A DNA stretch of 36,911 nt from a virus (taxonomy: Duplodnaviria; Heunggongvirae; Uroviricota; Caudoviricetes). The notes beneath the pieces were generated by a model that worked only from the letters and a program-made list of their open reading frames with translations, ran no database searches and was not told where the DNA came from. Positions within the stretch are counted from its first letter, which is position 1. Every line of letters begins with the position of its first letter. The stretch lies in the IMG/VR virus record IMGVR_UViG_2531839667_000007. One strand, given 5' to 3'. The translations under genes were made by a program, and so were the position numbers. Positions 1 to 36,911 of this stretch are shown one piece after another.

Positions 1-810
1 TGCCGTCAATGTTCCGGCATCCACATCACCAGGCCAGAGAGCGTAGGCCAGTTCGTCATCCAGTGTTTTCCATGTCTGCTTGTATTCGCGATGAATGGCA
101 GCAATGACCGGGCTGATTTTTCCTGTTGAATTTTCAGTGTGCTGTTGATTGGCTCTGGCGCGGGCGAGATCAACAACAGACGTGTATTTTCCGGTTTCCT
201 TGCGTTCACCTTCGCGACGTTTTTTCCAGATGCGCATCTCTGCCTGAATTTCGGGCCATTTGGCACCAGGCTTACATTTATGCTTAACCCACCCGATGGC
301 ATGCAGCTTAAGCTCCGGATACATGGCGTTAACTTCTGGCATTTTCATCAACGCTTCAACGATATGTCCGTCGAATGTTGCCATGTCTTCCTGCAACAGT
401 TCCTGCGCGCTAATCACCATATCAACGGTGATGTTTTCACATGTGTCGAACTTAACCATGACAGCGTTCTGTACTTCAGGGGCCAGCTTGTCAAAAGTGA
501 CGTTCATAGGATCTGATTCAGTCTCAACCGGGACAAAGGAAGCAGACTCCTCATCCCAGCGGTTTTCCTGCATAAATTCAGCATCCCAGGAATCGAGGGC
601 AGGGCGGGGTATACCGGGTTTATCCTCGCAAACAAGAAATTTATAAGCGCAGTCCTGAGCAGCCGGATAATGTTCCAGGAATTGCCAGTGAAATTTTGCG
701 CGGGCGCGACGTTCATCACCGGCTTCAATGGCTGTGGCTACAGGTTTAGCGCCTTCTTGTTTTATTGCCTGTTCGTCCGGAATGGCAGCGCAAATAAAGA
801 CTTTACTCAT
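1..810 (-). CDS. hypothetical early-region protein, partial (3' end beyond window start)
   Basis: Own minus-strand translation from ATG (complement of 808-810) with GAGG Shine-Dalgarno gives 270 codons with no stop down to position 1 (MSKVFICAAIPDEQAIKQEG...GDVDAGTLTA); absent from ORF track because no stop lies in the window; family not recognised. Confidence 0.55.
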   Translation of the reverse strand, partial: MSKVFICAAIPDEQAIKQEGAKPVATAIEAGDERRARAKFHWQFLEHYPAAQDCAYKFLVCEDKPGIPRPALDSWDAEFMQENRWDEESASFVPVETESDPMNVTFDKLAPEVQNAVMVKFDTCENITVDMVISAQELLQEDMATFDGHIVEALMKMPEVNAMYPELKLHAIGWVKHKCKPGAKWPEIQAEMRIWKKRREGERKETGKYTSVVDLARARANQQHTENSTGKISPVIAAIHREYKQTWKTLDDELAYALWPGDVDAGTLTA

Positions 811-903
811 TTTGTTTTAACCTCATGACAGATTTAAGGGTGAACAAATCCCTGCCATTGCTGGCATATAAGAATGAAATCGGATGTTTATTACGGAACT
901 GTT

Positions 904-1104
904 TTAAAGACCTGCCGGGATTTCGTTATTATCCTGGTGAATAACTTTATCGACCGGGTAACAGTTACCGGGAATTTTCTGTTCGGTTGCTGCAGTCACA
1001 CACTCCTGCATTGTCCTGTGAACACTGACTGCAATATCAACTGGCTCTCCGGAAACAAGAAAAACTGTCAGAACAAGTGCAAATGCTGTATTCATTGCCA
1101 GCAT
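904..1104 (-). CDS. small hypothetical protein with signal-peptide-like hydrophobic N-terminus (66 aa from internal Met of track ORF 904..1149)
   Basis: Track ORF; N-terminus MLAMNTAFALVLTVFLVSG is hydrophobic; start choice uncertain, weak SD. Confidence 0.3.
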   Translation of the reverse strand: MLAMNTAFALVLTVFLVSGEPVDIAVSVHRTMQECVTAATEQKIPGNCYPVDKVIHQDNNEIPAGL

Positions 1105-1280
1105 CCTTTTTGTATCGGACGTAAACGGGCCAGCATTGAAAGAATGCATATTTTATTTAATAACTCCCGTTCGTGTTTTCTCTTGTTAATGGCATCTTCA
1201 GTAAATACAGGGTTACTGATAGTGACACCAATTTCAAAACAACCTTCAGACGTATTAACGTTTGGTAATAACGTTTCCAT
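1092..1280 (-). CDS. small hypothetical early protein (62 aa, METLLPNVNTSEG...)
   Basis: Internal ATG of track ORF 1092..1385 preceded by GAGGA at 7-nt spacing on minus strand. Confidence 0.35.
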   Translation of the reverse strand: METLLPNVNTSEGCFEIGVTISNPVFTEDAINKRKHERELLNKICILSMLARLRPIQKGCWQ

Positions 1281-1848
1281 TATCGCGTCCTCAACAATGA
1301 ATTTTGTGATGCGGTGCCTGGTGCCTCCAGGTGACGTTAACCAGTTAACAATTAACGCCGGATACAGAGAATCCACCCATAACACTGTTTTTGGTTTTAA
1401 CTGTTCCGCGTGCGCTCAGCCGCATTCACCACATCACAAAATTCACTTTAAAAAGGGCGGCAGAGCAGTCACGGAGTAAAACTGATACCGCCAAACGTCA
1501 CCAGAAAATTGATAACAGAGGGCGTTGCAGCGGGGTTGTCACTTAAGCGTATGGTCAACCTGACAACCCGGTGTCCTCAACGGGGGAAGGAATAACCCCG
1601 CCATACTTACCGCCGCGCCATTTCGCGGATTGCCACAACCGGAAGCGCACGGTCGACGAAAATTTAACGACAGGCTATCTATGAACCAGCTACCTCGCCG
1701 TGCGCTTTCGCGTTATGGTCTGACTTTTCAGGGAAATATCCTTTCAGTAAACTGTCAATGCCGGATGCTCACCCGTGTCCGGCGCACGCACTCCACCTCA
1801 CCCGTGGAGAACTCCTTAATTACTAACCTTAGCTTTGTTGATTAGCTA

Positions 1849-2067
1849 CTAACGCGGGTATGTAATCATTCTGGCAATGCTTAATGCCGCTGCTTTTTCC
1901 AGATTGGTGATATCCTGCTCCAGAGCGGACAGATTTTCAGCCTGCTTAGCCCTGGCTTCATTGGCCCATTTCAAATCCTGCGCTGCATTAATTTTCTGGC
2001 GCATCCACTCATAAAGTTCATCATCGGTATAGTCTGGCGCGATGATGACGGGTTCTCGTTTCTGCAT
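1849..2067 (-). CDS. small hypothetical early protein (72 aa)
   Basis: Track ORF; ATG preceded by GAGGA at 6-nt spacing; tightly packed with neighbouring minus-strand ORFs. Confidence 0.5.
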   Translation of the reverse strand: MQKREPVIIAPDYTDDELYEWMRQKINAAQDLKWANEARAKQAENLSALEQDITNLEKAAALSIARMITYPR

Positions 2068-2096
2068 ACTGATTCCTCGCGGTGCTGTTTCGCTTA

Positions 2097-2225
2097 TCAG
2101 CCGTTAGATTTTGCCGAACTGGAAAGCGCCTGTTTAAATTCGTTGAAGCCGAGAGCTTCTTCGCCGTCGGCAAGACCTTCGAAGTATTCTTCGTAAGCCT
2201 TTTCCATGATTGTGTCGAAATCCAT
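2097..2225 (-). CDS. small acidic hypothetical protein (42 aa, MDFDTIMEKAYEEYFEGLADGEEALGFNEFKQALSSSAKSNG)
   Basis: Own translation; ATG with AGGTGA SD at 5-nt spacing, 1 nt after the stop of the upstream ORF; below track length cutoff. Confidence 0.35.
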   Translation of the reverse strand: MDFDTIMEKAYEEYFEGLADGEEALGFNEFKQALSSSAKSNG

Positions 2226-2226
2226 A

Positions 2227-2382
2227 TCACTCACCTGAGTTTCTTTCCAGCCAGCGACGGGCACCATTTTCGGTTTTAAACGTTTTGCTTTTGGTATACG
2301 TCATCGCGGTGAATGTGCCGTCCTGGTTGGGAAACACGCCGTACACCAGAGATTCGTTGTTGCCAAGACCGATAGTATCCAT
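2227..2382 (-). CDS. small hypothetical protein, first gene leftward of the immunity region (51 aa from MDTIGLGNNE; alternative start at 2463)
   Basis: Track ORF 2227..2463; internal ATG preceded by GAGG at about 5-nt spacing; no arginine-rich N-like motif. Confidence 0.4.
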   Translation of the reverse strand: MDTIGLGNNESLVYGVFPNQDGTFTAMTYTKSKTFKTENGARRWLERNSGE

Positions 2383-2567
2383 GTTGACCTCATTTCCCCT
2401 TAACGCCGGGGTAGCGGAACAAAAACCTGCTGCATAGTTATTAAAGTTGAACCCTGCCGTCATGTTCTTACGCCTCGGGCTGGCTACTTAACCCCTGACC
2501 ACTGCCTGGTAACTCGAAGTATTGCCCTGCGTTCTGCGGGACGGGGTGGGTTGGTATGAAAGGAAGG

Positions 2568-2606
2568 ATACCCACGGGTATTTAAAAAGTAAATACCCGT
2601 GGGTAA
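2568..2606. promoter_or_regulatory. left operator region: two 14-bp palindromic sites ATACCCACGGGTAT (2568-2581) and ATACCCGTGGGTAA (2593-2606), candidate OL
   Basis: Near-perfect inverted repeats 25 bp centre to centre, just 3' of the repressor gene, matching two related sites on the other side of the repressor. Confidence 0.5.
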
Positions 2607-2648
2607 TTTTTTTGATGTGTCTTAACTGGTGACTGGTTGTTTGGTGAG

Positions 2649-3068
2649 TTATGATGCGTTTTGTGCTTTCTTTTTACGGATTTCTTCGTAGATCATATTG
2701 TAATACTGTTTTTTCTCTTCAAGAGTTTTTAATAAGTTATCCGCTTCACTTTCTGGCAGTTCGTCTAAGAGATCTAAAAAAATACGTTGTCGTGGCGTTA
2801 GAACCCTTGTTTCATAATTGGAGGCTGTGTTCGTTGATGATGAAACGATACCATCCATCCATCCCCGGGGTAACCCAAAGGACTCTTCTATAATCTCCAC
2901 CATATCATCAGCGATCCGTTTTTTTCCTTTTTTCCCCTCTGGGTACAACATTCTTGATACATAAGAAGGCTCGCGACCGATCTTTCTGGCCACGTTAACC
3001 GCTTTACCATCGCATTTCTCATCACGAATTTTGATGAGTTGTTGTCGTCTAAATTCATATTTGTCCAT
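2649..3068 (-). CDS. phage repressor (cI analogue), short HTH protein without LexA-like S24 peptidase domain
   Basis: 139 aa, HTH-like segment GKAVNVARKIGREPSYVSRMLY; divergent from cro-like gene; flanked by repeated operator-like sites. Confidence 0.75.
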   Translation of the reverse strand: MDKYEFRRQQLIKIRDEKCDGKAVNVARKIGREPSYVSRMLYPEGKKGKKRIADDMVEIIEESFGLPRGWMDGIVSSSTNTASNYETRVLTPRQRIFLDLLDELPESEADNLLKTLEEKKQYYNMIYEEIRKKKAQNAS

Positions 3069-3074
3069 AGGTAA

Positions 3075-3144
3075 ATAATAGATGCGATTACCGCAAGGTA
3101 AACAACCTAGGGGTATTGACTTTTGTTTACCTGTGGGTATTCTT
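3075..3144. promoter_or_regulatory. right operator/promoter region: sites ACCTAGGGGTAT (3105-3116) and ACCTGTGGGTAT (3129-3140); candidate PR -35 TTGACT (3116-3121) and -10 ATTCTT (3139-3144); candidate leaderless PRM with -10 TATTAT on minus strand (3075-3080)
   Basis: Operator-like repeats share ACCY-NN-GGGTAT core with the left sites; promoter hexamers read from sequence, not verified. Confidence 0.45.
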
Positions 3145-3168
3145 TACTGTGTTTACTAAGGAGTAGCT

Positions 3169-3450
3169 ATGGAAGAATTAAGAATATTTCTCAATTCTCT
3201 TTCGTCAGATGAACAGCGTATGTTTGCATGTGAGTGTGGTACTAGCATCGGTTATCTAAGAAAGGCATTGAGTAAAGGTCAAATCTTAGGGGCATCGTTA
3301 TGTGTCCTTATTGAGCGAGCCAGTAATGGTGAAGTTACACGTCAGCAACTAAGGCCTTTTGATTGGATGAATATTTGGCCCGAGCTGGAAGATACCAAAA
3401 CGTTAACACAACCACTTACTAGGAGCTTGATTCATGAAAATCAAGCATGA
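3169..3450 (+). CDS. Cro-like early regulator (YdaS-like HTH protein)
   Basis: 93 aa, divergent from repressor, AAGGAG SD 5 nt upstream; resemblance to Rac-prophage YdaS family is from recall. Confidence 0.65.
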   Translation: MEELRIFLNSLSSDEQRMFACECGTSIGYLRKALSKGQILGASLCVLIERASNGEVTRQQLRPFDWMNIWPELEDTKTLTQPLTRSLIHENQA

Positions 3451-3859
3451 ACACATCCGCATGGCGATGAATGCCTGGGCGCGTCCTGATGGCGAAAAAG
3501 TTCCAGCAGCTGGAATAACCCAGGCTTATTTTGAGTTGGGTATGACGTTTCCTGAACTGTATGACGACAGCCATCCGGAAGCCCTGGCTCGCAATACCCA
3601 GAAAATTTTCCGCTGGGTAGAGAAAGACACCCCTGATGCAGTTGAAAAAATTCAGGCGTTGTTACCAGCGATCGAAAAGGCAATGCCACCTTTGCTGGTG
3701 GCCAGAATGCGCAGCCACAGTTCAGCTTATTTTCGGGAGCTGGTGGAGACGCGGGAGCGATTGGTGAGAGACGCTGATGATTTTGTCGCAGTGGCAATCG
3801 CCGGTTTCAATCAGATGAACCGTGGTGGCCCGGCAGGAAATGCTGTGGCAGTACATTGA
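3434..3859 (+). CDS. YdaT-like protein (CII-position regulator of Rac-type prophages)
   Basis: 141 aa starting MKIKHEHI, as recalled for Rac YdaT; overlaps the cro-like gene end; AGGAG SD. Confidence 0.65.
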   Translation: MKIKHEHIRMAMNAWARPDGEKVPAAGITQAYFELGMTFPELYDDSHPEALARNTQKIFRWVEKDTPDAVEKIQALLPAIEKAMPPLLVARMRSHSSAYFRELVETRERLVRDADDFVAVAIAGFNQMNRGGPAGNAVAVH

Positions 3860-3930
3860 CTGACAATAGCCATATCGAATCGCTTCCGGCAACTCGTGAG
3901 TAAAAAGATTCGGTATCAGAAGAGGTGAGT

Positions 3931-5001
3931 ATGGCTAACGCTTGGCTCAGATTATGGCATGACATGCCAAATGACCCTAAGTGGCGAACAATTGCCAGGG
4001 TGTCAGGGCAGCCAATTGCAACAGTGATGGCAGTGTATATCCACCTCCTGGTGAGCGCGTCACGAAATGTCACGCGAGGTCACATTGATGTCACGACAGA
4101 AGATTTGGCAAGTGCGCTCGACGTGACAGAAGAGGTAATTGATTCAATTTTGCAGACGATGCAGGGGCGGGTACTTGATGGTGATTTAATCACTGGATGG
4201 GAAAAACGCCAGGTGCTTAAAGAGGACAACGGCAATATTTCGCAAACCGCAAAATCTCCTGCAGAGCGCAAGAGGGCGCAGCGAGAGAGGGAAAGAAAGC
4301 GGGAACAAAATGGCGATTGTCACGGCGCGTCACGAAATGTCACGCACATGTCACGACGAGTCACGACAGATAAAGATACAGATAAAGATACAGATCAAGA
4401 AGATCAAAACACTATGGTCCATGGCGTAAAAAACGCCACGAACCAGGCAGGGGATGTTCAGACCGTCAATCTTGGTCAGCCAGCAGGCACGACACCGGAA
4501 GCCGATTCAGCGTATGCGCTGAAAGCCGATTCGGGCGCTGTGCAGCAGGTGATGACCGCAAGGCCGGAGCAATCACACCAACTGCAGCAGCCTGAAGCCG
4601 ATTCCGCCATTCTGCGGGAAGCCGATCGGGTAGTCCCGGAAAACACCGGGCAGTCTGTGGGACGAGTGGATTATCCGGATGTGTTCGAACAGGTCTGGCG
4701 GGAGTACCCGTTGCGTGCCGGAGCAAACCCGAAGAAATCCGCTTTCAGTGCCTGGAAGGCCAGATTACGCGAGGGGGTGCCACCAGAGGCCATGCTGGAT
4801 GGCGTGAGGCGTTACGCAAGATACTTGGCGGCTACCGGGAAAACGGGAACGGAATTTGTTCAGCGAGCGACGACGTTTTTAGGACCGGACCGGAATTTTG
4901 AGAACCCCTGGTTGCTCCCGGTAAGCGGTACGAACAACCAGCGTTGCGTGAATCACATTTCTGAACCAGATACCGAAATTCCACTGGGCTTCAGGGGGTA
5001 A
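3931..5001 (+). CDS. replication initiation protein (lambda O analogue) with internal iterons
   Basis: 356 aa from ATG 3931 (SD AGAAGAGG); position after cro/CII-like genes; contains two clusters of GTCACG direct repeats. Confidence 0.65.
   Translation: MANAWLRLWHDMPNDPKWRTIARVSGQPIATVMAVYIHLLVSASRNVTRGHIDVTTEDLASALDVTEEVIDSILQTMQGRVLDGDLITGWEKRQVLKEDNGNISQTAKSPAERKRAQRERERKREQNGDCHGASRNVTHMSRRVTTDKDTDKDTDQEDQNTMVHGVKNATNQAGDVQTVNLGQPAGTTPEADSAYALKADSGAVQQVMTARPEQSHQLQQPEADSAILREADRVVPENTGQSVGRVDYPDVFEQVWREYPLRAGANPKKSAFSAWKARLREGVPPEAMLDGVRRYARYLAATGKTGTEFVQRATTFLGPDRNFENPWLLPVSGTNNQRCVNHISEPDTEIPLGFRG
4059..4095. repeat. iteron cluster 1: GTCACG/GTCACA at 4059, 4069, 4079, 4090 (about 10-bp phasing)
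   Basis: Direct repeats read from sequence inside the replication gene; encode ASRNVTRGHIDVTT. Confidence 0.55.
4319..4390. repeat. iteron cluster 2: GTCACG at 4319, 4329, 4339, 4350, 4360 followed by AT-rich tandem ACAGATAAAGAT x2 (candidate origin)
   Basis: Direct repeats at helical phasing then AT-rich tandem repeat, as in lambda ori inside O. Confidence 0.55.
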
Positions 5002-5041
5002 GTGTTGATTTCTGGTCATGAGGTAATTTTCAGGAGGACTT

Positions 5042-5464
5042 GTGGCAAAAGTTTTTACACAAGAAGAGCGAGAAAAAATTAAAGGGCAGGTTGTTGAACT
5101 CGTACGCCAGAGTGGGCGTGAGACGTTACGGCAACTGGAAGTCAAGACAGGTGCGACAAGATATCTGATGAGCGTTCTCGCAAGAGAGCTGGTTGCCAGC
5201 GGCGATGTATACAACTCTGGTTACGGGTTGTTCCCGTCTGAACAGGCGCGTAAGGACTGGCAAAACGCCCGCAAAAAACTCTCAAGGGCAAATCTGAAGA
5301 AACCATCTGTGGTTGATCCTGACCTTATCTGGTCATTACCAGACGGAGAAATACGCCGCTACGACAGGCGTCAAAACATAATCTGTAGCGAGTGCCGGAA
5401 GAGCGAAGCTATGCAGCGTGTACTGGCTTTCTATCAGGGTAATTTTCAGAAGGTGCTGTTGTGA
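5042..5464 (+). CDS. hypothetical protein at the lambda P position (140 aa, GTG start)
   Basis: Track ORF; GTG start 4 nt after AGGAGG; not DnaC-like or lambda P-like by eye; C-terminal CSEC motif. Confidence 0.55.
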   Translation: MAKVFTQEEREKIKGQVVELVRQSGRETLRQLEVKTGATRYLMSVLARELVASGDVYNSGYGLFPSEQARKDWQNARKKLSRANLKKPSVVDPDLIWSLPDGEIRRYDRRQNIICSECRKSEAMQRVLAFYQGNFQKVLL

Positions 5465-5569
5465 GCCAAATTAACAATCGGAACTTCGTGAAGAGAAAGC
5501 ATAATCCAAATCTGAATAATTAAGTTCAGCACTGTAAATAAAATTTAATCCTTAACTGGAGGTATATCT

Positions 5570-5683
5570 ATGTCAAATACACAGAAAATTATTAACACTG
5601 AAAAATATAACGAGTGGGTGAAAAATTCTCTGAGCAGATTTTTAAAATTACTGGCGACGAGAATGTGGCAAAAAATGAATTAG
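5570..5683 (+). CDS. small ORF (37 aa, MSNTQKIINTEKYNEWVKNSLSRFLKLLATRMWQKMN)
   Basis: Own translation; ATG 7 nt after GGAGG; AT-rich segment. Confidence 0.3.
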   Translation: MSNTQKIINTEKYNEWVKNSLSRFLKLLATRMWQKMN

Positions 5684-5813
5684 AACCGTGGACACCTGAA
5701 GGAAACGCACCAAATTATTGCTGGTGGGAGGTTGATCCGGTTGATGCTGCAAATGAAGCCATGAGTTACCACAACGATTAATGTCGGGAGGCCGCCCGAA
5801 AGGGCGGTAAGAA

Positions 5814-6032
5814 ATGACTACATTATTCAGAAAAGAATATCCGCAAAAAAGTAGGGCGACAGAATTTTTGTTTCTCATTCTGTTTATCGTATTGATGATA
5901 CCGATATCCCCTCTAATTTTTGTCTGGGCAATCGGGAAAATAATTGAGCCAGTTACTGAATTGTATACCGACGTTGTATGGGCGTCGTTCAACACACTGC
6001 ACAATAAAATTAATCCGTATAAGGAAAACTGA
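5814..6032 (+). CDS. small predicted membrane protein (72 aa)
   Basis: Track ORF; hydrophobic stretch FLFLILFIVLMIPISPLIFVWAIG; SD-like AAGGGCGG lies inside hairpin 5792-5807. Confidence 0.4.
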   Translation: MTTLFRKEYPQKSRATEFLFLILFIVLMIPISPLIFVWAIGKIIEPVTELYTDVVWASFNTLHNKINPYKEN

Positions 6033-6033
6033 T

Positions 6034-6297
6034 ATGGCAACTTTGACAAAAAAAGAACGGGCATGGTTGAACGAATTACAGGAAGTTCTTGATCGCTGTC
6101 CATCACCGAAAAAAATTGGCTTTTACACCATTGGCGATAAAAGCATTTACCTGTATGACCTACGCCGCATGGATGAAATCATGGAGGCTCTTGATAATCG
6201 TTCGTCGATGGATTGGTGTGTTGCTGTTCATGATATGAATGCAGGGTTTGATGAAAAGATTTTGTTCCCCTCATCAGTTGAAAGCACTGCGGGTTAA
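6034..6297 (+). CDS. hypothetical protein (87 aa from MATLTKKERAW)
   Basis: Internal ATG of track ORF 5944..6297, AAGGAAAA SD. Confidence 0.5.
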   Translation: MATLTKKERAWLNELQEVLDRCPSPKKIGFYTIGDKSIYLYDLRRMDEIMEALDNRSSMDWCVAVHDMNAGFDEKILFPSSVESTAG

Positions 6298-6307
6298 GGA
6301 GTAACAC

Positions 6308-6961
6308 ATGACCACTATTACCAAAGAACGTATTGAATTGTTCATTAAAAATCCGCTTGAAAACGGGCTTACCCGTGGTGAACAAATGGAACTGGCACGG
6401 ATTGCGCTGGCATCGCTGGAAGCAGAGCCGGTGGCAAAGATTATAGCTCATTACCCATTAGGAGTTGACGTAGGCAAACAAAAGTTCGTACAGGCCATTG
6501 GAGAGCTTCCTGACTTTGGCGGATATCTATTTGCCGCCCCTCCAGCGCCGATAGTGCCGGAAGAAATGTATTGGCAGGATGCGCCAGTTGAAGGCAGCAG
6601 CAAAGCGGCTGCATACGCTACAGGCTGGAACGATTGCCGCGAAGCCATGCTTCAGTCCGGAAACTTTCGGGAAAATAAAGATTCGTCAACCAATAATTTT
6701 CGGAAAATCCCGGAAGCGTCAACCAGCTCTCCGGTAACTCCGGCTCTTCTGCCTGGTGGTTTCACCATTGAGGATGCGAAGGATTTACATGAAGACCTGG
6801 TGCGCAGCCACATAAGCCAGGCTTTAAGTAGCGAAAAGATGAAAAAGAAAGATCGCGATGCTGATTTGCGTTGGATCCATGGCGTTATAGTTCAGGCAGC
6901 GTGGTTTGTGAAAGCATCACTGGAAGCGTTGCCTGAACTGTCGCAGGAGGTGAATCAATGA
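6308..6961 (+). CDS. hypothetical phage protein (217 aa)
   Basis: Track ORF; ATG after TAAGGAG; family not recognised. Confidence 0.6.
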   Translation: MTTITKERIELFIKNPLENGLTRGEQMELARIALASLEAEPVAKIIAHYPLGVDVGKQKFVQAIGELPDFGGYLFAAPPAPIVPEEMYWQDAPVEGSSKAAAYATGWNDCREAMLQSGNFRENKDSSTNNFRKIPEASTSSPVTPALLPGGFTIEDAKDLHEDLVRSHISQALSSEKMKKKDRDADLRWIHGVIVQAAWFVKASLEALPELSQEVNQ

Positions 6962-7041
6962 CCTGGCCTGAGGCATTCACAACGGTAGGAATTGCGATGG
7001 CGGTGACGCTGGTGGTGTATTCGATTTGCCGCTGGGGATAA
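6958..7041 (+). CDS. small hydrophobic peptide (27 aa, MTWPEAFTTVGIAMAVTLVVYSICRWG)
   Basis: Own translation; ATGA start/stop overlap with upstream gene, CAGGAGG SD at 7 nt. Confidence 0.3.
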   Translation: MTWPEAFTTVGIAMAVTLVVYSICRWG

Positions 7042-7048
7042 AAACGGT

Positions 7049-7076
7049 TTGCGGGAAAAGGAGAGTTAAGTAGAAT
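7049..7076 (+). promoter_or_regulatory. candidate promoter of the hok-like mRNA (-35 TTGCGG 7049-7054, -10 TAGAAT 7071-7076)
   Basis: Hexamers with 16-bp spacer placing the start near 7083, where the 5' element complementary to the mRNA 3' end begins. Confidence 0.35.
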
Positions 7077-7252
7077 TGCTGCGGGTGCTTGAGGCTATCT
7101 GTCTCAGGCATGAACACCAAAAGGCAGATAGAGAAAAGCCCCAGTTAACATTACGCGTCCGGCAAGACGCTTAACATTAATCTGAGGCCATATCTATGCT
7201 CTACACACGTAGGTTAGCCTCTTACGTGCCGAAAGGCAAGGAGAAGCAGGCT

Positions 7253-7408
7253 ATGAAGCAGCAAAAGGCGATGCTTATCGCCCTGATCGTCATCTGTTTA
7301 ACCGTCATTGTGACGGCACTGGTAACGAGGAAAGACCTCTGCGAGGTACGACTCCGAACCGGCCAGACGGAGGTCGCTGTCTTCACAGCTTACGAACCTG
7401 AGGAGTAA
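7253..7408 (+). CDS. hok: Hok/Gef family type I toxin (51 aa)
   Basis: MKQQKAMLIALIVICLTVIVTALVTRKDLCEVRLRTGQTEVAVFTAYEPEE aligns with plasmid R1 Hok along its length; strong SD AAGGCAAGGAGAAG; in-frame upstream ATG at 7196. Confidence 0.8.
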   Translation: MKQQKAMLIALIVICLTVIVTALVTRKDLCEVRLRTGQTEVAVFTAYEPEE

Positions 7409-7478
7409 GAGACCAGGCGAGGGAGAAATCCCTCGCCACCTCTGATGAGTCAGGCATCCTCAACGCACCCGCACTTAA

Positions 7479-7503
7479 CCCGCTTCGGCGGGTTTTGTTT
7501 TTT
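7479..7503 (+). terminator. rho-independent terminator of the hok-like transcript
   Basis: CCCGC-TTCG-GCGGG hairpin followed by TTTTGTTTTTT. Confidence 0.6.
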
Positions 7504-7575
7504 CCTGGCATTCTGGTTTACAATTCGCACGTCAGCCTGAACACCTGACACCTGCTGCGCCAGCAGAGAAAACAG

Positions 7576-16137: not shown

Positions 16138-16344
16138 ATGGAAAAAATCACAACGGGTGTGTCATACACCACGTCAGCGGTGGGGACGGGATACTGGTTA
16201 CTGCAGCTGCTGGACAAAGTCTCTCCGTCCCAGTGGGTGGCGATAGGTGTGCTGGGGAGTCTGCTGTTTGGCCTGCTGACGTATCTGACTAACCTGTATT
16301 TCAAAATCAGAGAGGACCGTCGTAAGGTGGCGCGGGGAGAGTAG
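16138..16344 (+). CDS. S: holin, phage 21 S-like class II pinholin (68 aa)
   Basis: [33 protein letters not shown]...[20 protein letters not shown] resembles S21 pinholin as recalled; GGAGA SD. Confidence 0.8.
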
Positions 16345-16599
16345 TCGATGAATAAACAATACGAACTGGTTGTAAAATGAATATTTCTAACTGAAAAAAC
16401 GTTCCATGAGGTGAGAAAAGGTCACAGGCAATCAATAACAGGACGTGATGAAAGACCCTTGCATTTGTGCGCTTTCTCTTTAGATAGCAGCAGATACTGA
16501 AAATCTGAGTTGTCGGGGAGTCAGGGATACAGCTGTGCAAGAGTTGGTCATTGTGATTCCATTGAAATCCTGTATGCCATGAAGGGCAGGATTTTATGG

Positions 16600-16914
16600 C
16601 TACCTGAGCTTTGGTGATAGTAAGTTGAAAATTCGCATTTTTTGCTGACATGCGTAACGAGAATCCCATAAGCAGGGAGGACTTAATTCTTCATTAACCC
16701 ATGCGTTGATATTATGTTTCAGCCGTTGAAGCATCAGCGGTGTTAATGTTGTGGTAATAATATCCAGCGTTTTATGTGAGATCTTACCGTAAGGGTCTGC
16801 AAGAATGCTGCTTGTTGCTTCGTTATTATCTGCCATCAGAAGAAGTAACTCTGATTTAACGTTTTCTGTCATTAGTTGTAAAAATCTTCTGCGCAAACTT
16901 TCTTTACTGTTCAT
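16600..16914 (-). CDS. hypothetical ORF antisense to the lysis operon, between holin and endolysin
   Basis: Track ORF (104 aa) in an AT-rich insert; no convincing SD at any candidate start; may be non-coding. Confidence 0.25.
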   Translation of the reverse strand: MNSKESLRRRFLQLMTENVKSELLLLMADNNEATSSILADPYGKISHKTLDIITTTLTPLMLQRLKHNINAWVNEELSPPCLWDSRYACQQKMRIFNLLSPKLR

Positions 16915-17031
16915 TTATATGGCTTCATTTGTTGTAATCTGCTGCGTCTCAAGGGATATGTTTATGAGAGCGACCATGAGTGTTGGATTATATACCTAAC
17001 ATATCAAGGGATTAGAAATCGATAAATCCCC

Positions 17032-17565
17032 ATGAACGAAAAAATAAAATACGGCCTGTCGGCTGCCGTTCTGGCGCTGATTGGTGCAGGTGCTTCTGCG
17101 CCTGAAATCCTCGACCAGTTTCTGGATGAAAAGGAAGGTAACCACACCATGGCATACCGTGATGGTGCGGGGATCTGGACCATCTGCCGTGGTGCCATTC
17201 TGGTGGATGGTAAGCCTGTTATTCCTGGCATGAAGCTGTCAAAGGAAAAATGCGACCGGGTTAATGCCATCGAACGTGACAAGGCGCTGGCATGGGTGGA
17301 GAAAAACATCAAAGTGCCGCTGACCGAACCCCAGAAAGCGGGGATCGCGTCATTCTGTCCGTACAACATTGGCCCCGGTAAGTGCTTCCCGTCGACGTTT
17401 TATAAACGAATTAATGCAGGCGATCGAAAAGGTGCCTGTGAGGCGATTCGCTGGTGGATTAAGGACGGTGGCAGAGACTGCCGTATTCGTTCAAACAACT
17501 GTTACGGTCAGGTATCCCGTCGTGACCAGGAGAGCGCGCTGGCGTGCTGGGGTATCGACAGATAA
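17032..17565 (+). CDS. R: SAR endolysin (T4-lysozyme-like, phage 21 R-type)
   Basis: 177 aa; Gly/Ala-rich hydrophobic N-terminus GLSAAVLALIGAGASAP; E-x8-D-x5-T catalytic spacing in EGNHTMAYRDGAGIWT. Confidence 0.85.
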   Translation: MNEKIKYGLSAAVLALIGAGASAPEILDQFLDEKEGNHTMAYRDGAGIWTICRGAILVDGKPVIPGMKLSKEKCDRVNAIERDKALAWVEKNIKVPLTEPQKAGIASFCPYNIGPGKCFPSTFYKRINAGDRKGACEAIRWWIKDGGRDCRIRSNNCYGQVSRRDQESALACWGIDR

Positions 17566-17655
17566 GCAGAATATTTTGCTGAAAAATAAGGCATGGCCAC
17601 GCGGGCGGATAACACGAAATCCTGCGAACTGGCGAAACGTAAGTGAATAAAAGTA

Positions 17656-17696
17656 AAAACCCCGTTTGTTGGCACCAAGCGGGGTTTTGTGTTTCT
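17656..17696 (+). terminator. terminator-like hairpin between endolysin and Rz
   Basis: ACCCCGTTTG / CAAGCGGGGT stem with one mismatch, then TTTTGTGTTT; A-rich upstream. Confidence 0.4.
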
Positions 17697-17721
17697 GACC
17701 TTGAGTAAGGCAAGGGAGAAC

Positions 17722-17904
17722 ATGGCGAAGTATAAACGAATTCTGTTGAGGTTGACCATGAAAAACGGCCTTGAACTGAAAGCGCCTGTAACTGATGACA
17801 TCAGCAGAGCACTGGCTTTTGCCATTAAGTGGGTGGCGGTCGGTGTTGCTGTGTCCCCGATGCTGTATGGGCTGGCAAAACTGGTCATTGCGTTGAAATC
17901 GTGA
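17722..17904 (+). CDS. small predicted membrane protein (60 aa, [11 protein letters not shown]...)
   Basis: Internal ATG of track ORF 17689..17904, AAGGGAGA SD; hydrophobic C-terminal half. Confidence 0.4.
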
Positions 17905-17918
17905 AGGGAGGATTAAGC

Positions 17919-18050
17919 ATGTCAGACAAACTCATAACGCTGGCGAAGATCCTCTGTGTAATTGTCGGCATTTCATTTTCACTAATGCTGGTTGCTCTTT
18001 TTCTTTCCATGGCCTGGATGATGTTGTCTTCGTCGGGGTTGCTGGGGTGA
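17919..18050 (+). CDS. small hydrophobic peptide (43 aa, [43 protein letters not shown])
   Basis: Internal ATG of track ORF 17829..18050, GAAGGGAGG SD at 7 nt; single predicted TM helix. Confidence 0.35.
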
Positions 18051-18061
18051 ACATAAACCGA

Positions 18062-18520
18062 ATGCTTTCCGCGTTTATCGTTATTCTGCTGGTGGCCTGT
18101 GGTGCGCTGTGGATGGCAACAGACCATTACCGTGATAACGCGATTACCTACAAAGCGCAGCGCGATAACAAAGCCAGTGAACTGAAGCTGGCGAACGCAA
18201 CCATTACTGATATGCAGGTGCGCCAGCGCGATGTTGCTGCGCTCGATGCAAAATACTCGAGGGAATTAGCCGATGCGAGAGCTGAAAATGAAACTCTTCG
18301 CGCTGACGTTGCCGCTGGTCGTAAGCGCCTGCGGATCAACGCCACCTGTCCAGGCTCCGTGCGTGAAGCCCCCACCACCTCCGGCGTGGATAATGCAACC
18401 GGCCCCCGACTGGCAGACACCGCTGAACGGGATTATTTCATCCTCAGAGAACGGTTGATGACAATGCAGAAGCAGGTGGGAGGGGCGCAGGAATATATCC
18501 GCACTCAGTGTATTAACTAG
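18062..18520 (+). CDS. Rz: Rz i-spanin (alternative GTG start 18047)
   Basis: N-terminal TM then [32 protein letters not shown]... closely matching lambda Rz. Confidence 0.85.
18288..18458 (+). CDS. Rz1: Rz1 o-spanin lipoprotein, embedded in the +1 frame of Rz
   Basis: [17 protein letters not shown] has lipobox LVVSAC; proline-rich PPPPPAW; wholly inside Rz. Confidence 0.75.
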
Positions 18521-18543
18521 TATTTTTGTTATCCGGAGAATGC

Positions 18544-18768
18544 ATGAAGAAATTACAGGTAACCGTAAAGCCTCTTCAGGGAACAATTCTGTTCCGTATT
18601 TTGCAGCGTGGTCGTGTTCTTGTTGAAGGTTCGTTCAGTGGTAAATGTATGCAATTACACTCCCGGACCTTTCAGGTGAATGCCACGAATGAAGAGCTAA
18701 CCGTTGAGTGTACGATGAATACCGCTAAATGCCGCATGGTATCCGCTGCATTACAGCCAGTGTGTTGA
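18544..18768 (+). CDS. hypothetical late protein (74 aa from MKKLQV)
   Basis: Internal ATG of track ORF 18526..18768 with GGAGA SD at 6 nt; not Bor-like. Confidence 0.45.
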   Translation: MKKLQVTVKPLQGTILFRILQRGRVLVEGSFSGKCMQLHSRTFQVNATNEELTVECTMNTAKCRMVSAALQPVC

Positions 18769-19124
18769 GCGACCTTATTATCCATGCGCGGTATTGTCGC
18801 CGTATTCCCGCATTAACAGAGACCGCAGCCCGACCGGGAGACTCCTCTGTGCGAGTGTGCGGGGATAATCAAAAACGATACACACCGGGGTTTACCGCGT
18901 TAACGGAGCGCGGCGTTGTCCCCTCATAGTCGCATGTCCGGTGCGATGGTGGAAGAAGCCGGATGTTTATCACTATTAATTGATGACACAGAAATGGATT
19001 CATTGAATTTCAGCACGTTTTTGTATTCGTGTTATTGAACATCTGTTTATTTTACTTTTAACATATTGATAATAAAAAGAGCTGTAAATCTTTAGATGAG
19101 TCGATTTTGTCCGGGGAAGTTCAA

Positions 19125-19265
19125 ATGGATTTTATGCTGACGGTTTCTGGTGTGGTTATCCTGTCCATTGCTTATACTGCAGATAAATATGGCTGCCATT
19201 TGTTATCACGTATTGGCGCTTATTGTTCGTTGATGCTGATTTTCTCGTCGCTTTTTTTTGAGTAA
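19125..19265 (+). CDS. small predicted membrane peptide (46 aa)
   Basis: Own translation MDFMLTVSGVVILSIAYTADKYGCHLLSRIGAYCSLMLIFSSLFFE; below track cutoff; AT-rich region. Confidence 0.3.
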   Translation: MDFMLTVSGVVILSIAYTADKYGCHLLSRIGAYCSLMLIFSSLFFE

Positions 19266-19397
19266 GTTATATTAATTATAACAAATAATTTTCTGTGTTA
19301 TTTTTTCAGGCTATCCCGTCAGAGGGGAAGCCTGTACTGCCGGGGAGCGAATGGAAAACTGATGTGTCCGGTAACTGCGTGTTCTGTGAACACCATG

Positions 19398-19583
19398 TTA
19401 CTTAATTATGTAATTCATACCCGAACTCTCTGTTGACAGCCTTCTTCTGCAGGCTTCAATAACCCACGCTGAAAAGTTTCCTGAACCTTTCAGATCAAGA
19501 GCGATGTTAATTTGTTCAATCATCTGGTTTGGAAATCGGATGTTGCGGGTTGTTGTTCTGCGGGTTCTGTTCTTTGATGACAT
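19398..19583 (-). CDS. Arc/MetJ-type ribbon-helix-helix DNA-binding protein (61 aa)
   Basis: RNIRFPNQMIEQINIALDLKGSGNFSAWVIEACRRRL fits the Arc-like RHH pattern; GGGGA SD; transcribed opposite to late genes. Confidence 0.55.
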   Translation of the reverse strand: MSSKNRTRRTTTRNIRFPNQMIEQINIALDLKGSGNFSAWVIEACRRRLSTESSGMNYIIK

Positions 19584-19789
19584 AATGTTTCCCCATATTC
19601 AGTGTTGCTGATTTGTATTATCTGAAGTTGCTTTTACGTTAATTTGACGCAGATCAATTAATACGATACCTGCGTCATAATTGATTATTTCTCGTGGTTT
19701 GATGGCGTACACACATGTTGTGATAAACCTTATATAGATGATAATCATTATCATTTCGTGGGTCCTTTCCGGCGATCCGACCGGTTACG

Positions 19790-19801
19790 GGGCGGCGACC
19801 T
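19790..19801. other. cosN cohesive-end site (GGGCGGCGACCT)
   Basis: 45 nt from 19790 are identical to the left-end sequence of phage lambda as recalled (GGGCGGCGACCTCGCGGGTTTTCGCTATTTATGAAAATTTTCCGG), about 185 bp before the small terminase gene. Confidence 0.8.
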
Positions 19802-19835
19802 CGCGGGTTTTCGCTATTTATGAAAATTTTCCGGG

Positions 19836-19940
19836 ATCCATGTCCGGTTTCTCTGCAAGTTAACTATATGAAAAATATAAAAACAGGCTGTCCGTGAACC
19901 GGACATGTGCAAAAAACGGACATGTAAACCGGACATGACC
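19836..19940. repeat. cosB-like array of CGGACATG repeats (direct at 19900-19907, 19917-19924, 19930-19937; inverted at 19839-19847)
   Basis: Repeats read from sequence between cosN and the small terminase gene; differ from lambda R sites. Confidence 0.55.
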
Positions 19941-19984
19941 GGTTTTGTGCTGATTGTGAGGTAAGAGTTTTTGCGAGGTGAGGA

Positions 19985-20494
19985 GTGGCTACGCAGACTG
20001 AAGTTGCCAGGCATTTGAGTCTGACCGATCGCCAGCTTCGCAGATTGCAGAAATTACCGGGTGCCCCGGTCTCGAATAAGCGAGGGCAACTGGATCTGGA
20101 TGCCTGGCGCGATTTTTACATATCGTATCTGAGAAGAAGTAAAAACGATGTGCCTGATGGCGATAGCGAAGAAGACTATGAAGAGAAATTGCTTATTGCC
20201 AGATGGGAACTGACAGCAGAACAGGCTGTTACACAGCAGTTAAAAAATGAGGTGTCAAAAGGAAAACTGATTGACACCGGGTTCTGTATTTTTGCCCTCA
20301 GTAAGCTGGCAATGGCGTTATCCAGTACGCTTGATTCCATCCCTTTATCCATGCAGCGACAGTTTCCTGATTTAACACCGCGCCATCTTGACCATCTGAA
20401 AACCCTTATTGCTAAGGGGGCAAATCAGTGTGCGCGGGCAGGGGATAAATTACCGGATTTACTTGATGAATATATCAGAGCAACAACTGAATAA
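19985..20494 (+). CDS. nu1: terminase small subunit (Nu1-like, divergent N-terminal DNA-binding region)
   Basis: C-terminal half matches lambda Nu1 (...SIPLSMQRQFPDLTPRHLDHLKTLIAKG...); GTG start after GAGG; overlaps large terminase start. Confidence 0.85.
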   Translation: MATQTEVARHLSLTDRQLRRLQKLPGAPVSNKRGQLDLDAWRDFYISYLRRSKNDVPDGDSEEDYEEKLLIARWELTAEQAVTQQLKNEVSKGKLIDTGFCIFALSKLAMALSSTLDSIPLSMQRQFPDLTPRHLDHLKTLIAKGANQCARAGDKLPDLLDEYIRATTE

Positions 20495-22394
20495 TATGAT
20501 GAGCGCTGTCACAACTGCATTACAGCCCCTGATAAGGGCATTGCCGGTGACGCCAGTTGAATGGGCTGATCAAAATTATTATCTGCCTAAAGAATCTTCA
20601 TATGGTGAGGGCGAATGGAAAACGCTGCCATTCCAGATCGCCATCATGAACAGCATGGGGAATGATCAGATCCGCACTGTTAATCTGATTAAATCTGCCC
20701 GTGTTGGCTATACAAAGATGTTGCTGGGGGTGGTCGGGTATTTTATTGAGCATAAATCCCGAAACAGTCTGCTTTTTCAGCCCACGGATTCTGCCGCTGA
20801 AGATTTTATGAAGTCTCACGTGGAGGCGACGATTCGGAACGTGCCATGCCTGAAAGACCTTTCCCCATGGCTGGGTCGTAAACATCGTGACAATACTCTC
20901 ACGCTGAAACGCTTTTCATCGGGCGTCGGTTTCTGGTGCCTGGGCGGCGCTGCCGCCAAAAACTACCGTGAAAAATCCGTGGACGTGGTCTGTTATGACG
21001 AGCTTTCCTCGTTCGAACCGGATGTTGAAAAAGAGGGTTCGCCAACCCTGCTGGGGGATAAACGTATTGAGGGCTCTGTATGGCCAAAATCCATTCGCGG
21101 CTCGACGCCTAAAATCAAAGGCTCCTGCCAGATCGAAAAAGCCGCTAACGAGTCGGCACACTTCATGCGTTTTTATGTGCCCTGTCCGCACTGTGGGGAG
21201 GAGCAGTATCTGAAATTTGGCGATGATGCCTCGCCTTTCGGTCTTAAGTGGGAGAAGAATAAGCCAGAAAGTGTTTTCTACCTTTGTGAGCATCATGGCT
21301 GTGTGATCCATCAGTCTGAGCTTGACCAGAGTAACGGGCGGTGGATCTGTGAAAACACGGGCATGTGGACCCGTGACGGCCTGATGTTTTTCAGCGCCCG
21401 GGGTGATGAAATTCCGCCGCCGCGCTCCATCACTTTCCATATCTGGACGGCGTACAGTCCGTTCACCACCTGGGTACAGATTGTCTATGACTGGCTGGAT
21501 GCACTGAAAGATCCCAACGGCCTGAAAACCTTTGTGAACACCACGCTGGGCGAGACCTGGGAAGAGGCCGTGGGCGAAAAACTCGATCACCAGGTGCTGA
21601 TGGATAAGGTTGTGCGTTACACGGCGGCGGTGCCTGCCCGGGTGGTTTATCTGACGGCGGGCATTGACTCGCAGCGAAACCGTTTTGAGATGTATGTCTG
21701 GGGATGGGCTCCGGGAGAGGAAGCCTTTCTGGTGGATAAAATCATCATTATGGGGCGTCCCGATGAGGAAGAGACGCTGTTACGTGTGGATGCGGCGATC
21801 AACAAAAAATACCGCCATGCAGACGGAACCGAAATGACCATTTCCCGTGTCTGCTGGGACATCGGGGGGATCGATGGCGAAATCGTTTATCAGAGGTCAA
21901 AAAAACACGGTGTTTTCCGGGTGCTGCCGGTAAAAGGCGCATCTGTCTATGGCAAGCCGGTGATCACCATGCCAAAAACCCGCAATCAGCGGGGCGTGTA
22001 TCTGTGTGAAGTGGGGACGGACACCGCAAAAGAAATTCTCTATGCCCGTATGAAAGCCGATCCCACGCCTGTGGATGAAGCCACGTCGTATGCCATCCGT
22101 TTTCCTGATGATCCGGAGATTTTTTCGCAGACAGAGGCGCAGCAACTGGTCGCGGAAGAGCTTGTGGAGAAGTGGGAAAAAGGAAAGATGCGTCTGCTGT
22201 GGGATAACAAAAAGCGGCGTAACGAAGCGCTGGACTGCCTGGTGTATGCCTACGCGGCATTACGTGTGTCCGTGCAACGCTGGCAGCTTGATCTGGCTGT
22301 ACTGGCAAAATCCCGGGAAGAAGAGACGACCCGGCCAACCCTGAAAGAACTGGCAGCGAAGCTGTCCGGAGGAGTGAATGGTTACAGTCGCTGA
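20466..22394 (+). CDS. A: terminase large subunit (lambda gpA-like)
   Basis: 642 aa from MNISEQQ; long colinear similarity to lambda gpA including WADQNYYLPKES and KNYREKSVDV. Confidence 0.95.
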   Translation: MNISEQQLNNMMSAVTTALQPLIRALPVTPVEWADQNYYLPKESSYGEGEWKTLPFQIAIMNSMGNDQIRTVNLIKSARVGYTKMLLGVVGYFIEHKSRNSLLFQPTDSAAEDFMKSHVEATIRNVPCLKDLSPWLGRKHRDNTLTLKRFSSGVGFWCLGGAAAKNYREKSVDVVCYDELSSFEPDVEKEGSPTLLGDKRIEGSVWPKSIRGSTPKIKGSCQIEKAANESAHFMRFYVPCPHCGEEQYLKFGDDASPFGLKWEKNKPESVFYLCEHHGCVIHQSELDQSNGRWICENTGMWTRDGLMFFSARGDEIPPPRSITFHIWTAYSPFTTWVQIVYDWLDALKDPNGLKTFVNTTLGETWEEAVGEKLDHQVLMDKVVRYTAAVPARVVYLTAGIDSQRNRFEMYVWGWAPGEEAFLVDKIIIMGRPDEEETLLRVDAAINKKYRHADGTEMTISRVCWDIGGIDGEIVYQRSKKHGVFRVLPVKGASVYGKPVITMPKTRNQRGVYLCEVGTDTAKEILYARMKADPTPVDEATSYAIRFPDDPEIFSQTEAQQLVAEELVEKWEKGKMRLLWDNKKRRNEALDCLVYAYAALRVSVQRWQLDLAVLAKSREEETTRPTLKELAAKLSGGVNGYSR

Positions 22395-22584
22395 ACTGCA
22401 GGCGCTGCGTCAGGCGCGCCTTGATTTATTAACCGGTAAACGGGTGGTGTCTGTCCAGAAAGATGGTCGCAGAATTGAATATACGGCGGCTTCTCTGGAT
22501 GAGCTTAACCGGGCGATCAATGATGCGGAGTCGGTACTGGGGACAACCCGGTGTCGCCGTCGTCCGCTGGGAGTGAGATTATGA
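22378..22584 (+). CDS. W: head-tail joining protein (lambda gpW-like)
   Basis: 68 aa; TGKRVVSVQKDGRRIEYTAASL matches lambda gpW. Confidence 0.9.
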   Translation: MVTVAELQALRQARLDLLTGKRVVSVQKDGRRIEYTAASLDELNRAINDAESVLGTTRCRRRPLGVRL

Positions 22585-24173
22585 AACGAACGCCTGTCCT
22601 GATTGATGTGAACGGCGTTCCGCTTCGTGAGAGTCTCAGCTACAACGGGGGCGGTGCAGGATTTGGCGGGCAAATGGCTGAGTGGTTGCCACCGGCGCAG
22701 AGTGCCGATGCGGCCCTGCTGCCCGCGTTGCGTCTGGGGAATGCCCGGGCAGATGATCTGGTGCGCAATAACGGGATAGCGGCCAATGCGGTGGCTCTGC
22801 ATAAGGATCACATTGTCGGGCATATGTTTCTGATCAGCTACCGTCCGAACTGGCGCTGGCTGGGGATGCGGGAGACCGCAGCAAAAAGCTTTGTCGATGA
22901 GGTGGAGGCGGCCTGGTCGGAATACGCCGAAGGGATGTCTGGCGAGATCGACGTGGAAGGAAAACGCACGTTCACGGAATTTATCCGTGAAGGTGTGGGC
23001 GTTCATGCGTTTAACGGCGAAATCTTTGTGCAGCCGGTCTGGGATACGGAAACCACGCAGTTATTCCGTACGCGTTTTAAAGCCGTGAGTCCGAAACGGG
23101 TGGACACGCCTGGACACGGTATGGGGAACCGTTTTCTGCGGGCCGGTGTGGAGGTCGATCGATATGGCCGTGCCGTCGCGTACCATATCTGTGAGGATGA
23201 TTTTCCGTTCTCTGGTAGTGGACGATGGGAACGGATCCCGCGTGAACTTCCCACCGGGCGTCCGGCCATGCTGCATATTTTCGAGCCGGTGGAGGACGGG
23301 CAGACCCGTGGGGCTAATCAGTTTTACAGCGTCATGGAACGGCTGAAGATGCTCGATTCCCTGCAGGCAACACAGCTTCAGTCGGCCATAGTGAAGGCGA
23401 TGTATGCAGCGACGATTGAAAGTGAACTTGATACCGAAAAGGCCTTTGAATATATCGCCGGCGCGCCACAGGAGCAGAAGGATAATCCGCTTATTAATAT
23501 TCTGGAGAAGTTTTCCAGCTGGTATGACACGAATAACGTGACACTGGGCGGTGTCAAAATTCCGCACCTTTTCCCTGGTGATGATCTGAAACTACAGACT
23601 GCGCAGGATTCAGACAATGGATTTTCTGCGCTTGAACAGGCGCTGCTGCGGTATATCGCCGCCGGTCTTGGCGTTTCCTACGAACAGTTGTCCCGTGATT
23701 ACTCGAAGGTCAGTTACTCAAGTGCCCGCGCCTCCGCCAATGAGTCGTGGCGCTATTTTATGGGGCGGCGAAAATTTATTGCGGCCCGGCTGGCCACGCA
23801 GATGTTTTCCTGCTGGCTGGAAGAGGCACTTCTTCGGGGGATTATTCGTCCGCCACGGGCACGTTTTGATTTTTATCAGGCGCGATCAGCCTGGTCACGG
23901 GCAGAGTGGATTGGTGCCGGAAGAATGGCCATTGACGGGCTCAAGGAAGTCCAGGAATCAGTGATGCGCATTGAGGCCGGACTGAGCACGTATGAGAAAG
24001 AGCTGGCGCTGATGGGCGAGGATTATCAGGACATTTTCCGCCAGCAGGTCAGGGAATCTGCTGAGCGGCAAAAAGCCGGACTCTCACGTCCGGTGTGGAT
24101 AGCGCAGGCGTATCAGCAGCAGATAGCGGAGAGTCGTAGGCCGGAAGAGGAGACAACACCACGTGAGACGTAA
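22581..24173 (+). CDS. B: portal protein (lambda gpB-like)
   Basis: 530 aa from MKRTPVLID; extensive similarity to lambda gpB; ATGA overlap with W. Confidence 0.95.
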   Translation: MKRTPVLIDVNGVPLRESLSYNGGGAGFGGQMAEWLPPAQSADAALLPALRLGNARADDLVRNNGIAANAVALHKDHIVGHMFLISYRPNWRWLGMRETAAKSFVDEVEAAWSEYAEGMSGEIDVEGKRTFTEFIREGVGVHAFNGEIFVQPVWDTETTQLFRTRFKAVSPKRVDTPGHGMGNRFLRAGVEVDRYGRAVAYHICEDDFPFSGSGRWERIPRELPTGRPAMLHIFEPVEDGQTRGANQFYSVMERLKMLDSLQATQLQSAIVKAMYAATIESELDTEKAFEYIAGAPQEQKDNPLINILEKFSSWYDTNNVTLGGVKIPHLFPGDDLKLQTAQDSDNGFSALEQALLRYIAAGLGVSYEQLSRDYSKVSYSSARASANESWRYFMGRRKFIAARLATQMFSCWLEEALLRGIIRPPRARFDFYQARSAWSRAEWIGAGRMAIDGLKEVQESVMRIEAGLSTYEKELALMGEDYQDIFRQQVRESAERQKAGLSRPVWIAQAYQQQIAESRRPEEETTPRET

Positions 24174-25668
24174 TCTTTCACACATTATTGCCGCAGCATT
24201 CAATGAACCGCTGCTTCTGGAGCCCGCCTATGCGCGGGTTTTCTTTTGCGCGCTCGGGCGCGAGATGGGGGCAGCAAGTCTTTCGGTACCACAACAGCAG
24301 GTACAGTTTGATGCTCCCGGAATGCTGGCTGAAACGGACGAGTACATGGCCGGAGGTAAACGACCGGCCCGTGTTTACAGGGTGGTGAACGGTATTGCTG
24401 TACTGCCGGTGACCGGCACGCTGGTGCACCGGCTGGGTGGTATGCGGCCATTTTCCGGAATGACAGGCTATGACGGTATTGTCGCCTGTCTTCAGCAGGC
24501 AATGGCGGATAGCCAGGTGCGGGGCGTACTGCTGGACATTGACAGTCCGGGCGGGCAGGTCGCCGGCGCGTTTGACTGCGCTGACATGATTTACCGCCTC
24601 CGTCAGCAGAAGCCGGTCTGGGCACTGTGCAATGACACGGCCTGCTCTGCAGCCATGCTGCTGGCGTCGGCCTGCTCCCGACGGCTGGTTACCCAGACAT
24701 CCCGTATCGGCTCTATTGGCGTGATGATGAGCCATGTCAGCTATGCCGGTCATCTGGCGCAGGCCGGTGTTGATATCACGCTGATTTACTCAGGGGCGCA
24801 CAAGGTGGATGGCAATCAGTTTGAAGCGTTGCCGGCAGAGGTTCGCCAGGACATGCAACAGCGCATTGATGCGGCGCGCCGGATGTTTGCTGAAAAAGTG
24901 GCGATGTATACCGGTCTGTCTGTTGATGCCGTCACGGGAACAGAGGCCGCCGTTTTTGAAGGTCAGTCCGGCATTGATGCCGGGCTGGCGGATGAATTAA
25001 TCAATGCGTCGGATGCCATCAGTGTGATGGCCACGGCGCTGAACAGTAATGTCAGAGGAGGCACTATGCCGCAATTAACTGCAACGGAAGCCGCCGCGCA
25101 GGAGAACCAGCGAGTGATGGGGATCCTGACATGCCAGGAAGCGAAAGGACGTGAACAGCTTGCCACGATGCTGGCAGGACAACAGGGCATGAGCGTTGAA
25201 CAGGCCCGGGCGATTCTGGCCGCGGCGGCACCACAGCAGCCGGTGGCATCCGCGCAGAGTGAAGCCGATCGCATTATGGCGTGTGAAGAAGCGAAAGGTC
25301 GTGAACAACTGGCGGCAACGCTGGCGGCGATGCCGGAGATGACGGTGGAAAAAGCCCGCCCGATCCTGGCTGCTTCACCGCAGGCGGATGCCGGACCCTC
25401 ACTCCGTGATCAGATCATGGCACTGGATGAGGCAAAAGGGGCTGAGGCTCAGGCTGAACAGCTGGCTGCCTGCCCGGGAATGACTGTGGAGAGCGCCCGG
25501 GCTGTGCTGGCTGCGGGATCAGGTAAGGCAGAACCGGTCTCTGCATCCACAACCGCCATGTTTGAACGTTTCATGGCGAATCATTCACCGGCAGCGGTAC
25601 AGGGTGGCGTGCCACAGACGTCAGCAGACGGTGATGCGGACGTGAAAATGCTCATGGCCATGCCATGA
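24163..25668 (+). CDS. C: head maturation protease / minor capsid protein C with in-frame Nu3-like scaffold region
   Basis: 501 aa, GTG start; N-terminal two thirds match lambda gpC (S49/ClpP-like); C-terminal part has three tandem copies of a scaffold-like motif. Confidence 0.9.
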   Translation: MRRNLSHIIAAAFNEPLLLEPAYARVFFCALGREMGAASLSVPQQQVQFDAPGMLAETDEYMAGGKRPARVYRVVNGIAVLPVTGTLVHRLGGMRPFSGMTGYDGIVACLQQAMADSQVRGVLLDIDSPGGQVAGAFDCADMIYRLRQQKPVWALCNDTACSAAMLLASACSRRLVTQTSRIGSIGVMMSHVSYAGHLAQAGVDITLIYSGAHKVDGNQFEALPAEVRQDMQQRIDAARRMFAEKVAMYTGLSVDAVTGTEAAVFEGQSGIDAGLADELINASDAISVMATALNSNVRGGTMPQLTATEAAAQENQRVMGILTCQEAKGREQLATMLAGQQGMSVEQARAILAAAAPQQPVASAQSEADRIMACEEAKGREQLAATLAAMPEMTVEKARPILAASPQADAGPSLRDQIMALDEAKGAEAQAEQLAACPGMTVESARAVLAAGSGKAEPVSASTTAMFERFMANHSPAAVQGGVPQTSADGDADVKMLMAMP

Positions 25669-25704
25669 AGCCAGTGCTGACCATCAACAGGAGGTTTTTA
25701 CAAT

Positions 25705-26052
25705 ATGGTGACGAAAACTATCACTGAACAGCGTGCGGAAGTACGTATTTTTGCCGGTAATGATCCGGCTCATACCGCCACAGGCAGCAGCGGGATTTCC
25801 TCGGCAACACCGGCACTGACGCCCCTGATGCTGGATGAGGCCACCGGGAAACTGGTGGTCTGGGACGGACAAAAAGCCGGTAGTGCGGTTGGCATACTGG
25901 TACTGCCGCTTGAAGGCACAGAGACGGTGCTGACCTATTACAAGTCGGGGACCTTTGCGACGGAGGCAATCCGCTGGCCTGAAAGTGTGGATGAACACAA
26001 AAAGGCCAACGCCTTTGCCGGCAGTGCCCTGAGTCACGCGGCGCTGCCGTAA
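25705..26052 (+). CDS. D: head decoration protein (lambda gpD-like)
   Basis: 115 aa; DPAHTATG...TPLMLD...YYKSGTF matches lambda gpD. Confidence 0.9.
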   Translation: MVTKTITEQRAEVRIFAGNDPAHTATGSSGISSATPALTPLMLDEATGKLVVWDGQKAGSAVGILVLPLEGTETVLTYYKSGTFATEAIRWPESVDEHKKANAFAGSALSHAALP

Positions 26053-26109
26053 CACGTTATCAGGCCACCGCGGTGGCCTGACTGATTTCTGAATGAAAGG
26101 AACTGATTT

Positions 26110-27138
26110 ATGGGATTGTTTACGACCCGCCAGTTACTCGGTTATACCGAACAAAAAGTGAAATTTCGTGCGCTGTTTCTGGAGCTGTTTTTCCGCCGTA
26201 CGGTGAATTTCCATACCGAAGAGGTGATGCTGGACAAAATTACCGGAAAAACGCCGGTGGCGGCCTATGTTTCCCCGGTTGTTGAAGGAAAAGTGCTGCG
26301 TCATCGTGGTGGTGAAACCCGCGTGTTACGTCCGGGCTACGTCAAGCCGAAACACGAATTTAATTACCAGCAGGCGGTTGAGCGTCTTCCCGGTGAAGAT
26401 CCGGCTCAGCTGAACGACCCGGCCTACCGTCGTCTGCGTATCATCACTGATAACCTCAAACAGGAAGAGCACGCCATTGTCCAGGTGGAAGAAATGCAGG
26501 CGGTGAATGCCGTGCTGTATGGCAAATACACGATGGAAGGAGACCAGTTCGAGAAAATTGAGGTCGATTTTGGCAGGTCGACGAAGAATAACATCACTCA
26601 GGGTAGTGGTAAGGAGTGGTCAAAACAGGATCGTGACACGTTCGATCCTACACATGATCTTGACCTCTACTGCGACCAGGCCAGCGGTCTTGTGAATATT
26701 GCCATTATGGACGGTACCGTCTGGCGTCTGCTGAATGGCTTTAAATTGTTCCGCGAAAAACTGGATACCCGTCGCGGCTCTAATTCGCAACTCGAAACAG
26801 CGGTGAAAGACCTGGGCGCGGTGGTGTCCTTCAAAGGGTATTACGGCGATCTGGCCATTGTGGTGGCAAAAACGTCTTATGTGGCAGAGGACGGTACCGA
26901 AAAACGTTATCTGCCTGAGGGCTCGCTGGTCCTGGGGAATACGGCAGCAGAGGGCATTCGTTGCTATGGTGCCATTCAGGATGCGCAGGCGTTGTCCGAA
27001 GGTGTGGTGGCCTCTTCCCGTTATCCGAAACACTGGCTGACGGTAGGGGATCCCGCCCGTGAATTTACCATGACGCAGTCCGCGCCGCTGATGGTGTTGC
27101 CGGACCCGGATGAGTTTGTGGTGGTACAGGTGAAATAA
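26110..27138 (+). CDS. E: major capsid protein (lambda gpE-like)
   Basis: 342 aa; colinear similarity to lambda gpE. Confidence 0.95.
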   Translation: MGLFTTRQLLGYTEQKVKFRALFLELFFRRTVNFHTEEVMLDKITGKTPVAAYVSPVVEGKVLRHRGGETRVLRPGYVKPKHEFNYQQAVERLPGEDPAQLNDPAYRRLRIITDNLKQEEHAIVQVEEMQAVNAVLYGKYTMEGDQFEKIEVDFGRSTKNNITQGSGKEWSKQDRDTFDPTHDLDLYCDQASGLVNIAIMDGTVWRLLNGFKLFREKLDTRRGSNSQLETAVKDLGAVVSFKGYYGDLAIVVAKTSYVAEDGTEKRYLPEGSLVLGNTAAEGIRCYGAIQDAQALSEGVVASSRYPKHWLTVGDPAREFTMTQSAPLMVLPDPDEFVVVQVK

Positions 27139-27189
27139 TCCGTGAGCGGGGGCGAAATGCCCCCGTGTCTTTTTTCACAGGGGGATGAT

Positions 27190-27564
27190 ATGGCAACGAA
27201 AGAGCAAAATCTGAAACGGCTTGATGAACTGGCCCTGATTCTGGGGCGTGAGCCGGATATATCCGGGAGTGCCGCAGAGATAGCGCAGCGGGTGGCAGAA
27301 TGGGAAGAGGAAATGCAGTCATCCGGCGATGATGTACAGGTTATGAATATGGATATCCGGGAGAGGGAAAACGCGGCTCATGATGTTCGTGAGGAAACAT
27401 CCGGCGCGTTAACGCGCATCAGAGTTCTGACCTGCCTCCATCTCTGTGGCGTTGATGGTGAAACGGGGGAATCCGTTGAGCTTGCGGATGTTGGTCGGGT
27501 GATTCTGATTATGTCCTCAGATGCAAAAACACACGTTGATGGTGGAATGGCTGTTTATGCGTGA
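27190..27564 (+). CDS. FI: DNA packaging protein FI-like
   Basis: 124 aa from MATKEQ; position and partial similarity to lambda FI. Confidence 0.75.
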   Translation: MATKEQNLKRLDELALILGREPDISGSAAEIAQRVAEWEEEMQSSGDDVQVMNMDIRERENAAHDVREETSGALTRIRVLTCLHLCGVDGETGESVELADVGRVILIMSSDAKTHVDGGMAVYA

Positions 27565-27910
27565 TTTTCAGAATGCCTTTGATGCCGCCCTTGCCGGGGT
27601 GGACAGTACGATTGTTGAAGTGATGGGCATCAGTGCGCAGTTCACCTCCGGTGCACAGCGTGGCGGCGAAGTTCAGGGGGTTTTTGACGATCCGGAGTCG
27701 CTGGGTTTTGCCAGTAGTGGGATCCGTATTGAAGGAAGCAGTCCGTCATTATTTGTGCGGACGGATACGGTTCGTGCCGTGCGGCGTGGTGACACGTTGA
27801 CCATTAATGGTGAGACGTTCTGGGTGGATCGTGTTTCTCCGGATGACGGGGGCAGTTGTTATCTCTGGCTGAACCGTGGGCAACCACCCGCAGTTAACCG
27901 GCGACGATAA
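27557..27910 (+). CDS. FII: head-tail connector FII-like
   Basis: 117 aa from MRDFQNAF; C-terminus FWVDRVSPDDGGSCYLWL...PPAVNRRR matches lambda FII. Confidence 0.85.
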   Translation: MRDFQNAFDAALAGVDSTIVEVMGISAQFTSGAQRGGEVQGVFDDPESLGFASSGIRIEGSSPSLFVRTDTVRAVRRGDTLTINGETFWVDRVSPDDGGSCYLWLNRGQPPAVNRRR

Positions 27911-27924
27911 ACGCAGGGTGAATT

Positions 27925-28500
27925 ATGGCGATAAAAGGGCTTGATCAGGCGATTGAAAATCTGAGCCGGGTTCGTAAAAACGCCATTCCGTCGGCTTCAG
28001 CAATGGCTATTAACCGCGTGGCTACAACGGCGATTAATCAGTCTTCATCACAGGTTGCCCGGGAGACCAGGGTGAGCCGGAAACTGGTAAAGGAACGGTC
28101 CAGACTGAAACGGGCGACGGTCAGAAATCCGAATGCCAAAATTATCGTTAACCGCGGTGATCTCCCTGCTATTAAGCTGGGGATCAGGATGCTTGGTCAT
28201 CGTCCGAACAGCATACTTAAAGCCGGTCAGCATCGTTATCAGCGGGCATTCATCCAGCGATTAAATAATGGGCGCTGGCATGTTATGCAACGTTTGCCAG
28301 AAGCCCGGTATGCGAAGGGCAATGACGATAAAGGAAGGAAAAAGCGTAATCGTCTTCCCATTCAGGTGGTTAAAATTCCGATGGCGGCCCCACTGAAGCA
28401 GGCTTTTGATGAGAACGTTAACCGTATCCGGCGAGAACGTCTGCCAAAAGAACTGGGCTATGCGTTGAAACAACAACTAAGGATTGTGATAAAGCGATGA
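27925..28500 (+). CDS. Z: minor tail protein Z
   Basis: 191 aa; MAIKGLDQAIENLSR...[19 protein letters not shown] matches lambda gpZ. Confidence 0.9.
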   Translation: MAIKGLDQAIENLSRVRKNAIPSASAMAINRVATTAINQSSSQVARETRVSRKLVKERSRLKRATVRNPNAKIIVNRGDLPAIKLGIRMLGHRPNSILKAGQHRYQRAFIQRLNNGRWHVMQRLPEARYAKGNDDKGRKKRNRLPIQVVKIPMAAPLKQAFDENVNRIRRERLPKELGYALKQQLRIVIKR

Positions 28501-28892
28501 AACATACTGATATCCGTGCTGCAGTGCTGGATGCACTCGAGCAGCATGAACACGGGGCGACGCTGTTTGATGGTCGCCCCGCTGTTTTTGATGAGGCGGA
28601 TTTTCCGGCAATTGCTGTTTATCTCACCGGCGCTGAATACACGGGCGAAGCGCTGGACAGCGATACCTGGCAGGCGGAGCTGCATATTGAAGTTTTCCTG
28701 CCTGCTCAGGTGCCGGATTCAGAGCTGGATTCGTGGATGGAAAGCCGGATTTATCCGGCGATGAGTGCGATCCCGGCACTGTCAGGCCTGATTACCACGA
28801 TGGTTACGCAGGGCTATGAGTATCGTCGTGATGACGATATGGCGTTATGGAGTTCTGCTGATTTGACTTATTCCATTACATACGAGATGTGA
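28497..28892 (+). CDS. U: tail terminator protein U
   Basis: 131 aa; near-identical to lambda gpU over most of its length. Confidence 0.9.
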
Positions 28893-28899
28893 GGACGAT

Positions 28900-29652
28900 A
28901 TGCCAACACCAAATCCTCTGGCACCGGTAAAAGGTGCCGGTACCACCCTGTGGGTTTATAACGGTCAGGGTGATGCCTATGCAAACCCGTTGTCAGACGA
29001 TAACTGGCAGCGACTGGCACAGGTAAAGGATCTGACGCCGGGCGAGATGACGGCAGAACCCTACGATGATAACTACCTGGATGATGAAGACGCGGACTGG
29101 ACTGCGACCGGGCAGGGGCAGAAGTCTGCAGGAGATACCAGTTTTACGCTGGCCTGGAAACCGGGAGAAGAAGGTCAGAAAGGGCTTATAGGCTGGTTTG
29201 AAAGCGGGGATGTGCGGGCCTATAAAATCCGTTTCCCGAACGGCACGGTGGATGTGTTCCGTGGCTGGGTCAGCAGTATCGGTAAGGCCGTAACGGCGAA
29301 GGAAGTGATCACCCGTACGGTGAAAGTGACCAACGTGGGTAAACCTTCTGTGGCGGAAGAACGCAGCGAAATTACGCCGGTCACTGCGATTAAGGTGACG
29401 CCGACATCTGGTACGGTGGCAAAAGGGAAAACAACAACCCTGACGGTTTCTTTTGAGCCGGAAAGTGCAACCGACAAAACGTTCAGAGCGGTTTCCGCCG
29501 ATCCGTCAACGGGAACCATTGCTGTGAAAGATATGGCGATCACTGTGACGGGGGTTAAGGCTGGAAAAGTGAGTATCCCCGTGATTTCCGGTAATGGTCA
29601 GTTTGCCACGGTAGCTGAAGTCACCGTTACTGAAGCGGGCGCTGCAGGGTAA
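28900..29652 (+). CDS. V: major tail tube protein V
   Basis: 250 aa; strong colinear similarity to lambda gpV. Confidence 0.95.
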
Positions 29653-29665
29653 ACGGAGGTAATAC

Positions 29666-30097
29666 ATGTTTCTGAAAACCGAACAATTTGAATATAACGG
29701 TGTGTCCGTCACGCTTTCCGAGCTGTCTGCGCTGCAGCGTATCGAGCATCTTGCCCTGCTGAAACGACGGGCAGAACAGGCTGAAGCCAGCGGTAACCTG
29801 CAGGTGAGCGTGGAAGACCTTGTCAGAACCGGCGCGTTTCTGGTGGCGATGTCCCTGTGGCATAACCATCCACAGAAAACGGAGTCAACATCAATGAATG
29901 AGGCTGTGATGCAGATCGAACAGGAGGTGCTCACCACCTGGCCTGCTGATGCCATTGCCCGGGCGGAAGACGTGGTGTTGCGTCTGTCCGGGATGAGCGG
30001 GGCTGTTCATGTGGATACGGATATCACCGAAGTGGCGAAAAATAACGCGCTTACTGATGATGATTTTTCTGCGGGAAAGTCTTCGACGGCGAGCTGA
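29666..30097 (+). CDS. G: tail assembly chaperone G
   Basis: 143 aa; MFLKTEQFEYNGVSVTLSELSALQRIEHLALLKR matches lambda gpG; ends just after slippery heptamer. Confidence 0.9.
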   Translation: MFLKTEQFEYNGVSVTLSELSALQRIEHLALLKRRAEQAEASGNLQVSVEDLVRTGAFLVAMSLWHNHPQKTESTSMNEAVMQIEQEVLTTWPADAIARAEDVVLRLSGMSGAVHVDTDITEVAKNNALTDDDFSAGKSSTAS

Positions 30098-30537
30098 ATT
30101 TTGCCCTCAGACTGGCGCGAGAGATGGGGAGGCCTGACTGGCGCGCCATGCTTGCCGGGATGACATCCACCGAATATGCCGACTGGCGACATTTTTACCG
30201 CACGCATTATTTTCAGGATACCCAACTGGATATGCATTTTTCCGGGCTGATGTACGCTGTACTCAGCCTGTTTTTTTGCGATCCGGATATGCATCCCTCT
30301 GATTTCAGTCTGCTTGTCCCCCGGCATGAGGAAGAGCAGGTGGAGAGGCTGGATGAGGACAAAATGCTGATGCAGAAAGCGGCAGGACTTGCCGGAGGCG
30401 TCCGGTTCGGTGGGGACGGAGGGGGCGATATTTTATCGTCTGCGGATGTGGCGGATGTCATGGTGGATGATGCCGCATTAATGATGGCTTCAGCGGGGAT
30501 TCCAGGAGGTGTGAGATATGTCCCAGCCGGTTGGTGA
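29666..30537 (+). CDS. T: tail assembly chaperone G-T fusion made by programmed -1 frameshift at GGGAAAG (30073-30079)
   Basis: Slippery heptamer at the end of G; the -1 frame stays open to 30537 and overlaps the H start, as in lambda. Confidence 0.8.
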
Positions 30538-33097
30538 TCTTATTATTGACCTGAGTCTGGATGCGGTCCGTTTCGATGAGCAGATGAGCCGGGTAAGGCG
30601 TCATTTTTCAGGACTGGATACTGACGCCAGAAAAACCGCCGCTGCTGTTGAACAGGGCCTGAGCCGTCAGGCGCTGGCTGCGCAAAAAGCCGGGATTTCC
30701 GTCGGACAGTATAAAGCGGCCATGCGCACCCTGCCCGCACAGTTTACGGATATCGCCACGCAGCTTGCCGGTGGTCAGAATCCCTGGCTGATCCTGCTGC
30801 AACAGGGCGGTCAGGTGAAGGACTCCTTCGGCGGGATGATCCCCATGCTCAGGGGGCTTGCCGGTGCGATCACCCTGCCGATGGTCGGGGTCACCTCGCT
30901 GGCGGTGGCGACAGGTGCGCTGGCGTACGCCTGGTACCAGGGGGATTCCACGCTTTCAGCGTTTAATAAAACCCTGGTTCTTTCCGGTAATCAGTCCGGA
31001 CTGACTGCCGATCGCATGCTGACGCTCTCCAGAGCCGGACAGGCCGCAGGGCTGACGTTTAACCAGGCGAGTGAGTCACTGGCAGCCCTGGTGAATGCCG
31101 GTGTGCGTGGTGGTGAACAGTTTGATGCGATCAACCAGAGTGTTGCGCGTTTTGCGTCTGCATCCGGTGTGGAGGTGGATAAAGTCGCTGAAGCCTTCGG
31201 GAAGCTGACCACTGATCCGACGTCGGGACTGATGGCGATGGCGCGCCAGTTCCGTAACGTGACGGCAGAACAGATTGCGTATGTTGCACAGCTGCAGCGT
31301 TCCGGTGATGAGGCCGGAGCCTTACAGGCGGCGAACGATATCGCCACGAAAGGCTTTGATGAGCAGACCCGCCGTCTGAAAGAAAACATGGGGACGCTGG
31401 AGACCTGGGCGGATAAAACAGGGAAGGCGTTTAAATCGATGTGGGATGCCATTCTGGATATCGGTCGTCCGGAATCCTCAGCGGATATGCTCGCCAGTGC
31501 GCAGAAGGCATTCGATGAGGCGGATAAAAAATGGCAGTGGTACCAGAGCCGGAGCCAGCGTCGGGGAAAGACCGCCTCTTTCCGTGCCAACCTTCAGGGC
31601 GCATGGGATGACCGTGAAAATGCCCGTCTGGGGCTGGCGGCGGCAACGCTGCAGTCGGATATGGAAAAAGCCGGTGAACTGGCGGCAAGGGATAAGGCTG
31701 AGCGTGACGCGTCACAGCTGAAATATACCGAAGAGGCACAGAAGGCGTATGAACGGATGCTGTCGCCGCTGGAGAAATATACCGCCCGTCAGGAAGAACT
31801 GAATAAGGCCCTGAAAGACGGAAAAATCCTGCAGGCGGATTACAACACGCTGATGGCGTCGGCAAAAAAGGATTATGAGTCGACGCTGAAAAAGCCGAAA
31901 CAGTCCGGCGTGAAGGTGTCTGCGGGCGATCGTCAGGAAGACAGTGCTCATGCTGCCCTGCTGACGCTTCAGGCTGAACTCCGGACGCTGGAGAAGCATG
32001 CCGGAGCAAATGAGAAAATCAGCCAGCAGCGCCGGGATTTGTGGAGGGCGGAGAGTCAGTTCGCGGTACTGGAGGAGGCGGCGCAACGTCGCCAGCTGTC
32101 TGCACAGGAGAAATCCCTGCTGGCGCATAAAGATGAGACGCTGGAGTACAAACGCCAGCTGGCTGCACTTGGAGACAAAGTTACGTATCAGGAGCGCCTG
32201 AACGCGCTGGCGCAGCAGGCGGATAAATTCGCACAGCAGCAACGGGCAAAACGGGCCGCCATTGATGCGAAAAGCCGGGGGCTGACTGACCGGCAGGCAG
32301 AACGGGAAGCCACGGAACAGCGCCTGAAGGAACAGTATGGCGATAATCCGCTGGCGCTGAATAACGTCATGTCAGAGCAGAAAAAGACCTGGGCGGCTGA
32401 AGACCAGCTTCGCGGGAGCTGGATGGCAGGCCTGAAGTCCGGCTGGAGTGAGTGGGAAGAGAGCGCCACGGACAGTATGTCGCAGGTAAAAAGTGCAGCC
32501 ACGCAGACCTTTGATGGTATTGCACAGAATATGGCGGCGATGCTGACCGGCAGTGAGCAGAACTGGCGCAGCTTCACCCGCTCCGTGCTGTCCATGATGA
32601 CAGAAATTCTGCTTAAGCAGGCAATGGTGGGGATTGTCGGGAGTATCGGCAGCGCCATTGGCGGGGCTGTTGGTGGCGGCGCATCAGCGTCAGGCGGTAC
32701 AGCCATTCAGGCTGCTGCGGCGAAATTCCATTTTGCGACCGGGGGATTTACGGGAACCGGCGGCAAATATGAGCCAGCGGGGATTGTTCACCGTGGTGAA
32801 TTTGTCTTCACGAAGGAGGCAACCAGCCGGATTGGCGTGGGGAATCTCTACCGGCTGATGCGCGGCTATGCCACCGGTGGTTATGTCGGTACACCGGGCA
32901 GTCTGGCTGACAGCCGGTCGCAGGCGTCCGGGACGTTTGAGCAGAATAACCATGTGGTGATTAACAACGACGGCACGAACGGGCAGATAGGTCCGGCTGC
33001 TCTGAAGGCGGTGTATGACATGGCCCGCAAGGGTGCCCGTGATGAAATTCAGACACAGATGCGTGATGGTGGCCTGTTCTCTGGAGGTGGACGATGA
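30518..33097 (+). CDS. H: tail tape measure protein H
   Basis: 859 aa; AGGAGG SD; colinear with lambda gpH (853 aa). Confidence 0.95.
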   Translation: MSQPVGDLIIDLSLDAVRFDEQMSRVRRHFSGLDTDARKTAAAVEQGLSRQALAAQKAGISVGQYKAAMRTLPAQFTDIATQLAGGQNPWLILLQQGGQVKDSFGGMIPMLRGLAGAITLPMVGVTSLAVATGALAYAWYQGDSTLSAFNKTLVLSGNQSGLTADRMLTLSRAGQAAGLTFNQASESLAALVNAGVRGGEQFDAINQSVARFASASGVEVDKVAEAFGKLTTDPTSGLMAMARQFRNVTAEQIAYVAQLQRSGDEAGALQAANDIATKGFDEQTRRLKENMGTLETWADKTGKAFKSMWDAILDIGRPESSADMLASAQKAFDEADKKWQWYQSRSQRRGKTASFRANLQGAWDDRENARLGLAAATLQSDMEKAGELAARDKAERDASQLKYTEEAQKAYERMLSPLEKYTARQEELNKALKDGKILQADYNTLMASAKKDYESTLKKPKQSGVKVSAGDRQEDSAHAALLTLQAELRTLEKHAGANEKISQQRRDLWRAESQFAVLEEAAQRRQLSAQEKSLLAHKDETLEYKRQLAALGDKVTYQERLNALAQQADKFAQQQRAKRAAIDAKSRGLTDRQAEREATEQRLKEQYGDNPLALNNVMSEQKKTWAAEDQLRGSWMAGLKSGWSEWEESATDSMSQVKSAATQTFDGIAQNMAAMLTGSEQNWRSFTRSVLSMMTEILLKQAMVGIVGSIGSAIGGAVGGGASASGGTAIQAAAAKFHFATGGFTGTGGKYEPAGIVHRGEFVFTKEATSRIGVGNLYRLMRGYATGGYVGTPGSLADSRSQASGTFEQNNHVVINNDGTNGQIGPAALKAVYDMARKGARDEIQTQMRDGGLFSGGGR

Positions 33098-33423
33098 AAA
33101 CCTTCCGCTGGAAAGTGAAACCCGGGATGGATGTGACATCGGCTCCTTCCGTCAGGGAGGTGCGCTTTGGTGATGGCTATTCCCAGCGTGCGCCTGCCGG
33201 GCTGAACGCTGACCTGAAAACGTACAGCGTGACGCTGTCTGTCTCCCGTGAGGAGGCCACGGCGCTGGAGTCGTTTCTGGCTGAGCACGGGGGCTGGAAG
33301 GCCTTTCTGTGGACGCCGCCTTATGGTTACAGGCAGATAAAGGTGACCTGCGCAAAATGGTCGTCGCAGGTCAGTATGTTGCGTGTTGAGTTCAGCGCAG
33401 AGTTTAAACAGGTGGTGAACTGA
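33094..33423 (+). CDS. M: minor tail protein M
   Basis: 109 aa; near-identical to lambda gpM. Confidence 0.9.
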   Translation: MKTFRWKVKPGMDVTSAPSVREVRFGDGYSQRAPAGLNADLKTYSVTLSVSREEATALESFLAEHGGWKAFLWTPPYGYRQIKVTCAKWSSQVSMLRVEFSAEFKQVVN

Positions 33424-34121
33424 TGCAGGATATCCGGCAGGAAACACTGAATGAATGCACCCGTGCGGAGCAGTCGGCCAGCGTGGTGCTCTGGGAAATC
33501 GATCTGACAGAGGTCGGTGGTGAACGTTATTTTTTCTGTAATGAGCAGAACGAAAAAGGTGAGCCGGTTACCTGGCAGGGGCGGCAGTATCAGGCATACC
33601 CCATTCAGGGGACAGGATTTGAACTGAACGGCAAGGGCAGTGCTGCCCGTCCGACACTGACGGTTTCTAACCTGCACGGCATGGTCACGGGGATGGCGGA
33701 AGACCTGCAGAGTCTGGTCGGCGGAACGGTGGTCAGGCGTAAGGTTTACGCCCGTTTTCTGGATGCGGTGAACTTCGTCAACGGAAACAGCGACGCCGAT
33801 CCGGAGCAGGAGGTGATCAGCCGCTGGCGCATCGAGCAGTGCAGCGAACTGAGTGCGGTCAGTGCCTCCTTTGTGCTGGCCACACCGACGGAAACGGATG
33901 GTGCTGTTTTTCCGGGGCGTATCATGCTGGCCAACACCTGCACCTGGACCTATCGCGGTGATGAGTGTGGTTATCACGGTCCGGCTGTCGCGGATGAATA
34001 TGACCAGCCGACGTCCGATATCACGAAGGATAAATGCAGCAAATGCCTGAGCGGCTGTAAGTTTCGCAATAACGTCGGCAACTTTGGCGGCTTCCTTTCC
34101 ATTAACAAACTTTCGCAGTAA
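33423..34121 (+). CDS. L: minor tail protein L
   Basis: 232 aa; colinear similarity to lambda gpL. Confidence 0.95.
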   Translation: MQDIRQETLNECTRAEQSASVVLWEIDLTEVGGERYFFCNEQNEKGEPVTWQGRQYQAYPIQGTGFELNGKGSAARPTLTVSNLHGMVTGMAEDLQSLVGGTVVRRKVYARFLDAVNFVNGNSDADPEQEVISRWRIEQCSELSAVSASFVLATPTETDGAVFPGRIMLANTCTWTYRGDECGYHGPAVADEYDQPTSDITKDKCSKCLSGCKFRNNVGNFGGFLSINKLSQ

Positions 34122-34125
34122 TCCC

Positions 34126-34869
34126 ATGACACAGACAGAATCAGAGATTCTGGCGCACGCCCGGCGATGTGCGCCAGCGGAGTCGTGCGGCTTCGTGGTG
34201 AGAACGCCGGAAGGGGAAAGATATTTTCCCTGCGTGAATATCTCCGGTGAGCCGGAGGCGTATTTCCGGATGTCGCCGGAGGACTGGCTGCGGGCAGAGA
34301 TGCAGGGTGAGATTGTGGCGCTGGTCCACAGCCACCCCGGTGGTCTGCCCTGGCTGAGTGAGGCTGACAGGCGGCTGCAGGTGCAGAGCGATTTGCCTTG
34401 GTGGCTGGTCTGCCGGGGTGAGATTCATAAATTCCGCTGTGTGCCGCATCTTACCGGGCGGCGCTTTGAGCACGGGGTGACGGACTGTTACACGCTGTTC
34501 CGGGATGCTTATCATCTGGCGGGGATTGAGATGCCGGACTTTCATCGTGAGGATGACTGGTGGTGTAACGGTCAGAATCTCTATCTTGACAATATGGAGG
34601 CGACTGGTTTTTACCGTGTCGCACTGACAGAGGCGCAGCCTGGCGACGTGCTGCTGTGCTGCTTTGGTTCATCGGTGCCGAATCATGCCGCCATTTACTG
34701 TGGTGACGGCGAGCTGCTGCACCATATTCCTGAACAACTGAGCAAACGAGAGAGGTATACCGACAAATGGCAGCGACGCACACACTCCCTCTGGCGTCAC
34801 CGGGCATGGCGCGCATCTGCCTTTACGGGGATTTACAACGATTTGGCCGCCGCATCGACCTTCGTGTGA
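34126..34869 (+). CDS. K: tail assembly protein K (NlpC/P60 and MPN-like domains)
   Basis: 247 aa from MTQTES; near-identical to lambda gpK. Confidence 0.9.
   Translation: MTQTESEILAHARRCAPAESCGFVVRTPEGERYFPCVNISGEPEAYFRMSPEDWLRAEMQGEIVALVHSHPGGLPWLSEADRRLQVQSDLPWWLVCRGEIHKFRCVPHLTGRRFEHGVTDCYTLFRDAYHLAGIEMPDFHREDDWWCNGQNLYLDNMEATGFYRVALTEAQPGDVLLCCFGSSVPNHAAIYCGDGELLHHIPEQLSKRERYTDKWQRRTHSLWRHRAWRASAFTGIYNDLAAASTFV

Positions 34870-36911: not shown

What the first reader, a model, noticed from the sequence alone, without database searches (positions are those of the whole stretch)
810..2463. Early-left operon of small genes with no recognisable N antiterminator and a 460-bp non-coding gap
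Leftward of the immunity region are at least five small minus-strand ORFs (42-72 aa) and then a large partial ORF, none arginine-rich or N-like, although a Q-type late antiterminator is present. A gap of about 460 bp (1386-1848) has no convincing ORF on either strand and could hold a terminator, an antitermination RNA element or an sRNA. Small early-left genes of lambdoid phages often encode host-takeover, exclusion or anti-defence functions.
Basis: partly seen in the sequence, partly recalled or inferred. Interest (0 to 1): 0.45.

Follow-up and report, generated by a model that had tools for sequence, protein, structure and literature searches.

The report
The known dicBF prophage operon
This is the long-studied dicBF operon of Qin-type lambdoid prophages of E. 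coli, and the "empty" gap holds the DicF small RNA, its terminator and its RNase III processing stems, so the finding is real but ordinary.

Summary
Leftward of the repressor lie five small minus-strand genes and then a partial RecE-type exonuclease. No N-like protein, nut site or put site was found. The non-coding gap is real and larger than stated: 1281-1848, 568 nt.

It is not new. Window 44-2420 is 96.6% identical to the E. coli K-12 Qin operon ydfA-ydfB-ydfC-dicF-dicB-ydfD-exonuclease. The gap matches Rfam DicF at 1455-1506 (76.7 bits, cut-off 48), identical to the K-12 copy. The gap sequence occurs in 4738 of 5426 complete E. coli genomes and in functional phages such as Tritos and mEp460.

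Published work on K-12 explains the rest of the gap:
- an upstream RNase III hairpin that gives a 190-nt DicF precursor;
- an RNase E site that gives the 53-nt DicF;
- an intrinsic terminator;
- a downstream RNase III site that gives a 72-nt DicF;
- no internal promoter.

One less documented detail emerged. The 152 nt between the DicF terminator and dicB (1296-1447) form a 21-bp stem closing a pseudoknotted core. This core is a diverged relative of the prophage sRNA family STnc100/PasD. A full STnc100 copy lies at 11829-12018, and the same module precedes kilR in Rac prophages.

The parts
1..810 (-). N-terminal 270 codons of a RecE/exonuclease VIII-type gene (ydfE equivalent); runs off the window
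   Evidence: No stop codons. phrog_2082 exonuclease E=2e-203. Annotated as exonuclease VIII in phage Tritos.
904..1095 (-). ydfD (63 aa, DUF1482; annotated as lysis protein YdfD in RefSeq)
   Evidence: Pfam DUF1482 E=7.8e-25. 59/63 residues identical to the K-12-type copy. Overlaps the dicB stop by 4 nt, as in K-12.
1092..1280 (-). dicB (62 aa cell-division inhibitor); GAGGA Shine-Dalgarno sequence at 1287-1291
   Evidence: Pfam DicB E=1.7e-37. NCBIfam CellDivInhibDicB 132.7 bits against a cut-off of 100. 55/62 residues identical to the K-12-type copy.
1296..1447 (-). Structured spacer between DicF and dicB. A 21-bp stem P1 (1427-1447 paired with 1296-1316) closes a core of hairpin P2, a pseudoknot (CAGUUAA 1397-1403 with UUAACUG 1342-1348), hairpin P3b and hairpin P4 (1317-1331, loop AGGCA). 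The published 72-nt DicF 3' end (about 1435) falls inside the 5' strand of the stem. It is a diverged relative of STnc100.
   Evidence: Fold z=-4.5. Rfam STnc100 38.7 bits, E=2.8e-6, below the 47-bit cut-off. Five pairs with compensatory changes in 14 early-left copies. P1 and pseudoknot covariation across the family. The 72-nt RNase III product is reported in the literature.
1455..1506 (-). DicF sRNA (52-53 nt)
   Evidence: Rfam RF00039 76.7 bits against a cut-off of 48, E=2e-15, full model length. Identical to the K-12-type copy. Annotated as DicF in phage Tritos.
1450..1492 (-). Intrinsic terminator of DicF: hairpin 1456-1492 plus U5 tract 1450-1454
   Evidence: Sequence and fold. Rho-independent termination at this point is reported for K-12.
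1507..1641 (-). 5' part of the 190-nt DicF precursor. Nearly invariant across mosaic relatives. Three hairpins. RNase E site at its 3' end.
   Evidence: Conservation in the alignment. The 190-nt species and its RNase III-made 5' end at +813/814 of the K-12 transcript are published. I mapped that position to about window 1641 from the K-12 promoter sequence (inference).
1636..1715 (-). Long hairpin holding the upstream RNase III site. The basal stem is conserved; the apical part is hypervariable.
   Evidence: Fold -29.3 kcal/mol, z=-2.1. Variation pattern. RNase III dependence of the 190-nt species.
1849..2067 (-). ydfC (72 aa, function unknown)
   Evidence: 72/72 residues identical to the K-12-type copy. 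phrog_1744 E=1.6e-39.
2097..2225 (-). ydfB (42 aa, function unknown)
   Evidence: 39/42 residues identical to the K-12-type copy. phrog_2061 E=2.7e-26.
2227..2463 (-). ydfA family (DUF1391). 78-aa long form here; the K-12-type 51-aa form starts at 2382.
   Evidence: Pfam DUF1391 E=7.5e-27. phrog_751 aligns from residue 10 of the long form. K-12 homology stops at 2420 and K-12 has no start codon upstream.
2565..2605 (-). Inferred early-left promoter: -35 TTTACT at 2588-2593 and -10 TATCCT at 2565-2570. Two palindromic operators TACCCNNGGGTA lie at 2569-2580 and 2594-2605.
   Evidence: Read from the sequence by analogy with the right promoter TTGACT-16-TATTCT and its operator TACCTGTGGGTA at 3128-3139. 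This is inference, not a measured start site.
2649..3068 (-). Repressor of the immunity region (139 aa). A different immunity type from K-12 DicA.
   Evidence: phrog_5736 transcriptional regulator E=4.7e-70. Only a weak C-terminal match to DicA, 24 bits against a cut-off of 101.

Best explanation
The region is the early-left (dicBF) operon of a Qin-, mEp460- or Tritos-type lambdoid prophage of E. coli.

Inferred promoter. One repressor-controlled promoter at about 2565-2593 drives a leftward polycistronic transcript: ydfA-ydfB-ydfC, a 568-nt untranslated stretch, dicB-ydfD, then a RecE-type exonuclease. In the related phage Tritos, xis and int follow.

What the untranslated stretch is. It is the DicF precursor, not empty DNA. 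By homology with K-12, where these steps were shown experimentally, processing runs as follows:
1. RNase III cuts a long hairpin (1636-1715) and yields a 190-nt precursor.
2. RNase E trims the precursor to the 53-nt DicF (1455-1506).
3. The 3' end of DicF is set either by its own intrinsic terminator (1450-1492) or, on read-through transcripts, by RNase III cutting the 21-bp stem just downstream. The latter gives the 72-nt form.

Consequences (inferred). The terminator acts as an internal attenuator. It makes DicF the main product and lets only read-through transcripts reach the toxic genes dicB and ydfD.

Published functions. DicF represses ftsZ and other mRNAs with the help of Hfq. DicB blocks cell division and protects against phage infection by inhibiting inner-membrane receptor proteins. 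YdfD is annotated as a lysis protein.

Antitermination. No N-type protein or RNA antiterminator is encoded here. Reaching the distal genes most likely relies on incomplete termination.
For: - Window 44-2420 is 96.6% identical over 2378 nt to a K-12-type Qin locus annotated ydfA, ydfB, ydfC, dicB, ydfD, exonuclease.
- Rfam DicF scores 76.7 bits against a cut-off of 48. The sequence is identical to the K-12-type copy.
- Pfam and NCBIfam identify DicB, DUF1391 and DUF1482.
- Phage Tritos has the same gene order with DicF annotated, followed by exonuclease VIII, xis and int.
- The gap sequence is present in 4738 of 5426 complete E. coli genomes.
- Predicted hairpins coincide with the published processing sites. 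Those sites are the 190-nt, 53-nt and 72-nt species, the RNase III and RNase E dependence, and the finding of no internal promoter.
- No ARM protein and no boxA were found. No put-like sequence was found.
Against: - Nothing contradicts the identification.
- Processing and termination were shown in K-12, not in this phage.
- The immunity module (repressor and operators) differs from K-12 DicA/DicC, so the promoter position here is inferred.
- How enough transcription passes the DicF terminator to express the exonuclease (and xis and int, if they follow as in Tritos) during lytic growth is not established. The 2023 K-12 study did not detect the full-length transcript on Northern blots.
Confidence: 0.95

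Rival explanations
1. The gap carries a cis-acting antitermination RNA, put-like or nut-like, that replaces N and lets RNA polymerase read through to the distal early-left genes.
For: No N homologue was found. An intrinsic terminator sits in the middle of the operon. A conserved, pseudoknotted RNA domain lies just beyond it.
Against: HK022 putL and putR find nothing relevant in the window, and they are not hit by the STnc100 model. There is no boxA. The structured domain lies downstream of the terminator it would need to suppress. Its late-operon relatives are followed by working terminators that define the STnc100 sRNA, so the fold does not antiterminate by itself. K-12 work explains the stems as RNase III sites.
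Confidence: 0.04
2. The gap hides a small protein gene that the reader missed.
For: Mechanical ORFs exist: 1555-1650 (-) 31 aa, 1630-1845 (+) 71 aa, 1391-1546 (+) 51 aa and 1571-1684 (+) 37 aa.
Against: A 1-nt indel at 1586, indels at 1672-1694 and a deletion of 1627-1712 in close relatives break these frames. All four ORFs start with GTG or TTG. The region is annotated as non-coding in RefSeq K-12-type genomes and in phage Tritos.
Confidence: 0.02
3. The 152-nt STnc100-like domain (1296-1447) is more than an RNase III substrate. Either it is released by cuts on both strands of the 21-bp stem as a third stable RNA of the operon, or it acts in cis on the translation or stability of dicB (and of kilR in Rac). 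This reading would add to the main explanation, not replace it.
For: - The fold is conserved, with compensatory changes and a covarying pseudoknot shared with STnc100.
- Junction and loop nucleotides are invariant.
- The same module lies directly upstream of dicB, of kilR and of other small genes in different prophages.
- Its 3' strand ends 4 nt before the dicB Shine-Dalgarno sequence.
Against: No such RNA species has been reported in the papers read. Conservation could reflect recent shared ancestry of a mobile module. The early-left copies vary little outside the central insert.
Confidence: 0.3

Closest known systems
dicBF operon (ydfABC-dicF-dicB-ydfDE) of the Qin cryptic prophage, E. coli K-12
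   Same: Gene order, gene sizes and the 568-nt DicF-bearing spacer. 96.6% nucleotide identity over 2.4 kb. DicF is identical.
   Different: The immunity module is a different type: the repressor, the operators TACCCNNGGGTA and the promoter all differ. The first gene has a 27-codon N-terminal extension. In the K-12-type locus the exonuclease is cut short and followed by IS2. Here its first 270 codons are open to the window edge, and the prophage looks intact.
Functional temperate phages Tritos (OV696610) and mEp460_ev081
   Same: The same early-left operon, including an annotated DicF, at 96-97% identity. In Tritos it is followed by exonuclease VIII, xis and int. mEp460_ev081 is cited in the literature as a live phage carrying dicB, dicF, dicAC and rem.
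   Different: Partly different immunity and replication modules. The match to Tritos covers 75% of window 1-3500.
Rac prophage spacer between sieB and kilR
   Same: A DicF-like hairpin and terminator (39 bits) is followed by the same long-stem STnc100-like domain (35.5 bits), directly upstream of a division-inhibiting kil gene.
   Different: The DicF seed region differs. The downstream gene is kilR, not dicB. Identity is about 81% over 165 nt.
STnc100 (RF02076) and PasD prophage sRNAs
   Same: Shared P1, the AAU junction, P2, the pseudoknot, P3b, the P4 loop AGGCA and the UCACC/CACC motifs. A full copy lies in this window at 11829-12018.
   Different: - The early-left copy scores below the Rfam cut-off.
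- Its P1 is 21 bp instead of 7-9 bp.
- It has no promoter or terminator of its own.
- It is followed by a coding gene rather than a seed region plus terminator.
Lambda N/nutL and HK022 putL early-left antitermination systems
   Same: The same position in the genome map, just left of the immunity region, in a long leftward operon that contains a terminator.
   Different: No arginine-rich N-like protein, no boxA/boxB and no put-like two-stem RNA were found.

Membership tests
DicF RNA (Rfam RF00039) | Covariance-model score at or above the curated gathering score over the full model | tested here: met
   76.7 bits against 48, model positions 1-52 of 52, E=2e-15.
DicF RNA (Rfam RF00039) | Lies in the untranslated stretch between ydfC and dicB, on the same strand | tested here: met
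   1455-1506 (-), between ydfC (1849-2067) and dicB (1092-1280).
DicF RNA (Rfam RF00039) | 3' intrinsic terminator hairpin followed by a U tract | tested here: met
   Hairpin 1456-1492 and UUUUU at 1450-1454.
DicF RNA (Rfam RF00039) | [quoted passage not shown] | not testable with these tools
   Known for the identical K-12 sequence from the literature.
dicBF operon of Qin-type prophages | Gene order ydfA-ydfB-ydfC-dicF-dicB-ydfD-exonuclease on one strand | tested here: met
dicBF operon of Qin-type prophages | Control by a DicA/DicC-type repressor pair immediately upstream | tested here: inconclusive
   A repressor and cro pair sits in the right place. The repressor matches DicA only weakly (24 bits against a cut-off of 101), and nucleotide homology to K-12 ends at 2420. 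It is analogous to, not orthologous with, DicA/DicC.
Lambda-type N/nut antitermination | Small arginine-rich protein encoded just downstream of the left promoter | tested here: not met
   No arginine-rich ORF in 1-3500 apart from a 30-codon out-of-frame stretch. All five small proteins belong to other families.
Lambda-type N/nut antitermination | boxA (CGCTCTTA-like) plus a boxB hairpin downstream of the early promoters | tested here: not met
   No boxA-like match on either strand of the window.
HK022 put RNA | Two-stem RNA of about 70 nt related to putL/putR, downstream of an early promoter | tested here: not met
   blastn-short and a two-sequence nhmmer profile give only chance matches, none downstream of either early promoter. 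The test was by sequence only; there is no Rfam model for put.
STnc100 (Rfam RF02076) | Covariance-model score at or above the gathering score | tested here: not met
   Window 1248-1457 (-) scores 38.7 bits against 47, although E=2.8e-6. The late-region copy at 11829-12018 scores 132.4 bits.
STnc100 (Rfam RF02076) | Shared helices and conserved junction and loop nucleotides | tested here: met
   P1, P2, P3b, P4 and a pseudoknot are present in both types and covary.
STnc100 (Rfam RF02076) | Stand-alone sRNA gene with its own terminator after a variable 3' region | tested here: not met
   The early-left copy is followed 4 nt later by the dicB Shine-Dalgarno sequence, with no terminator.

The most novel reading that the evidence does not exclude
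The 152-nt pseudoknotted domain between the DicF terminator and dicB belongs to the same structural family as the STnc100/PasD prophage sRNAs. It may be a functional RNA module in its own right. It could be excised by RNase III as a third RNA product of the operon, or it could gate expression of the kil-type gene that always follows it (dicB, kilR or others). On that reading, the conserved STnc100 5' domain would have a role beyond being a scaffold for a base-pairing seed.
Probability: 0.25. Interest if true: 0.4.

Novelty: already known. Interest (0 to 1): 0.1.

Why it matters
As a discovery it does not matter. The operon, the sRNA, its terminator and its processing have been studied since about 1990, and the sequence is in most E. 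coli genomes.

It is useful for annotation. It explains a large non-coding gap in this prophage, corrects the dicB start to 1280, and shows that an intact-looking phage carries the full dicBF module next to a different immunity region.

The only thread worth following is the STnc100-like pseudoknotted domain downstream of DicF. It links two prophage RNA families that the papers I read treat separately.

Tried and rejected
- **N-like protein.** Pfam, NCBIfam, PHROGs and PADLOC searches of all small ORFs, plus an arginine-rich-window scan of all six frames, found nothing.
- **nut site.** No boxA was found.
- **put RNA.** The Rfam scan of the HK022 immunity region showed that STnc100 is not put. 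HK022 putL/putR searches of the window gave only chance matches.
- **Hidden ORFs in the gap.** Rejected because indels in close relatives break the frames.
- **Internal promoter in the gap.** The consensus scan finds none on the minus strand, and K-12 primer extension found none.
- **Known riboswitch or ribozyme families.** A permissive Rfam scan of 700-3300 gave only DicF, STnc100 and chance miRNA hits on the operator palindrome.
- **Structure in the 350 nt upstream of DicF.** The region taken as a whole is not significantly structured (z=-1.2). Only the RNase III hairpin stands out (z=-2.1).
- **PDB sequence searches of YdfA and YdfC.** Nothing significant.
- **Faubladier & Bouche 1994.** This paper could not be read because it is not held.
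- **Papers naming the dicF-dicB spacer.** The search found no paper that describes an RNA from the dicF-dicB spacer.
Full report
**Checking the observation.** ORF listing and direct reading of window 1-4200 confirm a run of small minus-strand ORFs left of a repressor (2649-3068, minus strand) and cro (3169-3450, plus strand) pair. A long ORF then starts at 810 and runs off the window edge. It has no stop codon and matches the exonuclease family phrog_2082 at E=2e-203.

The gap is real, but its left edge was misplaced. The 97-aa ORF 1092-1385 is a GTG-started extension of a 62-aa protein that starts at the ATG at 1280. The non-coding stretch is therefore 1281-1848, or 568 nt. A six-frame scan for arginine-rich stretches and for boxA found nothing relevant downstream of either early promoter. 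A Q-type protein (DUF1133 plus Phage_antitermQ) is at 9268-9831.

**What it is.** Rfam at curated thresholds places DicF RNA at 1455-1506 on the minus strand, inside the gap. The score is 76.7 bits against a cut-off of 48, over the full model length.

The proteins fall into known families:

| Gene | Coordinates (minus strand) | Length | Evidence |
|---|---|---|---|
| dicB | 1092-1280 | 62 aa | Pfam DicB E=1.7e-37; NCBIfam 132.7 bits |
| ydfD | 904-1095 | 63 aa | DUF1482 |
| ydfA family | 2227-2382/2463 | 51 or 78 aa | DUF1391 |
| ydfB | 2097-2225 | 42 aa | phrog_2061 |
| ydfC | 1849-2067 | 72 aa | phrog_1744 |

Window 44-2420 aligns at 96.6% identity over 2378 nt to a K-12-type chromosome. There RefSeq annotates dicC, dicA, ydfA, ydfB, ydfC, dicB, ydfD, an exonuclease cut short, then IS2. 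Against that copy, YdfC is identical, YdfA differs at one residue, YdfB at three, YdfD at four and DicB at seven.

DicF itself is identical to the K-12-type copy. The gap sequence matches 4738 of 5426 complete E. coli genomes, at a median of two places per genome. The functional phage Tritos has the same order with DicF annotated, followed by exonuclease VIII, xis and int. The literature notes a live phage, mEp460_ev081, that carries dicB, dicF, dicAC and rem. So this is the early-left operon of a Qin-type lambdoid phage, the dicBF operon.

**Anatomy of the gap, matched to published experiments.** Papers on K-12 report the following:
- One polycistronic transcript starts at dicBp, and no internal promoter was found.
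- RNase III makes the 5' end of a 190-nt DicF species, at +813/814 of the transcript.
- RNase E makes the 5' end of the 53-nt DicF.
- The 3' end is made by Rho-independent termination.
- On read-through transcripts an RNase III cut gives a 72-nt form.

In the window these features map as follows:
- **Upstream RNase III hairpin, 1636-1715.** The fold is -29.3 kcal/mol with z=-2.1. Its basal stem is conserved and its apical part is hypervariable in relatives. Counting from the K-12 promoter, I place the +813/814 cut at about window 1641, inside the 3' strand of this hairpin. That mapping is my inference.
- **Precursor body, 1507-1641.** This part of the 190-nt precursor is almost invariant across mosaic relatives.
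- **Terminator.** The hairpin is 1456-1492 and the U5 tract is 1450-1454.
- **Downstream stem.** A DicF of 72 nt would end at about 1435. That lies inside the 5' strand of a 21-bp stem formed by 1427-1447 and 1296-1316.
- **dicB ribosome-binding site.** The Shine-Dalgarno sequence GAGGA starts 4 nt after that stem.

Candidate ORFs in the gap are not conserved. A 1-nt indel at 1586, indels at 1672-1694 and a deletion of 1627-1712 in relatives break them.

**How it most likely works.** A repressor-controlled promoter is inferred at about 2565-2593. It has -35 TTTACT, an operator TACCCGTGGGTA in the spacer, and -10 TATCCT, which parallels the right promoter. This promoter would drive the operon.

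The DicF terminator then acts as an internal attenuator. Terminated transcripts give ydfABC mRNA and DicF. Read-through transcripts are cut by RNase III, which separates DicF from the dicB-ydfD mRNA. The processing steps are shown for K-12 and inferred here by near-identity. The attenuator role is inference.

**The N question.** No N homologue, nut site or put-like RNA was found. The HK022 put regions are not hit by STnc100 or by any other relevant Rfam model.

Reaching the distal genes probably relies on leaky termination. That fits DicB-dependent filamentation when the K-12 operon is derepressed, even though the full-length RNA was not seen on blots.

The early-right operon also has one clear intrinsic terminator before Q, at 7477-7494 just after hok/sok. 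The N-less design is therefore a real but unexplained feature of this phage type. It is not a property of this window alone.

**A less documented detail.** A permissive Rfam scan gives a sub-threshold STnc100 match at 1248-1457 on the minus strand: 38.7 bits against a cut-off of 47, E=2.8e-6. The same pairing of a weak DicF match and a weak STnc100 match sits upstream of kilR in a Rac-type prophage. A full STnc100 copy (132 bits) lies at 11829-12018 in the late region.

A motif shared by both window copies, TCACCNGGAGGCACCNGGCACC, found more than 120 IMG/VR contigs. The copies fall into two types:
- **Late type.** It often sits right after a TTGACA-17-TAAATT promoter and is followed by a terminator. 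It lies just upstream of holin and endolysin genes.
- **Early-left type.** It always follows a DicF-like terminator and lies directly upstream of dicB, kilR or another small gene.

The shared fold has these elements:
- P1, a closing helix that covaries, for example GCAUGGUG/CACCAUGC against GUGUGGUG/CACCACAC and CUACGGUG/CACCGUAG;
- the junction AAU;
- hairpin P2;
- a pseudoknot between the nucleotides just after P2 and the loop of hairpin P3b;
- hairpin P4 with loop AGGCA, where the closing pair is G-C in the late type and U-A in the early-left type.

The pseudoknot pairs differ between clusters but stay complementary: CCAGUC/GACUGG, AUCAGCG/UGCUGGU, CUGGUG/CACCGG, and CAGUUAA/UUAACUG in the early-left type. 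The mean longest complementary run is 6.14 nt, against 4.65 in 200 partner permutations with a maximum of 5.01. In 14 early-left copies, five pairs show compensatory changes, two of them in the long stem.

The papers I could read treat STnc100 and PasD as prophage sRNAs near Q. None mentions a relative inside the dicBF operon. I could not read the 1990 and 1994 Bouche papers, so earlier notice of this relationship cannot be excluded.

**Verdict.** The feature is the well-known dicBF operon with the DicF sRNA, so it is already known and of low interest. The STnc100-like domain is a modest lead that does not change that verdict.

Noticed in passing
window 11829-12018 (+): A full-length STnc100 sRNA (132 bits) ending in the terminator CAGCCCCTCTCCGGAGGGGCTG-TTTAT. 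It lies after three tRNA genes and a terminator at 11767-11784. In IMG/VR relatives, this late type sits just upstream of holin and endolysin genes and often directly behind a TTGACA-17-TAAATT promoter. It may therefore be the leader of the late transcript.
   Followed up: partly
STnc100 family; window 1296-1447 (-) and 11829-12018 (+); loci L006-L125: The family has a covarying pseudoknot. The 6-9 nt right after hairpin P2 pair with the loop of hairpin P3b. The Rfam consensus line printed by cmscan does not show it. Some contigs carry 2-3 tandem copies, for example L013, L019, L038, L059 and L079.
   Followed up: partly
L002 3951-4194 (Rac-type prophage, between sieB and kilR): A DicF-like hairpin and terminator (39 bits) plus the same STnc100-like long-stem domain (35.5 bits) lie directly upstream of kilR. 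The RNA module thus travels with different division-inhibitor genes.
   Followed up: partly
L003 4001-4123 (e14/CPS-53-type prophage, between ymfK and yfdP): The conserved roughly 110 nt that precede DicF (window 1516-1639) recur at 90% identity just downstream of a LexA-like repressor gene. They are followed by a different terminator hairpin that lacks the DicF seed. This may be a DicF-type precursor carrying another sRNA.
   Followed up: no
window 1828/1829; loci L043, L089, L022, L106: A mosaic joint lies 20 nt after the ydfC stop. L043, L089 and L022 carry an extra insert of about 590-630 bp there, encoding a 106-135 aa protein (MEFKDLP...). L106 has a different insert of about 590 bp at 1728-1759.
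   Followed up: no
window 2569-2605: A perfect 16-bp inverted repeat with a 5-nt loop. It is made of two operator palindromes, TACCCACGGGTA and TACCCGTGGGTA, and a third operator lies at 3128-3139 in the right promoter. It produced spurious miRNA hits in Rfam and a terminator-like call on both strands.
   Followed up: partly
window 7083-7258 (+), ORF 7196-7408, terminator 7477-7494: A hok/sok toxin-antitoxin module (sok 117 bits) with a strong intrinsic terminator sits in the early-right operon between the replication genes and Q. A phage without N must somehow transcribe past it.
   Followed up: no
window 11503-11749 (+): Three tRNA genes (Rfam scores 72.5, 42.9 and 70.1 bits) lie between a DNA methylase gene (10404-11453) and STnc100. 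This is the position where Stx phages carry tRNAs and stx genes.
   Followed up: no
window 2227-2463 (-): Several phage records annotate the YdfA homologue as 'head-DNA stabilization protein D'. The only support is a non-significant similarity to a head decoration protein in the PDB (E=0.2), so this looks like a propagated misannotation. The 78-aa long form appears to be the ancestral gene, and the K-12 51-aa YdfA a truncated one.
   Followed up: partly

What the first reader, a model, noticed from the sequence alone, without database searches (positions are those of the whole stretch)
2568..3144. Immunity region with a repressor lacking an autocleavage domain and four related operator palindromes
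The repressor is only 139 aa with an HTH and no LexA-like S24 peptidase domain, so RecA-stimulated self-cleavage is unlikely; induction may depend on an antirepressor encoded elsewhere, as in Gifsy-type phages. Four sites share the core ACCY-NN-GGGTAT: two perfect 14-bp palindromes 3' of the repressor (2568-2581, 2593-2606) and two between repressor and cro-like gene (3105-3116, 3129-3140), the latter overlapping candidate PR and PRM hexamers. The cI transcript appears leaderless.
Basis: partly seen in the sequence, partly recalled or inferred. Interest (0 to 1): 0.5.

Follow-up and report, generated by a model that had tools for sequence, protein, structure and literature searches.

The report
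Prophage immunity switch, non-cleavable repressor
This is the lysis–lysogeny control region of an E. coli lambda-like prophage; its short repressor has the DNA-binding head of self-cleaving repressors but a different tail, so it is an ordinary, uncharacterised member of a known class.

Summary
The motif ACCYNNGGGTAT matches 5 times at 4 sites against 0.12 expected. The 139-aa repressor (2649-3068, minus strand) has no S24 peptidase domain and no Ala-Gly site, and its model is all-helical.

The operator is better written WTACC-N4-GGTAW. The left pair brackets a leftward promoter built like PR. Nine related loci and phage mEp043 keep this layout, including a PRM -10 ending 6-7 nt before the ATG, which supports a leaderless transcript.

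The repressor is a domain chimera:
- Residues 1-74 are 85% identical to 221-aa S24-type repressors.
- Residues 85-139 match the tails of DicA and of short repressors in phages Tritos and 666R9.

The Gifsy-type induction idea is plausible by family but unsupported here. No Rem, GftA, DinI or IrsA homologue is in the window, and the slot that holds such genes in relatives is empty. The one strong LexA-like box sits at the 5' end of a DNA methyltransferase gene.

Verdict: a new member of a known kind, of modest interest.

The parts
2649..3068 (-). Repressor gene (CI analogue), 139 aa. Residues 1-74 (nt 2847-3068) form the helix-turn-helix DNA-binding domain. Residues about 75-87 are a disordered linker. 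Residues about 88-139 (nt 2652-2807) form a two-helix DicA-type C-terminal domain.
   Evidence: ORF. No Pfam hit. PHROG 5736 'transcriptional regulator', E 4.7e-70. Residues 84-136 match NCBIfam DicA. hhalign to DicA gives 97% probability. AlphaFold model with alignment has pLDDT 81.8 and is all-helical. Foldseek top hits are the SPC32H repressor and XRE-type helix-turn-helix proteins. Residues 1-74 are 85% identical to the S24-type repressor P0054.
3127..3140 (.). Operator OR1, TTACCTGTGGGTAT. It overlaps the PR -10.
   Evidence: Half-site columns are invariant in the 9-locus alignment.
3103..3116 (.). Operator OR2, CAACCTAGGGGTAT. It has one strong half (GGGTAT) and one weak half, abuts the PR -35, and lies just upstream of the PRM -35, centred near -42.
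   Evidence: CAATACC is invariant in 9 loci while the other half varies.
3088..3101 (.). Operator OR3, TTACCGCAAGGTAA.
   Evidence: TTTACC-N4-GGT is invariant in 9 loci.
3116..3143 (+). Promoter PR: TTGACT, 16 nt, TATTCT. It drives the cro-like (ydaS-type) and cII-like (ydaT-type) genes and the replication genes.
   Evidence: Promoter scan, 9 of 12 matches. The same geometry is seen in the related loci.
3075..3102 (-). Promoter PRM: TTTACC, 16 nt, TATTAT. The -10 ends 6 nt before the A of the ATG at 3068, which predicts a leaderless repressor mRNA.
   Evidence: Promoter scan, 9 of 12 matches. All ten loci keep TTTACC, then 16-17 nt, a -10 hexamer, and 6-7 nt before the ATG.
2593..2606 (.). Left operator, upstream site. 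It reads TTACCCACGGGTAT on the minus strand and abuts the PL -35.
2568..2581 (.). Left operator, downstream site. It reads ATACCCGTGGGTAT on the minus strand and overlaps the PL -10.
2565..2593 (-). Inferred promoter PL: TTTACT (2588-2593), 17 nt, TATCCT (2565-2570). It would drive the ydfA-dicF-dicB-exonuclease operon and corresponds to dicBp of Qin.
   Evidence: It aligns base for base with PR and with the PL regions of 8 related loci. At 8 of 12 matches it was not called by the consensus scan.
2569..2605 (.). Perfect 16-bp inverted repeat with a 5-nt loop, formed by the two left operators. It is followed by TCCTTCCTTT on the minus strand and by ATTTTTTT on the plus strand. It is a possible terminator of the repressor transcript.
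   Evidence: The RNA fold is -27.1 kcal/mol, z = -7.4. In L019 a G:C to A:T change on both arms keeps the stem.
3169..3450 (+). Cro analogue, 93 aa, YdaS-like.
   Evidence: Pfam YdaS_toxin E 9.3e-6, below the curated cut-off. PHROG 35. It is 58-89% identical to the Cro proteins of the nine loci that share the operators.
3434..3859 (+). CII analogue, 141 aa, YdaT family.
   Evidence: Pfam YdaT_toxin E 7.3e-10. PHROG 163 'CII-like transcriptional activator'. YdaT is described as a CII analogue in PMC8630535.
2227..2382 (-). ydfA (DUF1391), the first gene of the leftward operon.
   Evidence: Pfam DUF1391 E 7.5e-27. RefSeq annotation of the 99.9% identical prophage. DicF RNA lies downstream at 1455-1506(-).

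Best explanation
Window 2559-3421 is the immunity cassette of an E. coli lambdoid prophage with Qin-like flanks.

Its 139-aa repressor has three parts:
- a lambda-repressor-like helix-turn-helix domain (residues 1-74);
- a flexible linker;
- a two-helix DicA-type tail.

It has no S24 peptidase.

It most likely binds, as a dimer, to 14-bp operators of the form WTACC-N4-GGTAW. (Binding itself is inferred, not shown.)

At the right operator:
- OR1 (3127-3140) and OR2 (3103-3116) cover the -10 and -35 of PR. This would shut off the cro-like (ydaS), cII-like (ydaT) and replication genes.
- OR3 (3088-3101) overlaps the -35 of PRM, which allows negative autoregulation.
- OR2 sits just upstream of the PRM -35, the position from which lambda CI activates PRM.
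- PRM starts transcription at or next to the ATG, so the repressor mRNA is leaderless.

At the left operator, two sites (2593-2606 and 2568-2581) flank the -35 and cover the -10 of PL. This would silence the ydfA-dicF-dicB-exonuclease operon.

The repressor cannot cleave itself, so RecA cannot inactivate it directly. Derepression must come from an antirepressor supplied in trans, for example a Rem-type protein from a co-resident prophage. Alternatively, it could come from Cro-driven or stress-driven flipping of the bistable switch.

Shown here: the sequence anatomy, its statistics, its conservation across loci, and the domain composition. Inferred: DNA binding, promoter activity, the leaderless start, and the induction route.
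For: Motif enrichment:
- ACCYNNGGGTAT gives 5 matches against 0.12 expected.
- WTACCNNNNGGTAW gives 4 against 0.09.

Conservation across loci:
- Related loci were examined from E. coli, Salmonella, Yersinia, Serratia, Pantoea, a metagenome and phage mEp043.
- The full motif occurs only at OR and as a distal pair. In most loci the OR sites lie about -72 and -33 from the ATG.
- Where a distal pair is found, its sites are 25-26 bp apart and lie 462-4280 bp downstream.
- In the 9-locus alignment the invariant columns fall mainly on the operator half-sites.

Promoters:
- PR and PRM were called by the scan.
- PL aligns with PR and with the PL regions of related loci.
- The PRM -10 ends 6-7 nt before the conserved ATGGA(C/T)AAA in all ten loci.

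Domain composition:
- Residues 1-74 are 85% identical to the 221-aa S24 repressor P0054, and identity stops at residue 74.
- 80 of the 120 listed homologue clusters are at least 200 aa, and 71 of those carry G[DN]SM.
- The recognition helix REPSYVSRMLY is identical in 88 of 120.
- The C-terminal tail aligns with DicA at 97% hhalign probability, E 8.7e-11.
- By my reading of the printed sequences it is about 78% identical to the tails of the 666R9 and Tritos repressors. Those carry a different DNA-binding domain and different operators.
- The AlphaFold model has pLDDT 81.8 and is all-helical.
- Fold hits are XRE-type helix-turn-helix proteins and the SPC32H repressor.

Co-inheritance: Cro is 58-89% identical in the nine other loci that share the operators.

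Literature:
- DicA (135 aa, non-cleavable) represses dicBp and is antagonised by Rem (PMC10448788).
- Gifsy repressors of 136 aa are inactivated by LexA-controlled antirepressors (PMC3121763).
- In CP-933P, a leaderless short CI analogue works with YdaS and YdaT as Cro and CII analogues (PMC8630535).
Against: - No binding, transcription-start or induction data exist for this locus.
- PL scores only 8 of 12 against consensus and was not called by the scan.
- OR2 has only one conserved half. That half overlaps the PR -35, so its conservation may partly reflect the promoter.
- No antirepressor gene was found in the window.
- No LexA box precedes a small ORF.
- Tritos and 666R9, which carry the same tail, have no LexA box scoring 15 or more. 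An SOS-linked antirepressor is therefore not a general property of this tail.
- In O157 Sakai, lambdoid prophages whose repressors lack the peptidase domain (Sp6, Sp9, Sp10) were not mitomycin-inducible (PMC2669165).
- The integrase of the 99.9% identical prophage in strain DEC5B is frameshifted, so the element may be defective.
Confidence: 0.8

Rival explanations
1. The left pair (2568-2606) is mainly an intrinsic, possibly bidirectional, transcription terminator rather than a pair of operators. The hairpin would stop repressor-gene transcripts, or antisense transcripts, and its likeness to the right-hand sites would be incidental.
For: - The stem is a perfect 16 bp with a 5-nt loop, and the scan called it terminator-like on both strands.
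- The RNA fold is -27.1 kcal/mol, z = -7.4.
- A T7 run follows on the plus strand.
- No other hairpin is evident between the repressor stop codon at 2649 and PL.
- L019 carries a compensatory change on both arms that keeps the stem.
- mEp043 has a separate canonical terminator upstream of its left operators, which suggests a terminator is needed at this position.
Against: - The same pair of WTACC-N4-GGTAW sites, 25-26 bp apart and bracketing a -35 and -10, is present in 7 other loci. There the loop is 11-13 nt and no T-run follows. The conserved property is therefore the operator and promoter layout.
- The pair aligns base for base with PR and its operators.
- The tail on the repressor-sense strand, UCCUUCCUUUC, is a weak U-tract.
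- No plus-strand gene lies upstream that would need the T7 terminator.
- The two roles do not exclude each other. My estimate that the hairpin also terminates repressor transcripts is about 0.3.
Confidence: 0.1
2. Gifsy-type model in cis: the prophage itself carries a LexA-repressed small antirepressor that binds the repressor after DNA damage.
For: - The repressor belongs to the short non-cleavable class (PMC3121763, PMC10448788).
- The window has one LexA-like box as strong as the functional Gifsy-2 dinI box, scoring 24.2 against 23.9.
Against: - That box lies at codons 3-9 of a 349-aa N6/N4 DNA methyltransferase, and no small ORF follows it.
- tblastn finds no GftA, DinI, IrsA or Rem homologue in the window at E up to 10, while a Rem homologue is readily found in the neighbouring prophage of strain DEC5B.
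- The slot between hokD and the 90-aa ORF holds rem in Qin and dinI-gftA-irsA in Gifsy-2. Here it is 167 bp of terminator-like sequence.
- RefSeq annotation of the near-identical prophage lists no antirepressor, Rha, Bro or KilA gene.
- A novel antirepressor without detectable homology cannot be excluded.
Confidence: 0.1
3. The region is a locked remnant. The repressor serves only to silence the toxic dicBF-type operon and give immunity, with no dedicated induction pathway. Any switching would be stochastic or stress-driven through the Cro analogue.
For: - DicA-repressed dicBp switches on spontaneously in about 1% of cells, and with urea or heat, independently of RecA and Rem but dependent on DicC (PMC10448788).
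- CP-933P shows heritable bistability (PMC8630535).
- Short-repressor prophages Sp6, Sp9 and Sp10 are not mitomycin-inducible (PMC2669165).
- The integrase is frameshifted in strain DEC5B.
- Frameshifted copies of this repressor occur in other E. coli genomes.
Against: - The structural and lysis genes across the 36.9-kb window look largely intact.
- The cassette is kept at 97-99.8% identity in 813 E. coli genomes.
- Virion-forming phages Tritos and 666R9 use the same tail. The tail is therefore compatible with a full lytic cycle.
Confidence: 0.3

Closest known systems
DicA / DicC / dicBp of the Qin cryptic prophage (E. coli K-12), with the Rem antirepressor (Ragunathan et al. 2023, PMC10448788)
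   Same: - The gene order matches: repressor, then promoter, then ydfA-ydfB-ydfC-dicF-dicB on one strand, with a divergent cro-like gene.
- The repressor is similar in size (135 against 139 aa), with no S24 domain and no Ala-Gly site.
- The C-terminal tails are homologous: hhalign 97% probability, and 33% identity over 46 aa.
- By my reading of the Qin sequence, the operators there also look like 14-bp 5-4-5 sites, TTAGY-N4-RCTAA.
   Different: - The DNA-binding domain is unrelated in sequence. DicA has a Pfam-type HTH_3 domain, while this one matches no Pfam family.
- The operator sequence differs.
- The window has no rem gene.
- Here the left operators themselves form the only hairpin between the repressor gene and the promoter. 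Qin has a separate stem-loop there.
Gifsy-1/-2/-3 repressors (GfoR, GtgR, GfhR) and their LexA-controlled antirepressors (Lemire et al. 2011, PMC3121763)
   Same: - The repressors are short (136-138 aa), are not cleaved, and sit in a lambdoid immunity region.
- The C-terminal LPE-type motif is weakly similar: hhalign 79% probability, E 1.5e-5.
   Different: - There is no dinI-antirepressor-irsA module, and no LexA box in the equivalent region downstream of the replication genes.
- The DNA-binding domains are not related by sequence.
cI of coliphage mEp043 and the S24-type 'LexA family' repressors of Salmonella, Yersinia, Pantoea, Edwardsiella and Klebsiella prophages
   Same: - The DNA-binding domain is shared: 65-85% identity over residues 1-74/86, with an identical recognition helix.
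- Cro, the three-site right operator, the two-site left operator and the PRM geometry are also shared.
- I predict the same immunity specificity.
   Different: Those proteins are 219-242 aa and carry a Peptidase_S24 domain with an Ala/Cys-Gly site and a GDSM serine. They should be RecA-cleavable; this one cannot be.
PaaR2 / YdaS / YdaT immunity region of cryptic prophage CP-933P (Jurenas et al. 2021, PMC8630535)
   Same: - A short CI analogue is expressed from a leaderless transcript, shown there by 5' RACE.
- YdaS-type Cro and YdaT-type CII analogues are divergently transcribed.
- Operators overlap PR and PRM, and there is a PL promoter.
   Different: - PaaR2 appears to be a different protein: it begins MQKKE according to the paper, but I made no direct sequence comparison.
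- It is followed by a toxin-antitoxin pair.
- Its repeats are 18 bp with the consensus GTTTAGTAA.
Rep-Ant of Salmonella phage SPC32H (PDB 5D50 and 5D4Z)
   Same: It is the best structural match to the model: Foldseek E 1.1e-3, probability 1.00. It is also a repressor inactivated by an antirepressor rather than by cleavage.
   Different: The match is weak (TM 0.39-0.48, 16-23% identity). No Ant homologue is present in the window.

Membership tests
Lambda/P22-type CI repressor (helix-turn-helix plus S24 autopeptidase) | N-terminal lambda-repressor-like helix-turn-helix DNA-binding domain | tested here: met
   The AlphaFold model has four helices in residues 3-63. Foldseek hits are to C.BclI, C.Esp1396I, SinR, HigA and the 434 repressor, with probability 0.85-0.99 and rmsd 2.2-3.4 A over about 66-71 columns for the controller proteins. 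No Pfam helix-turn-helix family is matched.
Lambda/P22-type CI repressor (helix-turn-helix plus S24 autopeptidase) | C-terminal Peptidase_S24 domain with a Ser/Lys dyad | tested here: not met
   No PF00717 hit. The C-terminal region is modelled as two helices at pLDDT about 90. There is no G[DN]SM motif.
Lambda/P22-type CI repressor (helix-turn-helix plus S24 autopeptidase) | Ala-Gly or Cys-Gly cleavage site in the linker | tested here: not met
   The protein contains no AG or CG dipeptide anywhere. By contrast, 77 of the 80 long homologues have one between residues 75 and 125.
Short non-cleavable lambdoid repressors controlled by antirepressors (DicA, GtgR/GfoR class) | Size of about 135-150 aa with no peptidase domain | tested here: met
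   The protein is 139 aa.
Short non-cleavable lambdoid repressors controlled by antirepressors (DicA, GtgR/GfoR class) | C-terminal region homologous to that of DicA or GtgR | tested here: met
   NCBIfam DicA matches residues 84-136, E 2.5e-5, below the curated cut-off. BLASTP gives 33% identity over 46 aa, E 1e-7. hhalign probability is 97% to DicA and 79% to GtgR.
Short non-cleavable lambdoid repressors controlled by antirepressors (DicA, GtgR/GfoR class) | Cognate antirepressor gene in the same prophage (rem, gfoA/gftA, tum or antC type) | tested here: not met
   tblastn with Rem, GftA, DinI and IrsA finds nothing in the window at E up to 10. The hokD-to-DUF968 slot is empty. No antirepressor is annotated in the near-identical prophage. 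Tum and AntC were not used as queries. A non-homologous antirepressor is not excluded.
Short non-cleavable lambdoid repressors controlled by antirepressors (DicA, GtgR/GfoR class) | LexA box controlling the antirepressor operon | tested here: not met
   The scoring matrix was built from LexA boxes recalled from my own knowledge and checked on the Gifsy-2 dinI box (score 23.9). It finds one strong site in the window, at 10412-10431 (score 24.2), at the start of a DNA methyltransferase gene and not before a small ORF.
Short non-cleavable lambdoid repressors controlled by antirepressors (DicA, GtgR/GfoR class) | Repressor is released from DNA on binding the antirepressor and is not cleaved on induction | not testable with these tools
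   This needs EMSA or pull-down assays and western blots after mitomycin C treatment.
Lambdoid immunity region architecture | Divergent PR and PRM promoters with multiple operators between the repressor and cro genes | tested here: met
   Both promoters were called. Three sites lie at 3088-3140 and are conserved in the related loci.
Lambdoid immunity region architecture | Second operator set overlapping a leftward early promoter (OL/PL) | tested here: met
   Two sites at 2568-2606 bracket TTTACT, 17 nt, TATCCT. This arrangement aligns with PR and with the PL regions of 8 related loci. Promoter activity has not been shown.
Lambdoid immunity region architecture | Leaderless repressor transcript from PRM | tested here: inconclusive
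   The geometry is conserved in all ten loci: the -10 ends 6-7 nt before the ATG, and most loci have no Shine-Dalgarno sequence. The transcript start itself needs 5' RACE.
Rho-independent terminator (for the hairpin at 2569-2605) | G+C-rich stem, short loop, and a U-tract directly after the stem on the transcribed strand | tested here: inconclusive
   The stem and loop criteria are met: 16 bp with 7 G-C pairs, a 5-nt loop, and -27.1 kcal/mol. On the repressor-sense strand the tail is UCCUUCCUUU, which is weak. The clean U7 run is on the opposite strand.

The most novel reading that the evidence does not exclude
This prophage is blind to the SOS response on its own and sits low in an induction hierarchy between prophages.

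- A domain swap replaced the S24 tail of an mEp043-type repressor with a DicA-type tail.
- The usual antirepressor slot is empty, so the prophage could be derepressed only by a Rem-type antirepressor from a co-resident prophage.
- In strain DEC5B such a prophage lies in tandem next to it and carries DicA and Rem homologues.
- In addition, the two left operators would double, as RNA, as the terminator that keeps repressor transcripts out of the toxic dicBF-type operon.
Probability: 0.15. Interest if true: 0.55.

Novelty: new member of a known kind. Interest (0 to 1): 0.3.

Why it matters
This cassette is present in at least 813 of 5426 complete E. coli genomes. RefSeq annotates its repressor only as 'hypothetical protein'.

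The analysis gives it an operator consensus, a promoter map and an immunity group shared with phage mEp043.

It also offers a natural experiment. The same DNA-binding head, Cro and operators occur with either a RecA-cleavable tail or a DicA-type tail. Comparing such pairs would show how the choice of tail sets prophage inducibility and cross-talk in strains with many prophages, such as EHEC. The conceptual framework is already established by work on Gifsy, Qin and CP-933P.

Tried and rejected
- **Pfam and PDB sequence searches of the repressor** found no family. The only PDB sequence hits were chance-level matches to the ADAR Z-alpha domain, E 0.075.
- **Single-sequence AlphaFold** gave a poor model, pLDDT 52. 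It was replaced by a model built from a 13-sequence alignment.
- **The strict LexA pattern CTGT-N8-ACAG** gave two G+C-rich matches that scored poorly, at 18107 and 32588. I set them aside in favour of a scoring-matrix scan.
- **The 90-aa ORF at 7576-7848**, in the rem position, was tested as a Rem homologue. BLASTP found no similarity. It is instead a conserved gene found just upstream of DUF968 or ninG in Qin, Tritos, Sp11 and Gifsy-2.
- **Sakai prophage Sp11** was tested as the counterpart of this prophage. It is not: only the mosaic flanks match and the immunity region differs.
- **Several short 'homologues'** (P0005, P0009, P0013, P0016, P0017, P0019) turned out to be frameshifted copies and were left out of the structure alignment.
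- **L011 (Klebsiella)** is a prophage remnant with only one site at each position, so it was not used.
- **One sequence in alignment A4 (L013)** was given wrong coordinates and should be ignored.
- **A third left-operator site** was looked for. Only isolated ATACC or TTACC half-sites lie downstream of PL, and they are not conserved.
Full report
**1. Checking the observation**

The region was read directly. All four reported sites are at the stated coordinates:
- 2570-2581, ACCCACGGGTAT;
- 2593-2604, the same motif read on the minus strand;
- 3105-3116, ACCTAGGGGTAT;
- 3129-3140, ACCTGTGGGTAT.

The pattern ACCYNNGGGTAT matches 5 times in the 36.9-kb window, all within this region. Dinucleotide-preserving shuffles give 0.12 +/- 0.36, and none reached 5.

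The ORF at 2649-3068 on the minus strand encodes 139 aa. It matches no Pfam family, so it has no Peptidase_S24 domain.

Two details were overstated:
- The left sites are not perfect 14-bp palindromes. One is ATACCC-AC-GGGTAT and the other ATACCC-GT-GGGTAA.
- The two right-hand sites overlap the PR hexamers but not the PRM hexamers.

**2.

A motif defined by the symmetric ends, WTACC-N4-GGTAW, gives 4 hits against 0.09 expected. Two are the left sites and one is 3127-3140. The fourth is a new site at 3088-3101, TTACCGCAAGGTAA.

The right operator therefore has three sites:
- OR1 at 3127-3140;
- OR2 at 3103-3116, with one strong half and one weak half;
- OR3 at 3088-3101.

The promoter scan called PR as TTGACT, 16 nt, TATTCT (3116-3143). 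It called PRM on the other strand as TTTACC, 16 nt, TATTAT (3102-3075). The sites relate to these promoters as follows:
- OR1 overlaps the PR -10.
- OR2 abuts the PR -35 and lies immediately upstream of the PRM -35.
- OR3 overlaps the PRM -35.
- The PRM -10 ends 6 nt before the A of the ATG at 3068, and there is no Shine-Dalgarno sequence.

**3. The left pair is an operator-promoter unit built like PR**

Read on the minus strand, 2609-2555 aligns base for base with PR: a site, then the -35 (TTTACT against TTGACT), then a site, then the -10 (TATCCT against TATTCT). This inferred PL faces ydfA (DUF1391), DicF RNA at 1455-1506, dicB and the exonuclease gene. It therefore corresponds to dicBp of Qin.

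The consensus scan did not call PL, which matches only 8 of 12 positions. The assignment rests on this parallel and on the comparative data below.

**4. Comparative evidence**

The window is 99.9% identical over 14 kb to a prophage next to tRNA-Ser and mtfA in E. coli O55:H7 strain DEC5B. The 1.7-kb region is at least 80% covered in 813 of 5426 complete E. coli genomes.

A protein search with the repressor found two kinds of relatives:
- full-length short relatives of 135-145 aa, 46-93% identical;
- a larger set of 219-242-aa 'LexA family' proteins carrying PF00717, which match only the first 53-73% of the query.

I fetched loci for nine relatives from E. coli, Salmonella, Yersinia, Serratia, Pantoea and a metagenome, together with phage mEp043. 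The results:
- In each 5-10-kb locus the full motif occurs only in two places. One is the repressor-cro intergenic region. The other is a distal position 462-4280 bp past the start codon, usually as a pair 25-26 bp apart. Where the gene is annotated, this distal site lies just upstream of an N-type antiterminator gene.
- In a 9-locus alignment of the right operator the invariant columns fall mainly on TACC..GGTA (OR1), CAATACC (the OR2 half plus the PR -35), TTTACC..GGT (OR3 plus the PRM -35) and the start codon.
- All ten loci keep TTTACC, then 16-17 nt, then a -10 hexamer, then 6-7 nt before ATGGA(C/T)AAA. In Pantoea this holds once the start is moved to the conserved MDKYE codon.
- The Cro proteins of the nine other loci are 58-89% identical to the one in the window.

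This is strong phylogenetic footprinting for five operators, three promoters and a leaderless repressor mRNA. A leaderless start has been shown experimentally for lambda cI and for paaR2 of CP-933P (PMC8630535). It has not been shown for this locus.

**5. The repressor is a domain chimera**

- Residues 1-74 are 85% identical to the 221-aa Salmonella S24 repressor P0054. Identity stops abruptly at GWMDGI.
- Residues 1-86 are 65% identical to the cI protein of the isolated coliphage mEp043, which is 228 aa and contains VKGDSMWP.
- Of the 120 listed homologue clusters, 80 are at least 200 aa. Of these, 71 contain G[DN]SM and 77 have an Ala/Cys-Gly between residues 75 and 125. The window protein has neither feature.
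- The recognition helix REPSYVSRMLY is identical in 88 of 120.
- Residues about 85-139 align with the DicA tail: NCBIfam E 2.5e-5, BLASTP 33% over 46 aa, and hhalign 97% probability.
- By my reading of the printed sequences, those residues are about 78% identical to the tails of the short repressors of phages 666R9 and Tritos. Those repressors have a different helix-turn-helix domain and visibly different operators at the same positions.
- With a 13-sequence alignment, AlphaFold gives pLDDT 81.8. The model has four helices (residues 3-63), a disordered linker (77-87) and two long helices (92-138), with no beta structure.
- Foldseek against the PDB returns the SPC32H repressor (5D50 and 5D4Z) and then XRE-type helix-turn-helix proteins. 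All E-values are weak, at 1e-3 or higher, although the reported probabilities are high.

**6. Boundaries of the cassette**

Similarity to phages with other immunity types stops at about 2558 and resumes at about 3422. The first boundary is just downstream of the PL -10, where the shared leader ACCAACCCACCCC begins. The second is at the end of cro. The exchangeable unit therefore comprises the left operators and PL, the repressor, the right operators, and cro. Within that unit the repressor tail is a second exchangeable module.

**7. How induction might work**

RecA-stimulated self-cleavage can be set aside. For the antirepressor hypothesis I tested four things.

*Homologues of known small antirepressor modules.*
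- tblastn with K-12 Rem and with Gifsy-2 GftA, DinI and IrsA finds nothing in the window at E up to 10.
- The same search finds a 74%-identical Rem and a 57%-identical DicA in the prophage lying in tandem with this one in DEC5B (L008 35469-35720 and 28876-29283).

*Position.*
- A 90-aa ORF at 7576-7848 has homologues just upstream of DUF968 or ninG in Qin, Tritos, the DEC5B neighbour, Sakai Sp11 and Gifsy-2.
- The slot before this ORF holds rem in Qin, dinI-gftA-irsA in Gifsy-2 and an ImmA/IrrE-like gene in Tritos.
- In the window that slot is 167 bp of terminator-like sequence after hokD.

*LexA boxes.*
- I built a scoring matrix from E. coli LexA boxes recalled from my own knowledge. It recovers the functional Gifsy-2 dinI box at score 23.9 (PMC3121763).
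- In the window it finds one site of equal strength, TACTGTAAAAATATCCAGTT at 10412-10431, scoring 24.2. The best score in 50 shuffles was 20.0.
- That site lies at codons 3-9 of a 349-aa N6/N4 DNA methyltransferase, not in front of a small ORF.
- Tritos and 666R9 have no site scoring 15 or more.

*Annotation.* RefSeq lists no Ant, Rha, Bro or KilA protein in the near-identical prophage.

Literature context:
- DicA is relieved by Rem, but also switches spontaneously and under urea or heat, independently of Rem and RecA (PMC10448788).
- Gifsy antirepressors can act across prophages (PMC3121763).
- In O157 Sakai, lambdoid prophages whose repressors lack the peptidase domain were not mitomycin-inducible (PMC2669165).

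My reading is as follows. The repressor is of the antirepressor-controlled class by family. This prophage carries no recognisable antirepressor of its own. Control in trans, or stochastic or stress-driven switching, are the live options.

**8. The hairpin**

The two left operators form a perfect 16-bp stem with a 5-nt loop. As RNA it folds at -27.1 kcal/mol, z = -7.4, and the scan called it terminator-like on both strands.

In favour of a terminator role for the repressor transcript:
- It is the only hairpin evident between the stop codon and PL.
- mEp043 has a separate canonical terminator at that position.
- In the 92%-identical E. coli variant L019, a G-to-A change in one arm is matched by C-to-T in the other.

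Against it:
- The U-tract on the repressor-sense strand is weak (UCCUUCCUUU).
- Related loci keep the operators without a terminator-like loop or tail.
- The paired change could equally reflect selection for two identical, inverted operators.

I treat a dual role as possible, at about 0.3. The operator role is the conserved one.

**9. Comparison with known systems, and verdict**

The region works like the Qin dicA/dicC/dicBp switch and the CP-933P PaaR2/YdaS/YdaT switch. It shares its DNA-recognition module with mEp043-type S24 repressors.

It fails the defining tests for a lambda-type cleavable CI. It meets the size, domain and homology tests for the DicA/Gifsy class of short repressors. It does not meet the test of carrying a cognate LexA-controlled antirepressor in cis.

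It is a new, uncharacterised member of a known kind. The useful additions are the operator consensus, the five-site map, the missed OR3 site, the empty antirepressor slot, and the natural swap between an S24 tail and a DicA-type tail on one DNA-binding head.

Noticed in passing
window 10412-10431: A strong LexA-box-like site, TACTGTAAAAATATCCAGTT, scores 24.2. The functional Gifsy-2 dinI box scores 23.9, and the best of 50 shuffles scored 20.0. It lies at codons 3-9 of an N6/N4 DNA methyltransferase gene (10404-11453, plus strand), downstream of the Q-like DUF1133 gene. This suggests an SOS-regulated prophage methyltransferase, or a miscalled start codon.
   Followed up: partly
window 7409-7575, with the ORF at 7576-7848: The gap between hokD and a conserved 90-aa ORF (phrog_1212) is only 167 bp. 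The same slot holds rem in Qin, dinI-gftA-irsA in Gifsy-2 and an ImmA/IrrE-like gene in phage Tritos. The 90-aa ORF has an unannotated 76%-identical homologue between rem and ydfU in K-12 (L009 4310-4585).
   Followed up: partly
L008 23190-37001 (strain DEC5B, next to the counterpart of the window prophage): A second lambdoid prophage lies in tandem with the first. It encodes homologues of DicA (57% identical), DicC (71%) and Rem (74%), and could be a source of a trans-acting antirepressor.
   Followed up: partly
window 2888-3058 (-), alternative frame; proteins P0005, P0009, P0013, P0016, P0017 and P0019: Several E. coli genomes carry frameshifted copies of this repressor, whose N-terminus reads in the alternative frame (MNLDDNNSSKFVM...). 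The repressor is therefore inactivated in some lineages.
   Followed up: no
window 1455-1506 (-), 7083-7258 (+), 11829-12018 (+), 11503-11749 (+): Rfam finds DicF RNA, sok antitoxin RNA (next to hokD), the sRNA STnc100, and three tRNA genes downstream of the methyltransferase gene.
   Followed up: no
window 14384-15876: This segment is absent from the otherwise collinear DEC5B prophage. It carries minus-strand ORFs of 293 and 142 aa (14494-15375 and 15333-15761) and may be an insertion sequence in the lysis region.
   Followed up: no
window 9908-9932 and 10234-10262: By eye, two terminator-like hairpins with T-runs flank a 65-aa ORF (10056-10253). The ORF matches phrog_331 and has a weak TrmB-like Pfam hit. 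It lies between the Q-like gene and the methyltransferase gene.
   Followed up: no
L014/L017 (phage vB_EcoS-666R9) and L016 (phage Tritos): Both virion-forming phages use a short repressor whose tail closely resembles the window's (about 78% identical by my reading), joined to a different DNA-binding domain and different operators. Neither genome has a LexA box scoring 15 or more, so how this tail is inactivated in active phages is unknown.
   Followed up: partly

Follow-up and report, generated by a model that had tools for sequence, protein, structure and literature searches.

A probable bipartite replication origin within the initiator gene of a lambdoid prophage, with a second iteron array in the code of the DNA-binding domain

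The window analysed here, by which we mean the whole 36,911-nucleotide stretch of DNA, probably contains the replication origin of a lambdoid prophage, which appears to be bipartite and to lie inside the gene of its own initiator. Two arrays of short direct repeats (iterons) are found in this gene (Table 1). Array 2, together with the AT-rich tract and the palindrome that follow it, looks like a lambda-type core origin, and array 1 looks like an auxiliary array that is frequent among relatives and is sometimes lost. Array 1 is under selection at the level of the DNA, not for the peptide it encodes. Iteron origins within genes are known; the new element is a second, co-evolving array that overlaps the code of a DNA-binding domain. 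A literature search covering replisome organisers, iterons, lambdoid phages, oriJ and DnaT in prophages found no published description of an origin in this gene family.

Table 1. Features of the putative origin region; positions refer to the window.
Feature	Position	Strand	Description
Replication initiator gene	3931..5001	+	356 aa; match to PHROG family phrog_3729
Iteron array 1	4059..4099	+	four direct units, spacing 10, 10 and 11 bp: GTCACGAAAT, GTCACGCGAG, GTCACATTGAT, GTCACGACAG
Inverted iteron copy	4117..4128 (GTCACG core 4122-4127)	-	TGTCACGTCGAG on the minus strand
Iteron array 2	4319..4369	+	five direct units, spacing 10, 10, 11 and 10 bp
AT-rich, purine-skewed tract	4366..4410	+	(ACAGATAAAGAT)x2.9, then GATCAAAA; candidate DNA-unwinding element
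Imperfect palindrome	4415..4445	.	TGGTCCATGGCGT / ACGCCACGAACCA, 5-nt AAAAA loop, just 3' of the AT-rich tract
C-terminal DnaT-like tail	4936..4998	+	NQRCVNHISEPDTEIPLGFRG; candidate contact for host helicase loading

On the plus strand, the GTCACG core starts at positions 4059, 4069 and 4090 in the first cluster, with a degenerate GTCACA at 4079, and at positions 4319, 4329, 4339, 4350 and 4360 in the second. The preliminary description had reported two such clusters with a phasing of about 10 bp (4059-4095 and 4319-4365, about 260 bp apart), and these positions are confirmed: the first unit of array 1 and that of array 2 lie 260 bp from each other, and the clustering is far above chance. Counted on both strands, the window contains 34 GTCACG sites as compared to 17.5 +/- 4.3 in shuffled sequences, none of which reached 34. 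Nine of the 34 sites are packed into 307 bp, a stretch in which one would expect about 0.2 at the density of the other 25, i.e. the Poisson probability is in the order of 1e-12, as estimated from the site counts. No further GTCACG cluster was found on either strand of the window. With Tandem Repeats Finder, an array of period 10 with 5.0 copies is found at 4318-4368, as well as 2.9 copies of ACAGATAAAGAT at 4366-4400 (95% matches), which is the tandem repeat that had been noticed after the second cluster.

The longest string common to the two arrays is an identical stretch of 21 nt, GCGCGTCACGAAATGTCACGC. The peptide segments ASRNVT...VTT that both clusters were said to encode are present as well (ASRNVT at aa 43-48 and 133-138, VTT at aa 54-56 and 144-146), and they are repeated because at these places identical DNA is translated in one and the same frame. 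Elsewhere the GTCACG core is translated in the other two frames, so all three frames are used. The inverted copy is 12 nt long and 92% complementary to the unit at 4349-4360; it is found in many loci of the GTCACG type.

The initiator gene matches phrog_3729, annotated as 'replication initiation protein', from end to end (E 8.6e-256), and the NCBI name of its family is 'phage replisome organizer'. An AF2 model of residues 1-140 (pLDDT 78.7, i.e. medium confidence) predicts a winged-helix N-terminal domain at aa 1-95, with helices at 4-14, 16-25, 29-45, 56-63 and 67-77 and a hairpin at 78-87, followed by a basic helix at 110-126 and by disorder thereafter. The disordered linker extends over aa 127-172, and the rest of the protein is the C-terminal domain. 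The best Foldseek matches of the N-terminal domain model are winged-helix regulators, none of them significant (best E 0.2), and no relative of this domain was found in the PDB by sequence profile. In the model, array 1 (aa 43-56) covers the codons for the last part of helix a1 and for the loop between a1 and a2 of the winged helix, and the inverted copy codes for D64-V65-T66 in the turn of the helix-turn-helix. The linker holds all the remaining elements, i.e. array 2, which is the origin-proximal one (aa 130-146), the AT-rich tract (aa 146-160) and the palindrome (aa 162-172).

The surroundings of the gene are lambdoid. Upstream there are a DicA/cI-like repressor gene, which is on the opposite strand, and one Cro/YdaS-like and one CII/YdaT-like gene, and the downstream neighbour is a DUF977/Ren-like gene; the order cI, cro, cII, initiator is that of lambdoid early regions. 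Lambdoid prophage genes, with RusA, Q and late genes among them, make up the remainder of the window. The gene had been called O-like, which is appropriate as far as function and layout are concerned, but not in terms of homology. A Pfam search of the initiator gave nothing above threshold and no match to Phage_rep_O even at E<=10, and PF09681 (Phage_rep_org_N) scored 15.9 bits, below its cut-off of 23.3, over profile positions 1-119 of 121. One of 47 homologues matches PF09681 at E 3e-4.

Near-identical genes occur in the phages Tritos, Evi, vB_EcoS-689R5 and others, and the gene family is present in 2078 of 5426 complete E. coli genomes, O157:H7 prophages included. A more distant relative is the Pseudomonas phage phita81A, whose N-terminal domain is 69.5% identical. 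It retains both clusters: four GTCACG units are in the same codons, accompanied by the inverted copy, and its linker has four units followed by AGATAAAGATACAGAAGAAG. In a metagenomic podovirus with 48% identity, CGAACGC replaces GTCACG at both places, and CTAGATAAAGAAGAAGAAG follows. The situation is different in Shigella phage 75/02 Stx, where the homology is limited to the C-terminal half of the gene, from about position 4523; this phage has an unrelated N-terminal domain, other repeats in the linker and a DnaC-like neighbour. Since only the C-terminal half is common to the two, the N-terminal domain travels together with its iterons, in a module separate from that of the C-terminal part.

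A genome scan, restricted to one genome per species and aligned on the codons of the DPKW motif as anchor, yielded 57 loci from Gamma-, Beta- and Alphaproteobacteria, Acidobacteria and others. IMG/VR contains more than 524 loci. In the 57 loci of the scan the commonest 6-mer almost always recurs every 10-11 bp in two places, from +86 to +140 and from +300 to +450. Array 2, with three to seven units, is found in 50 of the 57 relatives. These 50 loci, i.e. those with at least three units in array 2, are referred to as typed loci in what follows.

Of all 41-bp stretches in the gene, that of the AT-rich tract has the lowest stability (dG -44.7 vs. -58.8 +/- 3.8), 3.7 SD away from the gene mean and within the top 0.46% of the whole window. 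Its GC content is 0.37, and it contains two GATC sites (4393 and 4402). An equivalent tract lies directly after array 2 in 47 of the 50 typed loci, with a GC content of 0.35 as opposed to a locus mean of 0.55. Its repeats are AGATAA, AGATAC or AGAAGA, have 71% purines on the coding strand and usually begin exactly 8 nt past the core start. The tract is present whatever the iteron type, in hosts whose GC content ranges from 34% to 67%, and the copy number of the 12-bp AT-rich unit differs among strains (3, 4 or 5).

The palindrome is enriched at the same place across the relatives (per-locus p<=0.10 in 16 of 49 loci). Its stems vary in sequence from locus to locus and their complementarity is retained; in Shigella phage 75/02 Stx it is kept through a compensatory T/A to A/T change. 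In a promoter and terminator scan of the region 3000-5600, promoter-like matches were at chance level, one of them, on the minus strand, being created by the iterons themselves. In the same scan the palindrome scores as a terminator-like site of the minus strand.

The selection that acts on array 1 is visible in codon usage. We compared the relative synonymous entropy of codons in 20 divergent loci of the GTCACG type using the Mann-Whitney test, and found a value of 0.20 for array-1 codons as opposed to 0.84 for conserved residues elsewhere (p=2e-6). The codons that make up the cores are practically frozen: V47 is GTC in 20/20 loci, T48 is ACG in 20/20, G50 is GGT in 20/20, H51 is CAC in 19/19 and S44 is TCA in 19/20. 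The third base of R49, which is situated between two cores, is free (A in 8 loci, C in 5, T in 6 and G in 1). In the inverted copy, V65 is encoded by GTG in all of 16 loci. The repeat period of 10-11 bp is not a multiple of three, all three frames are used and the constraint is on synonymous sites, which together show that it is the DNA and not the peptide that is selected.

The two arrays also change together. The core of array 1 is the same as that of array 2 in 47 of the 50 typed loci, array 1 is missing in the other three, and there is no discordant locus, although related loci are not phylogenetically independent, so that the figure of 47/50 overstates the number of independent events. 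The 47 matching loci comprise 24 with GTCAC, 6 with GTAAC and 17 with GAACG, the full core being GTCACG, GTAACG or GAACGC depending on the lineage. A neighbour-joining tree of the proteins was built from 76 columns, with the residues encoded by array 1 left out. In this tree L103 and L106 (both GTAAC) are sisters of L105 (GTCAC), and L113 (GTAAC) is the sister of L118 (GAACG). Since GTAAC loci adjoin both GTCAC and GAACG loci, the tree points to several independent switches of the core, each of them affecting both arrays.

The three loci that keep array 2 without array 1 are L117, which has seven units, L134 and L115, and according to the tree array 1 was lost independently more than once. Array 1 is therefore not essential everywhere. 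The lineages that lack it keep array 2, the tract and the palindrome, and it is for this reason that we regard the latter three as the likely core origin and array 1 as a probable auxiliary element. The preliminary description had proposed that the iterons, along with the AT-rich tract, form an origin inside a replication gene; this proposal gains comparative support from the conservation of the arrays, their joint switching and the DNA-level selection on array 1.

Across loci, neighbouring units of an array are 10 bp apart in 161 cases and 11 bp apart in 36. Array 1 and array 2 are separated by 168 to 350 bp, and this distance is periodic at 10.1 bp, i.e. with the same period as the units themselves (R=0.55, 25 distinct values, scan-corrected p=0.007), even though a part of this signal is trivial since whole units are gained or lost at the edges of the arrays. 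This phasing fits a single assembly that touches the two arrays from one side of the helix. We infer a mechanism in which monomers of the winged-helix initiator would bind the 10-11-bp units head to tail along one face of the DNA, and the common 10.1-bp lattice would allow one cooperative assembly to bridge or wrap both arrays, similarly to an O-some with an extra arm. Bridging would stabilise the complex and put stress on the AT-rich tract, which could then open. Finally, the DnaT-like C-terminal tail may recruit the host machinery that loads DnaB-DnaC, since the phage encodes no loader of its own.

The main alternative, which is conceivable if rather unlikely, is that only array 2 and the AT-rich tract constitute the origin and that array 1 serves negative control, either by titration of the initiator or handcuffing of the origin or as an operator or roadblock that limits transcription or translation of the initiator's own gene. 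Several properties of array 1 would suit such a role: it has the same sites as array 2, it is selected as DNA, it lies in the coding sequence of the initiator itself and it is dispensable in some lineages. Moreover, extra iteron arrays are an established means of control in iteron replicons; initiator-binding arrays act by titration or handcuffing in incA of P1 and in the control sites of iteron plasmids. The 39-mers of chrII are an example of initiator-binding control sites (PMC3401445). However, both arrays share one 10.1-bp lattice and are separated by a short, fairly constant distance, as would be expected of a single joint complex, and the origin of a phage in its lytic cycle has little obvious need of copy-number control.

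We consider it very improbable that array 1 has no function of its own and arose as a by-product when the linker array and the code of the N-terminal domain underwent duplication or gene conversion, tolerated in a place, the a1-a2 loop, that accepts many sequences. Exchange or copying between the arrays does take place, as is shown by the long strings they have in common within a locus (21 nt in the window, 17-21 nt in six others). Array 1 is lost in some lineages, and the loop can take an insertion of seven amino acids. In an E. coli O157:H7 prophage and in E. albertii array 1 is longer by 21 bp in frame, which is exactly two units. But the array thus grows by whole units, and neutral by-products would decay. 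The synonymous sites of the core are frozen in 20 loci in which synonymous variation is otherwise nearly saturated, with the spacer position left free, and an array 1 of matching core persists through several independent switches of type. We also considered concerted evolution of the arrays beyond the core, and rejected it. The longest common string of arrays 1 and 2 within a locus is 12.8 nt on average, as compared to 10.7 nt between loci of the same type, and with exclusive matches of 17-21 nt in only 7/46 loci the exchange of sequence between arrays is occasional rather than general.

Equally improbable is that some other protein than the initiator binds the repeats (a host factor, or the CII/YdaT-like or Cro-like regulator, with whose genes the region is co-transcribed) or that their peptide is what is selected. 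The initiator gene is the sole gene common to all repeat-carrying loci, and its neighbours are wholly different. A single host genus can have different core types, which argues for specificity encoded by the element and against a host factor. Selection for the peptide is excluded by the period, the three reading frames and the synonymous constraint described above. DnaA boxes are not enriched either (TTWTNCACA with one mismatch, 71 vs. 63 expected), and none of them is notable in the origin.

Apart from the residues that the iterons encode, the N-terminal domain has no position that changes in step with the iteron type through the independent switches; the best candidate columns (aa 100-110) were rejected as they track clade and an indel, not iteron type. 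A doubtful possibility is that the iteron is read in part by the very amino acids for which array 1 codes, i.e. that the a1-a2 loop, and above all residue 51, is part of the reading surface. In the lineage of L103, L105 and L106 a candidate reading residue would, on the same doubtful footing, also lie at the start of the recognition helix. Besides the lack of such positions elsewhere in the domain, a hint in its favour comes from His51, which is present in 23 of the 24 GTCAC-type proteins. It is also present in L115, which has TGTCAC units in array 2 and no array 1, yet is placed among relatives of the GAACG type. If this reading were true, the same nucleotides would encode a binding site and a part of the protein's reading head. 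A change from GTCACG to GTAACG, by which His (CAC) becomes Asn (AAC), would then alter site and reader together, and copying to array 2 would complete the switch of specificity.

It is instructive to compare the general features of this region to those of other origins. The lambda origin has a palindrome to its right. Origins inside initiator genes have been described in lambda and the Stx phages (PMC7466680) as well as in SPP1, where oriL lies in gene 38 (PMC5737612, PMC6316719). As in the window, the origin of lambda and the Stx phages is found in the middle of the gene (gene O), in the linker that follows the DNA-binding domain, and consists of iterons and then an AT-rich tract (PMC7466680). 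The number of iterons varies in both groups, being 4 vs. 6 in lambda and the Stx phages and 3-7 in the family of the window. There are clear differences, too. Firstly, as the missing Phage_rep_O match shows, lambda O and the initiator are not homologous. Secondly, the units of the window are direct repeats of 10-11 bp without an internal dyad, as opposed to the 19-bp sites of lambda, which have internal inverted symmetry. Thirdly, lambda has the partner gene P, whereas the window has no P-like loader gene and the next gene is DUF977/Ren-like. Two separated clusters had been noted as less usual than the single one of lambda, and this is indeed a further difference: the window has a second array about 260 bp upstream, in the code of the DNA-binding domain.

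The resemblance to SPP1 is one of arrangement. In both cases the origin repeats lie in the initiator's own gene and adjoin an easily melted tract. G38P binds repeats that lie within gene 38, adjacent to an AT-rich unwinding element, as well as a second discrete repeat region (PMC5737612, PMC6316719). In SPP1 gene 38 itself we found one group of repeats, at L145 5940-5988, followed by an AT-rich tandem repeat at 5996-6027. The second site of SPP1 (oriR) is about 13 kb away and intergenic, whereas that of the window is 260 bp away and in the same gene. Unlike the window, SPP1 has loader and helicase genes of its own. Homology of the initiator to G38P is not demonstrable, as the sub-threshold PF09681 score and a non-significant hhalign comparison (probability 0.3%) show.

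Two separated clusters of initiator sites that serve one unwinding element are known from bipartite or enhancer-assisted origins, such as that of P4, with ori and crr, and the oriC of B. subtilis and of H. pylori, each split by dnaA. For H. pylori the bipartite organisation is documented (PMC3479198). In these three systems the clusters are intergenic and flank a gene or are kilobases apart, whereas in the window a single reading frame contains both, one overlapping the code of a DNA-binding domain.

The ydaU region of the Rac prophage of E. coli K-12 (probable oriJ), to which the preliminary description had pointed for comparison, is similar in DNA layout. Its genes are in the same order (repressor, YdaS, YdaT, initiator), it has the same AT-rich unit (AAAGATACAGATAAAGAT), followed by a C/G palindrome, and its protein ends in the same DnaT-like tail. 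The repeats of ydaU, which are located in the linker and further upstream, are of the TGTTCAA type and are spaced at 33, 33 and 12 bp, unlike those of the window. At the protein level the comparison does not hold except for the short C-terminal tail. The N-terminal DNA-binding domain of YdaU is DUF1376, unrelated to that of the window, and ydaU is followed by the DnaC-like ydaV. Homology to YdaU was accordingly rejected, as the only parts that BLASTP aligns are the 19 C-terminal residues (E 1e-4) and a stretch of low complexity in the linker.

The family is very common, being found in the prophages of many Proteobacteria and some Acidobacteria, and its origin has so far been unannotated; the features in Table 1 provide a usable origin annotation for these prophages. 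The region is also a case of overlapping codes, in which a putative protein-binding array dictates the choice of codons, and even amino acids, inside a DNA-binding domain. Furthermore, the relatives form a natural series with at least three iteron specificities and several joint switches, so that the co-evolution of initiator and origin, as well as incompatibility between co-resident prophages, should be directly accessible to experiment.

The C-terminal tail deserves a few words as well. Its similarity to DnaT is short: NCBIfam NF002770 (DnaT) is matched at E 0.0076 over aa 333-356 only, the DnaT chains in the PDB (6aep, 2ru8, 9zbt) at E 0.15-0.65, 6aep being identical in 13 of 21 residues, and 2 of 47 homologues match Pfam DnaT. 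DnaT works with PriA and PriB in loading DnaB-DnaC (PMC13220808). In the window there is no helicase or helicase loader gene 3' of the initiator as far as Q. We take this as a hint that the tail may let a phage initiator use the restart primosome of the host instead of a loader of its own. A relative in O157 with a different C-terminal part has a 'replication protein P' gene.

No helicase loader gene was found in the replication module of the window (5042-9831). In a prophage of E. coli O157:H7 (L141), a gene for 'replication protein P' adjoins an initiator with the window-type N-domain and iterons, and in Shigella phage 75/02 Stx (L003) the window-type C-terminal half of the initiator occurs together with a DnaC-like gene. 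These three combinations mark the initiator as a mosaic of exchangeable modules.

The ydaU gene of the Rac prophage of E. coli K-12 (L144) encodes a DUF1376 N-domain, unrelated to that of the window initiator, but it shares the DNA layout of the window gene and ends in the same DnaT-like tail. Here TGTTCAA-type repeats, located in the linker and farther upstream, are followed by AATAAAGATACAGATAAAGATCT and the CCCCCCCTAAATCCCCCCCGGGGG palindrome. This repeat region may be the unmapped oriJ.

Features of the replication regions and their coordinates
Feature	Locus	Position	Remark
GATC (Dam) sites	window	4393-4396, 4402-4405
Palindrome after AT-rich tract	window	4415-4445	equivalent site in L001, L093, L096, L113, L118, L122, L131, L137 and others
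C-rich motif CCCCCCTTACCCCCC	L001	2950-2990	peptide PPLPP / PPYPP; also L090, L094, L095
Region with array 2 but no array 1	L115	+60 to +480 from anchor (DPKW codons)	three TGTCACGCCA units
'Replication protein P' gene and initiator	L141	2537-2998
C-terminal half of initiator, DnaC-like gene	L003	3092-3832
Repeats and palindrome of ydaU	L144	2740-3170
MokW-like ORF	window	7196-7408

The DNA on the 3' side of the iterons also has recurring elements. Several GTCACG-type loci have in common a C-rich motif directly after the AT-rich tract, and Rac ydaU carries it as well. In about one third to one half of the loci the tract is followed by a palindrome whose stem, 6-9 bp long, varies in sequence between loci while complementarity is kept. 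It scores as terminator-like because the minus strand reads as a hairpin and then a T-rich run. Within the candidate unwinding tract of the window there are two Dam sites, 9 bp apart, a pair that points to possible regulation through methylation or SeqA, as is the case at oriC.

Array 1 is absent from the loci L115, L125 and L138. L115 (a Noviherbaspirillum MAG) is placed among the GAACG-type relatives; its protein shares His51 with 23 of the 24 GTCAC-type proteins. It is possibly a natural experiment on the determinants of specificity. In L125 (a Serratia MAG) and L138 (Pantoea) another C-terminal part (YYVY...GISxNPWAR) comes after the N-domain, and palindromic ACTACG/CGTAGT repeats occupy the linker in place of phased direct units.

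Many database entries of the initiator family are labelled 'partial', have 150-240 aa and terminate close to the repeats. The iteron and AT-rich region may be a frequent breakpoint of assemblies or gene calls; alternatively, the breaks may arise in genomes carrying several copies. Finally, the replication genes and the HNH/RusA/Q block have between them a small ORF that matches a MokW-like family of the host-killing (hok/mok) type.

What the first reader, a model, noticed from the sequence alone, without database searches (positions are those of the whole stretch)
5465..6300. AT-rich cluster of small ORFs in the nin-like region, one with its SD inside a hairpin
An AT-rich block holds a 37-aa ORF (5570-5683), a 72-aa membrane protein (5814-6032) and an 87-aa ORF (6034-6297). 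The SD of the membrane protein lies within the stem-loop CCGCCCGAAAGGGCGG (5792-5807), suggesting translational control. The composition contrasts with the GC-rich flanks, consistent with acquired cargo.
Basis: seen in the sequence. Interest (0 to 1): 0.4.

Follow-up and report, generated by a model that had tools for sequence, protein, structure and literature searches.

The report
Prophage gene start split by hairpin
An AT-rich block of three small, conserved accessory genes in an E. coli lambdoid prophage, where a very stable RNA hairpin sits between the ribosome-binding site and the start codon of a small membrane protein, an arrangement known from phage T4 and here reused in front of many unrelated prophage genes.

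Summary
The window is a Qin/Rac-like lambdoid prophage of E. coli strain D1. The sequence features are real, but two readings need correcting.

- **The 37-aa ORF.** It is the front half of a 70-aa gene (5570-5781) broken by a 1-base deletion in an A-run.
- **The Shine-Dalgarno (SD) sequence.** The strong SD of the 72-aa DUF4014 membrane protein (GGGAGG, 5786-5791) is not inside the hairpin. It lies immediately 5' of it. The hairpin CCGCCC-GAAA-GGGCGG (5792-5807, about -12 to -15 kcal/mol) separates it from the ATG by 22 nt, or 6 nt if the hairpin is looped out.

This is the geometry of the T4 gene 38 split translation initiation region.

- **Spread.** The SD-hairpin module matches in 2635 of 5426 complete E. 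coli genomes, up to 9 places per genome.
- **Mosaic joint.** It precedes at least six unrelated genes whose start codons lie 6-11 nt after the stem. Five of these have no SD of their own.
- **Hairpin-less copies.** Copies of two of those genes without the hairpin carry an ordinary SD.

All three ORFs are under purifying selection and have no known function.

Verdict: a probable new example of a known kind of translation signal. There is no covariation and no experimental support. Moderate interest.

The parts
5465..5569 (+). AT-rich intergenic spacer (31% GC) after the DUF977 gene. It ends with the SD GGAGG (5558-5562), 7 nt before the ATG of the 70-aa gene. The stretch ...AATCCTTAAC(T/C)GGAGG is conserved in related prophages.
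5570..5781 (+). Frameshifted copy of a 70-aa phage gene (phrog_4659). The intact product is MSNTQKIINTEKYNEWVKKFSEQIFKITGDENVAKNELEPWTPEGNAPNYCWWEVDPVDAANEAMSYHND. The rest of the gene reads in the frame of the 5614-5781 ORF.
   Evidence: RefSeq note 'frameshifted'; alignment to the intact O157 copy; intact copies in IMG/VR contigs; phrog hit E 4.8e-51; dN/dS 0.19 among intact copies
5621..5625 (+). A5 run, the site of the 1-base deletion. Intact alleles have A6, or AAGAAAA in the O157 type.
   Evidence: the A5 allele occurs in strain D1 and in contigs from four other IMG sources, against 25 A6 loci (some loci are the same contig fetched twice)
5781..5810 (+). Nine-codon mini-ORF MSGGRPKGR*. 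Its ATG overlaps the TAA stop of the 70-aa gene (TAATG). Its own TAA lies 3 nt before the DUF4014 ATG. It covers exactly the SD plus the hairpin. Translation is not shown, and related prophages that lack the 70-aa gene have no start codon for it.
   Evidence: contexts
5786..5791 (+). Shine-Dalgarno sequence GGGAGG (AGGAGG in most relatives), 22 nt upstream of the DUF4014 ATG.
   Evidence: anti-SD duplex -10.3 kcal/mol, the strongest in 5775-5816; conserved in nearly all contexts
5792..5807 (+). Hairpin CCGCCC-GAAA-GGGCGG: 6 G-C pairs with a GNRA tetraloop, extended by a G5791-U5808 pair. No T-run follows it.
   Evidence: fold energies and z-scores; pairing probability at least 0.9 in 25 of 26 sequence contexts; invariant columns -7 to +16 across 35 upstream/downstream combinations
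5808..5813 (+). A-rich 6-nt spacer TAAGAA between the stem and the ATG. It contains no SD.
5814..6032 (+). DUF4014 family gene, 72 aa, with a basic N-terminus and a single predicted transmembrane segment. Function unknown.
   Evidence: Pfam PF13198 91.8 bits; phrog_1832; 132 clusters, those with a source name from Escherichia, Salmonella or Shigella; dN/dS 0.20; hydropathy
6034..6297 (+). 87-aa soluble phage protein (phrog_1714). It starts 1 nt after the DUF4014 stop. Its SD AAGGA (6021-6025) lies 8 nt upstream of its ATG.
   Evidence: dN/dS 0.08 against the Edwardsiella copy; AlphaFold2 pLDDT 90.5 with no known fold relative
6308..6961 (+). Next gene of the chain, a 217-aa ORF with an Ead/Ea22-type N-terminus (MTTITKER...). 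Its canonical SD AAGGAG (6296-6301) overlaps the previous stop codon, 6 nt before the ATG. RefSeq splits it into a partial pseudogene and an internal-start CDS.

Best explanation
**What the block is.** It is the start of the variable accessory-gene chain that follows the replication genes in a Qin/Rac-type lambdoid prophage. The genes are a decayed 70-aa gene, the DUF4014 membrane protein, an 87-aa protein and an Ead-like gene. All are on the + strand with 1-32 nt between neighbours, so a shared early-rightward transcript is likely (inferred).

**How DUF4014 is translated (proposed).** It has a split, or noncontiguous, translation initiation region.
- The SD GGGAGG is 22 nt from the AUG, too far to work in linear form.
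- A very stable GNRA-capped hairpin occupies 16 of those 22 nt.
- When the hairpin forms, the SD and the AUG are held about 6 nt apart, so the 30S subunit can engage both.
- This is the mechanism reported for T4 genes 38 and 25.

**Why the cassette is conserved (proposed).** The SD-plus-hairpin unit is a fixed piece at a mosaic joint. Recombination just 3' of the stem places different genes without their own SD behind the same ribosome-binding signal.

**Shown:** the anatomy, the predicted stability, the conservation, the start-codon spacing in many contexts, and the canonical SDs in hairpin-less copies.

**Inferred:** that the hairpin forms in vivo, and that it promotes rather than hinders initiation.
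For: 1. **Geometry.** SD (-10.3 kcal/mol to the anti-SD), then a 16-nt hairpin, then 6 nt, then ATG. No in-frame upstream start is possible, because TAA 5808-5810 is in the DUF4014 frame.

2. **Comparison with T4 gene 38, read here.** UAAGGAG, then AGGGGC-UUCG-GCCCUU, then CUAAAU, then AUG; the 44-nt region folds at -16.7 kcal/mol. The design is the same: SD, a G+C-rich stem with a stable tetraloop, a 6-nt A/U spacer, AUG. The literature reports that T4 gene 38 spacing drops from 22 to 5 nt and gene 25 from 27 to 11 nt, and that destabilising mutations reduce initiation (PMC3014915, section 29; PMC7297116).

3. **Many downstream genes.** In IMG/VR prophage contigs the identical module precedes at least six unrelated genes, with the start codon 6, 7, 8, 9, 9 and 11 nt after the stem. 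These include DUF4014, a 60-aa acidic protein and Ead-like genes. Only the +11 class has its own GGAG in the spacer.

4. **Paired comparisons.**
   - DUF4014 copies without the hairpin (the variants lacking it; phage 933W homology likewise begins only after the start codon) carry AAAGGAG followed by 6 nt before the same start-codon position.
   - The MTELTKE gene without the hairpin has AAGGA 8-9 nt upstream of its ATG.

5. **Hairpin stability across contexts.** It is predicted to form with probability at least 0.9 in 25 of 26 flanking contexts.

6. **Sharp conservation boundary.** Columns -7 to +16 are invariant across 35 combinations of upstream and downstream sequence clusters. Conservation falls after the two bases that follow the stem. 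Flanking genes show dS of about 0.2.

7. **Not an intrinsic terminator.** No T-run follows the stem. Many of the 120 unrelated genomes carrying the same 18-mer have a T-run after it, and none of the 120 has GGAG immediately upstream.

8. **Prevalence.** A 32-nt query containing the module matches 2635 of 5426 complete E. coli genomes at 4816 places.
Against: - No experiment or expression data for this element was found.
- There is no compensatory covariation, because the stem is nearly invariant.
- The polymorphism test in E. coli genomes was inconclusive. The central pair shows only the G-U-preserving change (C9T in 216 records, G18A in 0). Pair-breaking changes do occur at the loop-closing pair (G16A in 29 records, C11T in 9) and at the second pair (G20A in at least 2 records, C7T in 1-2).
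- The hairpin persists in a few contigs where no + strand gene follows it (L157, L046). So it may have another or an additional role.
- In the variant with the 70-aa gene, a mini-ORF across the hairpin offers a different route to DUF4014 translation.
- Predicted SD accessibility is only moderate, 0.2-0.8.
Confidence: 0.5

Rival explanations
1. The hairpin is mainly a structural or genomic landmark rather than part of the ribosome-binding site. It could be an mRNA stabiliser or processing barrier at the end of the upstream cistron. It could also be a short conserved linker at which prophages recombine. Downstream genes would then be translated through their A-rich leaders or by coupling, and the adjacent GGAGG would matter little.
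For: - The module stays with the 70-aa gene when the downstream DNA is replaced by reverse-strand cargo (L157).
- It is the sharp boundary of homology between alternative gene sets.
- Some contigs carry two copies 1064 nt apart flanking a gene cassette.
- Relaxed homologous recombination at short shared sequences is documented for temperate phages (PMC2327257, PMC3945230).
- Conserved stem-loop cassettes mediate gene shuffling in T4-type phages (PMC2839356, PMC4122927).
Against: - A pure DNA linker does not explain why the start codon is always 6-11 nt after the stem.
- It does not explain why five of six downstream gene classes lack their own SD.
- It does not explain why a strong SD is always fused to the 5' side of the stem.
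- It does not explain why hairpin-less copies of the same genes carry canonical SDs.
- This role is compatible with the split initiation region rather than exclusive of it.
Confidence: 0.22
2. The hairpin is a brake. It keeps the SD too far from the AUG, or hides a weak internal SD (AAGGG / AGGGCGGU). Translation of a potentially harmful membrane protein would stay low until the stem is opened.
For: - A secondary anti-SD match lies in the 3' arm (-7.8 kcal/mol, 10 nt from the ATG).
- Stable structure in initiation regions is usually inhibitory (general principle cited in PMC7297116).
- DUF4014 is a small membrane protein.
Against: - The much stronger SD is outside the stem.
- The same module precedes soluble, acidic and Ead-like proteins too, so it is not specific to a toxic product.
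- The near-identical T4 gene 38 design is reported to enhance initiation (PMC3014915).
- Opening a stem of about -12 to -15 kcal/mol to expose a -7.8 site is energetically unfavourable.
Confidence: 0.12
3. Relay by a leader mini-ORF. Ribosomes finishing the 70-aa gene restart at the overlapping ATG (TAATG). They translate MSGGRPKGR through the hairpin, stop at TAA 3 nt before the DUF4014 ATG, and reinitiate there.
For: - The mini-ORF 5781-5810 brackets the SD plus the hairpin exactly.
- The stop/start overlap and the 3-nt stop-to-start gap are classic coupling geometry (established knowledge).
- The only difference seen in the mini-ORF between the window and the O157 copy is synonymous (TCG to TCA).
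Against: - Most occurrences of the module (those without the 70-aa gene) have ACA in place of the ATG, so they have no mini-ORF.
- In this window the 70-aa gene is frameshifted and stops at 5683, so coupling cannot operate here.
- The peptide sequence is dictated by the hairpin, so its conservation carries no information.
Confidence: 0.08
4. The GNRA-capped hairpin is an operator for an RNA-binding protein, a boxB-like site for an arginine-rich phage regulator or a translational repressor.
For: The core GCCC-GAAA-GGGC resembles lambda boxB, GCCCUGAAAAAGGGC (from memory, not tested). Two of the three loop variants seen, GGAA and GGCA, keep GNRA; the third, UAAA, does not.
Against: - No boxA-like sequence is conserved upstream, and the two upstream contexts differ completely.
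- The position, after the replication genes, is not where nut sites lie.
- No N-like gene is annotated in the 13-kb stretch examined, which spans exonuclease through DicB and the immunity region to the late-region tRNA genes.
- No Rfam family matches.
Confidence: 0.04

Closest known systems
Split (noncontiguous) translation initiation regions of phage T4 genes 38 and 25
   Same: An SD lies 22 nt (gene 38) or 27 nt (gene 25) from the AUG, with a stable stem-loop filling the gap. Folding brings the spacing to 5-11 nt. In T4 gene 38, read here, the order is SD, a G+C-rich stem with a tetraloop, a 6-nt A/U spacer and AUG, with an energy similar to this element (PMC3014915).
   Different: There is no sequence homology. 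The tetraloop is GAAA here and UUCG in T4. The host genome is a temperate lambdoid prophage, not a T-even phage. The cassette serves many alternative downstream genes at a mosaic joint rather than one fixed gene. It has not been tested experimentally.
Noncontiguous initiation regions of E. coli thrS and rpmE
   Same: A hairpin inside the ribosome-binding region is tolerated by the 30S subunit (PMC7297116 and the references it cites).
   Different: In those genes the hairpin is an operator bound by the gene's own product for autoregulation. No such protein partner is known or indicated here.
PeSL cassettes (promoter-early stem-loops) of T4-type phages
   Same: A short conserved motif containing a stem-loop flanks variable ORFs and marks the points where genes are swapped (PMC2839356, PMC4122927). 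Two copies can bracket a cassette.
   Different: PeSLs combine an early promoter with a terminator-like stem-loop. This module has no promoter-like site and no T-run. It carries an SD instead.
Chain of interlinked small genes in the lambda ninR region
   Same: Small accessory genes lie between the replication genes and the Q-like antiterminator, with stops and starts overlapping or 1-10 nt apart. The comparison with lambda ninR rests on general knowledge.
   Different: The genes are not homologous to lambda nin genes. All three ORFs here have no assigned function.
Intrinsic (Rho-independent) terminators
   Same: The same G+C-rich GAAA-capped stem occurs with a T-run after it, as in intrinsic terminators, in many unrelated bacteria.
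   Different: Here no T-run follows (TAAGAAATG), and a gene starts 6 nt later.

Membership tests
Split / noncontiguous translation initiation region (T4 gene 38/25 type) | A strong SD lies too far from the start codon in the linear sequence (about 20-27 nt) | tested here: met
   GGGAGG 5786-5791, ATG 5814, 22 nt between them
Split / noncontiguous translation initiation region (T4 gene 38/25 type) | A stable stem-loop lies wholly between the SD and the AUG, and folding gives a functional spacing of 5-11 nt | tested here: met
   A 16-nt hairpin of -12.4 to -15.5 kcal/mol leaves 6 nt here and 6-11 nt in other gene contexts
Split / noncontiguous translation initiation region (T4 gene 38/25 type) | No competing canonical SD at normal distance from the AUG | tested here: met
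   The spacer TAAGAA has no SD. The best alternative, AGGGCGGU (-7.8 kcal/mol), is inside the stem. One of six downstream gene classes (+11) does have its own GGAG.
Split / noncontiguous translation initiation region (T4 gene 38/25 type) | The structure is conserved among relatives, ideally with compensatory changes | tested here: inconclusive
   The stem is nearly invariant and no double compensatory change was seen. Single changes in E. coli genomes: C9T in 216 records against G18A in 0; C11T in 9 against G16A in 29; C7T in 1-2 against G20A in at least 2.
Split / noncontiguous translation initiation region (T4 gene 38/25 type) | Destabilising the stem lowers translation, and restoring it rescues translation | not testable with these tools
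   Needs reporter fusions or toeprinting
DUF4014 (Pfam PF13198) | Full-length match above the Pfam gathering score | tested here: met
   91.8 bits against 23.2, residues 1-72 on profile positions 1-72
Intrinsic terminator | A G+C-rich stem-loop followed by a U-tract | tested here: not met
   The stem is present but TAAGAAATG follows it. It is not reported by the terminator scan.
Lambda-type nut site (boxA + boxB) | A boxA element a few nt upstream of a GNRA-like hairpin, located just downstream of an early promoter | tested here: not met
   The two upstream contexts share no boxA-like sequence. The site lies after the replication genes. There is no Rfam match.
PeSL-type mobile regulatory cassette | A conserved motif combining an early promoter with a terminator stem-loop, repeated at the borders of variable genes | tested here: not met
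   It is repeated at gene borders, but no promoter-like site or T-run is associated with it

The most novel reading that the evidence does not exclude
The SD-plus-hairpin unit may be a portable translation adaptor. On this reading it is a fixed, self-folding ribosome-binding cassette that also serves as the recombination joint where lambdoid prophages exchange cargo genes lacking a promoter and an SD. Any ORF dropped 6-11 nt behind the stem would be expressed at once. That would make it a functional analogue, at the level of translation, of integron or PeSL-type cassette systems, and one present in about half of all sequenced E. coli genomes.
Probability: 0.2. Interest if true: 0.6.

Novelty: new member of a known kind. 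Interest (0 to 1): 0.42.

Why it matters
- **A second natural family of split ribosome-binding sites.** If the reading is right, this adds one far more widespread than the T4 examples. The module matches in 2635 of 5426 complete E. coli genomes, up to 9 places each.
- **Gene annotation.** Start-codon and SD-based gene callers assume contiguous sites, so this architecture can mislead them.
- **Prophage evolution.** It suggests how temperate phages keep newly acquired small genes translatable at a recombination hot spot.
- **Open questions.** DUF4014 and the 87-aa protein are common, selected and still of unknown function. The 87-aa protein has a confident predicted fold with no known relative.

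If the reading is wrong, this is an ordinary conserved intergenic hairpin in an ordinary accessory-gene block.

Tried and rejected
- **Rfam.** No family matches at 5400-6400, even at E up to 10.
- **Species-representative genome scan for the 18-mer**. This shows the hairpin sequence itself is generic. The scan was useful only as a negative control.
- **Covariation.** Not possible, because the stem is almost invariant.
- **Strand-specific polymorphism test with mutated 32-mers**. The result was mixed, so it is not used as support. The first two runs, at E up to 10, were contaminated by truncated alignments.
- **L121.** The apparent independent occurrence of the module lies inside a 218-aa ORF of a different phage, so it is a chance match.
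- **Second pattern hit in the window, at 9906.** The stem is followed by a T-run and lies between the Q-like gene and the next gene, so I read it as a terminator.
- **Programmed frameshifting at the A5 run.** Considered and rejected. G-AAA-AAU is not a slippery heptamer, and the run is too short for transcriptional slippage (inference from established rules).
- **Function of the proteins.**
  - NCBIfam and PADLOC gave no matches for any of them.
  - PDB sequence searches of the 70-aa and 87-aa proteins gave nothing significant.
  - The label 'sugar/O-polysaccharide acetyltransferase inhibitor' that some sources give to DUF4014 has no traceable paper in the library.
- **Reverse-strand cargo after the hairpin in L157.** No PADLOC match.
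Full report
**Origin and setting**

The window is 100% identical to the chromosome of E. coli strain D1, NZ_CP010134.1. RefSeq annotation of the surrounding DNA shows a Qin/Rac-type lambdoid prophage. Its gene order is:
- exonuclease, ydfD, dicB, ydfC;
- a repressor/Cro-like pair and a YdaT-family gene;
- an IS911-family insertion;
- a replisome organizer (window 3931-5001) and DUF977 (5042-5464);
- the region in question;
- hokD, DUF968, RusA, a DUF1133 (Q-like) gene, a DNA methyltransferase and three tRNA genes.

Calling it a 'nin-like region' is therefore fair.

**Checking the observation**

- **Composition.** The block 5465-6300 has 39.2% GC against 51.6% for the whole window. It falls in the lowest 1.4% of windows of that size.
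- **ORFs.** The three ORFs are at the stated coordinates.
- **Hairpin.** CCGCCCGAAAGGGCGG is at 5792-5807. It folds as six G-C pairs capped by a GAAA tetraloop, extended by a G5791-U5808 pair. The 16-nt stem-loop alone gives -12.4 kcal/mol. The 31-nt segment gives -15.5 kcal/mol, z = -3.3, and no shuffle folds as well.

Two statements do not hold.

1. **The 37-aa ORF is a fragment.** RefSeq annotates 5570-5781 as one frameshifted gene. Alignment with an intact copy in O157:H7 strain 8368 shows a single missing base in the run at 5621-5625. Closely related contigs with six A encode a 70-aa protein, which matches phrog_4659. The five-A allele recurs in contigs from four other IMG sources, so it is probably a real circulating allele rather than an assembly error.
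2. **The SD is not in the stem.** Scanning 5775-5816 against the 3' end of 16S rRNA gives the best duplex at GGGAGG, 5786-5791, directly 5' of the stem (-10.3 kcal/mol). The best site inside the stem gives -7.8 and is paired.

**The ORFs**

- **The 72-aa product** is a full-length DUF4014 protein with one strongly hydrophobic segment. The family is narrow: 132 clusters at 65% identity or more, and those with a source name come from Escherichia, Salmonella or Shigella.
- **The 87-aa product** (phrog_1714) is wider spread among Enterobacterales (Klebsiella, Enterobacter, Edwardsiella, Pectobacterium, Serratia). It sits in different early regions of different prophages.
- **Selection.** dN/dS is 0.20 for DUF4014, 0.19 for the 70-aa gene and 0.08 for the 87-aa gene. 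All three are real protein-coding genes.
- **Function.** None could be assigned. The 87-aa protein gives a confident AlphaFold2 model (pLDDT 90.5) with no structural relative in the PDB or BFVD.
- **Spacing.** The genes are tightly chained. The DUF4014 stop is 1 nt from the next ATG, and the SD of the fourth gene overlaps the stop of the third.

**The hairpin in context**

I collected DUF4014 loci from IMG/VR without reference to the hairpin. Two kinds of 5' end appeared.
- Most have [A/G]GGAGG, then CCGCCCGAAAGGGCGG, then TAA(G/T)(A/G)A, then ATG.
- The rest have AAAGGAG followed by AGTGAT and then GTG or ATG at the same codon position. This is a canonical SD with a 6-nt spacer and no hairpin. 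Phage 933W homology to the window likewise starts only after the start codon.

So the spacer after the hairpin equals the spacer after the ordinary SD.

I then searched for the 21-mer itself and clustered the flanks.
- **Downstream.** The identical module precedes at least six unrelated genes. Start codons lie 6 to 11 nt after the stem. Only the +11 class has an SD-like GGAG in the spacer.
- **Upstream.** Immediately upstream there are two alternatives: the end of the 70-aa gene, or a 40-nt segment in prophages that lack that gene.
- **Combinations.** Thirty-five upstream/downstream combinations were seen.
- **Boundary.** Conservation is complete from -7 to +16 and falls after the two bases that follow the stem.

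A second paired comparison agrees. The MTELTKE gene has the hairpin module when it comes first in the chain. When it follows DUF4014 it has an ordinary AAGGA 8-9 nt upstream of its ATG. The hairpin is predicted to form with probability at least 0.9 in 25 of 26 contexts. A 32-nt query containing the module matches 2635 of 5426 complete E. coli genomes at 4816 places, up to nine per genome.

**Interpretation**

The design is the one described for T4 genes 38 and 25. There an over-long SD-AUG distance (22 and 27 nt) is reduced to 5 and 11 nt by an intervening stem-loop, and destabilising mutations lower initiation (PMC3014915, section 29; PMC7297116). I read the T4 gene 38 region directly. It runs UAAGGAG, AGGGGC-UUCG-GCCCUU, CUAAAU, AUG, and the 44-nt region folds at -16.7 kcal/mol. 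That parallels GGGAGG, CCGCCC-GAAA-GGGCGG, UAAGAA, AUG almost element for element.

The best-supported explanation is therefore a split translation initiation region. The added feature is that the SD-hairpin cassette sits at a mosaic joint and serves many alternative downstream genes.

**Limits**

- Nothing here is experimental.
- The stem is too conserved for covariation.
- In the unbiased samples all stem substitutions were C-to-T changes in the 5' arm that keep G-U pairing. I tested this in E. coli genomes with mutated queries and the result was mixed.
  - C9T occurs in 216 records and its pair-breaking partner G18A in none.
  - G16A occurs in 29 records against 9 for C11T.
  - G20A occurs at least as often as C7T.
  
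  I count this as inconclusive.
- In a few contigs the hairpin is followed by reverse-strand cargo and no + strand gene (L157, L046). A role as recombination joint, or as a barrier at the end of the upstream message, cannot be excluded and may coexist with the translational role.
- In the variant present in this window, a nine-codon mini-ORF (5781-5810) overlaps the stop of the 70-aa gene, spans the SD and hairpin exactly, and stops 3 nt before the DUF4014 ATG. This could be a coupling relay. It is absent from most occurrences of the module, and the frameshift disables it here.

**What it is not**

- **Not an intrinsic terminator.** No T-run follows it, and the terminator scan does not report it. 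Many unrelated genomes carrying the same 18-mer do have a T-run after it.
- **Not a nut site.** There is no shared boxA-like sequence, and it is in the wrong place.
- **Not a known RNA family**.
- **Not a PeSL.** It has no promoter.
- **Not replicated in L121.** The one apparent occurrence in an unrelated phage lies inside a coding sequence and is a chance match.

**Verdict**

The sequence features are real. The block is a set of conserved accessory phage genes of unknown function, one of them decayed. The hairpin is best read as the middle of a split ribosome-binding site, not as a trap for the SD. This is a probable new member of a known kind of signal. It is notable for its prevalence and for its position at a gene-swapping joint. 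I found no description of it in the searchable literature.

Noticed in passing
L327, L360 and many other related loci (no counterpart in the window): In prophages that lack the 70-aa gene, the 40 nt before the module read CCGGAGGGATTTCTGCACCCTCAGAACATCAGGAGG. An anti-SD-like CCCUC sits between two SD-like sequences and could pair with either one. Predicted SD accessibility is lower in this context (0.3-0.5) than in the window's context (0.66-0.79). This may be a small switch.
   Followed up: partly
L095, L116, L150, L159: Some prophage contigs carry two copies of the intergenic segment plus the SD-hairpin, 1064 nt apart. They bracket DUF4014, the 87-aa gene, a truncated Ead-like ORF and a 118-aa gene. 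A 60-aa acidic gene follows the second copy. This looks like a cassette insertion by recombination at the repeated module.
   Followed up: partly
L157, about 28-1512 nt after the hairpin, reverse strand (partial copy in L046): A two-gene reverse-strand insert (a 184-aa multi-pass membrane protein and a 310-aa protein) directly abuts the hairpin where + strand genes normally start. It has no PADLOC match. In L046 the adjacent SD is mutated to GGAAG.
   Followed up: partly
window 6308-6961: A single 217-aa ORF with an Ead/Ea22-type N-terminus is split by RefSeq into a partial pseudogene (6308-6457) and an in-frame internal-start CDS (6431-6961). The CDS is named 'dTDP-6-deoxy-L-hexose 3-O-methyltransferase', a name that Pfam and NCBIfam do not support. 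It is probably a chimeric mosaic gene with a doubtful annotation.
   Followed up: partly
window 2671-3839, - strand: An IS3-family IS911 transposase with a programmed frameshift is inserted between the YdaT-family gene and the replisome-organizer gene. It may cut the early-rightward operon off from its promoter.
   Followed up: no
window 7083-7408: A hokD/sok type I toxin-antitoxin locus lies about 800 nt downstream of the block. Rfam sok matches at 7083-7258 (117 bits), and the hokD CDS is at 7253-7408.
   Followed up: no
window 1455-1506 (- strand); 11503-11749; 11829-12018: Other RNA genes in the window: DicF sRNA next to dicB, three tRNA genes (Ile, Arg, Arg), and an STnc100 sRNA match (132 bits) after the tRNAs.
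   Followed up: no
window 9910-9927: The hairpin AGCCACCGGAAGGTGGTT is followed by a T-run, between the DUF1133 (Q-like) gene and the next gene. It is probably a late-operon terminator of the tR' type. My split-site pattern scan picked it up as a false positive.
   Followed up: no
L205, L214, L221, L228, L267 (Enterobacteriaceae chromosomes): The same 18-nt hairpin occurs at a conserved chromosomal junction in several enterobacterial genera. It lies right after a stop codon and about 10 nt before GGGAG and an ATG (...TAA..CA-hairpin-TGTTGTATGGGAGTCACCATG). This is unrelated to the prophage module.
   Followed up: no
H37 (NZ_CP076272.1) and L083 (phage ArgO145): Some relatives have an HNH endonuclease gene beside or within this accessory block.
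   Followed up: no

What the first reader, a model, noticed from the sequence alone, without database searches (positions are those of the whole stretch)
7049..7505. Complete hok/sok-type type I toxin-antitoxin locus with conserved fold-back RNA elements
The 51-aa ORF at 7253-7408 aligns with Hok along its length. The mRNA architecture is also present: a 5' element (about 7077-7095, TGCTGCGGGTGCTTGAGGC) is complementary to a 3' element (7458-7472, CCTCAACGCACCCGC), as in the tac/fbi fold-back of hok mRNAs; a candidate promoter places the start at the 5' element; a terminator follows at 7479-7503. Unusually, the upstream mok-like ATG (7196) is in the same frame as the toxin rather than an overlapping frame. 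The antisense Sok-like RNA was not located.
Basis: partly seen in the sequence, partly recalled or inferred. Interest (0 to 1): 0.55.

Follow-up and report, generated by a model that had tools for sequence, protein, structure and literature searches.

The report
Intact prophage hok/mok/sok toxin-antitoxin locus

Summary
Window 7049-7505 holds a complete hok/mok/sok type I toxin-antitoxin locus. The 51-aa ORF is a Hok/Gef toxin (Pfam 6.3e-23), 50/51 identical to K-12 HokD and 46/51 to HokW. The Rfam hok/sok model matches 7083-7258 at 117 bits. The predicted full-length mRNA (7083-7503) closes through a 12-bp 5'-3' fold-back, tac 7083-7094 with fbi 7458-7470 (pair probability at least 0.97, z = -7.15). 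About 40 loci from Escherichia to Photorhabdus keep this pairing, with compensatory changes. The missing Sok RNA lies on the minus strand at 7204 to 7134. It was placed by alignment to the annotated sokW of phage 933W, and its promoter hexamers are identical to that phage's. The claim that an in-frame mok is unusual is wrong. mokW, mokC and 17 of 25 relatives are in frame; plasmid R1 is in the minority. The DNA is 100% identical to RefSeq genomes annotated hokD, and matches occur in 4941 of 5426 complete E. coli genomes. The 93%-identical hokW-sokW was shown experimentally in 2021. Nothing here is new, so interest is low. The window's copy is the complete form of the locus that K-12 retains only as the relBE-truncated hokD.

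The parts
7049..7054 (+). candidate -35 of the hok/mok promoter (TTGCGG, 3 of 6 matches, weak)
   Evidence: Read from the sequence. It lies 16 nt upstream of the -10. It is identical in 933W but not conserved in more distant relatives, so the assignment is tentative.
7071..7076 (+). -10 of the hok/mok promoter (TAGAAT)
   Evidence: A TAnnAT-type hexamer sits at the same distance (6 nt) upstream of the GGG at the start of the tac element in all 25 relatives, while the sequence further upstream diverges.
7083..7503 (+). predicted full-length hok (mok-hok) mRNA, 421 nt
   Evidence: The 5' end is inferred from the conserved -10 and from position 1 of the Rfam model. The 3' end is inferred from the intrinsic terminator. 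Fold: -169.8 kcal/mol, z = -7.15.
7083..7094 (+). tac (translational activator) element, GGGUGCUUGAGG
   Evidence: Pairs with 7458-7470 in the full-length fold, with probability at least 0.97. Pairs with ucb 7136-7142 in the Rfam consensus structure and in the constrained fold of the truncated RNA.
7136..7142 (+). ucb (anti-Shine-Dalgarno of mok), AAGCCCC
   Evidence: In the full-length fold 7138-7142 pair with the mok SD region 7184-7188. The Rfam structure instead pairs this element with tac. The helix shows compensatory changes (helix 3).
7134..7204 (-). Sok-like antisense RNA (about 71 nt): 15-nt single-stranded 5' tail, long hairpin, UUUU end
   Evidence: The annotated sokW of 933W (misc_RNA) maps column for column onto 7204 to 7134. 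Fold: -28.6 kcal/mol, z = -5.4. The RNA covers the mok start codon and the mok SD.
7211..7216 (-). -10 of the sok promoter (TAACCT on the minus strand)
   Evidence: Read from the sequence. It is identical in 933W (no differences between 7209 and 7273). In Sp5, mutations around the sokW -10 abolished antitoxin activity (PMC8621323).
7234..7239 (-). -35 of the sok promoter (TTGCCT on the minus strand), 17-nt spacer
   Evidence: Read from the sequence. Conserved as TTGCC/TTGACC across the alignment. It overlaps the complement of the hok SD region.
7184..7187 (+). mok Shine-Dalgarno (GAGG), 8 nt before the mok ATG
   Evidence: Invariant GAGGC across 25 relatives. Sequestered by ucb in the full-length fold, and paired with dcb once tac/ucb is formed.
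7196..7408 (+). mok reading frame (70 codons), in frame with hok and sharing its stop codon
   Evidence: ORF list. The arrangement and lengths match mokW/hokW and mokC/hokC. 17 of 25 relatives are in frame.
7217..7221 (+). dcb (GCCUC), partner of the mok SD in the open, truncated mRNA
   Evidence: The Rfam consensus hairpin pairs GAGGC with GCCUC. The constrained fold of 7083-7455 forms this pairing. Invariant AGCCUCUU across relatives.
7238..7243 (+). hok Shine-Dalgarno (AAGGAG)
   Evidence: Conserved across relatives. Paired with 7220-7225 in the full-length fold.
7253..7408 (+). hok toxin gene, 51 aa
   Evidence: Pfam PF01848 HOK_GEF at 80.6 bits, E 6.3e-23. phrog_251 at E 4e-33. 50/51 identical to K-12 HokD and 46/51 to HokW.
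7416..7437 (+). GC-rich 9-bp hairpin with GAAA loop; probable 3' protective hairpin of the processed mRNA
   Evidence: Present in the MFE fold. Four of its pairs show changes on both sides across relatives (helix 12). The protective role is inferred by analogy with R1 (PMC9841398).
7458..7470 (+). fbi (fold-back inhibitory) element, CCUCAA(C)GCACCC
   Evidence: Pairs with tac. An equivalent element lies 45-56 nt after the stop codon in about 40 loci, with compensatory U-A to C-G and G-C to A-U changes.
7477..7503 (+). intrinsic terminator of the hok mRNA
   Evidence: Terminator scan: 7-bp stem with 5 G-C pairs, loop of 4, then a T run.

Best explanation
The region is an intact hok/mok/sok type I toxin-antitoxin module in the early (nin) region of a Qin-like lambdoid prophage of E. 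coli. The following mechanism is proposed by homology with R1 hok/sok and with hokW-sokW. A promoter with -10 at 7071-7076 makes a 421-nt mRNA (7083-7503). While that mRNA is full length, its 5' tac element (7083-7094) is clamped to the 3' fbi element (7458-7470). The mok SD (7184-7187) is held by the anti-SD ucb (7138-7142), and the hok SD and AUG are also base-paired. In this state the RNA is neither translated nor bound by Sok. Slow 3' exonucleolytic trimming back to the hairpin at 7416-7437 removes fbi. tac then pairs with ucb, which frees the mok SD into a hairpin with dcb (7217-7221) that presents the mok start region. Ribosomes translating mok (7196 onward) open the hok SD, so the 51-aa membrane toxin is made by translational coupling. 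The antisense Sok RNA is unstable and is made constitutively from the minus strand (7204 to 7134; -35 at 7239-7234, -10 at 7216-7211). Its 15-nt 5' tail pairs with the mok start region and blocks mok translation, and the duplex is cleaved by RNase III. When Sok is no longer replenished, after loss of the element or shut-off during prophage induction, the stable hok mRNA pool is processed and translated and the inner membrane is damaged. What is shown here: all the sequence elements, the predicted folds, their conservation and covariation, and homology to annotated and tested loci. What is inferred: transcript ends, processing, coupling, RNase III cleavage, toxicity and the biological role. That role could be prophage maintenance, help with lysis at induction as reported for hokW-sokW, or both.
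For: Toxin: Pfam HOK_GEF 6.3e-23, phrog_251 'MokW-like host killing' 4e-33, and identity of 50/51 to HokD and 46/51 to HokW. RNA architecture: Rfam RF01794 gives a full-length match at 117.1 bits against a gathering score of 59, with E 3e-26. The full-length fold closes through tac/fbi with probability 0.97-1.0 and sequesters the mok SD, the hok SD and the hok AUG. In the truncated RNA, the structure with tac/ucb enforced lies within 2.3 kcal/mol of the MFE and forms the SDmok/dcb hairpin. Conservation: tac/fbi complementarity at the same offset was found in about 40 loci. RNAalifold recovers the fold-back on its own. On the 25-sequence alignment 97.3% of cells are paired, against 39-46% when partners are slid. 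Eighteen pairs change on both sides, and 0 of 500 shuffles reach the observed values. Sok: the annotated sokW maps to 7204 to 7134, the promoter hexamers are identical, and the fold has z = -5.4. Experiment on the 93%-identical hokW-sokW: HokW is toxic, sokW expressed from its own promoter neutralises it, the antitoxic effect depends partly on RNase III and Hfq, and the system aids Sp5 release (PMC8621323). The R1 mechanism with tac, fbi, ucb and dcb is described in PMC9841398.
Against: No expression, processing or toxicity data exist for this exact allele. The sok -10 (TAACCT) and the hok -35 (TTGCGG) are poor consensus matches, and the promoter scan found neither promoter. The unconstrained MFE of the truncated RNA forms a local 5' hairpin rather than tac/ucb. 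The NCBIfam Hok models score below their cut-offs: 49 bits against 73, and 38 against 89. Structurally intact chromosomal hokA, hokB and hokC loci were reported not to mediate post-segregational killing (cited in bioRxiv 10.1101/2025.08.07.668861), so structural intactness does not prove activity.
Confidence: 0.93

Rival explanations
1. The locus is structurally complete but is a silent or decaying relic. It would be transcribed weakly or not activated, and would contribute nothing to the prophage, as has been proposed for several chromosomal hok loci.
For: [quoted passage not shown] The promoters here are weak matches to consensus. K-12 keeps only a truncated copy of this locus.
Against: Every regulatory element is intact, and the helices are maintained by compensatory changes across genera, which indicates purifying selection on the RNA. 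Matches occur in 4941 of 5426 E. coli genomes. The 93%-identical hokW-sokW is functional and affects phage release (PMC8621323).
Confidence: 0.15
2. The module is active, but its main role is not prophage maintenance. It would either help the phage lyse the cell at induction, as proposed for hokW-sokW, or act as an abortive-infection defence against other phages.
For: [quoted passage not shown] The locus lies in the delayed-early nin region, upstream of the DUF968, RusA and Q genes.
Against: Nothing in the sequence distinguishes these roles. The same preprint found no enrichment of hok next to defence systems. This rival concerns the biological role only, not the molecular mechanism, and is compatible with the best explanation.
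Confidence: 0.4
3. The ORF and the 5'-3' complementarity are chance features of intergenic prophage DNA.
For: None beyond the small size of the ORF.
Against: Pfam E 6.3e-23. Rfam E 3e-26. 0 of 200 shuffled tac sequences pair as well. Fold z = -7.15. Covariation across relatives.
Confidence: 0.01

Closest known systems
hokW-mokW-sokW of Stx2 phages 933W and Sp5 (VT2-Sakai)
   Same: 93% nucleotide identity over 432 of 457 bases. The same 70-aa in-frame mok and 51-aa hok sharing a stop codon, with an annotated antisense sokW at the equivalent position. Identical tac, fbi, sok promoter hexamers and upstream -35/-10. Hok is 46/51 identical. Both loci are in lambdoid phages.
   Different: Homology ends at about 7480, so 933W has a different terminator region. 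Five of the 15 bases of the Sok 5' tail differ. Overall, 7 of the 29 differences within 7083-7472 fall in 7189-7208 (binomial P = 5e-4), so the two Sok RNAs may not cross-react. The C-terminus of the toxin also differs (FTAYEPEE here, FVDYESEK in HokW).
hokD (relF) of the E. coli K-12 Qin cryptic prophage
   Same: The toxin is 50/51 identical. Window 7239-7502 is 96.6% identical, covering hok, the 3' hairpin, fbi and the terminator. The prophage neighbourhood is the same, with the dicF/dicB region to the left and a DUF968 ydfU-like gene downstream. RefSeq names the window's gene hokD.
   Different: In K-12 the homology stops 14 nt upstream of the hok ATG, where relBE lies. K-12 therefore lacks the promoter, tac, ucb, the mok start and sok. 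The window carries the complete locus.
hok/sok (parB) of plasmid R1, the paradigm of the family
   Same: The same set of elements: tac/fbi fold-back, ucb anti-SD, SDmok/dcb hairpin, a 70-codon mok, a cis-antisense Sok over the mok start, and a 3' protective hairpin (PMC9841398; Rfam match).
   Different: The toxin is only about 44-45% identical. PMC8621323 gives 44% for HokW against R1 Hok. My own comparison, using an R1 sequence recalled from memory, gave 23/51. In R1, mok is in the +1 frame relative to hok (58-nt offset, from the numbering in PMC9841398), whereas it is in frame here (57 nt). R1 is a plasmid; this is a prophage. The Sok hairpin here carries an extension of about 20 nt.
hokC/mokC/sokC (gef) of the E. 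coli chromosome
   Same: mokC is in frame and shares its stop codon with hokC, and sokC overlaps the mokC start. Hok is 40/51 identical. tac is identical and fbi is equivalent in the hokC-type loci L018-L023.
   Different: This is a chromosomal locus, interrupted downstream by IS186 in K-12. The leader is shorter (tac to ATG 150 nt against 170 nt) because the Sok hairpin lacks the extension of about 20 nt.

Membership tests
hok/sok (Hok/Gef) type I toxin-antitoxin family | Small (about 50 aa) Hok/Gef membrane toxin with an N-terminal hydrophobic helix and a conserved Cys | tested here: met
   PF01848 scores 80.6 bits against a cut-off of 22. The sequence MKQQKAMLIALIVICLTVIVTALVTRKDLCEV... has the hydrophobic stretch and Cys30. 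The NCBIfam Hok models match but fall below their cut-offs.
hok/sok (Hok/Gef) type I toxin-antitoxin family | Overlapping upstream leader frame (mok) with its own SD, extending through the hok start | tested here: met
   ATG at 7196 with GAGG 8 nt upstream, giving a 70-codon ORF through hok. The ATG column is conserved in 23 of 25 relatives.
hok/sok (Hok/Gef) type I toxin-antitoxin family | cis-encoded antisense RNA (Sok) complementary to the mok translation initiation region, with its own promoter and a hairpin plus U tail | tested here: met
   Met in silico only. The RNA maps to 7204 to 7134 by alignment to the annotated sokW, with -35 TTGCCT and -10 TAACCT at 17-nt spacing, and folds with z = -5.4. 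Expression was not tested.
hok/sok (Hok/Gef) type I toxin-antitoxin family | Long-range 5'-3' tac/fbi pairing that closes the full-length mRNA | tested here: met
   12 bp with one bulge, probability 0.97-1.0, conserved with compensatory changes.
hok/sok (Hok/Gef) type I toxin-antitoxin family | Alternative pairings: ucb with the mok SD (closed form) versus tac with ucb plus the mok SD with dcb (open form) | tested here: met
   The closed pairing is in the full-length MFE. The open pairing is in the Rfam consensus, and is energetically accessible in the truncated RNA (-140.1 against -142.4 kcal/mol).
hok/sok (Hok/Gef) type I toxin-antitoxin family | Match to the curated covariance model RF01794 above its gathering score | tested here: met
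   117.1 bits against 59, covering model positions 1-157 of 157. The hit is on the hok-sense strand.
hok/sok (Hok/Gef) type I toxin-antitoxin family | 3' processing to a translatable truncated mRNA, and RNase III cleavage of the Sok-mRNA duplex | not testable with these tools
   Requires northern blots or RACE in wild-type, rnc and pnp/rnb backgrounds. Partial RNase III dependence was reported for hokW-sokW (PMC8621323).
hok/sok (Hok/Gef) type I toxin-antitoxin family | Toxicity of the peptide and its neutralisation by the antisense RNA | not testable with these tools
   Shown for the 46/51-identical HokW and its sokW (PMC8621323). Not tested for this allele.
hokW-sokW subgroup of lambdoid (Stx) phages | Near-identical locus with in-frame mokW, carried by a lambdoid phage | tested here: met
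   93% identity over 95% of the query, the same gene lengths and frames, and a lambdoid prophage context.
K-12-type hokD (relF), third gene of the relBEF operon | hok coding region directly downstream of relBE, without its own leader, mok or sok | tested here: not met
   The window has the full leader and no relBE. K-12 homology covers only 7239-7502. The RefSeq name 'HokD' reflects toxin identity, not locus structure.

The most novel reading that the evidence does not exclude
Sequence diversity among closely related prophage hok/sok copies peaks in the 20 bases around the mok start, 7188-7207. This is exactly the Sok 5' recognition tail and its target. The most novel reading is that co-resident prophage copies are under selection to diversify this segment so that each Sok silences only its own hok mRNA. 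That would make the copies independent addiction or lysis-assist modules, one per prophage. Genomes with any match carry a median of 2 places and up to 10.
Probability: 0.35. Interest if true: 0.3.

Novelty: already known. Interest (0 to 1): 0.1.

Why it matters
It matters little beyond correct annotation. The locus is a textbook RNA-regulated killer module, and this allele is already in RefSeq under the name hokD. Three modest points of value remain. First, RefSeq records annotate only the toxin ORF, whereas the mok frame, the Sok RNA and the hok mRNA boundaries can be placed precisely here. Second, the window shows the complete form of the locus that K-12 retains only as the relBE-truncated hokD. 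Third, the concentration of variation in the Sok recognition segment is a testable hint that multiple prophage copies are insulated from one another.

Tried and rejected
(1) The consensus promoter and terminator scan of 6900-7700 found neither the hok promoter, the sok promoter nor a Sok terminator. Its single promoter-like hit (7171-7200, + strand) lies inside the leader and is within the chance expectation of 0.5 +/- 0.7. The real promoters were placed by conservation and homology instead. The Sok hairpin has interior mismatches that this scan appears not to handle, which would explain the miss.

(2) The NCBIfam Hok models match only below their cut-offs, so they were not used for membership. 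Pfam and PHROG are decisive.

(3) The unconstrained fold of the 3'-truncated RNA gives a local 5' hairpin, which resembles the metastable hairpin of the R1 model, rather than tac/ucb. The open form was examined with a constrained fold.

(4) MAFFT misplaces the bulge in the 3' half of fbi. The formal pair counts therefore cover only the GGGYGC/GCRCCC half. The other half was assessed locus by locus with duplex folding.

(5) A guessed position for K-12 hokB returned only the gapC pseudogene and was dropped.

(6) I tried to decide whether the minus-strand 59-aa ORF (7450-7629) or the plus-strand 90-aa ORF (7576-7848) is real, by comparison with an 87%-identical relative. The test was inconclusive because both frames stay open.

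(7) The idea that the in-frame mok marks a new variant was rejected.

Full report
**Observation.** ORF 7253-7408 encodes 51 aa, and an ATG at 7196 opens a 70-codon frame that runs through it to the same stop codon. The 5' element 7077-7095 (TGCTGCGGGTGCTTGAGGC) and the 3' element 7458-7472 (CCTCAACGCACCCGC) are complementary apart from one bulged C. A G+C-rich hairpin at 7477-7494, followed by a T run, is the only terminator-like site in 6900-7700.

**Identity of the toxin and the locus.**
- The ORF matches Pfam HOK_GEF over the whole model (80.6 bits, E 6.3e-23) and PHROG 251, 'MokW-like host killing' (E 4e-33).
- It is 50/51 identical to K-12 HokD (RelF), 46/51 to HokW of phage 933W and 40/51 to HokC.
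- Rfam gives a full-length hit of RF01794 ('sok') at 7083-7258 with 117.1 bits, against a gathering score of 59.
- That hit is on the plus strand. The model consensus runs from GGGUGCUUGAGG through the hok SD to the start region. It therefore describes the 5' part of the hok mRNA, not the antisense RNA itself. Its structure contains the tac/ucb stem, the hairpin complementary to the Sok terminator stem, the SDmok/dcb hairpin and the hok SD hairpin.

**How common it is.** The 457-base stretch is 100% identical in four complete E. coli genomes, where the ORF is annotated 'type I toxin-antitoxin system toxin HokD'. Some match is present in 4941 of 5426 complete genomes, with a median of 2 places per genome and up to 10. 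It also occurs in 79 phage records. In 933W and VT2-Sakai (93% identity) the features mokW, hokW and 'sokW antisense RNA' are annotated.

**The fold-back.**
- I folded 7083-7503 as the predicted full-length transcript. The MFE is -169.8 kcal/mol, against -128.3 +/- 5.8 for dinucleotide shuffles (z = -7.15).
- Both the MFE and the centroid close through 7083-7094 paired with 7458-7470. The pair probabilities are 0.97-1.0.
- In the same structure the mok SD (GAGG, 7184-7187) is paired with 7138-7142. The hok SD (AAGGAG, 7238-7243) is paired with 7220-7225, and the hok AUG with 7383-7391.
- This is the closed, untranslatable conformation described for R1 hok mRNA (PMC9841398).
- After removal of the 3' end (7083-7455), a structure with tac paired to ucb (7136-7142) lies only 2.3 kcal/mol above the MFE. 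It forms the GAGGC/GCCUC (SDmok/dcb) hairpin that presents the mok start.
- The unconstrained MFE of the truncated RNA instead shows a local 5' hairpin. This resembles the metastable hairpin of the R1 model.

**Conservation and covariation.**
- A scan of one genome per species returned 47 loci from Escherichia, Shigella, Kluyvera, Citrobacter, Pseudocitrobacter, Pantoea, Erwinia and Photorhabdus.
- In about 40 of them a tac-like 13-mer lies 141-170 nt upstream of the hok ATG (about 210-220 nt from the partial tblastn match in the Erwinia loci). Its best partner in the 3' UTR lies 45-56 nt after the stop codon, against 49 nt in the window.
- The changes are compensatory: GGGUGC/GCACCC becomes GGGCGC/GCGCCC, and GAGGC/(U)CCUC becomes GAGAC/UCUC.
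- RNAalifold on 25 sequences recovers the 5'-3' helix on its own.
- On that consensus structure 97.3% of cells are paired, against 39-46% when partners are slid. Eighteen pairs change on both sides, and 0 of 500 shuffles reach the observed values.
- The ucb/SDmok helix, the helix that sequesters the hok start and the 3' hairpin 7416-7437 all carry compensatory changes.

**Promoter and transcript start.** A TAnnAT hexamer (TAGAAT, 7071-7076 here) lies 6 nt upstream of the GGG at the start of tac in all 25 relatives, while the sequence further upstream diverges. The transcript therefore starts at about 7083.

**The missing Sok.**
- Aligning the window with 933W maps the annotated sokW onto 7204 to 7134 on the minus strand.
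- Upstream on that strand lie TTGCCT (7239-7234), a 17-nt spacer and TAACCT (7216-7211). Both hexamers are identical in 933W.
- The 71-nt RNA folds into a 15-nt free 5' tail, a long hairpin and a UUUU end (-28.6 kcal/mol, z = -5.4).
- The tail is complementary to the mok AUG and the spacer just upstream of it (7190-7204), and the hairpin's 5' arm to the mok SD (7184-7187).
- In Sp5, sokW was detected by northern blot, mutations around its -10 abolished protection, and sokW supplied in trans restored it (PMC8621323).

**The frame of mok.**
There the mok ATG is at 116-118 and the hok ATG at 174-176, a 58-nt offset (numbers from PMC9841398).
- In 933W (mokW 1647-1859 and hokW 1704-1859 in L001) and in K-12 (mokC 16751-16960 and hokC 16751-16903) the two frames share a stop codon.
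- Among the 25 aligned relatives, 17 have the 57-nt in-frame spacing and 5 have the 58-nt spacing.

**Context.**
- The window is a Qin-like lambdoid prophage. DicF lies at 1455-1506, three tRNAs at 11503-11749 and STnc100 at 11829-12018. DUF968, RusA and Q-type genes lie downstream of hok, followed by lysis and morphogenesis genes.
- K-12 Qin matches the window's left end at 97% identity. Around hok, however, only 7239-7502 is shared; upstream, K-12 has relBE.
- The window thus carries the complete form of the locus that K-12 retains as the leaderless hokD.

**Verdict.** The finding is real, correctly interpreted and already known. I found nothing that sets it apart from the annotated hokW/hokD group, so interest is low.

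**Minor observations.** Variation among close copies is concentrated in the Sok tail and its target. An invariant TACG lies at the Tyr47 codon, which fits the TadA editing reported for hok genes. A conserved 27-aa hydrophobic ORF lies just upstream. An annotated but doubtful antisense ORF lies over the hok 3' UTR.

Noticed in passing
window 6958-7041 (+): A 27-aa hydrophobic ORF (MTWPEAFTTVGIAMAVTLVVYSICRWG) whose ATG overlaps the stop codon of the upstream 217-aa ORF (ATGA). It ends a few bases before the hok promoter. tblastn finds it in 90 phage records at 55-96% amino-acid identity, mostly unannotated or labelled 'hypothetical'. It has no Pfam or PHROG match. It may be a real small membrane protein.
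   Followed up: partly
window 7450-7629 (-): A 59-aa ORF antisense to the hok 3' UTR. Its last ~12-17 codons are the complement of fbi and the terminator. RefSeq annotates it as a hypothetical protein, and it matches phrog_2947 (E 2.8e-43). It overlaps the plus-strand 90-aa ORF 7576-7848 (phrog_1212). Both frames stay open in an 87%-identical relative, so which one is real remains unresolved.
   Followed up: partly
window 7391-7394 (+): The Tyr47 codon of hok plus the next base reads TACG, and TTACGAA is invariant in all 25 aligned relatives. This is the motif of TadA A-to-I editing (Tyr to Cys). Such editing is reported for hokB and is said to occur at the equivalent Cys46 position in hokC, hokD and hokE (bioRxiv 10.1101/2025.08.07.668861). 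Editing would create the second cysteine of the disulfide with Cys30.
   Followed up: partly
window 7188-7207 (both strands): Among nine close prophage-type copies, pairwise diversity peaks here at 0.30 against 0.10 overall. This segment is the Sok 5' tail and the mok start region. Seven of the 29 differences from 933W within 7083-7472 fall in 7189-7208 (P = 5e-4). Two other peaks lie at about 7103-7132 (apical stem and loop of the 5' hairpin) and about 7410-7439 (the 3' protective hairpin and its 5' flank). One possible explanation is insulation between co-resident hok/sok copies.
   Followed up: partly
window 7083-7258 (+): The Rfam family RF01794 is named 'sok antitoxin', but it matches the hok-sense strand and ends at the hok SD and start region. 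In effect it models the hok mRNA leader. A hit therefore does not give the strand or the ends of the antisense RNA.
   Followed up: yes
window about 7155-7174 (both strands): The hairpin shared by the hok leader and the Sok stem carries an apical extension of about 20 nt (GCGTCCGGCAAGACGC). The extension is present in the prophage-type and some Kluyvera loci. It is absent from hokC-type, Photorhabdus, Pantoea, Citrobacter and Erwinia loci. Sok here is therefore about 71 nt, against 59 nt for the annotated SokC.
   Followed up: no
window 7239-7502 compared with K-12 (L053 5025-5289): K-12 hokD shares only the hok coding region and 3' UTR with the window, at 96.6% identity. The leader, the mok start and sok are replaced by relBE. 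The fbi element and terminator survive in K-12 without their tac partner.
   Followed up: yes
window 1455-1506 (-), 11503-11749 (+), 11829-12018 (+), about 3913-3916: DicF sRNA, three tRNA genes and the sRNA STnc100 mark a Qin-like lambdoid prophage. Compared with E. coli strain D1, which is otherwise 98-99.8% identical over 301-13864, the window lacks the IS911 copy that D1 carries at the point corresponding to about 3913-3916.
   Followed up: partly

Follow-up and report, generated by a model that had tools for sequence, protein, structure and literature searches.

The interval between the holin gene S and the endolysin gene R in this prophage appears to be a deletion derivative of a conserved lambdoid lysis-cassette module with a moron-like gene, here called orf104, and not a foreign insert (probability about 0.6). 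This estimate blends two parts of different firmness. Confidence is high in the anatomy of the gap and in the coding status of orf104, but the moron-style expression of orf104 and its link to the partner domain, here called X, are tentative and fall somewhat short of even odds. The gap is made up of a ydfR stub, the decayed 3' third of X, an intact orf104 and the intergenic region between orf104 and R. Positions below refer to the window, which is the whole stretch of 36,911 nucleotides that was analysed, and the features concerned are the following.

16138-16344, plus strand: holin (pinholin) S, class II, phage 21 type; left border of the gap
16348-16380, plus strand: ydfR 5' remnant, ATG and nine further codons (MNKQYELVVK), then TGA
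16384-16599, plus strand: relic of the 3' part of X with several in-frame stops, non-coding in the window
16600-16914, minus strand: orf104, 104 codons, intact, opposite to the lysis operon; family phrog_1853
16915-17031, no strand assigned: divergent intergenic region of 117 bp common to orf104 and R, with the orf104 5' UTR and presumed promoter
17032-17565, plus strand: endolysin R, phage lysozyme family; right border of the gap

The product of S starts with MEKITTG and matches Pfam family PF04971 (E 1.3e-32) as well as the holin groups phrog_9876 and phrog_20; in locus L001, which is 99.3% identical, the RefSeq label for S is class II holin family protein. R matches PF00959 (E 1.1e-23) and the endolysin group phrog_7 (E 1.5e-61), and its N-terminus, LSAAVLALIGAGASA, with small and hydrophobic residues, fits a putative SAR domain. 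The initial annotation described an AT-rich gap of about 690 bp between pinholin and endolysin with an antisense ORF of 104 codons, and this description holds. The gap between these borders measures 687 bp (16345-17031) with a GC content of 0.392, compared with 0.546 in S and 0.532 in R (about 54% in the flanks) and 0.516 in the whole window, and the ORF listing places the 104-codon frame on the minus strand at 16600-16914. This ORF had been described as the sole one of appreciable size, but two further frames overlap the gap, one of 120 codons (16307-16669, minus strand) and one of 64 codons (16805-16999, plus strand). Neither is gene-like and neither has a family match in Pfam. They are not counted as genes because the M18 copy of the gap region, which is 94% identical to the window, alters the amino acid at almost all substituted sites of the 120-codon frame and carries a stop in the 64-codon frame.

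The premise that holin and endolysin genes are normally adjacent does not apply to this phage group, in which ydfR usually lies between S and R. The ydfR gene (DUF1327, PF07041, E 5e-46) is found there on the same strand in several relatives, and the order S-ydfR-R is seen in phage YYZ-2008, in H-19B-like Stx1 phages, in the Sakai prophage Sp17, which is of the ydfR type and not the orf104 type at this slot, and in the K-12 Qin prophage. The stub in the window starts 3 nt past the S stop, at 16348, with the same spacing as intact ydfR in the relatives, and it aligns with MKKKYELVVKG of YYZ-2008 and MTQDYELVVKG of K-12 Qin. When the window is aligned with related lysis cassettes, a comparison proposed at the outset for locating insertion boundaries, homology to ydfR of YYZ-2008 and Qin breaks off at 16380-16383, and homology to the ydfR-only phages picks up again at 16994, at a TAA (16997-16999) that aligns with the ydfR stop. 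The slot thus normally holds ydfR, or a long form of ydfR together with orf104, and the segment is better described as a deletion derivative than as the insert that was first proposed. The alternative offered with it, a decayed insertion, was correct for the 5' third of the gap, where the ydfR 5' end and the X relic are indeed decayed, but the segment is not an insertion and orf104 is intact.

X is a late-strand gene or domain of 184-222 amino acids that corresponds to positions 118-296 of phrog_1085, the YdfR part of the same profile being positions 1-112. Many database proteins of 268-333 amino acids that are titled 'YdfR family protein' are YdfR-X fusions. A search with a profile HMM of 109 X proteins gave a match of 13.8 bits to the plus-strand frame of the window at about 16421-16552, a score reached by none of 1994 shuffled sequences (shuffle maximum 5.9). 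The matched stretch contains in-frame stops and lies where X is best conserved (GRCMGYLQVAAEIEA...VREALL); the translated relic, which reads VTGNQ, stop, QDVMKDPCICALSL, stop, IAADTENLSCRGVRDTAVQELVI, is aligned to ...GRCMGYLQVAAEIEALASGADKDAVVREALL of the X profile. The rest of the relic is collinear and, on visual reading, seems to keep traces of the C-terminal PPFK...YLKG motif. The relic differs from the M18 copy at 8.8% of sites, and the 209 bp from 16384 to 16592 gave no match at the DNA level beyond the clade that carries orf104 without X. The X relic is a previously unannotated pseudogene remnant, newly identified here. The AF2 model of X was unusable (pLDDT 43.8), and a comparison of X with PDB sequences gave nothing below E 0.1. 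In two loci, L013 (1715-2530) and L014 (1715-2620), PGAP calls the YdfR-X ORFs pseudogenes ('YdfR family protein, incomplete, missing C-terminus'). The reading frames of these ORFs, 268-300 codons, are open, and the label seems to arise because the X domain is without a model.

In its full form the module consists of S, YdfR-long (YdfR and X, either fused or consecutive), orf104 in antisense orientation and tail-to-tail with X, and R. It is carried by loci L004-L006 and L009-L013 and by Stx2 phage 86, and the 3' ends of X and orf104 in the relatives often overlap, by 21-33 nt. Compared with a phage that has ydfR alone, L013 has the module as an insertion of 857 bp, placed roughly 9 nt ahead of the ydfR stop. 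Stx2-converting phage 86 (NC_008464) has the complete set as S (gp04), YdfR-X (gp05, a 268-aa 'YdfR family protein'), antisense gp06 (104 aa, 53% identical to orf104) and R (gp07); YdfR-X is intact in that phage, whereas the window has only the stub and the relic. The slot variants found are S-ydfR-R, S-ydfR/X-orf104-R, S-ydfR/X-R and S-orf104-R.

A census of 90 loci, from IMG/VR prophages and other sources, placed orf104 antisense to the late operon in every one. X is convergent to orf104 in about 30 of these loci, which cover nearly all alleles at 80% identity or less, and the one orf104 at this level of identity without X is on a short contig. About 55 loci have the solo arrangement S-orf104-R; they are all 96-100% identical to the window and form a single clade. 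The orf104-X pair is kept in distant homologues despite different surroundings: upstream of the holin gene in L023, and beside holins of other families in L020 and L021 (PF05106) and in L019 (PF16080). Co-occurrence is not obligate, as X is found without orf104 in L014 and orf104 without X in the window clade. Distances between orf104 sequences correlate about equally with those of X (r 0.45) and of R (r 0.39) in a Mantel-type comparison. X-like DNA is present elsewhere in some solo-orf104 genomes, in full length in 06_3044 and as short fragments in two others. As judged from gene order, orf104 and the X of long YdfR proteins are a conserved convergent pair inside lysis cassettes, which is a new point; this synteny suggests a functional link between the two, and the pairing across diverged lineages suggests that orf104 works with or against YdfR-long. 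A further orf104 homologue, 71% identical and accompanied by X and a partial R, was seen in L008 (a contig of GCA_946059415.1), an IS-ridden remnant with IS66 and IS110 transposases in which the homologue is still open.

Comparative data indicate that orf104 is very probably a genuine, selectively constrained protein gene, and the anatomy of the gap is held with the same assurance. The homology search proposed for the 104-aa product did find a family: residues 1-102 match phrog_1853 (E 3.5e-47), the distant homologues in L023, L020 and L019 match the same profile, and homologues were found down to 21% identity, so that the refuting case named at the outset, an ORF lacking homologues, does not apply. 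Nine columns are invariant across members with 21-78% identity. Among homologues at 48-79% identity dN/dS is 0.13-0.20 with synonymous change saturated, and the first 20 codons are also constrained (0.02-0.12 where measurable). In comparison with M18, orf104 differs at 9 of 315 sites (2.9%), three of them amino acid changes, and the flanks at 31 of 333 (Fisher p = 0.0009), so the divergence of the gene is about one third of that around it and the constraint on orf104 has outlasted the loss of its partner X.

The remark that orf104 has no convincing Shine-Dalgarno sequence is true for the window allele, which has GAAG at the relevant position and no good site before the ATG; in the relatives, GAGG or AGGA is found 7-9 nt upstream of the long-form ATG. 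RefSeq has a 90-aa model of the protein (WP_000138558.1). L013, the most diverged E. coli allele, has isoleucine at the position of the start methionine of that model, and this, together with the constrained first 20 codons and the Shine-Dalgarno sequences of the relatives, supports the 104-codon reading over 90 amino acids. Going by the annotations, the vast majority of the more than 600 genomes have the gene in intact form, and frameshifted or truncated alleles (P0001, P0013) are rare. Because of the weak Shine-Dalgarno sequence and these rare alleles, expression of orf104 in the window may be low.

The product of orf104 is predicted to be soluble, with five helices. An AF2 model made from a six-sequence alignment gives a five-helix bundle (pLDDT 84.7, pTM 0.74), and the protein is basic (pI 9.3) with no transmembrane segment (maximum KD19 0.66). 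Pfam (no family at E 0.1 or below), NCBIfam and PADLOC gave no match for orf104, PDB sequence profiles gave nothing, and a Foldseek search of the model against BFVD found nothing at E <1. A profile search among 1.84 billion representative proteins returned 20 family members only, with no link to any named family in that set.

The 117 bp between orf104 and R correspond to a spacer of 116-128 bp in almost all relatives, and homology to the orf104-bearing relatives is continuous across orf104 and R at about 81%. The region differs from the M18 copy at 10.3% of sites. A candidate orf104 promoter lies here, as judged from the -10 hexamer only: a perfect TATAAT is found on the minus strand at 16992-16987, with a poor -35, and the hexamer is not kept in all lineages. 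A consensus promoter scan found no full sigma-70 site for orf104, and no intrinsic terminator was found downstream of the gene on the minus strand. Close to R there is an inverted repeat, GGGATT-N11-AATCCC (17008-17030), which ends 1 nt before the R ATG; similar repeats are present in most relatives, the ydfR-only phages included. Between this hairpin and the R ATG other lineages have an 11-nt unit, TGATAAATATC, that is one copy of a GATAAAT direct repeat and that the window clade is without, which may affect translation initiation of R.

The comparisons show an ancestral layout of S, ydfR-long (DUF1327, fused to or followed by an X of about 185 amino acids), antisense orf104 tail-to-tail with X, and R. 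A deletion then took away ydfR from codon 11 through about two thirds of X, sparing orf104 and its upstream region. The orf104 product would act as a protein, a small soluble five-helix bundle, from a transcription unit of its own, with its start in the 117 bp shared with R and a direction opposite to that of the Q-dependent late transcript. Its expression would be moron-style, independent of late transcription as for bor of phage lambda. As no terminator was found downstream of orf104, the transcript may run antisense into the X relic and S. The constraint on orf104 after the loss of X suggests that it can also act alone, or in trans on X of co-resident prophages. R presumably uses its own start, independent of the lost ydfR frame; ydfR and the R start are about 50 nt apart in YYZ-2008, and the loss of ydfR and X should therefore not uncouple the translation of R. 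On the late mRNA, S and R would now be about 650 nt of untranslated RNA apart.

Three other explanations have to be weighed against this history. The minus-strand transcript could itself be the main product, an antisense RNA that adjusts the S:R ratio, the timing of lysis or the basal expression of R in lysogens, either by pairing to the late S-R mRNA or through collision with late transcription; the ORF would then be secondary. The invariable antisense orientation in the census, the 21-33 nt overlap of the X and orf104 3' ends in relatives, and the failure to find a terminator in the interval from the orf104 stop to S, across which a transcript could reach S, all agree with such a role. The constraint, however, is at the protein level (dN/dS 0.13-0.20, saturated synonymous change), the start codon and Shine-Dalgarno sequence of orf104 are conserved, and nucleotide conservation of the gene is only 48-80% across lineages. 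Nor is there any sign of a structured RNA: Rfam gave no match in the gap, the sole match over the region being a sub-threshold rimP-leader outside it, and folding of 16345-16600 showed no excess structure (minus strand z -0.03, plus strand z -1.78). An antisense RNA is not needed to account for the conservation because the constraint acts on the protein, and we regard it as decidedly unlikely as the main explanation; a dual role of protein and antisense RNA is possible. It is unlikely that all of the gap, and orf104 with it, is a remnant without function in which the ORF is open only through the youth of the clade. The partner X is destroyed, the Shine-Dalgarno sequence has weakened to GAAG, the host prophage is defective, frameshifted and truncated alleles exist, and almost all copies are at least 99% identical, which has left little time for decay. 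Against this, the divergence of orf104 from M18 is a third of that in the flanks (p = 0.0009) and consists mostly of synonymous changes, the adjoining X relic accumulated stops over the same period, and in the vast majority of the genomes, as annotated, the ORF is undamaged.

The pairing with X also brings a toxin-antitoxin or anti-phage defence cassette to mind, in which the window would hold the orphan antidote or immunity component. A compact two-gene module in an accessory slot of prophages, with the partners together in diverged lineages, an orphan orf104 retained under constraint, and X-like DNA elsewhere in some of the solo-orf104 genomes (full-length in 06_3044, fragments in two others) are what such a cassette could look like. 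The genes are convergent, though, and not in an operon, and each partner occurs alone (X in L014, orf104 in the window clade), unlike a classic toxin-antitoxin pair. X is often fused to YdfR in the late operon and so would be made only late in infection. PADLOC gave no match for orf104, X or the YdfR-X fusion, and Pfam and NCBIfam likewise gave no match to toxin-antitoxin or defence models. A cassette of this kind is highly improbable. A bolder variant, which we consider very unlikely, is that orf104 and X are a regulator and counter-regulator pair in lambdoid lysis cassettes and that the solo orf104 of 600-plus genomes is an orphan antidote. If so, X, carried on the RNase E-binding YdfR, would act late, for example on RNA turnover or the timing of lysis, and orf104, made in the lysogen from the opposite strand, would counteract it. 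The solo gene, present in over 600 genomes of STEC and other E. coli, would be kept for action in trans, its targets being X of co-resident or superinfecting lambdoid phages.

Several known systems can be compared with this locus. Lambdoid morons may be transcribed against the late operon, as is bor beside Rz in phage lambda; the moron concept reportedly goes back to Hendrix and colleagues. The suggestion that the segment could hold a moron is partly right, and only for orf104, a constrained gene with moron-like orientation, presence/absence polymorphism and distinct GC content. Like a moron, orf104 is small, on the opposite strand and embedded in the late or lysis region, has a GC content of 0.38 (0.384) compared with 0.53-0.55 in its neighbours, and is variably present among otherwise syntenic phages, with a promoter of its own presumed. 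It differs in that the scan found no promoter/terminator pair around it, in that the product is a predicted soluble helical protein without a signal peptide whereas Bor is a lipoprotein, and in that orf104 is paired with the late-strand X in diverged lineages whereas classic morons stand alone.

The other natural comparison is with ydfR itself, as in the essQ-rrrQ region of Qin and in Stx1 phages. Both genes occupy the slot between class II holin and endolysin, and the window keeps the first 10 codons of ydfR and a TAA like the ydfR stop with its downstream sequence. In those phages, however, ydfR is undamaged and reads in the direction of the lysis genes, in contrast to the stub in the window, and orf104 has no similarity to DUF1327 (no Pfam match at E 0.1 or below). 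YdfR has been reported to bind the N-terminal domain of RNase E and to co-purify with RNA (PMC13232886), and nothing comparable is reported for orf104, of which no account was found in literature on ydfR, DUF1327, pinholin and moron, or EHEC sRNA and holin. A different antisense gene of about 89 amino acids (phrog_2411) lies directly upstream of R, and divergent from it, in L015 of strain Ecol_542 (2025-2297). It shares sequence with the 3' end of a short, intact ydfR and has no X partner. As a relative of orf104 it was rejected, with an hhalign probability of 0.4%, and is a separate family; two or more small genes that are unrelated to each other have thus become established at this site.

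Among 5426 complete E. coli genomes, 626 carry the gap sequence, and in 622 of these the identity is at least 99%. Strains of O157:H7, such as EDL933, and of O103, O111 and O145 are among the carriers, and two or three copies are sometimes present. No match at the DNA level was found in 50,697 deposited phage genomes; diverged homologues of the orf104 protein were found in phage 86 and two Stx2a phages. The prophage in the window is defective and collinear with L018, its closest annotated relative, a degraded Qin-like prophage that carries NleH/NleF and in which the virion structural genes are largely missing. An IS3-family element (14457-15792), whose orfA (15333-15761) and orfB (14494-15375) read from the minus strand, lies in the late operon just upstream of S, between S and nanS-p/DUF826 remnants, and is absent from the otherwise 99%-identical L018, which makes it a recent insertion. 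R and Rz (18047-18520) are also apart in the window, by about 480 bp (17566-18046). This second gap contains a strong terminator-like hairpin (17656-17688, a 13-bp stem and a T run) as well as small ORFs, which in the relatives are listed as hypothetical by RefSeq; in YYZ-2008 and Stx2 phage 86 the slot is occupied by the anti-repressor gene ant.

The finding stands but is of an ordinary kind: a prophage gene already catalogued as hypothetical, beside a pseudogene relic, in a slot that is known to vary. What is new is the identification of the relic, the support for the longer 104-codon start and the convergent orf104-X pair. In practice the result is of use chiefly for annotation and context: a common hypothetical protein has its probable start corrected, from 90 to 104 amino acids, and the labelling of intact YdfR-X fusions as truncated by PGAP is flagged. 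The interval between S and R in phage 21-type cassettes emerges as a structured variable slot that can hold ydfR, ydfR-long or one of at least two unrelated antisense genes. Shiga-toxin phages and related phages have the conserved gene pair within their lysis operon. The release of Shiga toxin is generally understood to depend on phage-mediated lysis, and a protein that modulates late expression or lysis at this place would therefore be of some medical interest.

Follow-up and report, generated by a model that had tools for sequence, protein, structure and literature searches.

Introduction

Two small genes lie between the endolysin gene and Rz in the lysis cassette of this prophage. Are they real, and is their role tied to the lysis proteins around them? 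In the preliminary description of the interval (17566–18061), a terminator-like hairpin was reported behind the endolysin gene, followed by two ORFs with strong Shine–Dalgarno sequences which would encode single-helix membrane peptides and which reach Rz; extra regulators of a pinholin/SAR-endolysin system or small membrane toxins were suggested as their function. The hairpin, the genes and their position are confirmed here and the mechanistic link is not.

Genomic setting

The window (the whole stretch of DNA that was analysed, 36,911 nt) is a lambdoid prophage of E. coli. Upstream of the lysis region an Rfam scan located DicF, a sok RNA, three tRNAs and STnc100, and lambda-like packaging, head and tail genes follow downstream. 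The lysis cassette was read as follows.

16138–16344: class II holin of the S21 type, assigned by PF04971
16600–16914, minus strand: ORF without explanation, inside the lysis cassette
17032–17565, plus strand: SAR-type endolysin (lysozyme; Pfam PF00959, E = 1.1e-23), the upstream neighbour of the interval
17566–17655, plus strand: non-coding conserved stretch 3' of the endolysin gene, with a small hairpin GGAUAACACGAAAUCC at 17607–17622
17656–17696, both strands: two-way hairpin resembling an intrinsic terminator (stem-loop 17656–17688, T-run to 17696, A-run upstream)
17697–17721, plus strand: leader with the ORF1 Shine–Dalgarno sequence AAGGGAGAA (17712–17720), read from the sequence
17722–17904, plus strand: ORF1, predicted small membrane protein of 60 aa (phrog_1115, E = 2.6e-42)
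17919–18050, plus strand: ORF2, predicted small membrane protein of 43 aa with one very hydrophobic helix (phrog_4906, E = 2.1e-23)
18047–18520, plus strand: Rz i-spanin (PF03245, E = 1.3e-48), with ATG at 18062 and an alternative GTG at 18047
18273–18458: Rz1, embedded in Rz (PF06085, E = 1e-21)

The N-terminus of the endolysin, MNEKIKYGLSAAVLALIGAGASAP, is hydrophobic and of the SAR type. The stretch behind its gene (17566–17655) can be aligned between E. coli and Salmonella and contains a nearly invariant motif, CGGATAACACRAAATCC; no reading frame is conserved in this alignment because of a 1-nt indel. At the other end, the two small genes do run up to Rz, as had been described: the alternative Rz GTG overlaps the ORF2 stop codon as GTGA, and the Rz start annotated in RefSeq is the ATG 12 nt past this GTG. 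The G+C content of the cassette ORFs (0.49 and 0.46) is near that of the neighbouring genes (0.53 and 0.55); base composition was considered as a mark of foreign origin and rejected, as G+C fails to set the cassette apart.

The hairpin upstream of ORF1

In a terminator scan the hairpin was recovered as a stem of 13 pairs, six of them G–C, with a loop of 7 nt (17656–17688) and with GTGTTTCTGA directly after it. RNAfold gave −19.5 kcal/mol for the plus strand (z = −2.6) and −16.0 kcal/mol for the minus strand (z = −2.5); the tail is T-rich on the plus strand and contains U5 on the minus strand. Because an A-run lies 5' of the stem and a T-run 3' of it, the hairpin is terminator-like in both directions.

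All 11 of the 11 hairpin sequence variants, which come from five genera, were found to fold (plus strand −18.5 to −22.6 kcal/mol, minus strand −14.2 to −23.4 kcal/mol). When pairs were counted from the individual folds of the variants, compensatory changes were seen in the inner and the outermost stem pairs, with changes on both sides at two pairs. An unrelated hairpin occupies the same place in Lys8385Vzw. With its G+C-rich stem followed by a U-run and with a structure kept in evolution, the element at 17656–17696 is predicted to be an intrinsic terminator on both strands and looks functional.

The two small genes and their families

The leader in front of ORF1 is nearly identical in Salmonella and in a GH108-type cassette described below. 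ORF1 encodes 60 aa, or 71 aa if started at an upstream GTG. Its highest 19-residue Kyte–Doolittle mean is 1.88 (residues 38–56), and AlphaFold2 places one helix at residues 2–15 and another at 22–59, with a pLDDT of about 90 over residues 31–60; in this model a basic N-terminal helix is followed by a single predicted transmembrane helix at the C-terminus. A possible internal start, Met13 (17758), has its own GAGG, and many gene callers choose it even where Met1 is intact, giving a 48-aa product. An RNA switch at Met13 was considered and discarded, as the predicted stem-loop that would hide its Shine–Dalgarno sequence is no better than in shuffled sequences (z = −0.3). ORF2 has the Shine–Dalgarno sequence AGGGAGGA at 17905–17912, 7 nt before its ATG, and reaches a 19-residue Kyte–Doolittle mean of 2.89 (residues 11–29). 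The single hydrophobic helix assigned to each peptide in the preliminary description was thus reproduced by hydropathy for both and by structure prediction for ORF1.

The substitution pattern indicates that ORF1 and ORF2 are real genes under purifying selection. Each is read as being translated on its own, into an inner-membrane protein with a single helix. Comparison of ORF1 with its Salmonella homologues gave pS = 0.42–0.57, pN = 0.10–0.19 and dN/dS = 0.13–0.21, and its variable sites are distributed 14/3/35 over codon positions 1/2/3. For ORF2, comparison with the 65% identical ORF2-like gene of another cassette (locus L097) gave dN/dS = 0.23–0.25. Constraint is weaker on ORF2 than on ORF1: the C-terminal third of ORF2 is variable, and the gene is disrupted by a frameshift or otherwise in about eight of 82 E. 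coli loci and the window taken together. A 126-aa ORF on the minus strand (17508–17888) was taken as spurious, the substitutions following the plus-strand frames.

The homology search that had been proposed placed both peptides in phage protein families: the PHROG 1115 HMM spans residues 1–60 of ORF1 and the PHROG 4906 HMM residues 1–43 of ORF2, in each case the full length. The ORFs are conserved and the interval is not a non-coding spacer. By HMM comparison, ORF1 and ORF2 are members of PHROG 1115, 4493, 3246 and 4906, families which carry no functional annotation. A profile search with ORF1 returned 234 relatives from Enterobacterales, all annotated as hypothetical, and its peptide sequence is conserved over six genera. 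Among 1.84 billion representative proteins the ORF1 family forms 17 clusters at 50% identity, none of them with an added domain; a scan of representative genomes with the ORF1 alignment gave no confirmed locus. The 129 relatives of ORF2 are all from E. coli, are nearly all about 43 aa long and share a 14-residue motif.

No holin, antiholin or releasin family was matched by ORF1 or ORF2 in Pfam and NCBIfam at E ≤ 1, and no PADLOC defence-protein model at E ≤ 1; the sole match in Pfam, NCBIfam and PADLOC was a sub-threshold one of ORF2 to DUF3930. Rfam gave nothing within the interval at the gathering threshold, and a permissive scan gave only a chance-level match to the rimP leader on the minus strand (E = 0.063). 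In RefSeq the interval is represented by two hypothetical proteins (WP_001151823.1 and WP_001280932.1). Literature searches with the RefSeq accessions and with the peptide, hairpin or leader sequences found no paper, and the peptides are absent from the ribosome-profiling supplements on small genes of strain Sakai. The Pas sRNAs were rejected as a match: they are located upstream of the holin gene or in structural operons, and the Pas supplement does not contain the hairpin or leader sequence. Across all libraries searched, neither ORF has a functional annotation.

Distribution and mobility

Of 5426 complete E. coli genomes, 990 contain at least 80% of the interval and 2121 contain part of it; the two proteins are annotated as hypothetical throughout. 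Strain 2011C-3493 (O104:H4) has the interval with 99.2% identity. The viable phages PhiR5 and PhiR12, which plate on K-12 and E. coli C, carry the cassette. In the Qin prophage of K-12, rrrQ and rzpQ overlap by 4 nt and leave no interval; the two genes are missing from this simpler R–Rz arrangement, and the general suggestion of additional small membrane proteins within the lysis cassette holds good. Since the interval is absent from Qin and since the slot is filled elsewhere by an antirepressor or a DNA methyltransferase gene, comparison of these loci shows that an accessory cassette has been inserted at this point, after the endolysin gene and before Rz.

The contents of the slot vary. In Stx phages the genes between R and Rz encode an antirepressor, a small hydrophobic peptide of another kind and a homologue of ORF2; CP-1639 combines the hairpin with a further, distinct small peptide, and one IMG/VR locus has a DNA methyltransferase gene between ORF2 and Rz. 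Other loci carry arrays, for example one of ORF1, ORF2, another copy of the ORF1 core (40 aa) and a 28-aa peptide with IRWW at its C-terminus, itself a recognisable ORF1 paralogue. In several gene calls ORF2 and the ORF1 core are joined into one ORF, with differing frameshift junctions. ORF1 paralogues and ORF2 form variable tandem arrays directly before Rz.

ORF1 is not confined to this slot. Judged by the neighbourhoods of its homologues, ORF1 together with the hairpin is a portable unit found at several late-region junctions of temperate Enterobacterales phages. In all contexts examined, a homologous or equivalent strong hairpin stands 30–110 nt upstream of the ORF1-like gene. In Salmonella the unit lies just before Rz, and the gene upstream encodes a PF00959 lysozyme (SAR-type or other), a GH19 endolysin accompanied by a lambda-S-type holin, or, in one case, an antirepressor. 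Further contexts were as follows.

E. coli: unit behind a GH108 endolysin gene in a cassette with Phage_holin_8 and holin_3_7; an ORF2-like gene and a gene for a 60-aa lipoprotein come next
E. coli, Stx2k phage: unit behind an M15 endolysin gene
Salmonella and E. coli: unit after the tail-fibre assembly genes
Klebsiella and Serratia: unit within myovirus baseplate clusters
Enterobacter: unit between the tail tube and tail chaperone genes
Yersinia enterocolitica: ORF1-like gene together with Rz, as a chromosomal remnant that recurs in over 1600 blocks of the assembly collection

The GH19, GH108 and M15 endolysins beside the unit have no N-terminal hydrophobic segment. Members of the ORF1 family with 79–88% identity stand behind the GH19 and GH108 endolysin genes, and a hybrid 50% identical to ORF1 stands behind the M15 endolysin gene; the holins of ORF1-bearing cassettes include those of the families PF05106, PF16080 and PF16931/PF05449.

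Expression and proposed function

In none of the contexts examined did promoter scans give a plus-strand sigma-70-like promoter in the gap from hairpin to ORF1; the sole plus-strand match in one scanned region falls upstream of the hairpin. A plus-strand promoter built on a conserved TTGACT was also considered and was rejected on inspection, as no usable −10 hexamer is conserved with it. Given this lack of a plus-strand promoter and a gap of only about 25 nt between hairpin and start codon, the genes are probably expressed only by late, Q-antiterminated read-through.

The reading that we favour, tentatively and at somewhat less than an even chance, is that ORF1 and ORF2 are putative accessory modulators of the lysis phase which are expressed late and act in the inner membrane. 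Late Q-antiterminated RNA polymerase would read through the hairpin into ORF1 and ORF2, whose expression would then coincide with that of the endolysin and the spanins, and ORF2 may be translationally coupled to Rz through the GTGA overlap. Late in infection the peptides would enter the inner membrane and there influence when, or how efficiently, the envelope breaks down, and would do so independently of the type of holin or endolysin. Our guess is that they are neither core lysis genes nor pinholin-specific antiholins.

A link to lysis is suggested by the five kinds of lysis cassette in which the unit stands between the endolysin gene and the gene for the outer-membrane step (Rz or a small lipoprotein), and by the Y. 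enterocolitica remnant, in which the ORF1-like gene and Rz persist together. The disruption of ORF2 at about eight loci, noted above, argues against lysis tuning, as does the lack of similarity of either peptide to known holins, antiholins or releasins. Since the unit also occurs at the tail-fibre end and in baseplate and tail-tube clusters without a nearby lysis gene, a role tied to lysis proteins is not required. Read-through is likewise hard to reconcile with the myovirus tail clusters, where a strong terminator precedes the gene and Q-type antitermination is assumed to be absent. Tandem diversifying paralogues, moreover, would be explained by a part in an arms race, for instance exclusion, no less well than by lysis tuning.

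A promoter-like site on the minus strand

One alternative turns on the start of ORF1, where two further features may be placed.

17729–17758, minus strand: candidate sigma-70 promoter within ORF1 codons 3–13 (TGGTCA, 18 nt, TATACT)
17645–17722, minus strand: hypothetical cis-antisense RNA of about 75 nt, ending at the hairpin

According to this explanation, the locus would be a previously undescribed mini-cassette resembling a type I toxin–antitoxin system: ORF1 would be a membrane toxin silenced by the cis-antisense RNA, which would start from the promoter in ORF1 codons 3–13, stop at the two-way hairpin and mask the ribosome-binding site, covering both the Shine–Dalgarno sequence and the start codon of ORF1. 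The hairpin would then serve mainly as the terminator of the antisense RNA, and ORF1 would be made only once late transcripts outnumber the antisense RNA, which could act as a threshold device that delays the peptide and possibly the coupled ORF2 and Rz.

Several observations speak for this arrangement. The first 16 or so codons of ORF1 are unusually well conserved in their DNA and contain a 48-nt block that is identical between E. coli and Salmonella, with a synonymous divergence of about 0.55 downstream of it. Of 14 divergent loci, 12 retain the hexamers T(A/G)GTCA and TATA(C/A)T, spaced by 18 nt, at the same codons. The site was called independently in the window and in loci of Klebsiella, Enterobacter and Salmonella, with 9–10 of 12 matching positions, and was the only minus-strand promoter match in each 700-nt region scanned. 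Among the eight closest loci the synonymous changes fall mostly in the spacer between the hexamers; the one synonymous change within a hexamer (codon 12, ACC/ACT) toggles the −35 element between TGGTCA and TAGTCA, and a K3N substitution, present at four of the examined loci, converts TATACT to the consensus TATAAT. On the minus strand every context has a hairpin 30–110 nt downstream, with an extended A-tract which would yield a U-run in the minus-strand transcript. The predicted RNA of about 75 nt folds well, into two hairpins (−21.5 kcal/mol, z = −2.9).

Type I toxin–antitoxin loci such as hok/mok/sok and symE/SymR are controlled by cis-antisense RNAs, and the geometry here is like theirs. 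As in these systems, there is a hydrophobic single-helix peptide of 48–60 aa, a candidate antisense RNA would lie over the ribosome-binding site and the locus is found on mobile elements; the Salmonella loci have an added upstream ORF of eight codons whose stop codon overlaps the ORF1 start, a further point of likeness. Unlike in type I systems, no toxin promoter was found in the plus-strand scans, no Rfam or Pfam family of such systems is matched (at threshold, Rfam offers nothing, the best permissive hit being the rimP leader noted above) and the locus sits within a late operon. At most loci only four of six positions match in the −35 hexamer, which is thus weak, and extra copies of the ORF1 core, for example in locus L037, do not include the antisense-encoding region. 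Conservation of the block is explained equally well by coding constraint together with the dual start, since the same bases encode conserved residues (KYK, LTM) and form the Shine–Dalgarno sequence and start codon of Met13; these signals alone could account for it. We regard an antisense-controlled toxin as rather unlikely.

Possible cargo for the lysogen

A second alternative, about which we are similarly doubtful, is that the cassette is a moron whose inner-membrane peptides benefit the lysogen or exclude competitors, by blocking DNA entry or lysis by other phages or by altering the host envelope; the slot between R and Rz would be occupied only because it tolerates cargo. The antirepressor and methyltransferase genes housed in the same slot, the movement of the unit among unrelated late-gene junctions, the tandem diversifying paralogues, the variable C-terminus of ORF2 and the narrow host range and patchy presence of the cassette are all consistent with this. 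At two loci (L118 and L119) a terminator lies on either side of the unit, an arrangement found only in the tail-fibre context.

The classical lambdoid moron (Hendrix and colleagues) has its own promoter upstream and a terminator downstream. The cassette resembles morons in being absent from the corresponding junction of close relatives, in lying between late genes, in having a factor-independent terminator and in being exchanged across contexts. It differs from them in that the terminator is upstream and no plus-strand promoter is present, the sole promoter-like site pointing the other way. Expression in the lysogen is left unexplained on this reading, as no context has a plus-strand promoter between hairpin and ORF; nor was there a match among the PADLOC models, and in G+C content the ORFs are much like the genes around them.

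Comparison with known lysis regulators

The link to the pinholin/SAR-endolysin pair that had been drawn for these genes, as antiholin-like regulators or lysis inhibitors dedicated to that pair, is very improbable. Its appeal lies in the window itself, where the genes stand between an S21-type pinholin (PF04971) plus SAR endolysin and Rz, and in the precedent of phage P1, in which lydD and lydE are encoded behind the SAR endolysin gene lyz in a late operon (PMC9025707). The lyz–lydD–lydE operon is the closest architectural parallel, having small membrane-protein genes directly behind a SAR endolysin gene as in the window. LydD is a proven pinholin with two transmembrane helices, and the function of lydE is not known (PMC9025707). 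The products of ORF1 and ORF2, however, each have a single helix and are not similar to LydD in sequence, and the window already has a pinholin of the S21 type. In a further difference from the P1 operon, ORF1 also accompanies endolysins that lack the N-terminal hydrophobic segment: the family follows GH19, GH108 and M15 endolysin genes, in cassettes that use other holin families, and is found outside lysis cassettes altogether, in tail modules.

The Mu releasin gp25 (DUF2730) is a membrane-tethered helper of a SAR endolysin with an N-terminal transmembrane helix, and its family also occurs in phages with cytoplasmic endolysins (PMC9239132). ORF1 likewise belongs to a lysis cassette and encodes a small protein that would be tethered to the membrane, with only a short portion in the cytoplasm; its helix (in the 60-aa product) is C-terminal, unlike that of gp25, and there was no Pfam match to DUF2730 at E ≤ 1. 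As holins or pinholins, ORF1 and ORF2 are disfavoured by having no match to a holin family and one hydrophobic helix each instead of the two of class II holins and pinholins. They also differ from dual-start antiholins of the S107/S21-71 type, which are N-terminally extended products of the holin gene itself: ORF1 and ORF2 are genes of their own, some 1.4 kb further downstream.

It is scarcely credible that the ORFs are spurious or decaying and that the interval acts merely as a terminator and spacer, or as upstream ORFs delivering ribosomes to Rz: ORF2 is disrupted in some loci and its stop codon overlaps a possible Rz start, but both ORFs are under purifying selection, the third-position bias is clear in ORF1, the peptide is kept across six genera and ORF1 persists at loci without Rz.

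Implications

The cassette is a real, common and uncharacterised feature. Among complete E. coli genomes, between about one fifth and two fifths have ORF1 and ORF2 or close relatives in prophage lysis cassettes; the carriers include Stx phages and O104:H4. A tempting mis-annotation is corrected by these results, the genes not being tied to the pinholin/SAR mechanism. If the peptides do tune lysis, as we tentatively propose, phage release and with it the release of Shiga toxin would be affected; if the antisense RNA is real, the locus would represent both a new family resembling toxin–antitoxin systems and a new mode of timing late genes.

Conserved stretch after the endolysin gene

The 90 nucleotides 3′ of the endolysin stop codon (window 17566-17655) are conserved between E. 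coli and Salmonella in sequence and not in reading frame, and they contain a small, near-invariant hairpin, CGGATAACACRAAATCC. The Salmonella versions carry a promoter-like site on the plus strand (TTGTCA, 16 nt, AAAAAT) 5′ of the matching stretch. The conserved stretch could thus specify a candidate small RNA of ∼100 nt, with its 3′ end at the main hairpin, the terminator-like stem-loop 5′ of ORF1 (the 60-aa small membrane protein gene).

Additional features of the window
16600-16914, minus strand: 104-aa ORF between the holin and endolysin genes, matching phrog_1853 (unknown function; E = 3.5e-47)
18544-18768: 74-aa ORF immediately 3′ of Rz, matching phrog_2571 (unknown function)
1455-1506, 7083-7258, 11503-11749, 11829-12018, 16057-16083: DicF, sok, three tRNAs, STnc100 (RNAs by Rfam match, all within this prophage) and a terminator-like hairpin

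In RefSeq a 90-aa hypothetical protein is annotated at the site of the 104-aa ORF. The position of the 74-aa ORF is held by bor in lambda. The listed terminator-like hairpin lies immediately 5′ of the holin gene.

Variants of ORF1 and ORF2

In Salmonella a 25-nt insertion creates an upstream ORF of eight codons, MCREVCSL (L087:2960-3010; also loci L088-L094), the TGA of which overlaps the GTG start of ORF1; mok/hok resembles this arrangement in its coupling layout. Gene calls of 80-83 aa in E. coli genomes (P0090, P0092, P0093, P0095 and P0097) join ORF2, the 43-aa gene that follows ORF1 in the window, to the ORF1 core through several distinct frameshift junctions, giving two-helix proteins. 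These fusions may hint that both peptides act jointly; alternatively, they may represent mere decay.

Other settings of ORF1-like genes

A 60-aa lipoprotein gene is found directly 3′ of the ORF1-like gene, the stop codon of which overlaps its start codon, in E. coli lysis cassettes with a GH108 or M15 endolysin (L097:2831-2986, L107:1655-1837); no Rz was recognisable in these cassettes. Its lipobox is LVGC, and ∼29 aa make up the mature part; the lipoprotein is roughly the same size as the colicin-release lipoproteins and could be the outer-membrane disruptor of these phages.

A chromosomal prophage remnant of Yersinia enterocolitica, for which the index gives over 1600 assembly-collection blocks, retains only a 49-aa ORF1-like gene and an intact Rz (L109-L113:3001-3601), adjoined by a hydrolase gene.

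Where the ORF1-like gene is located 3′ of a tail-fibre assembly gene (L118:2860-3330, L119:2860-3330), one hairpin pair is repeated on either side of it as a direct repeat. This layout suggests that the cassette enters or is swapped through recombination at terminator hairpins.

Follow-up and report, generated by a model that had tools for sequence, protein, structure and literature searches.

Introduction

Small accessory genes occur between the lysis genes and the DNA-packaging site cos of lambdoid phages. In phage lambda, the described cases are the bor and lom morons and lambdap79, the latter in the slot of ybcW. The product of lambdap79 is expressed and activates the Vulcan defence system, and lambda escapers swap the lambdap79 region by recombination with Qin (bioRxiv 10.64898/2026.09.04.749371), an example of turnover within flanks that stay conserved. 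In the DLP12 prophage of Escherichia coli K-12, the gene order is rzpD-borD-ybcV-ybcW-ylcI-nohD. There, RNA-seq finds the ybcW and ylcI transcripts to be convergent and overlapping (PMC12288877). YlcI of DLP12 and YnfO of Qin form a known family without a characterised function; ynfO is counted among the K-12 y-ome genes (PMC11551758), and the literature that we searched contains no functional study of ylcI or ynfO. Other described systems bear on this region as well: ribbon-helix-helix (RHH) repressors such as Arc and Mnt (P22 immI) and CopG/MetJ, RHH antitoxins such as ParD, the C-terminal domain of HicB, TacA and VapB, and the prophage small RNAs AgvB, AsxR, STnc100, Pas and DicF, which are conserved non-coding elements.

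Here we describe the interval between Rz and cos in a lambda-like E. coli prophage. The window, the whole stretch of DNA that was analysed, has 36,911 nucleotides (IMG/VR record IMGVR_UViG_2531839667_000007). As in DLP12 and Qin, the interval carries a leftward gene of the YlcI/YnfO HMM family, with the same 52-aa core and the same place before a Nu1/nohD-type terminase gene; here a 46-aa membrane peptide replaces ybcW, and bor and ybcV are missing. As with the lambda morons, the small rightward genes are exchangeable by recombination and have AT-rich flanks. Lambda bor, by contrast, is leftward and encodes a lipoprotein, the genes described here are unrelated to it in sequence, and an autonomous promoter or terminator for them is putative. 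The interval also includes a conserved non-coding element of about 180 nt. Like the prophage small RNAs, it has a fixed position in lambdoid prophages and is multi-copy in EHEC/EPEC. It differs from them in matching none of their Rfam models, in sitting past Rz rather than near Q/stx, and in having a predicted pseudoknot and no conserved promoter or terminator.

Results

Layout of the interval

In Table 1, we report the features of the interval and its surroundings. The flanks of the cohesive-end sequence match those of lambda, DLP12 and others. With the lambda cohesive end at 19790-19801, position 19789 is therefore the right end of the mature chromosome. The first-pass annotation had placed three ORFs in the interval, and all three coincide with the genes that PGAP calls in an E. 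coli genome with 100% identity to query positions 18400-19900. Its description of the interval as AT-rich applies to the right-hand two thirds (about 18900-19800, GC 0.37-0.41) but not to 18600-18900, where GC is 0.49-0.51. It had also named this site as an accessory position of lambdoid phages (bor, ybcV, ybcW). Synteny with DLP12 agrees, and puts ylcI in the same slot in both.

Table 1. Features between the lysis cassette and the terminase genes, with positions in the window.
Feature	Position	Strand	Description
Interval			Mosaic region at the right end of a lambda-like E. coli prophage, between lysis genes and DNA-packaging site
Rz	18047-18520		Pfam Phage_lysis; last gene of the lysis cassette
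Rz1	18273-18458		Embedded within Rz
74-aa ORF	18544-18768	+	Directly 3' of Rz, in late-transcript direction
Short ORF over the element	18778-18885	-	35 aa, GTG start
180-nt non-coding element	18784-18963	+	Sharply bounded, highly conserved
Exchangeable moron-like module	18970-19395	+	AT-rich upstream region, 46-aa gene, T8 run, two hairpins
46-aa ORF	19125-19265	+	Within the 18970-19395 module
ylcI/ynfO-family gene (DUF3950)	19398-19583	-	61 aa; PGAP label YlcI/YnfO family protein
ylcI-to-cos spacer	19584-19789		Candidate palindrome, promoter-like match, cosQ/left-half-cosN homologue
cosQ/left-half-cosN homologue	about 19757-19789		Inside the ylcI-to-cos spacer
cosN 12-nt cohesive end	19790-19801	+	Exact GGGCGGCGACCT; left end of the mature chromosome
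cosB-type repeats	19839-19945		CATGTCCGGTTT repeats past cosN
Nu1	19985-20494		
Terminase A	from 20409		

Outside the interval, two more small ORFs lie between the endolysin gene and Rz (17689-17904 and 17920-18050, plus strand). PGAP calls both as hypothetical proteins (60 and 43 aa); the one at 17689-17904 matches PHROG 1115, and the one at 17920-18050 is hydrophobic. Rfam matches at gathering score elsewhere in the prophage are DicF, the sok antitoxin RNA, three tRNAs and STnc100, at 1455-1506 (minus), 7083-7258 (plus), 11503-11749 (plus) and 11829-12018 (plus). The prophage of one 100%-identical strain (NZ_CP106929, locus L001, 5185-5541) has a deletion that starts just past the ylcI-cos region and ends midway through J, the tail-tip gene. 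In that strain cos, terminase and head genes are gone, and ylcI and the small ORFs are kept.

The ylcI gene, its spread and its homologue in phage lambda

By its profile matches, the leftward 61-aa gene is a member of the YlcI/YnfO family (DUF3950). The protein scores 67.5 bits on Pfam DUF3950 (PF13132, cut-off 25) and 35.2 bits on NCBIfam YlcI_YnfO_N (NF041551, cut-off 30), and it matches PHROG 949 with an E-value of 9e-32. YlcI is a basic protein with a conserved core (residues 1-52) and a variable C-terminal tail. The 156-nt core sequence is present in 9564 copies in 4184 of 5426 complete E. coli genomes (77%), with up to 12 copies in a genome. For the 52-codon core, comparison of divergent alleles gives dN/dS of 0.03-0.2 at dS of 0.4-2, thus the protein is under strong purifying selection. 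Past residue 52 the tail varies by allele, for a total length of 61 aa here, 64 aa in lambda and in DLP12 YlcI, and 77 aa in Qin-type YnfO, which places a mosaic joint within the 3' end of ylcI. The variable tail of the 61-aa allele (19398-19427) is co-inherited with the adjoining 18970-19395 module.

Phage lambda has a 64-aa YlcI homologue at 48109-48303 (complement) of NC_001416, 90% identical over residues 1-52. These positions carry no gene annotation in that RefSeq record. The lambda ORF (locus L048, 2710-2904) is identical in sequence to the ylcI-family ORF of two E. coli chromosomal loci (L013 and L025). We found the lambda homologue because many ylcI matches in unrelated taxa proved to be contigs of lambda control DNA. 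The lambda right end appears on contigs of about 3.5 kb or 48.5 kb in Streptomyces, Pseudomonas, Cohnella, Flavobacterium, MAGs and others (among loci L004-L043). These contigs almost certainly reflect contamination of public assemblies by lambda control or spike-in DNA, and we set aside many such "homologues", which come from assemblies of Streptomyces, Pseudomonas, Bacillus and others. Many error-ridden "YlcI" protein clusters come from lambda control-DNA contigs. Locus L042 is a frameshifted copy of ylcI.

For the fold of YlcI, an Arc/MetJ-type RHH protein had been proposed. The fold comparison is compatible with an RHH fold; the sequence-profile comparison does not support a relation to Arc. 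Aligned by hhalign, the NIRFP of YlcI falls in register with the NLRWP of Arc at a probability of only 3.7%, and neither this comparison nor a PDB profile search gives a significant relation to a solved RHH protein; among PDB sequences, the profile searches return no RHH match for YlcI. A HicB-like PHROG match has an E-value of 0.012. We reasonably infer an RHH-compatible fold from the model comparison and call YlcI RHH-like only, since the profiles give no support for membership in the Arc family. We have moderate confidence that YlcI is a DNA binder. Unlike Arc, Mnt, CopG and MetJ, YlcI is without a significant profile relation to that group and its operator is only a candidate. Unlike the RHH antitoxins, it comes without a partner toxin.

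Neighbours of ylcI

The position of ylcI is constant. It is the leftward gene that immediately precedes cos or the gene for the small terminase subunit in this window, in DLP12, in lambda and in 33 variants of the ylcI-cos spacer. In every lambda-cos locus, its start codon is about 200-260 bp from cosN, and 206 bp here. Stx and O157 phages with an unrelated HNH-TerS-TerL module again have ylcI as the last leftward gene ahead of it, 42 bp from the HNH start. In these HNH-type phages, the homology to the window ends exactly at the ylcI ATG, and both upstream contexts, lambda-type and HNH-type, supply a Shine-Dalgarno sequence for ylcI. This is the one constant gene of the interval, found in lambda, DLP12, Qin and Stx phages next to at least two unrelated packaging modules.

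What lies beside ylcI depends on the phage. The neighbour may be ybcW (DLP12, lambda p79), ybcV (17 nt downstream of ylcI on the same strand in that variant), the 46-aa gene, or only the 180-nt element. The phages compared share no conserved partner gene of ylcI, the interval described here has no co-directional toxin gene beside it, and no neighbour matches a toxin or defence family (PADLOC, TA families).

The apparent "Rosetta-stone" fusions of DUF3950 with DUF1398 (P0243 and similar) are artefacts in which TGA is read as Trp. The long "YlcI fusions" P0243, P0244 and P0259, in clusters with hundreds of members, are gene-caller artefacts, either of TGA as Trp or of upstream read-through. One longer protein is real: P0193 (129 aa) is a DUF3950 protein with a C-terminal helix-turn-helix segment similar to Terminase_2 (29.1 bits). 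It is weak evidence for a role in packaging, because it occupies a regulator position in an integrase-primase satellite. Distant DUF3950 members (33-53% identity), P0193 among them, are in integrase / AlpA-like / primase satellites of Xenorhabdus (L044-L047) and in one metagenomic contig (L049). In the satellites, the DUF3950 gene is divergent from the primase operon and has palindromes or repeats upstream, which by analogy is the usual layout of an autoregulatory repressor.

The spacer between ylcI and cos

The 33 sequence variants of the ylcI-cos spacer are about 95% identical, and the spacer is about 93% identical to lambda's right end. A search of 19584-19789 for palindromic operators, as the first-pass annotation had suggested, identifies a candidate, inverted repeat I6 (ATCAATTAATACG-N7-CGTCATAATTGAT, at 19653-19685). 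The palindrome is nearly invariant among the 33 variants, where most of the spacer is conserved and not the palindrome alone. It is the best candidate operator for YlcI that the sequence offers, and our confidence in it is low. The HNH-type phages do not have it. There the region upstream of ylcI is entirely different, therefore the palindrome is not a universal operator, and we see no operator shared by the lambda-type and HNH-type upstream regions.

A consensus scan and inspection by eye give no leftward sigma-70-like promoter for ylcI. A rightward sigma-70-like match at 19718-19745 (plus strand) lies 45-70 bp before cosN and is aimed across cos into Nu1. The rightward hexamers are retained in both spacer variants (19718-19745 in the window and 3866-3837 in locus L003) despite a 7-bp indel and different -10 hexamers. 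The number of promoter-like matches in the spacer is not above that of shuffled sequences.

A conserved 180-nt non-coding element

The most conserved feature of the interval, absent from the first-pass annotation, is the 180-nt element. When four phages are aligned, the sequence just past the stop codon of the 74-aa ORF hardly varies, and the flanking genes diverge. Across phages with divergent flanking genes the element is about 98% identical, and conservation falls off abruptly on either side. We count 4175 copies, spread over 1590 of 5426 E. coli genomes (29%), and also find it in more than 120 IMG/VR contigs. The element is always past the lysis cassette (or past Rz and the 74-aa gene) and ahead of the packaging module, which holds for at least three types of terminase. 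Of 83 viral loci, 42 have ylcI between the element and the packaging module. In a Salmonella enterica prophage (L180, 4658-4881), the 5' domain of the element, 86% identical, abuts a cosQ/cosN homologue with no ylcI between them; this prophage has a homologue of the 74-aa gene and a 68-aa ORF downstream of Rz. In the lambda and K-12 DLP12 loci that were compared, no copy was found.

The element has no codon periodicity. A mechanical 66-aa ORF over it (18729-18929), which matches a PHROG "Rz-like spanin", was rejected, as it has stops in relatives and no periodicity, and so was a 10-codon ORF at the start of the element, for which the start codon is not conserved. No Rfam family matches the element at gathering score, only eukaryotic families at chance level, with E-values up to 10. 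As for known small RNAs, AgvB, AsxR, Pas and STnc100 were considered and do not match. No paper with the core sequence of the element was found in the literature, and we describe it here as a previously undescribed element.

The proposed structure of the element has nine helices including a pseudoknot, for a total of 49 pairs, arranged as a 5' domain with helices P1-P3 (approximately nts 1-100) and a 3' domain that holds the pseudoknot. In an alignment of 34 closely related sequences, the same sequences from which the structure was derived, 97.6% of the cells are paired, compared to 36-60% with the partners slid. Ten pairs have compensatory changes, three helices have double compensatory changes, and none of 500 shuffles reaches the observed values. 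Common polymorphisms place C/U opposite G or A/G opposite U, changes that are tolerated on the plus strand only; as a result, the pairing is 97.6% on the plus strand but 88.5% on the minus strand, with 166 G-U cells on the plus strand versus 16 on the minus strand. This strand-specific pairing argues for an RNA that has the same sense as the late transcript. Within the element, conservation is highest in an invariant unpaired A-rich stretch, AAUCAAAAACGA. The fold of the single sequence is not more stable than that of shuffled sequences, with z-scores of -0.92 on the plus strand and +0.30 on the minus strand. Recombination-driven homogenisation could add to the conservation of the element. No conserved promoter or terminator of its own is seen; the element would therefore be a segment of a long late mRNA, and it looks like that rather than a stand-alone small RNA gene.

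The two exchangeable small genes

The 74-aa ORF is predicted to encode a small all-beta sandwich protein. The 46-aa ORF had been described as a predicted membrane peptide, and its sequence is in keeping with this, with two hydrophobic segments (Kyte-Doolittle means above 2) split by a polar loop. The 46-aa ORF belongs to a 426-bp unit (18970-19395) that is present as a single block, with 97-100% identity, in 734 of the 5426 genomes. A single 77% variant of this unit keeps a 45-aa ORF that is 71% identical with conservative changes and a dN/dS of 0.31, and its AT-rich upstream stretch is conserved even better than the ORF. Pfam, NCBIfam, PADLOC and PHROGs give no family match for the module. 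The 46-aa gene fills the slot of ybcW in DLP12 and of lambdap79 in lambda, convergent with ylcI. In the convergent spacer between them, there are two hairpins (19371-19401 and 19307-19334), one of which overlaps the ylcI stop codon (GTAACTGCGTGTTC/GAACACCATGTTAC); from their sequence, they are possible terminators for the convergent transcripts.

We read the 74-aa and 46-aa ORFs as genes because they are conserved. To judge from that conservation, they look like real, weakly constrained and exchangeable accessory genes, and we are fairly confident that they are of the moron type. The 46-aa peptide, being a short hydrophobic membrane peptide, has one property of type I toxins. No Rfam antitoxin RNA matches in the interval, and the only analogy for an antisense-regulated type I toxin is the convergent overlap of ybcW and ylcI in K-12.

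Discussion

We propose that the interval combines a single conserved backbone gene and a single conserved non-coding element with two small genes that are exchangeable, an explanation that, taken as a whole, we consider somewhat likelier to be right than wrong. The gene identities, their distribution, the purifying selection, the synteny, the absence of a partner gene and the covariation pattern are direct observations.

For ylcI, the reading that we started from was that of the first-pass annotation, in which the RHH gene is an antitoxin or the repressor of a cargo module. YlcI would then control the 46-aa membrane peptide as a small toxin, or some other cargo gene of the interval. The distributions argue against it, with ylcI in 4184 genomes and the 46-aa module, which accompanies ylcI in this window, in just 734. 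So do the contexts, in which ylcI is found with ybcW, with ybcV, with only the RNA-like element or directly before HNH, and the lack of a conserved partner, of a co-directional toxin here and of any PADLOC or TA-family match. What was found is a widespread conserved orphan, the very outcome that had been named in advance as refuting an antitoxin. Without a conserved partner gene, the antitoxin reading of ylcI therefore fails, and as an explanation of the interval we regard it as highly improbable. A different account ties YlcI to cos and packaging, as a factor that binds beside cos. It could modulate or mask cos, repress leaky rightward transcription of the terminase genes, or assist the termination of packaging at the right end; masking or repression in a lysogen would protect the prophage cos, and with it the chromosome, from cleavage by terminase. 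In two unrelated terminase systems, ylcI is invariably the final gene ahead of the packaging module and is divergent from it, which speaks for such a role, as do the rightward promoter-like hexamers between palindrome and cosN in both spacer variants and the match of a distant homologue's C-terminal segment to the N-terminal domain of small terminases (Terminase_2, 29.1 bits). However, that fusion is in the regulator position of a satellite and the match may be to a generic helix-turn-helix, the promoter-like counts do not exceed chance, and many phages with the same cos are without ylcI (the Salmonella locus, and 41 of 83 viral loci). Minimal lambda cos fragments also package without the ylcI region. 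We take a packaging role to be unlikely. The reading that we keep is that ylcI is a stand-alone phage gene, neither module cargo nor antitoxin.

The 180-nt element might not act as RNA at all. It could be a site in the DNA, a minus-strand ORF, or a recombination "linker" homogenised among co-resident prophages. It lies at a mosaic joint in a region known to recombine, its 5' domain in a Salmonella prophage directly abuts cosQ, which could hint that it functions as DNA close to the end of the chromosome, the minus-frame ORF is open in all variants examined, and the z-score of the minimum free energy is not significant. Yet the minus ORF has many radical replacements and no codon periodicity, polymorphisms are tolerated on the plus strand only, as the G-U cells attest, double compensatory changes occur in three helices, and sharp borders together with strand-specific pairing are not expected of a pure linker. 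We find these non-RNA explanations rather unlikely. The element as a cis-acting or processed RNA at the boundary between lysis and packaging is a reading of the covariation pattern in which we have moderate confidence.

The DNA binding, operator, transcription units, RNA function and small-ORF translation that we infer for this window may combine as follows. Leftward transcription of ylcI would begin somewhere in the 206 bp that separate its start codon from cosN, and YlcI would act as a dimeric, site-specific DNA binder or autoregulator, for which the nearly invariant palindrome is the most likely target. YlcI would thus act on phage DNA, probably regulating its own gene from the ylcI-cos spacer, independently of the small ORFs. 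The 180-nt element would be a cis-encoded structured RNA segment of the late (pR'-type) transcript at the junction of lysis and packaging genes, with a putative role at the mRNA level, in processing or stability, or as a processed Hfq-type RNA. The 46-aa membrane-peptide gene would occupy the rightward slot convergent with ylcI that elsewhere holds ybcW or lambdap79.

Two linked readings go further, and we offer them tentatively, as having a modest chance of being correct: the element as a new phage RNA class, and ylcI as a leading-end immediate gene or a prophage guard. As a new class of cis-regulatory or processed RNA, the element would possibly mark, in lambdoid phages of Escherichia and Salmonella, the point on the late transcript where lysis genes give way to packaging genes. 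For instance, it could act as a switch of RNase processing or stability by which the mRNAs for lysis and morphogenesis are uncoupled, or be freed from the late transcript as an RNA that Hfq binds. In lambda, the right end of the DNA is the last to be packaged and the first to be injected, so ylcI would enter first, its upstream end leading, which we give as a lead and not a result. Approximately 200 bp from the chromosome end and pointing inward, ylcI could be such a "leading-end" immediate gene, or else it could guard cos and the terminase genes in the prophage.

The interest of the interval rests on the unannotated lambda homologue and the undescribed RNA-like element and not on the toxin-antitoxin idea. 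If neither ylcI nor the element is functional, the interval is an ordinary mosaic accessory region. The region from Rz to cos is one in which phages trade accessory genes, among them lambdap79, which is sensed by a bacterial defence system. If the 180-nt element is an RNA, it would add a new conserved non-coding feature to the late operon of Stx and EHEC prophages, which are medically relevant. The ylcI/ynfO genes are among the most widespread uncharacterised prophage genes of E. coli, in 77% of complete genomes and with up to 12 copies in each. Because phage lambda has an unannotated homologue beside cos, under strong purifying selection, the function of YlcI is directly testable in the best-understood phage, and if ylcI is such a leading-end gene or guard, phage lambda would have a functional gene that is missing from its reference annotation.
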